64,000 bases of DNA from Phoronis australis (lineage: Eukaryota; Animalia; Phoronida): contig NMRA01000017.1 in NCBI GenBank assembly GCA_002633005.1, positions 74,463 through 138,462 on the forward strand, read 5' to 3'. This document shows positions 1-64,000 of this stretch, piece after piece. The notes under the pieces are model-generated. The model had not been told where the DNA came from, ran no database searches, and was given only the letters and a program-made list of their open reading frames with translations. Each line of letters opens with the position of its first letter. The first letter of the stretch is position 1. The position numbers and the translations under genes are program-made.

Positions 1-2125
1 TTTCTTAATCTTCATTAGGAACTATCGATCATTCAAAAACTGGTAGCCAATATCCGGTAACGTGATGACTAAGAAATCCTGAAGTGAATTTAAAAACGTC
101 TCGTAAATGGCACAAGATGTCCCGTAAGTGAGGGGCAAGTGATAATGTGACGTTGGTTATTATTTCTGACCCCCAACACTTCAGGAAATAACTTGTATGA
201 AATAATGACGGATAGTATACGTATTTAAGGCTATTTCTTGTCACCTGTATGAGTTGATGTAACTGATTATGTAATAAAAATGGCAACAGATTATATTTCA
301 AGCGTCCGTGTTGCAAGAAGGCACATGGAGACATTTGTAACACAACTCACATGTACATGTACTGGTAAATCCAAAAGTTTGCATTCAACATTTTTACAAC
401 ATCTGCTATACAACTGTGCCTGACATATAACACGTCAAAAGCCATGTCCCGTAAATGACGACTTAAGGTAATTCAAGCTTTGACAATTAATCTAAAGACT
501 GTTAAGGTTAAAAACCTTTTCACGGCAATGTTAACTTGGCTTTAAAATTCATTAGGAGAAATCAAGGTAGTCCAGCAATTCATCTGACGCCTTGAACGCT
601 CTGCGGCTCTTCCCAGCAGGTGCTAGGTCCAGGACGAGCTTCAGGATGTCATCTTTCCGGAGCCAAATCTTGTTTCCTTCGGTCACATAAGCAATCCACT
701 CATTTTACTGGACGGCTGCACGAAGTTGACTTCCACAGGCAAATCGACATCATCTGTGTCCACGACTTGTCCGAGATATCATCGACCTTCATATTTACAA
801 ACAAAATCGCTTTGCTTCACTTATATATTGACTTCTTTGGTCTCAGCTAAAACTCTCTTGTCTTTCGACTTTTTGTACTTCTGTCAGTCCTGACACTGGT
901 ACGAAAGACCCGTAAGTCGTTCAGTTTCTGTTCTAAGCCATTCGTCACGAAGTTGTGCCTTTTTACGTGCTCCGTAGACTATTCTTTCATCCGCTGCGAC
1001 TTGAATTTTGGCATTCTGCAACACAAACAAAGGTGACAAACTCTAATTAATAGGTATTAAATAAAATGAAACGATGTCATCACTATTTTTGCAAGGTCAG
1101 CTGCATTAAGTTATGTATCGTCACACATAATAATTCAATTACTACTTAAAATGAATTTAATTTGAGTGAAAATAAAACAAATCACTTACGGGACACTGAA
1201 TGTCATTTACGTGACAATTTTTTACGAGAACTTATCAAGACCAACGTCAAGCAAATTCTAATCAAAGCATGTTTTACAGGAAGCATTCCGTCACTTCTTT
1301 TAGTACGTTAATAACAACCTTAAAACATGCCAATTAGAAAAGGGAGATTACAGAAAACTTACCCAAACGTTCTGCTGACTTCTTTAGTGAGTATTTTCAG
1401 ACAGTATCAAAGTCGGCTGAAGCGCAAGTGCTCGTTCTTGAAAAATTGACCTACATTCATGTCACACATGCCAATAGTAAGTGAAATTAATTGGACTTGA
1501 CCTAATTATAAAATTGTCGTCCCGTAAATGAAGGCTCGTAAGATAAGCAACCAATTTCAAATGCCAAAATTTTTCCTAAATGTCCGCCATTAACTTTCAA
1601 ATCTGTGCATTGATTTCGCACATCACCATAGCTTTGTAGAGTTATTTTAGTTTCCACATCTTCATTTTAACCAACGCACTATTGTTGAGTTTATGCACGT
1701 CTCGTAAATGATTCAAAAAAAAATTCCACCGCGCTTCTTGAAAAGCAGTGCCATGCAGCCACTTTCAGATGAGGCAAAGGTTTAAATAAAATTAATGCAG
1801 TCGCCGTTTTTTGTGTAATACAAATTATTGATCGCGAATTTACTAAAATATCTCTTGAAACTTTTTTTTACAAAAACACGCCAATGAGATCTCGTAAATG
1901 ATTTGAGATTTGGCTTCACTCAGTAAACATGGTGCTAATTAAAATTTATTTTTTGTTCATGAAAAACGTTGACTTTCTCTTTGAATATGTCTCACTGAGT
2001 TTCCGAATCGCAATTATTCTTTTCGAATGGACAAGTCATTGTAACAAAAAAGAGCCTGTTTCTACGTTGTTGTTTTTTCAGCTTCACGTAATTTTATGGA
2101 ACCCTAAGCTACAGGGTGCATTGTG
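1..2125 (-). mobile_element. Decayed DNA transposon with a CACAATG terminus (Transib/Chapaev-like, CMC group); other end lies outside the window
   Basis: The minus strand begins CACAATG at 2125. About 10 dispersed YCGTAA(A/G)TG-like motifs in both orientations. Internal stop-interrupted reading frame at 1015-552. Confidence 0.55.
552..1015 (-). pseudogene. Degenerate transposon-type coding fragment with a Tudor-like C-terminal module
   Basis: Reads ...DFVCKYEGR*YLGQVVDTDDVDLPVEVNFVQP...LM*PKE (frameshift) KIWLRKDDILKLV...GKSRRAF. Resembles, from memory, the V-x-Y-x-G-x-W-Y-x-G-x-V...W-P...I-W...D-I-L module at the C-terminus of many invertebrate transposon proteins. Contains stops and a frameshift. 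Confidence 0.55.
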
Positions 2126-2396
2126 ACACCTACCATGTAAACTGTAGCCGGTCATAAGACACAGCACGCACATTAGACATATTTTTCTTTATTTTAAAGG
2201 TCTTTGACGTTGTTTCATGACTTCGGACATTCTGTGTGGTGAGCTGAACATTGGCTTTACCATTTGCCGCGATTCATTGAGAATGAATTTAGTATTTCTT
2301 CTTCAGAACAAGACTGCTTATTGTTGTGCATTGGGATCTACAGTAGAGGTCGTGGCAGGACATTACTTAATAACATTTTACCGATTTCCATTACAG

Positions 2397-3710
2397 AATT
2401 GCTAATCCGTTGGCCCCACACTACGGTGTCATTTCTGGCCGTAAGTTGAGGTTAGTGAGATATGAGGGACCCGACGCCAAAGTTACTGCCTTGAAAGCGT
2501 TTGAATCTACAAAAGCGATGGAAGACTTCGTCTGCAAATGCTACACTGGTGAGTTTCGCCAAACACATTCTGTCTACATTGTGTGTTCATGAAAGAAATT
2601 GGTGTCCAATACACAGTAGTTTGGCACGCGTAACGGGTTGAAGTTTTATGAAACTGGAAATATTAAAGCTGCATTTCGTCGCTTGCTTTCATAAAATCGA
2701 TCACATATCTCTTACCGCAATAGATTCTATTTTCGTTAGTAACAAGAACATCTAAAACATCAGCGACCTATAATAGATTGACCAACCCTAAAATCGAGAA
2801 GTCGAGAATGGCTCTTGTAAGCATTGTCTGTGTCTTGACTATCACTGTAAAATTAATATGAGACCGATTTAATGAGACTAAAAGGTAAATTAATTCGATT
2901 TTCATTTTAGACAGCTAAACAGGTTGAAATTGAGCTTTAATTTTGTTATTTTGTTTCTCTCCCAATACTATCCTAAGTCCATCCTATCAGGTGTGAATTG
3001 AAATCCATCTTGTACACTCGAATATGTGCACGACTATAAAAAGTTTTACTTTTTGGTTTCTTGGTCTTAGAATGCTACAAATGTGAAAAAATGTGTGAGA
3101 CGCCTAGCAGTTTTCCGTTACAAGCGCTTAAACTAAAACACATTTGGACAAAAAGTGAAATAGGCATGGGTTACTAAAAAGTCATCTTTAATTAAATTAA
3201 TTTAGTGATTAAATTCCTTTCGAAAGCAGACTAGTTTCGTTACACGGTGTCAGTTTTATGGTTGTGTTTTGTCGTAAGTAAATGTTACTTCTAGATTTTG
3301 AGTATCTCAAAGTTTTAGATTTTGGCTTCTTCATAAAAAGTTGCACCTTTGAATGTTTTTCGTCCATATTTTATTTTGACTCCCTTTGCATTTGAAATAA
3401 TTATAAAAACTATGTTGTCACTTCGTTTTTAAACTATTGTAGCTCAAACAGCGCCACATAAGAATGCACCACGTGACCTCAGAAGCGCGCCAATTTCAAA
3501 ATCACGATCACACCCAATAAGATAAATATAGCTCATTAATTACACCGCTGTATTTCTGTAGATGGCGCTTATGTTCTGTTGTTGGGATTGTAAAAGAAGT
3601 TTAGTGGATCAGAGCAATCTGTGACAGAAAGATCTTTCTAAGCGTGCAAATTGTATTTTCCAGATCTCCCTTGCTTGACTCACAGCATGGAGATGTTCTG
3701 GGGGAAATAA
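2397..3710 (+). CDS. Possible last two exons (2397-2548, 3664-3710) of an unidentified upstream gene or pseudogene
   Basis: Exon 2397-2548 has tttccattacAG and GTGAGT and is open (IANPLAPHYGVISGRKLRLVRYEG...CKCYT). It joins in phase to ttttccAG at 3664 (DLPCLTHSMEMFWGK*). AATAAA at 3835. No family recognised. Confidence 0.35.
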
Positions 3711-4439
3711 GTAGATTGTCCAACCAAACACGAGGCGGCGCTGGTGAAGACATGTGGATATCGACGGGATTCTTCTTTTAGTCTGCAGGCTTTAGTCCTT
3801 CATTTCAGGATCACTCAAGTAGCTTATTTTATTCAATAAAGAGGTTTCAGACACATGCTAGTAATTTCATGTCGTACTGCAGCTAGACAGTGAGAAGGTG
3901 ATAATTAACACTATACAATTCACACAGCTTATCACGTACAACGACACAGACTTTAGTTAAAGTTTGAAAACGGATTTTTTGAGATTTTTTCACTGAGCAA
4001 AAAGAAATAACTGTTAGGCTTTACCTTAACCGCAATGTATAAACTACACAAAACCTGTCCCAAGCCTTTCCATACGATAAAAATTTTAGTGTCCATCCCA
4101 AAACCGGATAAATCAAAGCTTCTGTGAGTAATCTGGCAAAAAGAGATCAATTTATATGATTGACTAATTCCTTTAAAAGTTGATAATAATCGCTGCCTGG
4201 TAATCTTTCAATTGGCGGCAGTGATACGCCTGCTGTACCTTCACTTAATATTGTTGGCGTGGAGAACACTTGTTAAACACCTTCAGGAATTTCACTTTTT
4301 AATTTGATTTTCTTAGAAGGATGAAAATCCCAATGACTGATAGAAACTTATTTTTTAAAATCGGTTAATTTACAATGGAAAAATTCCCGGCACACACAAA
4401 TATTAGGCTACTAAAAAACACCAAATTTGACAGACTTTT

Positions 4440-4862
4440 CTCCACAAAATTACCACTTCCCTGCAAGTGCCAGAAAAAATTCGACTACAGATTCAGAATG
4501 CTTGTACTCTCTAAATACTACAAATGTGGTCATAGTATGCCCATTACTCGTGACCGGCTACTTTTTGATCTGTTTGACAGCCACCTGAAATCGCACCCGG
4601 TTTCTCGGACAGCAGACTACAGGGGTTGAAAGCAAATGACAGTCACCATTTTGCACCAAAAGTAGGTAACGGCTAAAAACTTAGCTTTTCTCATTCAAAA
4701 ACACAGGTAAATCAGTTTCCTGGCACTTGTTTTCAACAAATTCTTCGAACCACCCGTCAAACCTGACGTACCTGCGCCCTGTAGCCTACACACGCGTTTA
4801 GTTCCTTGATCCACCGGCAGGGAATGTTTTTGGGTTTGAGAGTAATAGAGTTCAAGATGGCG
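4440..4862 (+). promoter_or_regulatory. Putative SMARCD promoter / 5' region
   Basis: GACTACAGATTCAGAATGC (4483-4501) resembles the ZNF143/THAP11 ACTACA element, with further ACTACA copies nearby. ETS-like CACTTCC at 4454. YY1-type CAAGATGGCG overlaps the ATG. CpG is locally enriched. Confidence 0.5.
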
Positions 4863-4961
4863 ACGAGACCTCCCGGTTATCCTCAGCCAAATATGCAACA
4901 AAGACCTGGATTTCCACCCCAGGGTCCTCCAATGAGGCCATACCCTCAGCAGCCATTCGCT
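4857..4961 (+). CDS. SMARCD1: SMARCD exon 1 ([35 protein letters not shown])
   Basis: ATG in CAAGATGGCG context, Pro/Gln-rich N-terminus, GTAAGT donor at 4962, phase 0. Confidence 0.85.
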
Positions 4962-7900
4962 GTAAGTAACAATAGATTTATACACTTATTAACTGACTCG
5001 TTATTCGATGATTGCCTTGCTCTCAAAATAGGAATATTCGATTAGTTTTTCTTTGTCTTCATCTGCCTGGCCTTGCCCTTGGCCTTGCCTTGGTTTTCTC
5101 AAGTCAATGACTGGGTCGTAAATGAGTGAATCTCATGTTTCTCGAATGTACTTTTTTCGTTTTCTGTGGTAGGCAAGCCCAAGGCTTAGGGAATTTCGGC
5201 GAAAATTGGACGAAACCACCAAGCTAGTTGAGGTAGGTGGTTTCGCCCGAATTGTGTCGGCTAATACATTTGTGACGGGAGCGCCTTGTATTGATGGAGT
5301 CGTGAGTTAAGTCGAGTCGTCAGTCAAGATTTTGTTTAATTCCAGAAGCGGACCCCGGAAGCTAAAGTGGTCTACAATTACTGATATTTTAAATGGTTGT
5401 CTGTTGGTGAATCCCCTTATTTGGTACTTCCGATGACGAAAGTTTCACTTTACATTTTGATTGGTTTTTACAATTCAACTTGAGACCCCTATTTTAGCGC
5501 AATTTGGTACATTCGCGGTGTGAATTTGTCTATATAAATGCGCCCCAAATGGTCAAACTTTGGATTCTACCGAGTCTCGTTTCTATCTAGTAAGAGTCTC
5601 ACATTTTCAACCCTATATCGGGTCTCGATTCTATCCGGTTAGAGTCTCTACTTTTTAAGTTTTAACTTTAGGATCAACTTTAGCTTACAAACTTTTCATT
5701 TTCTTGGCTTTGGAGACTGACTTGGGCGATTTCGCAGTCGATCCAAACTATTTGAGATTACAATGACGATTGAAGCTAATGATGTGCTGTAAGTTTGTAG
5801 ATTTTTATTTTACATTTAGGGCATAATAAACTCATTATATATGTCTTCTCTCTTGTTTCACTCTCTATAAGTTGTCACCATCGTTCTCTCGTATGCGATA
5901 CGAATGAGTGAAAAGGGACACATTGCTGAAATTATTTTTATCGGCTATGAACAGTCGACTTTAGATCGGTGTTGGTCGCTCTACCGATTCCCGTTACACA
6001 TTCATTTGACAAGTCATGGGATATTTACAAATCAACCAGTTAGACTCCTTGTTCCTAGTTCAGCATTAATGCCTTTGAACTTAAAGAATAATAACAATGG
6101 TCAAAATCGGGGAAATTCGGACGCCAGTGCGGAAAATGGTAGAGAGCGTTGGAGAAATTCGTACCAGCAAATTCTATAGGTAAATCTCGGACAAAATATC
6201 TAATAGTACTTTATGATTTCAAAAAATGATAACAGGTGTTATTTAGCAGTGTCAGCATGAGACAAATAATAAAATTTGAGAAGTTGTCATGTCCTGGCCA
6301 CATTAACAGCCTTAAAATATGTCTTCCATTACCAATTTGTATGCAGCCTGCGTGGTAAGCAGTGCATTTGTTGTTAAAATTTAAGTCGTGAATTGACCTC
6401 TTAATGCAAAAGGTTATTATGTGAGTATGAATATCTCTCAAAAAAGCATTGAGAAAAGCATCTAGTAGTAGTAGCCCAAATGAATGGTGTCCAAATTTCC
6501 CCACGGCATACAATAAGTTGAGCATTGGGAAATTCAGACACCCATTTTTTGATCAAATCTTGCTTTTTGTATGTTTTTCAATTGAAATTAATACTGAAAA
6601 CAGCATGTGTTATGCGACCAGTAAATATATGTAAATTTACACGACAAGGGACCAAGTGACCTAATGAGAGTGCACCTACTGTAGAGTCATGGTGCCCAAA
6701 ATCACCGCGCCAATCAGGCGTCAGAGCAAAGTAAGGTGCTGAACATGCGTCATATGTGATAAATAAATTCCTACTATTGTTCCAGGAAATGAATAAGTTT
6801 TTCACTTAGTAGAAAAGCAGCTTTGTTATTATTTTTGACATTTGTTTAGACTCTGCCAAATTTTGTTGCCGTGGGGAGTTTCCCTGCAACCATACTCTTT
6901 ACCACACTAGGTCTATATATTGTGGAAAGAGTGTACTTATCTGTATCTCAGGCCCTTCAAGTTTAAGATCTATTTTCTGTATCCATCACTGGCACCAACA
7001 TTCACTTGTAAATTAACATAAAGCTTGGACACTAAAAATCAGTATTCTCAAAAGTTTCTACTATGAAGCTCTATGAAATTAGTATCGCACAAATCTTTGA
7101 ATACCTCCTTTCACCTGATCACATCATATTGCATTAGACTTAATATCTCTATCGATAGAAATTACAATTGATAGATAGTATCTCATGCATATGGGCGGCA
7201 CAGCTCTGAAACAAGTGGGGGGAAGGGGGTTATAGCTCCCCAGCCCCCTATGGTGTGCTGCTCATGAGGCATGTTTTCTGTTGAACATTTACCAGGTTTT
7301 TTATGTGTTTCAAGGTTGACACTCTGAAGGTGTAACTCCACAGTGTTATTCCTTTCTTATAAAGGCATTGCATTTTTCAGGGGAGCCCTGCTAGACCGAA
7401 CTTTGGCAGCCCTGGTCATCAAATGGGAGGCCCCCCTCGAATGGCCGGCCCTCCCCCTCCACCTGGGATGCCCATGCATGCCCACCCTGGTGGAATGCCA
7501 CACCCTTACCCAGTGATGACCCCGCAGAAAGGTTTGTGGAGATATTGAATTTTGCTTGAAAATGTCTATTCATCAAATTTCAGCTTATGTGGTAAAGATG
7601 GCTTCAACTTTAAAAGCAAGTTTTACTGTTTTTGAAAAACCCAATTTATACCTTGTACTGTAAACGCGTCTTGCTTTCTTTGAATCTTCCAAAACTTTTA
7701 ACTGTGTGTGCATTCATTTTAATTGAAATAATTGGTTTCAAGTGTTTGTGTGTTACCAAGTGCAGTGACCTTGGAGATAACTCAAAACTTCTCGATTCTC
7801 CTCTTGACAGCGAGCGGTAAAGCCAAGTCAAGTGAGTTTCTGAATGTTGTCATGGTAACCTTGCATGAGGGGGGGTAGGGCAAGCATGCTTGGATGTAAC

Positions 7901-10900
7901 ACTGTTGGCACTTCCTTCCACAATTGGGTCAAACTGCGCTTAGGTGCATCTAATGACGTCTGTTTTAGTACAGGTGTTGGGAGATCTGTATGTTTATCTT
8001 AGTAAAAGTCTGTAGTTAGCATGCTTATTAGGTAGGCTTAAATACTTGTGTTAGAAGATATGCTTGAACATAGTACAAAAGCCGATAATTTGCATTCTGT
8101 GATTGTATCAGTTGCATCTTCTTTGTGAAAGGAACTGTTATATGTTATTCTTAAAATTTTTTGCAACTCTGAGGTTTTGAATAAATATTCACTCCTTTGG
8201 GGATCATGGTTGCCACTTGCTTGACTAAGTTCCTGCATCAGTGCGATGACATCTAATGCAAGCCATCCCATTGTACGTGTGTGAAGGATACCAGCTACAA
8301 TCTCACCACAAAATGTTTTCCCTTGAATGCAGGAGCAACAGGCGTAGCTCACCACCAGGTGGAAACATATGACCTCGAGAAGTTTATGGGCAACAGCAGG
8401 GCCCCCTACTGGCTTGTTGAATTATTGAATTTTATGCTCTTGAAGACTGTATAGCCAAGTTGGCTTACTACTAGTCCTGGACAGCACTATAGTTAACATT
8501 GTACTGAGTCCAATGAGTTGAGGTGTATGTTATAGGTGCGAATGATATATTGCGAGTTGGAATGATTATCTATTAAAATTGTAAACAGACAACATTGCTG
8601 TGTGTTAAACCAGTCCTGTGTACAAGAGGGCTGCTGTCAAACTACTCGCAGTGTCACTCACCAGATACCACTGTCTTGCAGTCACAAATAGTGTTTGTTG
8701 GAAATAAGTGAAGAATTATGGTAGTAGCCAAAAGATGTCGCTCTAGTCAGCTAACTCTTTTCTTCTGTCTCTCCCCAGCCAAAAATAAAGAATCAGGTAA
8801 ACACATTGTTCCATCTTCTGTAGATCTTGTAGTATTCATGTTCAGTTGTCTGCATGCTGTTGGTGTACTTGGATTACTGTCACAGATGTAAGAGGGCGCT
8901 AGTGAGTTGTGTTTAGTGGAAATGCTCACCTGAACACACGTTGATGGGTAAAACTTTGTAGCATTACTGCAACTGTAACTGCATTTTGTAAAATGGGGGT
9001 ACATTACCTTGAACCATTGCGTTTCCTGGTGGTTTACTGAAACATTCACTAATCATTTGATGGTGAATGAGACATCTACTGGTGAATCTCCCCTCTCTTG
9101 CCTGTGTTGGGCTTTGTTTTGTTTTGTTTCGTTTTGTTTTGTTTTGTTACTAAAATAACATCTGCTTCTTGAAGGGAAATGACAGAGAATTTTAGCAACT
9201 GGTTTTGTGTAGACAAGAATAGACATGGTTAGGGTTATTGTAAAGCTATTTTATACTAAACCAGCTGCTGTGGCATGTTTACTATTTAAAATTTTCATGC
9301 AAGAGTAAATTTTTATAGTTTTGAGTCTTAAGTGTTGTGTTTCTACGGCAACTGTTTTTTCGTTATTTTTGTTACCATATTAAGAAGGAATCCTCGAGTC
9401 GCAAGACTGTGGCATGTTAGAGACGCTGCTCCGAATGAAGTAATTGTAAAACATAGTTAGTGTTTTTAAATTCTATTTAAAAATAGCTGAATGTTACTAG
9501 TGTATATATTGCCACTGTATACTTTTTCACCCCTTAGATCAACTGCTGCCAAGTGCAACTGCTGTAGAACTGTACATTTCAAGACGGCTTATTTTTGCCA
9601 GTTTGGTCCAGGCCATTTCATGACATTTCATTTCACTATTTGTCTTCTCTGGTCACTCCGGGCTTTCATGTTGGGAAACTTTAGGCTTGTTCCCTACTGA
9701 AGGAGATATTTTAACCCAGCCAGAATAGCTGACCACAGTTTTCCATTTTTAGTACGCACAGTTGCCCACGTAGATTTATGTGTAACTCTAAAAACATGCC
9801 TAAATTTGGCTAGCCTTAAACATCTCGTATCCAATTTTAATGAAATTTTCAGATATTGCACTTTAAATACTATTTTTCAAAATGCTGCTAGACATTATTT
9901 TTAAAATTCCCTACTTTGGTGTGAGGGTCCATCAGATTCTTATGGAAAGAAACTAAAAGTTGCATGAAAGGAAAATGAAATAATTTGGAAAAACGGTTGA
10001 AACATTTTTGATATTTCAAAAACTATGTATACATATGAGTTATTTCATAGTGAGGGATTATCACCAGAGGGCGCAGTGATAATGCCTCCAAATCCCAGTA
10101 GGGGTCCAGATACAGGAAGTAATGCCATAGGATATGTAGATATGGGTGATAACTCAGTAGTACATATAATGCTCTATTTATCCCAGATATTTAGCAATGA
10201 ACTTCATAAAACACGCAAAACAGAAATGAAAATAGTCAACTTTGTGTAACCTCAGTGATTCTTCATGCAGTGCACTGTATCAGACCACATGTGTGGACAT
10301 CTTATGTAGAACATCACAGCATGCTCATTATGTTTTCTCACTAAATCATTATTGGTTGTTACCCAATTGTTATTAATGATGCATGCTTGTATTGGCGGAT
10401 AAAAACATACCTTCCGTAAAAATTCTTCAGTTTGGTACACAATATGGCAGACAGATGAAATTTTGTTTCATCAAGTTTTTCAAGAGAAATAACTTCAGGA
10501 AAATTTAGTTTGCTTTTAGCATGGTTTGTGCGGGGTAGTTATTACGAAGCAACATTTGGTAAAATTTTGAGCGTTTGCAATAATGTGGTATGCATCTGAA
10601 AAATAAAAATATGGCAATTTTAACGATTATTTTTGTACCAAATTGAGGAATTTTTACGGTATTTAAATTGTGTAGTTGAGTAGGTACTTGACTAAGTACA
10701 CAGATGTTGGCAGAGTAGTGACTTTCAATGTCTTAACTTTGCTTAAATTGCATTTAAACCCATATTTGTGTGCTTTGTTATGCTACAAGGTCTGTGAATT
10801 TGTCATAATTTTATGTTTAGCATAGTGCTTTTAATTGATGTTGTTACAGTGCTTTGTATAACTTAGTTTTAATGCAAAATGTATACTGTTCTCTTGTAAT

Positions 10901-13900
10901 CGAAATCAGTGATTTTCATATTTGTTGTTGCGAGAACTGGGCGAACACGTAGCATTTTCGAAATTATTTTCTGTCCACACGCGGATTGTTCAAAAGTGTG
11001 TGGAACCATTTATACCGGAAATGCTGCACTTGTTATCCATACTATTACAATGAGAATCTTGTAAATGTTTTTGATGTGTTTTGCCTCTGTTCGTCTTCTG
11101 TTGACACCATGTTTTCACCGTAAATTCTCTGTACTTGTATGGTTTCTCTCTCTCTCACCACTCTCATCTCTGCCGTGTCCTATTTTCTACAGCTTCTAAA
11201 TCTAAGGATAAAGATTCTTCAGGTGTGTACAAATTGCATGCTGCATGTACACTGTACAACTAACACCTCTCTCTTTAAAGCCACGTTCTCACTTTGTGTC
11301 TAGTTGACCCTGAAGTCATTTGGTAAAATCTCACTACACGGCTGACAAGTGAAATTTTATGTTTTTATTTTTTTAATAGATTAGTTGCACCAAGTAAATG
11401 CTATACCATTTTAAGCATCTATGCCCTCAGACTATGTTTCTGGGAAATTGTGGACATTTAAAACTATGGAAACTTTTGAAAAATGAAAAGACCAATTTTA
11501 GTTTTGCCCGAAATTGGTGACGTTTCACCACGCATGAACTGGTGGCATACTGCTGTAGAGTTTACAGTTTGGTGATTCATCAGCCTTAAGTTTTTTGGCC
11601 TCAGGCGGAATGGGAACTCAGTTTGTATAACGTGTAAGAGTTGTATGGTGCTGTCTTAAGTTATAGTTAAGTAGCATATTAATTACTGTTAAAATGTTTT
11701 AGCCAGTCTTACATGGAGGTCCAAAAAATCAACCAAACAAATTTCATTGTTACTTTGTTTAATGCAATGGTTACTGAGTTTGACGCATCCCAGTTCAATC
11801 AGCCTGTGTGAAAGCAGCTTTAATTGGTCTTTTAAAACATTACCACTGTTCCTACAGAGGTGTGTATTGCAGCAGTTTTTGTGCAAAGAACTTGGAACTG
11901 TTTTAAACTGTGTAAACACTGTATGCTTAAAGTTGCTCTAAACCTCGGTTGTTCCAGCATTTTAACTTTTGACTAGTCATATACTATACAAGTGGTCTCA
12001 TCGTTGTCTCGTACTCAAATGAGAAGAGATTTTTTGGGCTTGGATAAAATCAGCAGTTCGTTGTTGAGAGCATGTGTCAGACACGTGATGACACGCTGTG
12101 ACAAGCTTGTGTGCACAACCACTAACAAGCTGTCAGTATTTTCCAAGTCCAGGGTAGAGTTCAGTGATGCTAGGATCTCACTTGAAAAGTATGACTTCGC
12201 GAGATTACACAACATATTGCCGTGTTCTTTAAATGAGATTTTTCTAGCCACGAGACAGCTACAGAACTTTACCCAGAATTCACCTGTAATTTTAGTAAGG
12301 AACAATTTCAAAACAGTAAGTTGTCTTCAGTTGGTGGAAGGTAGGTTTATTGCAGCTTTGAATTGGTGAGAAAGGTTGAACTTATTGCCCTGCTCAGAAC
12401 TTATAACTGGGTGGCTGTGTAGGTCTGCACGAGCTGAGTTGAGATGAAGAAGATGGCCAGCACTGGCATATCCAGAAGTATTCAATAGTATTATAGTGTA
12501 ACCACGAAATTGTGGGCAGGGGTTGGCGAAATGAGTGGCAAACTGGGGCTCTTTTCAAAGAACAGGTGCTAATCTCAAAACTGAAATTTGAATTTGTACT
12601 TCAGGGATTTTGTTTGCAATAAAGAGGAGGAGGGGCATGACCCCATTGTGCCGCTTTTCATTGTGGTGGCGTTGGTCATGCCCAATAGAAACCCCTATTT
12701 TGTCATTTTTGTAGCCCATGCATGGAAAGGGTACTTTTGAGTCATAACTGATGGCCACGGAGGGTAGATAATACAGATCTTACATGGTCCATAATAATTG
12801 AGGATCACTCTGGTACTAATATAGACTTGGTCTCTCATAACTCGGGTTGCTCTGGAACCTAGATAATATATAGATCCTGTTTTCAAACTTGGTCCATCAT
12901 AACTGAGGACCAAGTGCTCTTGCTAGATAGACCCCTGTTTTCTGTTTTGCACAATTCTTACTGAGAACCACAGTTGTTAGATATGTGGACTCCTCTGTTC
13001 TGTCCTTATACAGACATAACTCTGCACTTGTAACTGAGGATCACTGGCTCCACCCACTTGTAACTGAGGATCACTGGCTCCACCCACTTGTAACTGAGGA
13101 TCACTGGCTCCACCCACTTGTAACTGAAGATCACTCTTGCTAAGTTGTTTTTACATGAGGAACAGTTGTCATGGCGCGAGTTGTCACAGCCCATTTACAT
13201 TTACACGCAACATTAGATGGCAAACTGGATCAGCAGGAGTCATTTACATGACAAATGTCTGTGCTTGCTTGCATAAACAGTAGTGAATGTTCAAAGCCTG
13301 TGGAATGCTAGCGAATCACTTGTATCTGTGGTATTACGCTGGCGTAATTGAAATGATCCTTTCCGCCTTGCCCCAGTTTGTGTTTAGACATGTAATTGAA
13401 ATTGGAGCAATTGATCGAGTGCAATTCACTCTATCTCTCAAATCGGTGTCAAAAATGGTCGCTGCGGTGTCAACTTGCTCCGTGTCTGGTGTTTACCCAC
13501 AAATCTCTGCGGATCAGCTGTTCCATGATAGTTGCTCCGTGACAACTTTCTCCGGTGTAAATGCAACTTTAGATGTATAGATCCCTGTGTTCTATCCTGA
13601 CAGTCATACCTCTGTACTACTGGCAACCCCTATTGTAACTGAGGTTTACTGTAGTTACTTGTCTAGATTCTCCTGTCTTATGTCAACTGCACCTTTCACT
13701 CTTAAGGCAAGTCCCGTAAAAAGAAAGACAAAGAAACAGACGGTGATACCGACAGCAATAGTGAGGGTAACTAGCGGGCATGACACTTTGTCACAGTCAA
13801 TATTATTTGATATTTGTTTTCTTATTATTTTAATATGTTTTCATTTCTTTATAGTTACACAGCGTTCTTCACGATTCGTTATTAGTTTAACTGTTGTTTG

Positions 13901-16900
13901 CTAAAAAGATAACGTCGCAAAAGAAAATGGATGATTGTATTTTGATTGCGCTTGTGATACTAAGTGTTACTACCGTACTTGTCCAAGGTAGCGCCCATAT
14001 CCAGCTTACCCGTCTCCCCCCCCAAATTTTCTTATTTTCACTTCAAAAAAAACCATTTATGTGACTGAGACTTCCTTCAGTGTCTTTGTGAACGGCAGCC
14101 TCATCAGAATTTTGGTACGGAACGTGCTTAGCTATGAGTAATGATGGATCATTTTCTGTGGAATCTTGCATTATTTGGTCAGGAATATAACCATGCTGTC
14201 CTCATCTTTACAGAAGGAGACATGTTTAGGCTCATGCTAACTGTAATTATCTTTAACGAAAAAACAGTTGTGTAAGCAGCTCATTGTATGTGTAATGTTC
14301 GTAAAGGAACGTACATTGCAGTATGTTGCACTAATGAATTTCTGTGGGCAATTATTCTCTTTCTTTGGGTAAGTCCCCCCTCGACTTCTCGGAAATTTTG
14401 TATGTTAATTATCTATGTTTTTGTTAATGCCTACCCCCTGGTTTTTGAGTTCCTCAATTTAGCCACCTTGGACGACCACTGTATACACCAAACTATCCGG
14501 TGCAAGTTTTGCACGTGTTCCACCGTGGACGAGCACGGTAGTCACCAAATTGTCTGGTGCAAGTTGTGCCCTTGTGTTCCACCTTGGACGAGCACGGTAT
14601 ACACCAAATTATCTGGTGCAAGTTGTGCACAATGTGTTCCATTCATGTGCTGTTTCGTATTCTTTCTGTGAAGAAATCTGTGCCTGTGCTCTGATAGCTC
14701 TCAGTGCACTGGAAGCCTGTTGTTATTACAATCCCGTGTGGAGTATTCAGTCCCAGTGTTCTATCATTTTCTGCCTTTCAAAATTGTCAACAGTTTCAAG
14801 CCAGTAGGAGAAGTATACAAATACAACATTATGAACTTGCACTTAAAGACAACATATCGTGCCCTAAAGTTACTATCTTTTACATTACCTTTGTATCACC
14901 AATGGAGTGTGGCAACTGAGCACGGACTCCCCAACTCAGTAATGAGTGTGTTGCATCTGAACTGGAGAAAGTGTTGATAATAGTTACCAAGGAACGAATG
15001 AACAAACATGAACAAACACTCTTGTTCAATGTCAGTGCCACCATTTATTATTTCTAATCTACGTCGTATATTGTGTATTAAATTACTTGTTGCCTTGTGG
15101 CTTGATGTTCATGTGATTGACAGCATGTTGTAAGTAAGTAGTTGTATTTTGACAGATGTCAGCCAGTCATGTGTAGTAATGTTCTCCACAAGACACTGTC
15201 TTTGACAACACTTCTGGGAGGTTTGTGTACAATGTTACATGAACCGGTACTTTAAACTGGCCCAAAAGTGAACAAATATCCTTATATATTTGACAAAGGG
15301 GTGCGATAAATCTCCCATTTATTGAAACTTGTTGCATTGGTTTTTAAACTAGCCACGTTGAAAGACATCCGTATGGATGACAAGTCAAAACAGTTTGTGG
15401 AAAACACTGTATGTTGTTGCCAGTTTTCTTAAAAGTGCTAATTAGAATCTTGAAATGTTTGATTTTGAACAGTCATGGATAATTCATATTGTTTACCGTA
15501 ATCGTTCGGGTTAACGCCCTGGGCGGTTAAATTGGCGAACCCAAAAAATCGGGGGAGGGCGGTTAACCGAGCAGTGGGGGGTTAAATCGAAAATCCACTT
15601 AAAGTAGGGGATGGGTGGTTAAGTGAACATGGGCGTTAACCCGAACAATTACGGTAGTTTCTCTACGGTTCATTGAAAACAGTGTAGTCCATCTGAATGT
15701 TAGACTCTTGGTCAACTGATGGAAATATGAACTTGTGTCAGTTACAAAAGACTGATTGTTCTTGACGTGTGTGAGTTGTAGTATAAACTCAGAAATTTTT
15801 TGCATTTCACAGATGAAATTGTTTCTTAAACATTTTTGTCCCATTTATGATGTTGAAAAAGTTGTCTGAAGTCATAAAAATGCTTTCATGTCAAATGCGT
15901 TCTTGTAAACAAAATAATATGAAAGTTCATGTTTTCTGGAAAGTTAAACGAGTTCCAATTTTAAAATTTTTTTTCTCCCAACATGTCGACTATCCTCATT
16001 AAATAGGGTCGCAAGCTTCATTGTGTTAGAGTAAAAAATCTTCAATTTTGGACAAAAATAGTTGCAAATGCTCAAAATTTTACCAAATGTTGCTCGGTAA
16101 TAGCTACCCCATACAAACCATTCAAACAGCAAAGTAATTTTTCCTGAAATATCATTTTGTTAAGAAATTTGACGAAGTGTAATTTCATCTGTCTGCCATA
16201 TTGTGTCCTAAGTTGAAGAGTTTTTATCATGCCGTTTTGTGTTGTTTTGTTTTGTTAGTTATTGTCAGGTAGTTATAATGACTACCATGGTATTATATTC
16301 TGTGCTAACCAGCTTTGTCTTTCTCTCTGTAATCATTCTGCGGTGATTCTGACGTCTCCGCCATCTCTAGTCACAGCTACCACTGCCATCTGTTGTCGTA
16401 CACTGTAGTGATCTGAGCTATAGGACTGATGTCTTGTGACACAGTTCCAGTCAGTGTACAAACTCTGCTCAACTGATGCCACGCCCGATTCCAGTATCAG
16501 AAAGTGGCTTGTGTCAATGCTATCTTGAACTGTTCATTGCAGCAGTCTCAGTCATCAATTGCAATGATGTGCCAATAAACTGTTTGTAATCTTGTCAACT
16601 GCTCTAGATGTATTTGCTAATATTGCAAACTGTTTATTAAGTGATCATGTTTACACAAACATTCTACAAATGGGACTGGGTGTTACATCCAATGTGTCTC
16701 CATGGAAACCCGTTTATTATCAAATTGCAATGTTAGGTCTAGATTTCCAATCACTAGGCACCAGTTGAGCCAGCTTCCAAAATGTTTAGGGTCCACAATT
16801 TTTAGGAGTACATGAACCAGTCCAGAAATGATAACATTAGTGCAAAACACTGGATGTTGAAAAAGTGAGACGAACCTGGTGTTATCGTTTTACCAACAGA

Positions 16901-19900
16901 GAATACAGGAAGGTAACTAACTAATGAAACTTAGAGTATTTCTTCAGTTTTATTTCTTACAAAAGTGATTTATCCATAAACTGGATATGCGCCATCTCCA
17001 GCTTTGTGCCTAATGATGCAAAAACATAGCCTCGGCCGAGCACTACTGACCATTGCTTGGCGGTGATGCCAGCATGAAATAAGATGCGTCTCATAACGTC
17101 TGCACTATCTCTACAGATGTCAAGTCCATGTGTCTCCCATGATCTTGTTTCTCTGCCCATTATAGGTATGGCCATGCCTAGAAGTGGTATGTCCCCAGCC
17201 ATGCAGTCGGACAGAAAGAGACCACACTACGACCCACGCGCACAACAGATGAATCGACCCCCGTATGTACTTGGCTTAAAATTGACCAACCGTGTCCAGG
17301 CATGCCAATGAGTCAGCATTTTTAGTATTTAATTTTAAGTTTGTGATACGTTGCTCTTCAAGCAATGATTGGTCTGTATGTTTCATTAATATTGACCAAA
17401 TATTGAATTATGCCCACATTTTTTACTCGAGTTCTACTATGATTGTTCATGGTTGGTTATTACACCTGGCAGTTCTGTACAAGCTGATACACAACGAAAC
17501 TTAATTACTGTATGGATAGACATTAATTTTGTTTGGAACTGTGGATGTTTGTGTGTTTTTCAGGAAAAAGAAGAAAAAGCTGGCTGACCGTATACTGTCA
17601 CAGCGAGTACGCGATCTGGTGCCTGAATCTCAGGCCTATATGGATCTGTTGGCGTTTGAGCGCAAGTTGGACTCGACCATCATGAGAAAGAGGCTTGATA
17701 TACAGGAAGCTTTGAAACGGCCTCAGAAGGTGCAGTATTCTTTGCGAGTACATGATGCGATTCCTTGTCATATCTTCCTTCCTGTCGGGTTACGGCCAGT
17801 CAGCCTTGCAACTAGAACACCAAGACTTCACTGTTCAAAATCTTACTACTTACAGTAAATGTGCACTTTCAAGACTCATGTTTCTGCTTTCAGCTTAAGT
17901 AGTACAGTTGCAGTATGTAACATTACCCAACCCTGTGGATGGTTGGCCCATGTTGTTGCTGACCTGTGATAACAGCTTTTGGTGTGAGGACATACTGAAG
18001 ACTGGTTCAACTTAATCACTTAGTTAGTCTCTCTACAGAATGTACACAAGTCTACGCAAACAAAATAGCCGACCTAATGCCTGTTCTAATGCTCCAGCCA
18101 GTGCTGTGAAGCCTTGACTTATGATGAGCTCTTGAGTCCTTTTTAGCAACTGTCACACTTGTAGACTGATTCAATAACTTGCTGTCTCTAGCTGGCTCAT
18201 TTTTGTCTCAGAAACAACTCTGTAACTGCTCACGCTGTGATTAACTTGTGCCGGAGTATCACAGTGTCATATAATGTTCTAGAACTTTTCACCAACTCAA
18301 GCACATTCTAGAACTTTTTGGAATGTGCCTTATCATTATACTTGTATATGTTTTGGTCAAAAAGGTTCTAGACCATGGTTCTATGTCAGTCAGTAATATG
18401 TTGGCACCTAGTAGAATGTTCTCAAGTATTCTAAAATATAAACAATTACATAATCACTGGTCTGACATAACTCGGTCATGTCAGTCAAGTACACAAATAA
18501 AACAGCCATACAAAACTGAAAGAACTAAAACCAGTGCTAGCCTCCCGATGCAGTAGTTGACCAGGATTTGGGTTATGTATTTTGCCTTTTCCCATCTTGG
18601 TTTTTATGTTTGGATATTGAGCAATGAAATTTATGTTTACTATTAATTATTTATAGCAAAAAAGAAAGCTGCGTATTTTTATCTCCAACACATTCTACCC
18701 TGCTAAGCCAGACAATGAAGGCGAGGAAGCTGAGAACATTGCATCATGGGAACTGAGGGTTGAAGGTCGGCTCCTGGAGGATGTAAGTTCATAGCATGAA
18801 CAGTTTGTACAATAATAAATTCAATGAGAGAATTGCACAAACTCCTGGAGATCACATTTAAAGTGCTTAAAACCACCATTTACCTTATTTTAACAAGTAA
18901 ATCTTCCTTTGTAGCGCTGCATATCACAACCATGAATTCAATATCCCAATAATGAGAAAATAGATCAGAAGTGGCTGCAGTTCCTTAGATCCATGGATAT
19001 GACCGTCATTTTTCAAAGACTGATTACTTTGCTACAAACAGTTGAAACTTGACCAAATGTTTTACGATATCTGCACAGTACAAACTATCCTGGTAATAGA
19101 GTAAAAAAAATTTTTAATCTTTATTTTTGTGAAGAAATTTGACAAAGTAGATTTTCACTTGTCCGCCATATTGTGCGCTAAATATGTGGAAAATTACGGT
19201 AATTAATTATTGACTGTGCATCTGTTGCAGAACTTTGCCTCTAAACCTCCAGAACAAGGAAAGAGCAAAAGGAAGTTTTCAACATTCTTCAAGAGTTTGG
19301 TGATAGAGCTGGACAAGGAACTGTATGGTCCTGATAACCACTTGGTGGAGGTGAGTCAATGTTTTATGTCTGTGTGGCGGTGAGTGTTAATGTTAACCTG
19401 AAAGTCTGGGTTGGGTTGTATAAACCTTCAAAAGTTATCAGCTGGATAAGTTTGATTGTTGCATGACGTCAGGTGTTTTGTTCAACAACAACAACGCGGC
19501 ACGTGATATTGTGATCTCATTGTTACTACATGTGCTACTTTTATGCAACTGAGCCCAGGTGTTTATTGAGATGTAGCACAAATTAGTTTTCAGTATAAAG
19601 TAGTCTGACGTTGACAGAACTCTGCCGAACTTGTATGAATTTCTTGCCAGAATTATTAATCGGGCTTAGTCGACTTTTTGTCACAATAAAATAGCGTTTG
19701 TGTCAAACTTTTGTCGGATTGTGAAAATGTGTTATGCTATCTTTGGAGTCATATAATGCTTGGTGTCACTCTGTTTCAGTGGCACCGTACCCCAACCACA
19801 CAGGAGACAGATGGGTTTCAGGTGAAGCGACCAGGTGAACATAACGTCAAGTGTACAGTACTACTCATGCTTGACTATCAACCCATGCAGTTCAAGTTGG

Positions 19901-22900
19901 ATGCACGCCTCGCTCGTCTCCTGGGTATACACACACAGACTCGCCCCGTCATCATCAATGCACTCTGGCAGTACGTGAAAACACACAAGCTTCAGGATCG
20001 TCATGAGCGCGAGTTCATCAACTGCGATAAGTATCTGCAACAGGTAGGTGGAGGGGGATATGTGTGATAAGTACCTGCAACAGGTGGGTGGAGGGGGTAT
20101 GTGTGTTGGGGGTTAGGGTTGGGTCAGGTAGTTTTATCTTGATTGGCAAGGCTACCTCACAAAATCCAACATGCTTGAATGGTCCTTACTAGCAAGATTA
20201 ATTGATATACTACCCTGTTCAAAGTAGCAAATATTATTTAACCTTTGGCTCTTCAGTGGCTTATTCAAAGATTCACACTTATCTCATTACTTGAGTTCAG
20301 CTTCACGCTACAGCAGTTTTCATTCAAAAACTAGGTCAATGGAATTCTTGTCGAAAATTGATGAAATTCTAATGCATAAATTTTCTGCTTAATTGTTTAA
20401 AACTTCATTTTTTGCCTGTTTACTTCTTGGTTTTTGCCATGTTTGATGAAGTTAGAAGAAATGTGACGAAATTTGTTGAAGCATCTTTTTTGAAATCTAC
20501 TGTACCATCTGTTTACCGATCATTGCTTCTAAATGTATTTTTAATTTTACTATGCAGTACTACTAAATACATGGCTAGTTTTACTAGGTAGTAGTACTAT
20601 GATATTTTCACTGAATATTGGTACCAAATGTAGTGCTAGTTCTACTGGATAGTACTACTACTAATCTGTTGCTAGTTCTATTGGGTAGTACTACTACTAA
20701 TCTGTTGCTAGTTCTACTGGGTAGTACTGCTACTAATCTGTTACTAGTGATACTGGGTAGTACTACTACTAATCTGTTACTAGTGATACTAGGTAGTACT
20801 AATACTAATCTGTTACTAGTGATACTGGGTAGTACTACTACTAATCTGTTGCTAGTTTTACTGGGTAGGGCTACTACTAATCTGTTGCTAGTTTTACTTG
20901 GTAGTACTACTAATGGTTTTTTCTTCTCCCTTGCTTGCAGATCTTTGAGTGTAGCCGTATCAAGTTTGCCGAGATTCCTCAGCGCCTACATAACTTGCTA
21001 CATCCTCCAGACCCTATCATCATCAACCACGTGATTCAGTAAGTACTTCCCCGACCCTATCATCATCAACCATGTGATTTAGTAAGTACTTCCCCGACCC
21101 TATCATCATTAACCACGTGATTCAGTAAGTACTTCCCCGACCTATCATCATCAACCACGTGATTCAGTAAGTACTTCCCCAACCCTATCATCATCAACCA
21201 CGTGATTCAGTAAGTACTTCCTCGACCCTATCATCATCAACCATTTGATTCAGTAAGTACTTCCCCGATCCTATCATTATCAACCATTTGATTTAGTACT
21301 ACCCTCTACTGTGTCACTTGTGAGTGTGTACACATTACAGTGCCATCTGTGACTGTCAACAGATGGCACTGTGATCAACTCTAGCCACACACAATGTGTA
21401 CATGCTCCATGTTCTAAGTCTTAATTTTAGGGTGATTTCTCGAGTCTTATGCTTTTGATATTTTTGTTGGTCACAGAAATAGGATCCTGCCACAGTAAGG
21501 AATATTACGAGTCCGATTTTTTTTAGTGTAAAAGGTCCAATTCAGTTTTTGTTTTTTAACCTATTAAGCAGTGCAAAATGCCTGCTTTAGGTAATGAGGT
21601 GGGCAATAATTTATGTTTTCTCCAATGTATCTAGACTTGTTTTCATTTTGCTCATTTGTGACACATGTCTTTGGAATGAAAGTTTAATCTAATTTCTCCT
21701 CCTATGGTGGAGATGAAACTGTGACTTTGTTTGTGATCTCTTTCAGTTTAGGTATCCAGTAAATCATGTGCTTTTGATATCAGCCTCAGACAGCATTGTA
21801 ACCAAACTATGATGGACTATGCCACAATGATGGAGTGTTTTGGTAGCGATTTTGAGGTTTAATAGATATAGACTTTGCCGCAATGACAGAGTGTTTTGAT
21901 AGCAATATTGAGGTTTAATATAGATAAAGATAAATCAACAGATGACTATGGACTTTGTATTGAAGGGTTGAAGGGCCTGATGCTGCCAAGAAGACAGCGT
22001 GTTATGATATTGATGTGGAGGTGGATGATACATTGAAACAACAGATGAATCAGTTCTTGTTGTCTACACAGAGTCAACAGGAAATCACAGCTCTCGATGC
22101 CAAGGTAGACTGTCTTTGAACTGAAATGCACAACCAGCGGGATTGTATCAGAGAGTGAATATATTTTTTTTAACTTAAAGATGTATTTGCAAGCTCCTAA
22201 CAATAGGAGGGACTAAACAAAAATGTTGTTTTAACATAATCTACGCTAAACAAAGTGCAGTTGTATTCATTGACAACTTGAGAAAACAAAAAAATTCTGT
22301 AAATACCATAGCCACTTGGTATTTTATTAAAGGTCACCAACAGCAACAATCCAAGAATCATTTTACTTTTTCAGGATTTGCAATTCAGGCAACCTAAGAA
22401 TGTTATTCAGTTTTTTGTTTGTTATATAATTATTTCTAAAGATAATCGCCACCATACATTACATGTCAAAACTACTATGAATGGGAAAAGTTTCTACCAA
22501 ATTACAAAAAAATAACTTTGTCTCTGTTATCATTTTATTACTTGCTTAAACTTTGCTTTAAGTGTTCATCGTTTTGTTGCAAGCACACTTGCTGGTGGCA
22601 AGAAAAGTTGTCGCTGACTCAACTACATTCGTTGAAGTTTGTATGGCTGATTTTTGCAGTGGTTTCTCTCCAGCTTTTTAGTGCTATTTGGATAATTTGT
22701 ATAAGCATTATTTTTAGCCTCCATGTTTTATCGTTCACCGAATGAATCATTTTATTGTGTAAATTGATATATGTCCCACACTGTGACTATACTTCTTCAC
22801 CCAGTAGGGGGTCAGAAGGTCTGTGGTTTGACTCCAGTATTGCACTAACGTGTCTCTTACTCCTCTTGGCTCGACATTAGTTGTGACGTGTAATGAAGTA

Positions 22901-24452
22901 AACTTGGATTTAAAGCAATTTTCAGGGAGTAGTGTATTGTGCTAATATTAAATTATTGACCCACTTGCAGATTCACGAGACAGTAGACAGTATCAACCAG
23001 CTGAAGACAAGTCGTGAGTTCTTCCTCGGCTTTGCTAAGGATCCACAGGAGTTCATCAACAACTGGCTCATCTCACAAACCCGCGACCTCAAGGTACACA
23101 CTTTTATTATGACGAAGTTTTTGTTGTAGCTTTGTTGAACCACATGCAGCACCATCTGTTAGAGCGCTATTTTAGATGTCAGCTCTTAAGCTGTTTTTGA
23201 AAGATAATTGATTGCTGAAAATGCAAAATATTTAAACACTCATTGGTTATAATTTGGTGTTAGTGTCAAGAACATGTGCTTAATTTACTGTATTTAGATA
23301 CATCTGTAATTTTAAAAAATTAGTGAATTTCATCAAACGTTTTCGCTTTGTTGAAGCTGTGGCAAAACTTCAGACAAAAATACTTCATACCTAAATATTT
23401 TTTAAATTATCCAAAACGTTGCACTCTGAAACTTTTCCTGATTTTTGAAGAGAAAAGATTCTTCAGCCTTTTTTAAAAAACAGGATTTCTTGCATGGTGG
23501 CCATGTTTCCACTTGGGTGAACTTAATCCTGTTTTTCTGTTGTGTCCCAGACCATGACTGAGGTGGTAGGTAACCCCGAGGAAGAGAGGCAGGCTGACTA
23601 CTACAACCAACCCTGGACCCAGGAGGCCGTGTGTCGCTACTTCTATACTAAGGTAAGCACCACAAGATTTGACTGCCGATGATGAGTAGGTAGGGGGAAG
23701 CCCCCCGTACAGTTTCGCAAAATCTGTCAAACTCGCCTTCTCCCCTCGCAGTATTAATTGTGGACGTGGCCAAGTCAGCAACATAGTGATTCTGGCTAGA
23801 GGGCAGTAGTGTTCATGACTTGAAGGTCTGTAGTCTGCTTGGTTGACATGACGCTGACTAAATGGCAACAGTGTTCATGGCTTGGTGATCTTTAGAATGT
23901 TTGACTCGTATGACTAGCTAAATGACAACAGCGTTCATGTTTGCCCTTCCTTATCTTAAGTCTGCCCCGTCGGGAATGAAATTTTGACTGTAGTAGTCTA
24001 ATGTGTGTTACGGGTATAAGACAAGCATCTGCAGTTCATTCATATATTGTACTAATACCAATAATACAGTCATACTTCACAAACTCCGATAAAAGACTGC
24101 CTAAAATCACGAGATCTCCAGAGAACCCGCATGGACGTTTGCATATCAATGACTAGCCAATAGCTTCAAGTTTCAAGAAGACGTCACAATGGACATCAGA
24201 ATACGAATAATGACTTGCGCTTATGGGCCACATGTTTGAAGTAGTACACTAAATTAAAATCACTAAGGTTTGCATCTTGATTTACGAATTGTTTTAAATT
24301 CTGAGCATGACTCATCATCAATGCGATGGAAACCACATCTTTTTTGGTACGTTTTCGTTTTTGAATATTTATCATCATGTATTTTTTACATTTACTAGGT
24401 GCAACAAAGGCGAGTTGAATTGGAGCAAGTTCTGGGAATACGCAATGCCTGA
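4857..24452 (+). CDS. SMARCD1: SWI/SNF chromatin remodeller subunit BAF60 (SMARCD family, SWIB domain); whole gene model, 12 constitutive coding exons, ~514 aa
   Basis: Exons 4857-4961, 7381-7531, 17166-17262, 17564-17729, 18657-18782, 19231-19350, 19780-20043, 20941-21038, 21966-22104, 22971-23093, 23551-23652, 24399-24452. All GT-AG, phases consistent, total 1545 nt. Recognisable BAF60 motifs: [72 protein letters not shown]. Probably the single invertebrate co-orthologue of SMARCD1/2/3. Confidence 0.96.
7381..7531 (+). CDS. SMARCD1: SMARCD exon 2 ([21 protein letters not shown]...PVMTPQK)
   Basis: tttttcAG acceptor, open Pro/Gly/Met-rich frame, GTTTGT donor, phase 0 to 1. Confidence 0.85.
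7811..7831 (+). CDS. SMARCD1: SMARCD candidate microexon A, 21 nt (ASGKAKS)
   Basis: ttctcctcttgacAG acceptor, GTGAGT donor, phase 1-1, no stop, TGCATG at 7862. Confidence 0.65.
8779..8796 (+). CDS. SMARCD1: SMARCD candidate microexon B, 18 nt ((A/T)KNKES)
   Basis: CTAAC branch point at 8751, near-pure pyrimidine tract ending ccccAG, CAG|GTAAAC donor, phase 1-1, TGCATG at 8851. Confidence 0.75.
10420..10585. repeat. Interspersed repeat copy; opposite-orientation copies at ~16060-16225 and partial at ~19110-19185
   Basis: Shared CACAATATGGCAGACAGATGAAAT...AGCAACATTTGGTAAAATTTTGAGC. Confidence 0.8.
11193..11222 (+). CDS. SMARCD1: SMARCD candidate microexon C, 30 nt ([10 protein letters not shown])
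   Basis: ~135-nt AG-free CT-rich zone ending ttttctacAG, CAG|GTGTGT donor, phase 1-1, two TGCATG at 11235 and 11242. Confidence 0.75.
13025..13136. repeat. 30-bp minisatellite (~3.7 copies, degenerate copies upstream)
   Basis: Unit CACTTGTAACTGAGGATCACTGGCTCCACC. Confidence 0.9.
13707..13766 (+). CDS. SMARCD1: SMARCD candidate small cassette exon D, 60 nt ([20 protein letters not shown])
   Basis: cctttcactcttaAG acceptor, purine-rich exon, GAGG|GTAACT donor, phase 1-1, GCATG at 13778. Confidence 0.72.
14463..14640. repeat. ~58-bp tandem repeat (3 copies)
   Basis: CCACCTTGGACGAGCACGGTATACACCAAATTATCTGGTGCAAGTTGTGC variants. Confidence 0.85.
15496..15654. mobile_element. Tc1/mariner-pogo type MITE
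   Basis: 24-bp TIRs CCGTAATCGTTCGGGTTAACGCCC / GGGCGTTAACCCGAACAATTACGG (1 mismatch), flanked by TA on both sides. Confidence 0.85.
17166..17262 (+). CDS. SMARCD1: SMARCD exon 3 ([32 protein letters not shown])
   Basis: tctctgcccattatAG acceptor, GTATGT donor, phase 1 to 2, RKRP motif as in BAF60 N-termini. Confidence 0.85.
17564..17729 (+). CDS. SMARCD1: SMARCD exon 4 ([36 protein letters not shown]...KRPQK)
   Basis: Near-identical to the conserved BAF60 block; AG/GT boundaries in frame. Confidence 0.96.
18657..18782 (+). CDS. SMARCD1: SMARCD exon 5 ([13 protein letters not shown]...[12 protein letters not shown])
   Basis: Conserved BAF60 motifs, ttatAG acceptor and GTAAGT donor. Confidence 0.95.
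19231..19350 (+). CDS. SMARCD1: SMARCD exon 6 (...[28 protein letters not shown])
   Basis: Conserved motif, ttgcAG acceptor and GTGAGT donor. Confidence 0.95.
19780..20043 (+). CDS. SMARCD1: SMARCD exon 7 ([19 protein letters not shown]... start of SWIB domain)
   Basis: Conserved SWIB sequence [13 protein letters not shown]; tttcAG acceptor and GTAGGT donor. Confidence 0.96.
20024..20105 (+). repeat. ~40-bp tandem duplication spanning the exon 7 donor
   Basis: GATAAGTATCTGCAACAG|GTAGGTGGAGGGGG is repeated as GATAAGTACCTGCAACAG|GTGGGTGGAGGGGG. Confidence 0.9.
20630..20914 (+). repeat. 36-bp minisatellite (~8 copies) just upstream of the exon 8 acceptor
   Basis: Unit CTGTTGCTAGTTCTACTGGGTAGTACTACTACTAAT. 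Confidence 0.92.
20941..21038 (+). CDS. SMARCD1: SMARCD exon 8 ([32 protein letters not shown])
   Basis: SWIB C-terminal half; ttgcAG acceptor and GTAAGT donor. Confidence 0.95.
21010..21300 (+). repeat. 43-bp minisatellite (~6.7 copies) containing the exon 8 end and donor
   Basis: Unit GACCCTATCATCATCAACCACGTGATTCA|GTAAGTACTTCCCC. Confidence 0.95.
21966..22104 (+). CDS. SMARCD1: SMARCD exon 9 ([24 protein letters not shown]...ALDAK)
   Basis: Conserved motif. The acceptor is weak (tgtattgaAG) but is the phase-compatible site. Confidence 0.9.
22971..23093 (+). CDS. SMARCD1: SMARCD exon 10 ([41 protein letters not shown])
   Basis: Conserved motif, in-frame boundaries. Confidence 0.95.
23551..23652 (+). 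CDS. SMARCD1: SMARCD exon 11 ([34 protein letters not shown])
   Basis: Conserved motif, cccAG acceptor and GTAAGC donor. Confidence 0.95.
24399..24452 (+). CDS. SMARCD1: SMARCD last coding exon ([17 protein letters not shown])
   Basis: Matches the BAF60 C-terminus; TGA at 24450-24452. Confidence 0.95.
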   Translation: MQQRRVELEQVLGIRNA

Positions 24453-26310
24453 GATATATACATTGTTAGTCCCGACACCTGGTGGTTGGGACAAAAAGTA
24501 TCGTGTTCTTGGTGACCTCATTAAGTGTATGGTTATCAAGAATAAATGGAACTTCATCTAGAACTCCCTGTATCGTTGTTGTTTGTACATATGGAAGATT
24601 AGGATAGTTGGAAACAGTCAGATTTTGAACTGTTTTATATCAGTGGTGGTTTGCACAGTGTCTCTATTGGTTTTCTTAATGAAATGGAAAGACGTTATTG
24701 GGTATGTCATGTCTTCAACTATTTTGACACTGTACTTTCCAATTGTCACCATTGATGGAATCTAGGCACTGTAACTAGTCAAATACATTCACCTTTGTAT
24801 TCAAATTTTGTGGTTCATGTAAATAGCCTTGCATGTAGTTACAATACAAGACAATAAAGTTGTCAGACAAAATAGCATTTCCCTGCCATGATGGCTCATT
24901 CTGTTAACAGTAAAAATGACTGATAATAACTATTCAGGTGGCAAAATTCTAATCGTAGAATGGCTTAGTCACATTACTGTCCTGTTAACTCCCCTTCATT
25001 CTCAATCAGGGAGACTACTCACATGATTAATTCGCCATCTGCCCAGCAGTCATGACAGGGAATTCCAGGTCATTTGGTCTGAATACTTTTGGTTTGTACT
25101 GTATATTGTAGTAGCCTAAGGTTAGAATAGTAATTGTACGTTTCAGGAAACTTGTAGTAAAATACTTTAAAAATCTTATTTGTTTTCTTACGTCCATCAT
25201 CACTGGTCTAGGTGCACAGGTTGATGCAGCACTGGTCATTGATTATTGATACATGCTACAGGACTCTTGTCCTTTGTCAGTGCAAGTGTGCTACATAAAC
25301 GCAATACTCATGGTATACATTAGCAAGATCTTAATGTAGTCTCAATACTGAATACTCTATTACTGTCTGGTCACAATCATGCATGTCTTAACTTTATGTT
25401 AAGTCGTGTCACATGTACGTACATCAGGTCTAGAAAATGAGATTCAGAGTTGATAACAGTGGTTGGCATGCTTTTTGTCTTATGTTCATGTTGGCTACAA
25501 AATAAACTAGAATGTAAGCTTGCCGTCAAGCTCAGAGAAACTTTAATGACTTTTATTTTGTGTCAGGGTTAATTGTTATACACGGACTCACTGGGACTTA
25601 GTCAATGGTCATAATAGGTGCTTGAGGAAAATAATTGACTCTTTCACTGTCAATCTTTTTACTGCAATAAATTGTGAGGATACATAAAACGGTGGGACCA
25701 ATCACTAATGACGGATTAACGTTATTTGTTGGTGGATTGTTATGAAACTTTCAGGATAAGATGTGCACGTTTACGGCATTTTAAGTTATGGCATCATGGC
25801 TGAAGCAGGTATTTGCCATGTGTTCTTCAAGATTTCAGGAGAGAAAAGACTCCATGAAGGGTTTTGATTTTGTAAATTATAGTCGCTGAGGTTGGTCAGT
25901 AGTGAAATGTATCAAATAAACACAGAAAAATCAGGAACCCCCAAACTCGTATCCTGAATTAAAATAGTTTTGAATCAATTAAACCTTGAGAACAGACAGT
26001 TTAGAGGCTGTTGAATGGATCACAATTTGACAGACGAGCTGTTGACGTGAATTTCTTAAAAAAGCAATCTTCATTCTCTGTAACTGGTAAAACTCAACTG
26101 TCTTCTTGGCGTATTATTTTAAAACCAGTAATCTCCCATGGAATTTAGGATTAACTGGGTCAAGTACCCCAACTCCCTTCCTGACATGTTTGGCAGTGAA
26201 GGGGTATTTTGCTGAAAGAAGCTCTGGGCACTGAAACTGTTAATATGTGCAACTGCGATCACATGATTAAGTTTCAAACACTAACAACAGATCGACTTAT
26301 CTATTTTATG

Positions 26311-26346
26311 TTTATTCAGGTAATAAATAATCACTGAAGTAATAAA
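26311..26346. terminator. Candidate back-to-back polyadenylation signals of the convergent genes
   Basis: TTTATT (minus-strand AATAAA) at 26311 next to plus-strand AATAAA at 26322 and 26341. Proximal SMARCD AATAAA candidates also at 24541 and 24853. Confidence 0.4.
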
Positions 26347-27767
26347 CGTACAGTAGAAAGATTAGATGTTTACAATCACCATAGTAACAAATGTTATTAA
26401 AATAATAAAAACAGTTTTGCAAGTGATATCTGTAGACAAAACCTGTCCTAGTTTGATTTTCTAATTGCCGCACAAATTACAATACCTCACTTTGCTCACA
26501 CGTAATCTTTCCTCAACTTCTGCCGTGTTTAACGGAACAAAACTTAACGTAAAAATGCTCTTCAGAGTATCATGCCTAGCTTTCACCAGATAAAATCAAA
26601 ATGCACTTCCACATATGGGTTAAGGCCTACCACTTTGTACATCTACTGAGCTGATCTCATGGCTTCCATCGGTCACCATTTTAACGAGACTACACTGCCT
26701 TCAAATCTCATGTTGGTGTAACGGAAGGCATGCTATGTGCACCAATAGACTGACTTACTGGAAGGACATCTGGTGTCCGTTTCATTAAAGTAACTTAAGA
26801 CAGAATCAGTCTCGCGCTCTCACTTCACAGTAACTGAATAAAGGTTTAGTCAAGTAATTAGAGTGCATCACAGACTAACATAATTTACGGAAATTATCTG
26901 TCAGTAACTAGCACTTATGTGTGTATCTCAGAAACTGCCTTTTTTCTCACGTCAGATGTAATTATTTTCCGAAATGGTTGTGTGGAGCATCAGACCAAAT
27001 TTGTGTCTCAAGCTTCATGCAACTTTTCCTGAAACAGGCCCTTGACCACAAAAAACCTTAAAAACAACAAAATCTTAAGGTACGACGGAACAAAAGTTCT
27101 GATTATAAACATGATGCTTGATTTCACAACTTGCCGATTGATTTAACAAATCTTTAAACTGCCAGTTTATACACCGATATCACAACATTGATTACAAAGT
27201 AATGAAAAGTCAAATCAAATCTTAGTCTACACTTATTAAGCAAACAATAGTTCTCTGTAATACTGAGGCACCTTTTAAATGGTTTTACTGGGATAAAGTA
27301 CATATAAAATTCTTAGACTTACAAACTGTCTAAAATAGAGTTTACCTTGGCAACTAATTAATTGGTGTCAAATCCATTTATCACTAGAATGTCCACTATA
27401 TTCTAATTCTTAAAACTATGAGCATAGTCTTCACTATTAAATGTTCTTATTTCAGCACTAATAACAATGCTTATATATTTACAATGATTGTGAAACGAGT
27501 CTGTTGTCAACAGTTATTGATTTACAAAGTCTACAAAACATACTATACTTCAGGTCACTGTCCACTCATTCAACTACTACATATTTTTAAATTGTAATTC
27601 GTAACTGATGAACCAGTTGATCCGTGGGAGGAAGTGAATGTACGTGACCTTCGCATGACCTTCAGAGTCCATACGATTTCAGCCCTACCTAATACTACCA
27701 TTTCTTGTCAGTTTTAAATTTATACTTTTGCACTTTATTAATTGAATGATATGAATGTGTTAATCTA

Positions 27768-28006
27768 TTGCAAACACTGGTCTAGACGCCACCTGTTGGT
27801 CACATCACATGACCTAATGAATACAAGTTTTGAAAAGATTTCTGCCAACACTCTAACCCAGGACCTTCTGGTAACCGTGGAGATGCCCTAGTCACCGAGT
27901 CATCGGGACCACCGGTGGAACACAGAAATCTTTAAGATTTGCATCCATTAGGTCACGTGATATGGTCAACAGATGGCGTGCAGACCAGATTTACAAATGT
28001 TTGCGA
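27768..28006. repeat. Long imperfect inverted repeat in the HECW 3'UTR region
   Basis: CTGGTCTAGACGCCACCTGTTGGTCACATCACATGACCTAATG pairs with CATTAGGTCACGTGATATGGTCAACAGATGGCGTGCAGACCAG; pairing extends inward (AAAGATTTCTG / CAGAAATCTTT). Confidence 0.8.
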
Positions 28007-28213
28007 TTGTTTCATAAACTAATGCAGAACACATGATGTGAACGTAACAGTAATAACTAATCAACACTGTCAATCAATTTGTTGTCACCATGACAACGCA
28101 TCAAAGCTGCCATAAGAGTCAATCATAAATGTCCTAATCATTATAACTTACACAATTATCTCTTCATTATGCAGTAAGATCATGCAGCCAATAAGGTGAG
28201 ACCACACAGTCTC

Positions 28214-53230
<25,017 letters not shown>

Positions 53231-55405
53231 AGTAGGGTTGGTACTGGAATGGGCAAAAGGTAAGACATGTCAAGGTCATCCAATATAGCAAGACCACATG
53301 TGGTGAACTAGTCAGTGACTTCCAAGAATAATGAGCCAATTGGCAGCTATGTTGATACGTTGTTCATTTCAACTGAGTCTGCAGCCAGTAGCAAAGCTGT
53401 GTGCCAGCTTTGCGAGCAAGATTTTCAATTGGAATGTGTTACCTTCACAGTTGTTAGGAAACATACCTGGATTACATCCTTCACAAATTTTACCGCCTCA
53501 AGTTACAGAAGTAGTAATGCCACATAAAAAACCATAACAGACATGCAGTCCTCTTTTGACTCTAGGTTGTATGTAATTCAATTATTCTTTTGATCAGCTG
53601 ATTAGCGTTCCGTACTGTACATAACCATGCACTTGAATTGAACCCAGTCTTGGCTGTTAAGCATAATATTCGTTCAATTTCCTGCACCATTTGAAACGGT
53701 ACCCTTAATTAATTACAATTCAGAACTTTCACATTCGACACTGTCGATTCTCAGTCGAACAGGTTTTGTTTGTGATATCAGAAGTGCGAAACTCATAAGC
53801 TACAGTAATTTGTCAAATTGGACTATCTCAAAATTTGATAATTCAGGCATGAGATATCACGAGACATTTCATAGACTTTCGTGGCAAGGACATTCAACTA
53901 TTTCAGTACATAGTTTTTGCGCAAAAAGAATAAAACCATTCAGCAGTTCCAGTTATAACAGGGTGTTTCTTTTAATTAGTTAATATGTTAAATTAAAGTA
54001 ATAAAAACTTACTAAACTTTTTATTGGAATAAGACTCCTTATTTATTTCAAATATTGATAATAGCAGACCAGTAATCATAGATATTGCGCGGAAATGATA
54101 TATAGCCCGTATGTACAGTATTGCGCAAGCACAATAGATATGATCTCTCCTGCTTCGCCCCAGTTTCCCCAGTTTCGCACTGATGCAATTTACTTTATGT
54201 CAGTTCTGTTTACACACATACTTGCACCCGCCCAATCATCTCTTGACATGTCAGCTGATCCATGACAACTTTTGTAGTGTAAATGGGGCAAGACAGCAGG
54301 AATTTACACCATACTGAGTTAGGGCACAACCCTAAATGAATCTGTAAACTCATCAATTCAAAATATAAAGTGTAAACTCATCAATTCAAAATTCTCATTA
54401 TTGTTGTGACATATTCAGAGAAACAACATTCTCAAGCTCAAAAAAAACAATTTTACCATGTTCAAGTGAGTGGCAAATAGGCTAGCAGTTTCACTGACTG
54501 AAATGCTCCAACATGTTTTAGTCAGACAGACGAGCTGTCTGGGAAGGGGACATTTTCGCCAGCGCTAACCTCGTTTCTTCACCACCCCATATCCCTTTTA
54601 AGAAAAAATGTATCAAAACATGTCATCACTCTAGCAAAAAACGCCAGCAGTTTTGGGTAACTCAAACCTCCAGCAAAAGTGACTCTAATAACTGTACTAG
54701 ATATTAAAAGCACTATCGAGAACACTAGCATTTTAGTCCAGTCTGTGAAAAGGATGGCTGGAGCCACGAATGTTTCGATAAAAGCTACAATCAACAATTA
54801 TAAAAATGTTTGCATATTAGTAAAATCAGTTGTAAAAATTGATTACCATCATGACTAATCTGGACACAATATCAACATTCAACCAGACTTGGTTCAAACA
54901 TTAACTTGTGTTCTGTAAGATGATGCAAGCCTTATCTTTTGACACTTAAAACGGTAAACCTTATCAAGGCAACACACTGTTTTCCATAAGAGTTCTACAG
55001 ATATCGCAAAACACACATGTTTAATTAACATTTGGAACACAAGATATTAATCTAATACATTGACATACACATAAAAGGTAGATGGGAATTTACTAGACTA
55101 GTCAAGTGGTAGCAGAACTCATAAGATATCCATGGAAACTACTAGTGTATGAATAATAATTAACTCTGAACTAGAGAAGACACTTGACACTGAACAACAA
55201 CAGTGGGATGACAGCTGATCAAAGCGTGAAGAGTGAATACCTGAACAAAATAAAAGTAAAAATGATGATGAATGATGATGACAAAAATGAACGAAGCAGT
55301 ACATCTTGTACAGTAACAACAAACCAGCAAAAGTGCATTGGTGAACAAGTTAACAAAAGTGCATTGGTGAACAAGTTAACAAAAGAGTATTGGTGACCTA
55401 GTTAA

Positions 55406-57010
55406 AGGAGAATGCCACCCGATTTAATTAGTCTTTTTTGTCGTCTTGATCAGTCTATGTCCACATCGCCTCGCATACGGTCGACCATACCTTGCCAAGA
55501 GGTGTCGCGTTAACCTGTGAGGAAGGTGAGAAACGACGCTAGCGACGTCAGTGGTTCATATGCAGAGTGAATGCCGCTATGTTGCGGTGCATCGTTCCCG
55601 CTTGTCCGAACTAAGCAGCTGCGAGAAAAGCGGGTAAATGTTTTTTTTTACTTCCTCGAGAGTCCGAAATGCTTAGGAAGTGGCTCGTGGTAGTGAAGAA
55701 TGAAATGTACGCTGTAAATAGCAAGTATGAGGCCGTGAAACATCTCCGTGTCTGTGGCCTGCAGACGTCGACGGTGCCTCACGAATGCCGGCTTACCAAA
55801 TAACTCCATACGTTCCGTTGTCTGAGCTTGTTCATGGTGCCTCTCTAGTATTTCTTCATCACTGTATTCCTGTTCGAATAGATAGCCTGTAAAACTTAAC
55901 GATCCACCTGCAAAGTCGGGACTGATAAGCTCCAGCTCGTCCTAAGTCGGGATTGCGAGTTGCCATGTTGGCGTTTATTACTGAGCGTTCTGTTTCAAAA
56001 TGAATTATTCTCACCCTAACCAATATTTATATAAAACTGAAATAAAGTCTGTCTCATTAGATGCAATTTGTAATGCCATTGGAGTTTTCATGAGTCCAAA
56101 TGATTTGAGAAGCCAGCAATGAATAAATCACTGCGTTACCGGCTTTAGGTGTAATAGGGACACCGAGGCCGTGTGAGCTCATGCTAATTTAGTGTTTGCT
56201 GGCAGAAACTGTTGTGAAACAACTCGATTTCCATCCCACGGCCAGGTGTTAGGGGAACCTTAATTACGTTTACATTACTCAAATAATGATTGTCAATGTA
56301 CAACTTCTGCCCTGACGGTGCTGTGGCCAAAGAGGAACCTGAATTCGCCGCGTCCCCAGACGAGTAAGTAGATTTGCAGTTTCGTAGCTAATTCACCAAC
56401 ATAATCACGTGCAAATTACTTTGGCCCACTAGCATAGTATTTTATTGACTGGAAGTTCAGTTCCCACTGAACTTTGGCTGGTTTATGTTCGTGATGTCTG
56501 ATCAGTTTCCGAGCCACTGGCCGGGATAACAAGCGTTTTGTGTTTAGAACCCAAAAAATCACAAGTCTAAATAACACAGATCTAAGTTCTCCTGTCTGTA
56601 TCTCACGGAAAATACTTCGAAATTATCTCCGAACACACCCCAAACTCCTGCTACGGACCTTATTGGCCTGCTGAACTTTGTAGGCTACGGTGTGTTCAAA
56701 TACCAATAAATCCGTAAGAGCGAAATAGAACAACACGTTTTTGTAAGAACTCCGTGCATTTTTAAGGGTTTTACATCGAAGTTTGATGATTTATTGGTGT
56801 TAAACGATTTCAAGTGATAACCTGACACCAGTAACCCGTGTTGTGAACTGTTGAACAGACTGCGTGTGAAACCGATGACGTCATTGGATAATTTCAACAC
56901 CTCCGCCTACTGTCAGGTGTCAGGTAACGCAACCGTAGGTGTCGTTATGGAGTAGAACTACTCGATCTAAATTGATACAAATTAGGTTGTTTTTTGGGTG
57001 GCATGCTCTT
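55406..57010. mobile_element. Non-autonomous Kolobok DNA transposon with a KolX remnant
   Basis: TTAA at both flanks (55402-55405, 57011-57014). TIRs AGGAGAATGCCACCC / AAGAGCATGCCACCC. The minus strand near 55890-55840 encodes GYLFEQEYSDEEILER, like the PYxFEP N-terminus of KolX/P2X7-like proteins. Confidence 0.8.
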
Positions 57011-60000
57011 TTAACAAAAGAGCAGATATCAAATCAGAAAATCTTGACTAACTCAACATCAGTAAGACGTAGCAGGATACAGGTTGTACACTCCAAGATA
57101 ACCTTTGATGAGGTCTACCTATAGTGTTCTCCACAACAGAAAAATCAAAGTCAATAAGAAAACTCATGTACTAGTTGGCATTCAAAAGTTCACGTCCATT
57201 CTGTAGGGAGCTTGTGTTTTAGTACTGGAATGCACTCAACTGGTACGAAAAGACAAAAATGTCCAAATTTGCTTAAGAAATGATTAATCTCACAGTTTTT
57301 CTAACTCTTTGCATTGTTTCTAAATTCATCACAGCAAAATTCAAACTCCATACAACAGTTTGTAGCGAACGTTGACCCACAGAAGATTCCCTCAAAGGAC
57401 TGCAAAGTTATAGCTCTCTATAAACATCTAATACGGTAATATTTGAAAAATGGCCGTCACGGGGTAATGTTGCATCGGATTTTCACCAAAAAGAATAGGC
57501 CTCAAGCTCTTGTTGAGATACATAAATACATCGTCTATATAAATTGCAAGTTGATCGGACAAAGTATACCACTTATAGCTTATGTACGATAGATCAACAA
57601 AAGAGCAGCGAGGAATCAGTCAATAAAAGAAGTTACCAGAACAGTAAATCTCGAATAACTTGAGAACAAGAACAGTAAGTTGGAGCACGAAACAGATGAC
57701 ACATTCTGGAGAGCAACTGACCAGAACTGTCCACTGACCAAATGGAAGGTCAGTCAAGGGATGAGAAACGAATCAATAAAAGTACATCTGGATGGCATAA
57801 TACCGACAGCGTTTTCAAGGCCAGATCTTTCCACACACCAAGTTTCAGAAAACCCCCTCCAGGAACAGAGGAGCTTTCACTCTGAATAACGAAAAATTTG
57901 AAAATGGCCGCCACAGCACATCTTGCGTCCGATTGCACATTTACCTATTGAACAGAAAAGAAATTTGACCTGTAGCATGCAAACAAATACAAAAAATATG
58001 AGTAGTAGAATTGTCAAAAAATTGCCATAATCCAACCTAATATTAGTAAAGAGCAACATCGCTTACCACTTCTGAAATGAGCAACACCACAAGATCCGCA
58101 ATATTAAAACTAGTTAATGACAGATGATACCATTGTTAACACCTCAGCTAGCCATCTGATAAGGCTGTTAGCCAGTACATTGCCAGCGAAACTGACTGAA
58201 TGAGAGAACATACCGTACTCATCCGAGTTACCACCCAGGGCGCTTAAATAGGGTAATTCAACCATTAGAGGGTATGCGTCAAGCCAACCATGGGTGCTTA
58301 CTAACTTGATAGCGCACAGAAGTTCAGTAGCGTGAAGACACTTTTTACAAAGCTAATCTTTAAATTTCTCAGTGAACATACAAAGCAGGCAGGGTGTTAG
58401 TCGTTTGCGGATGCTTTACCCATTTTTGGCACATGAGCACGGTGAATGAAATGTGAGAGTTAAACTTAATTAAACCTAAGACATTCTAAGAAAAACATGT
58501 TTGAAGAGAGCACTTTCAACAAATTTCATGTCTTATAATGAACACAAAACATAATTTTAGTGGAAACATCAACCAACTGAAGGTCAGGCAATTAGGTATA
58601 GCCCCTAGAAAGCTTGAAACATTTATCTAATGATGAGTCTAAGTCTGTCAAACTCAGCTAAAGTACCTGTGGTACTCACAACGTGGTACTGTCAATTAAG
58701 AAACAGACAATATTTCATCCACGCACAGACGGCAAAAACAGTATTTACAAACACCACCTTCATCATATTAAATTTTTAAGTTTAAAACTGAAAGGCATAA
58801 AATAAAGGTCATAGCCAATGAAGTTTACATTTCCGGGAGGGAGGGGGCTCCACCAGGGAACGTTTAGTTAGGGACGTGCACTCATTAGTTGGGAGGGTAT
58901 TACCCTCTTAGGTAAATATTTTGAATTCTTAACATTTAGGGTCAGTAAAGAAGTGGCAATACGCTGATAAATGGTATATATTGCTTCGAACAGCTATTTT
59001 CATCAGTTGGTATTGACTCGTTCCCACATGATTGTCTGAATTTTGAATGTTGTACAAGCTTGTCCTCCCAGTACAACTTATGTTTGTTAGCATCACATGA
59101 TCACATGTGACCTCACAGAACTGTGACTGAAGTAGAACTGTTCTGTACATGGTACTGTAGTTGTCCCAGTGACTGATATAGGTGAACTAAAAACAAACCA
59201 TGCACTACACCAATACTGTGGTAATTCATTCAGAATCAATCATCAAAACCACAACCTGTCATTAATAATACCAAAATCTGACTATTTAAATTCAATTTCA
59301 ATACAACCCAAACATTTGGCTAAACATCACATCGCAGTGTTCTCTAGAACAGGAAATTCAACCTCCATAGGACTAGCTGCAATACTCATAAACATGTTCA
59401 ATAGTATGTGAGAATGCTACCACCAGTTTGTACCTCAAGTCTTACAATAAGTGCATTCAAGTAGTGCAAATCAAAACATCTCAATTTGCTTAAAAGAAAT
59501 TATAACAGATCTTTCAAAAAGTTCACAAACTGGTTGGTTGCGTAGATTTTCAAACTAGACGCAATGAAGTCAAACTTATAAAGGCAGAATGCTAAAGCGT
59601 TTCTGCGACGTTTGAAAACAGACTGCGGAGAACAGCGCACCAAGATATTCCTTAAATCAGTTAAACAAATGTTTGCTAACACAAACAAGCTAAGAATCGC
59701 GATCACTAGCCAAATTTCAGTAACACATTTAACTTTAAGTATGTTATATGATGAATGAAAAAGGTCATCACTGCTGAAAATTTTTGGTACTGTGTAAGAT
59801 TCCAAAATGAACAATTTCAACCAACTACTCTACAGCTTTCAAAACTGATACAAAGACCACATTTGATGACTGTGAGATAAGTTTATCTAATCCTTCTAAG
59901 TTTTTCCAGTATTTAGTAAATTAGTTTCATAGTGATTTTGAAGTGGCACATTGGCTGTAACTGGCTGACATCAAGCCCAACAAGGTCAGACGTACTTATC

Positions 60001-61814
60001 AATACATTTTGTCCAATTTGATATTCTGTCGTCCTTTTCTCTTGCAACTGAACCTCAGTTCAATTCAAGCCCATTACCAGTGGTATTTACTTGTTACTAG
60101 GTGGCGCTGCTTGTATTGGACAGTCGTGTTCACGTCAATTCAACCCCATTACCATGGCTATTTAATTGTTACTAGGTGGCGCAGCAATTGGACAGTCGTG
60201 TTCAAGGCAATTCAAGCCCATTACCATGGCTATTCATTTGTTCAACATCGACTGTTCGCAACTACATTTCCTTACAGTGAAGATCAAAACTTTATTTGGT
60301 TATGGTGACTTCAAGTTTGCATATTTATGCCAGAAATGAAAGTAACATACTTTATTTTATCAATTCAAGAAGTAAAATGGTTGAGCATCTCCATTACAGG
60401 GCCATCTTCTGTATGCCTACAACATCCACAGGCAATGTAATTGCCAACTTTCCTCCCACCATGGATGGCACATGGGTGACCTCCCTATCACCCTCTGTAT
60501 ATTTACCTTAAACAATTACATCGCCCGTAGCATACATGTAATAGCTTTGTATTGGTAATCAACCAATTTACATTTTGATTGATACAATAAAATACATGTA
60601 TGGAAACAGTTTCTTGTGAATAAGAGACAATACACTGCCAAAAAACTGTAATTTTCACCCGTTTAGTTTTTTTGTCCTAAATATACAAATAAGGGGTGAG
60701 AAAAATCTAACACTGTATCGCTATTCTACTCCTAAATTTGTGGAGCGATAAGATGTCATCTTTCAGCATCATGTCAAATACTGGCCGACTCTTTATTTTT
60801 CCACAAAGTTGCATATAGATCACAACACCATAGTCAGTATGCACTTAGTTTCACTTTCTTTTAAAATTTTCAGCTTAAATTACCAGCAAATTTCTGGAAA
60901 ACTTTGGCTTCCCCAGCTGTGGTGAAGTTGGCATCTTCTCCCAAAGATGTCACAAAAGTTTGTTAATTATGTAAATTTTCCAACGGCACTGGCTGTGGTT
61001 AGATATAGCAGTCCCTGATATAGAGATCCAGTTTCGCCTGGTCCTGTTAATCAGGACAAGATGACAAGGTCAAGCAGACCTACAGAATGAAATTTCAAAG
61101 TCTCTGTGAGGTAAACAAACATCAATTCCTAAGCGTACAGCCCAGCCACGGCTTCTACTAGTACTCTCTGTCACTTGGTCCTCAGACGTAGGGACGTGGA
61201 GCTTATTTCATTCTCCCCGGTCTTTCAAAACATACCTCTTACACCATTGGCCTTTACTTATAAGGTGTACGTTAGTGGCACGTTCTAACAGAACGCAATA
61301 GGCTCCCATGCGTAGGGACGTCAGAGGGCCAGGGGCAGGGCAAGCCTGGCAAGGCCAATACACGTTTCCTGACCAGTAACGCCTATTTTTCTGCGGTTAA
61401 CGTCAAAAATATACTATCTACTTCCCCTAAAAATCAAAATATATTTGTACTTACCCTTTACTTTAGCACTGTTTAGAGTCTGTCAAATGTTTTTGACTTC
61501 CTGTACTGTATTTTATGGCCATTAGGAAAGTTGCATTGTGGTCTGAAAATAACTTCCGAGTTTGTGTGGCGGGAAATTTGCCGGTGTTTGTTTTTGTTCA
61601 TCTGTTCATTCGTTACACAAGTCAAGTTGGCGCAAGTATCATGTCTGTGGTCGTGCAGAAATGGTCCAGAACAGATGCAGCAACTAAAGACCTTCAGAAA
61701 TTACTGAAATGTCTTGTTTGGTAAGGATATACTATTGTTGTCTATTCTGGGAGATGTGTCAAGGCAGACAACTGAGACTGCAGACTGCAGTGTGCAGTGA
61801 CCACCGTTTGGCGT

Positions 61815-62609
61815 GGTAATTGTTTACAATATGACGACATTGACTTACACTCATGATTTTGGTATCGTTTGATTCCTTGCAAAGTTATCTTTCCAAAAAT
61901 ATTCAGAAATTCTTCCTACTCCATTCTTTTAATATTTTATCGTAAAATTTCTGTTCGTACTTAATTTCGTGATACGTGGTAGTAATACCGCCATGTTGAA
62001 TGGAAGGAATCACCTGGTGGTCAAAAACTTAACTAATCTACCGACTTCTGTAGATCGTCGGTTTTCATAAGTTCAAATTGGCCGAGACTCGTCTATCCCC
62101 CACCCGAGTTACGGTGCCAAGGGTTCGAATTCGATCCTATGGTACGCATCGTGTTAGCACGAAACCGTGAAAAAAGTGGAAGTTGTTTTTGAGGTCCATA
62201 TTGGTGAAAATGGTATCCACTTCAGACAATTGAGTGGAAAAATGGTCAAATGGTCACAATTATAAAAAAATTGGAACAGGTGAAATGCTGCTACTTGTTC
62301 CTCCATACTCAGATATAGAGCTCCATATTATGTCGGGAAAACTTTAGCAGGATTCTTGCGCAGGCAAACGCCATTCAAAATCAATGATGCCGTTTCATTC
62401 ATTAACAACAGGTGTCGCTGTAATCTTGAGTTAAGCTAACATGGCGATGTCAACCGGGAAATAGTGCGAACCGAAATTAGACGATAAAATACGGAGGAAA
62501 CACGGTAGGGGATAAATTCCTATATTTTTGGAAAGATAACGTTGCGAGGAATCGAACGATACCAAAATCATGTGTGTACGTCAATGTCCTCATATTGTAA
62601 ACAATTACC
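61815..62609. mobile_element. Merlin-like foldback MITE with long TIRs
   Basis: Imperfect TIRs of ~150-180 bp starting GGTAATTGTTTACAATATG. 8-bp TSD TTTGGCGT / TCTGGCGT. GGNRM termini with an 8-bp TSD fit Merlin. Confidence 0.75.
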
Positions 62610-62760
62610 TCTGGCGTGTCTAGCTCAACTGAAAAGTGGAGACGTTTGGAAGCTTTTTGGCAAATTATGCCTAACACTGATTAAAACATCAAAGTCGCGT
62701 TATAAGTATACCTCTTGCACATAGAGGGACACCTTAATAAGTCCTTTTACAGTTTTAAGA

Positions 62761-62830
62761 CACGGGCGGCGCAGCACTGAAAAAAGTGGGGGCTATAGCC
62801 CCGCCAGCTCCCTATGGTGCGCCGCCCATG
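62761..62830. mobile_element. Short TIR element (CAYGGGCGGCGCA...TGCGCCGCCCATG); diverged second copy at ~7190-7266
   Basis: 13-bp inverted termini. Internal CTGAAA..GTGGGG..TATAGC..CCTATGGTG is shared by both copies. No TSD found. Confidence 0.55.
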
Positions 62831-63108
62831 TAGGAGACTGACGATGTCTTTGTAAATAGCCGAGATTACCCAACCCGGGAATTGAACCAGCGAGCGTGCT
62901 AACCATTCAGTTAATAGGTAATTGCCCGATAGTACCTGTTCTGTAGGAAAGGTAGGCGCCCAGTCGCTAATGCGAGTAAAATGGTACTGTGTGAGAAGAA
63001 GTTGACTTGCCGGTCACCCACGTGGCGAGCGAATTTTCAGAGCGCAAAAGTACTATATTGTTTCCCAGATGAACATGAATAAATTTTCTCCTCCTTGTGC
63101 TGTTTTTT

Positions 63109-63500
63109 ATGCGCCCACATATTTGTATGTGGACGCATTATGCCGTCATCTCCGTCTGTCCGGGCGGCGTCCCTCCGGCGTCCGCTGCTCTATCTAAAAA
63201 CCCTTTGACATACGTTCATGGAATGTAGCACATGTGTTCCATTAATGAATGGGACGGCATGAGCGAACTTTCGGATGGTTCCGACTACCGGTGTGCCCCC
63301 TAGTGGCAATTTTAGTTTTTTACGCTTACCTTTGTATCTTCAAAAGTCCTGAACGGATTTTCATGAACTTTAGTATATAGGCACCTATTAGTGAGATGAC
63401 GCTATCCTCCCGTTTTCGGATGAATTCGACGTAGTTAGTGCCACCTAGTGGCCATTTTTACTGTTTTCGAGTGTTTTTTTTTTGCGTCCACATCTCTATC
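63109..63500 (+). mobile_element. Helentron-associated non-autonomous element (HINE/DINE-like), truncated at the N
   Basis: Starts in a T-run with the palindrome ATGCGCCCACAT..ATGTGGACGCAT, then CGTCTGTCCG-like simple repeat, ~145-bp internal repeats, and another TGCGTCCACAT at 63484. Confidence 0.6.
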
Positions 63501-64000
63501 NATGGTCCAGAACAGATGCAGCAACTAAAGACCTTCAGAAATTACTGAAATGTCTTGTTTGGTAAGGATATACTATTCACCTATTTCACGAAAGCGCCAT
63601 CTTCCCGCGCCATCTTTAAATACTGATCGAAAACGAGGCACACTGATAAAAAGTCGTGAGTGGTCACCAGCTGGCCTTGATGGTGTACTGTGCAGTGCCT
63701 GAACGTACCAATTCCAACTCGTCGGTATCCTTCCCGGGGATATACTTACCCACTCGCCCAGTCGCCAATGCGAGTCAAAATGTTGCTAGGCGAATAGAAG
63801 TTGACTTGCCGGTCGCCCAGGTGGCGAGCGAATTTCAAAGCGCAACAGCACTATATATCGTTTCACAAATGAATATGAATAATTTTCCTCCTCCTTGTGC
63901 TGTTTTTATCATGAATTTAAGGTTCAGTTTGGTCATCGTGTCGATGCTCCGGCAGTAAAAAACATCCGCGCAGTGTGACCCTACCGATTCAGTACATGTC

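Follow-up and report, generated by a model that had tools for sequence, protein, structure and literature searches.

The SMARCD/BAF60 gene of Phoronis australis carries in its second intron an array of short in-frame cassettes that map to the N-terminal tail of the protein. Two of them, ME1 and ME2, are alternative exons; ME3 is very probably a real exon as well, and ME4 probably is. The array is not peculiar to P. australis, as public lophotrochozoan gene models already carry such isoforms. A literature search found no description of a BAF60 cassette array, which is apparently annotated in relatives but undescribed.

Gene model and cassette array

The window is a 64,000-nucleotide stretch of P. 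australis genomic DNA. A Pfam SWIB match on exon 7 (E 2e-19) makes the gene a member of the SMARCD/BAF60 family, with 84-85% core identity to lophotrochozoan SMARCD proteins; a quick version of a tree left it unresolved among the non-mollusc lophotrochozoan sequences. Intron 2 is indeed by far the longest of the gene, as originally predicted, at 4 times the length of the next longest (the other 10 introns measure 301-2419 nt). Elsewhere in the window, a broken frame at 620-1020 gave no recognisable product. The features are as follows:

4857..4961, + strand: SMARCD/BAF60 coding exon 1, ATG at 4857 (joint 4961-7381 in 3/3 raw-read runs; gene model)
7381..7531, + strand: exon 2, tail rich in Pro/Gly/Met, phase-1 end (RNA reads, gene model)
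7532..17165, + strand: intron 2, 9634 nt, phase 1, houses the cassettes (spliced out in one piece when all are skipped)
7811..7831, + strand: ME1, optional exon of 21 nt, encoding SGKAKS internally, net +2 (RNA reads)
7862..7888, + strand: two predicted Rbfox sites downstream of ME1, TGCATG at +31 and GCATG at +53 (motif search)
8779..8796, + strand: ME2, 18-nt optional exon, KNKES, net +1 (RNA reads; splice rank 1/53)
8851..8856, + strand: TGCATG (+55) downstream of ME2 (motif search)
11193..11222, + strand: ME3, candidate optional exon of 30 nt, encoding SKSKDKDSS, net +1 (splice rank 3/53, family motif)
11235..11264, + strand: downstream of ME3, a pair of TGCATG (+13, +20) followed by a QKI-type ACTAAC (+37) (motif search)
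13707..13766, + strand: ME4, candidate optional exon of 60 nt, basic at first and acidic towards its end, net 0 (weakest of the four)
13778..13782, + strand: GCATG (+12) downstream of ME4 (motif search)
17166..17262, + strand: exon 3, phase-1 acceptor used by all forms (RNA reads)
17564..24452, + strand: exons 4-12, which encode the constitutive Lys run and then the folded BAF60 core, SWIB domain included, as far as the stop (gene model; joints 3-4 and 4-5 present in RNA)

The four segments are built as the original prediction described them: each is preceded by AG and followed by GT, is free of stops and has a 1-1 phase, with lengths of 21, 18, 30 and 60 nt. None of the 16 combinations of ME1-ME4 disrupts the reading frame, and inclusion of all four lengthens the 514-aa protein by 43 aa. 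A 6-nt form of ME1 ending at 7816 is a candidate only. By the stricter definition of a microexon (27 nt or less), only ME1 and ME2 qualify. With the criterion of at most 51 nt in the abstract of PMC12064062, ME1, ME2 and ME3 pass and ME4 fails.

Splice scores were trained on the 11 ordinary introns of the BAF60 gene, and candidates of 6-90 nt scoring at least 0 at both ends were retained. Of 53 such candidates in intron 2, ME2, ME3 and ME1 rank 1, 3 and 9; among the 8 that are also symmetric and open, they rank 1, 2 and 4. When splice scores are ignored and the 454 open symmetric AG..GT segments are sorted by K/S/T/D/E content, the top 12 are ME2, ME3 and sub-pieces of ME4. The splice ranks of ME1-ME3 and this compositional ranking together back the proposal that the four segments exceed chance. 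A combined filter (ME1's own score, K/S/D/E content and a downstream GCATG), whose components were picked after the exons were known, yields 3 segments in the intron, 0 in its reverse complement and at most 0 in 100 Markov copies. The similarity of the four exons and their flanks at the DNA level is no better than that of random intron pieces (6 pairs, p 0.13-0.83), so a recent tandem duplication is unsupported.

RNA evidence

The RNA sample consisted of 3 raw-read runs and 1 contig set (X1-X4), with 18-19% of each run read and joints listed only from 3 reads up. Intronic reads stood at 1-2x, which is why depth profiles cannot reveal small exons. Three splice forms were observed: all four cassettes skipped, exon 2 joined to ME2, and ME1 plus ME2 joined to exon 3. 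The skip-all joint, which removes 7532-17165, is found in 4/4 runs (1 contig and 5, 2 and 3 reads), and inclusion of ME1 or ME2 in 2/4. The exon 2-ME2 joint, in which ME1 is skipped, is covered by 3 reads in X2 and 1 in X3, and 4 reads with 3 different starts in X3 run from ME1 to exon 3, with ME2 letters between them in 3. Since ME1 and ME2 are both included and skipped in RNA, they are real, optional exons. Counts are too small for differences among runs X2-X4 to be read as regulation.

Inclusion of ME3 or ME4 is seen in no listed read at this sampling, and approximately 18 listed reads cross the region without either at low depth. The single continuous 43-aa peptide that had been envisaged was not seen: 3 of the 16 possible forms were detected, none with ME3 or ME4.

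Cassettes in related lophotrochozoans

In the public isoform sets of 11 other lophotrochozoans we found 32 small cassettes at the same site, 29 of them at most 51 nt long. These are automatic gene models compared at the protein level, with one species per group and duplicate oyster and scallop series omitted; two annelid single models entered the similarity and motif tests but not the module counts, because their exon borders are undefined. The site is present in molluscs, the brachiopod Lingula, a nemertean-type series and the window. As in P. australis, the insertion lies between an HPY-like motif and an M-x-R-[PS]-G motif, with a phase-1-type change of the junction residue and small Lys/Ser/Thr cassettes in several combinations; the sets differ from the window in cassette number (1-6), order and sequence. 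Example series are Lingula anatina XP_013410646-XP_013410737, the Octopus bimaculoides XP_014770215 series, XP_050418020-031 (Patella cluster), XP_056007634-643, which we take to be oyster, and XP_064647596-599, presumably nemertean. Two cassette-bearing gastropod series lie on different contigs and look like paralogues; the earlier suggestion that splicing stands in for paralogues is not supported. Exon-by-exon orthology was not recovered, with best single matches to relatives at p 0.03-0.15 only and a module order unlike that of Patella, and a homologue search with exon 2 alone gave no match, hence no transcript-derived P. australis protein containing ME3 or ME4.

The suggestion of combinatorial use holds in part. 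Sets with all combinations are annotated in some relatives (8/8 in one oyster series; 4/4 in scallop, abalone, the nemertean-type series and a later-fetched gastropod), but the Lingula forms are constrained: 10/10 insert-bearing forms retain module 1, so that use is not freely combinatorial there.

A repeated motif and a unit charge

The motif [KR]-[STAN]-K-[DE] occurs in 13 of the 32 relatives' cassettes against 0.53 expected from within-module shuffles. A net charge of +1 is found in 26/32, versus 7.3 and 12.7 expected under two nulls, and in five distant lineages in 16/19 versus 4.1 expected. The motif is absent from 11/11 skip-all proteins (5631 aa) and from 79/79 non-lophotrochozoan N-termini. 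Both patterns emerged from inspection of the data, are not mutually independent and come from related species; a held-out species added afterwards follows both, with two cassettes at +1, one of which carries KSKE. In the window, 2/4 exons are net +1 and 2/4 carry the narrow motif. The motif is missing in 4/11 species, including scallop, Mytilus and the nemertean-type series, and octopus has Arg at its second Lys. On these numbers, selection on the motif itself is a reasonably good bet. SUMO, PKC and Lys-Ser (serine ADP-ribosylation) motifs are not enriched in the cassettes.

Could charge alone be what matters? The cassettes would then act as polar, weakly basic linkers that interrupt the Pro/Gly/Met tail and alter its self-association or DNA contact, with no motif being read. 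The inserts are enriched in Ser, Lys and Thr (26, 15 and 11%, compared to 5, 7 and 2% in the flanks), the +1 balance is kept although the charged residues per cassette number 1, 3, 5 or 11, and echinoderm cassettes, located in a different intron, are similar in composition without the motif. However, residue order is far from random, given the motif counts and the depletion of KK runs and CK2 sites described below, and the shift is small for tails that are already at about +13 in relatives. The charge tuning originally put forward stands as a stepwise change, but its range in the window is only 0 to +4, and we regard charge on its own as an unlikely explanation.

We are slightly more sceptical of the idea that the peptides are a tolerated by-product, in which the purine-rich splicing enhancers of tiny exons happen to encode Lys, Asp and Glu, the disordered tail accepts whatever stays in frame, and the peptides do little. 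Few parts of intron 2 are as rich in purines as ME4 (fraction 0.72, which 0.1% of the other 60-nt windows attain), the Lys-Asp/Glu dipeptide is enriched by itself (26 versus 8.7), and the cassettes turn over from lineage to lineage in number, length and order. Against this, the residue in the middle of the motif is small and in ME3 has the pyrimidine-rich codon TCT, purine content does not predict the +1 balance, and the same site is used in molluscs, the brachiopod, the nemertean-type series and P. australis.

It is similarly doubtful that ME1 and ME2 are the only live exons, with ME3 and especially ME4 decayed or cryptic. This would account for the missing reads in the 3 raw-read runs and 1 contig set, and ME4 falls below the splice-score cut (acceptor 0.6, donor -0.6); its candidate donors in frame number three (13742, giving 36 nt and +3; 13760, giving 54 nt and +1; and 13766), so its 3' end is not fixed. 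Its similarity to relatives' inserts is not above that of shuffles (p 0.41). But the RNA sampling is shallow, and ME3 combines its high splice rank with two TGCATG, the family motif, a 136-nt AG-free zone upstream and a summed similarity to relatives' inserts at p 0.007. Likewise, ME4 is open over 60 nt, contains two K-x-K-[DE] motifs, has GCATG at +12 and possesses a donor with 6/9 consensus letters, within the range of 4-8 for ordinary donors of the gene.

Finally, the mechanism first proposed, in which full inclusion adds an extra nuclear localisation signal and a CK2-regulated acidic tail, is very hard to sustain: ME4 does have a basic run and 2 CK2-type sites, and octopus one strongly basic cassette, but NLS-like KK runs (2/32 versus 6.1 expected) and CK2 sites (1/32 versus 5.7) are under-represented in relatives' cassettes, the 2 CK2 sites in the window are at chance level (2.6 expected), a Lys run is already present in all forms via constitutive exon 4, and ME4 is the least supported exon.

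Predicted splicing control

GCATG is located within 60 nt downstream of 4/4 cassettes and upstream of 0/4, compared to 5% of background windows and 2/11 ordinary donors within 100 nt; TGCATG follows 3/4 cassettes versus 0/11 ordinary donors. The downstream TGCATG of the original prediction is thus present for ME1-ME3, while ME4 has GCATG only. Downstream (U)GCAUG is reported to promote inclusion (PMC11701043, PMC12064062). Given its presence downstream of all four exons, control of the cassettes by Rbfox is predicted and seems likely, if somewhat less so than selection on the peptide motif. By contrast, SRRM4 control, also proposed earlier, left no clear signature upstream of the four exons: TGC, the SRRM4/eMIC cue when it adjoins the upstream pyrimidine tract, is at -50, none, -22 and -19 for ME1-ME4, leaving ME1 and ME2 without a near one. 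MBNL, Nova, CELF and PTB motifs around the exons show no clear pattern.

A model for the tail

We lean towards a model in which optional Lys/Ser modules, probably switched by Rbfox, dose a short basic motif, predicted to be modified or bound, in a tail predicted to be disordered. Each exon would be spliced independently in phase 1, so that the cell sets the number of tail modules, and the folded core would be unaltered, with BAF assembly retained. Placement of the cassettes in a disordered N-terminus, as anticipated, agrees with prediction for the Lingula protein as a stand-in: pLDDT is below 50 over residues 24-165, and the insert spans 82-128. The tail region would correspond to around residue 90 of human BAF60A, inside region 43-167, for which binding of nuclear receptors and of SMARCA4 is reported (PMC6862534). 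Because the tail maps within this partner-binding stretch, the modules would modulate contacts with partners or nucleosomes. The one factor-binding site of BAF60A that has been solved belongs to the folded part rather than the tail (10.1101/2025.08.01.667454).

Which modification the motif might receive is a matter for speculation. SET7/9 has a reported consensus of K/R-S/T/A-K-D/N/Q/K (PMC8949485) and prefers basic surroundings (PMC6261651), and SET7 methylation is reported to control SMARCC1/2 stability (PMC10889763). The strict consensus occurs in 6/32 cassettes versus 0.6 expected and its three-residue core in 13/32 versus 2.7; in the window, the strict form is found in ME3 alone (p 0.43) and the core in ME1 and ME3. 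The cassette motif matches this consensus partly, as Glu at +1 falls outside, and given the Arg in octopus and the species without the narrow motif, the target lysine is not kept across lineages. A literature search on SETD7 in molluscs returned nothing relevant. Methylation of cassette lysines by a SETD7-type enzyme is a guess, and an improbable one.

An equally long shot is a splicing counter, in which each exon would be one positive charge and usually one SETD7-type methyl-lysine site, Rbfox would set the number of units, and exon turnover would rebuild the counter in each lineage. If so, the units would grade the stability or partner binding of the remodelling complex per cell type, echinoderms and insects would have reached cassettes for this tail in introns next to this one, and ME4 would be expected to favour the 54-nt donor at 13760, making it +1.

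Comparison with known systems

Parallels include the neuronal microexons of the vertebrate chromatin regulators LSD1, PHF21A and TAF1 (PMC11864812), likewise small in-frame exons in broadly expressed chromatin complex subunits; each of these is described as one exon whose neuronal specificity has been shown and whose effects have been measured, whereas BAF60 has an array in a predicted disordered tail. BAF is one of the complexes mentioned in that paper, whose gene list is in a figure and whose text does not contain "SMARC". DPF2/BAF45d exon 7 is another case of a BAF subunit re-tuned by alternative splicing, and in muscle and neurons the 24-nt, charged MEF2 beta microexon fine-tunes a transcription regulator (both PMC11701043). 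Both are reported as single exons with PTBP1 or SRRM4 control, that of MEF2 being acidic; BAF60 differs in having several slightly basic modules with downstream Rbfox motifs. The Rbfox/QKI-driven Snap23 microexon shares the downstream (U)GCAUG and, with ME3, ACUAAC; there, binding and dependence are reported as tested (PMC12064062), while Rbfox control of the BAF60 cassettes is predicted. SET7-type lysine motifs in a BAF core subunit have a precedent in the SET7/L3MBTL3/CRL4-DCAF5 methyl-degrons of SMARCC1 and SMARCC2, whose lysines are constitutive and reported as tested, in contrast to the spliced-in BAF60 motif and its putative methylation (PMC10889763). Vertebrate BAF60A/B/C have the same folded core (PDB 6LTH chain P, 699 bits over Lingula 133-564), but the vertebrate N-termini examined are without the insert (top K/S/T/D/E density 7/10 in 72 proteins; motif absent), and the variation seen there is in first exons.

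Implications

Vertebrates diversify BAF complexes by swapping paralogous subunits; to our knowledge, BAF variation in animals with few paralogues has been little studied. A cassette array in several lophotrochozoan phyla provides a concrete, testable route to BAF diversity, and oysters, Aplysia and octopus have large public RNA sets. Skip-all gene models understate BAF60 diversity in lophotrochozoans. The repeated motif and the unit charge hint at a role for BAF60 sequence beyond the folded core, where one gene could adjust its predicted disordered front end in small steps.

The SMARCD gene and its second intron

The window holds a SMARCD/BAF60 gene whose core shares 84-85% identity with mollusc, annelid and brachiopod SMARCD and whose exon 7 hits Pfam SWIB. 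In a quick tree of 50 rows, the gene falls outside the mollusc clade and is not separated from Lingula, a nemertean-type series or annelids. Intron 2 is 9,634 nt long, compared to 301-2,419 nt for the remaining ten introns. The four small segments in intron 2 that the original prediction had claimed as exons, here ME1 to ME4, are present as described.

Features in the window
4857 to 24452, + strand: SMARCD/BAF60 gene from ATG to stop, 12 exons, 514 aa without cassettes (small optional exons)
7532-17165, + strand: intron 2
7811-7831, + strand: ME1, 21 nt, charge +2
8779-8796, + strand: ME2, 18 nt, charge +1
11193-11222, + strand: ME3, candidate exon, 30 nt, charge +1
13707-13766, + strand: ME4, candidate exon, 60 nt, charge 0
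~28180-55940, - strand: HECW-type ubiquitin ligase gene (Pfam HECW_N, C2, HECW1_helix, HECT), tail to tail with SMARCD

Intron 2 also contains high-copy interspersed repeats (10390-10650, 15490-15660 and 16050-16190) that attract many off-target reads on both strands. Further downstream, a 43-nt unit present 6.7 times (21010-21298) copies the end of exon 8 with its donor, giving a ladder of candidate out-of-frame alternative donors, and the end of exon 7 is doubled, donor included, by a two-copy 40-nt repeat (20026-20105). The HECW-type gene has an 809-codon open acidic exon (43043-45472), and an assembly gap (~50450-50967, 514 N in the window) adjoins 30-nt tandem repeats.

ME1 and ME2 are optional exons

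Splicing was followed in four RNA runs: a set of contigs and three runs of stranded raw reads, the latter sampled at 18-19%; exon-mapped reads differ little from the window sequence. Direct joining of exon 2 to exon 3 (skip-all) is seen in 1 contig and in 5, 2 and 3 reads of the raw-read runs. The exon 2 to ME2 joint has 3 reads in run X2 and 1 in X3, and the 23-letter short side of these reads probably represents ME2 plus three bases from the start of exon 3. Four X3 reads with three starts lead from ME1 to exon 3, three of them with ME2 letters in between. Thus, 3 of the 16 possible splice forms are observed and ME1 and ME2 are each optional; among the raw reads listed, 8/18 include at least one optional exon.

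Neither ME3 nor ME4 occurs among the joints listed (threshold 3 reads, 18-19% sampling, 15 loose-end rows outside the listing), an absence that would also fit a rival reading with only two live exons. The main support for these two exons, both unseen in RNA, is an excess of K-x-K-[DE] in the window exons, with 5 occurrences versus 0.6 expected, located in ME2, ME3 and ME4. All 16 combinations of ME1-ME4 read open and add a net charge of 0 to +4. A splice model with a small training set, the 11 introns of the same gene, ranked ME2 first, ME3 third and ME1 ninth among 53 candidates, with ME4 below the cut-off. The in-frame candidate donors of ME4 at 13742, 13760 and 13766 match 4/9, 4/9 and 6/9 consensus letters. 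When the 454 open symmetric segments are ranked purely by composition, the first 12 all lie within ME2, ME3 or ME4; adding a tract filter leaves 10 overlapping segments in the intron versus 5 in its reverse complement, and adding GCATG leaves 7 versus 1. A candidate 6-nt short ME1 (7811-7816) scores equal to the 21-nt form and is absent from the reads examined.

Rbfox-type motifs follow the small exons

All four exons have GCATG within 60 nt downstream (5% of windows outside them) and three have TGCATG (background 1.4%), an enrichment to be read with the caveat that the candidates may originally have been picked by this motif. Both RNA-proven exons, ME1 and ME2, are followed by TGCATG. Upstream GCATG is found at none of the four, and within 100 nt of the ordinary donors of the same gene GCATG occurs at 2/11 and TGCATG at 0/11. 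Downstream (U)GCAUG is described as promoting exon inclusion (PMC11701043, PMC12064062). At ME1 and ME2, no clear upstream UGC of the SRRM4 type is seen.

Cassettes at the same site in relatives

Homologue searches and cluster look-ups recovered sets of isoforms that carry inserts at this same position in SMARCD. Organisms named among the homologues are Lingula anatina, Octopus bimaculoides, Patella, Mytilus, Ridgeia, Paralvinella, Owenia and Cimex; other series we take, from accession ranges, to be oyster, scallop, abalone, Aplysia, Biomphalaria, Babylonia, clam, nemertean, crinoid and brittle star. One oyster series has all 8 combinations of three cassettes, and Lingula has 11 forms built from six, the first being kept in every insert-bearing form. 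Taking one species per group, we defined 32 cassettes of 18-102 nt in 11 species (29 of them ≤51 nt), from automatic models that presumably rest on RNA junctions, with borders inferred from length differences, not DNA. Similarity comparison did not pair the window exons one to one with the inserts of relatives. In Owenia (P0019/P0465), a second model carries a Ser/Thr-rich segment including a single Lys at this site and also differs downstream, which may reflect a different exon or a paralogue.

Other tail sites carry inserts as well. A second cassette set lies one intron earlier, after a GYP motif, in P0390-P0393, P0247, P0292 and P0331, which we take to be an echinoderm-type series, and in octopus (P0020, P0021, P0149); the crinoid-type series has three (21, 11 and 14 aa; +1, +2 and +1), the brittle-star-type series at least one and octopus several. 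In insects, optional inserts of 11-14 aa occupy a third site shortly ahead of a Lys run (Cimex P0065/P0069, Neodiprion P0431/P0432).

A recurrent motif and a frequent +1 charge

[KR][STAN]K[DE] is present in 13/32 cassettes from 7/11 species (0.53 in within-module shuffles) and K-x-K-[DE] in 15 (1.3 expected), while net charge is +1 in 26/32, versus 7.3 with residues and 12.7 with signs shuffled; both patterns are data-derived and overlapping, and the species are related. Across five distant lineages, 16/19 cassettes are +1 versus 4.1 expected. A gastropod series fetched afterwards adds two cassettes, both +1 and one with the motif. [KR][STAN]K[DE] is absent from all 11 skip-all proteins and from 79/79 arthropod, coral and vertebrate N-termini.

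Pure charge tuning, a rival reading, would match the prevailing +1. As another rival, the cassettes could be a splicing-enhancer by-product. The NLS/CK2 function originally proposed does not hold up as a conserved feature, KK and CK2 sites being depleted in the relatives' 32 cassettes.

A possibly tunable BAF60 tail

In the all-in Lingula model, a stand-in for the window protein, pLDDT is <50 over residues 24-165, and the insert (residues 82-128) lies immediately ahead of the part that aligns with residue 94 of human BAF60A. A stretch of the human protein, residues 43-167, is described as binding nuclear receptors and SMARCA4 (PMC6862534); PU.1, in contrast, binds the YEATS-like and SWIB portion, which is folded (10.1101/2025.08.01.667454).

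Methylation of cassette lysines by a SETD7-type enzyme, suggested by sequence, seems unlikely. The cassette motif overlaps the SET7/9 consensus K/R-S/T/A-K-D/N/Q/K (PMC8949485; PMC6261651), and SET7 methylation is reported to govern SMARCC1/2 stability (PMC10889763; PMC9637158). Against it, the strict consensus is found in only 6/32 cassettes and an octopus cassette has Arg in place of the motif Lys.

Small exons that tune chromatin regulators are described in vertebrates (PMC11864812), with DPF2 and MEF2 as further cases (PMC11701043). No BAF60/SMARCD microexon array was found in the accessible microexon, SMARCD/BAF60/Bap60 isoform, mollusc Rbfox, chromatin-regulator and lophotrochozoan literature, of which splicing-survey supplementary tables could include it; the multi-exon, motif-repeating array is in relatives' public models, yet seems undescribed. 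We lean, by a little, towards Rbfox-type splicing control that would set the number of short basic modules in the BAF60 tail, and module number may in turn tune tail contacts or modification while the core stays as it is. Cassettes seem to have been gained repeatedly in the BAF60 tail.
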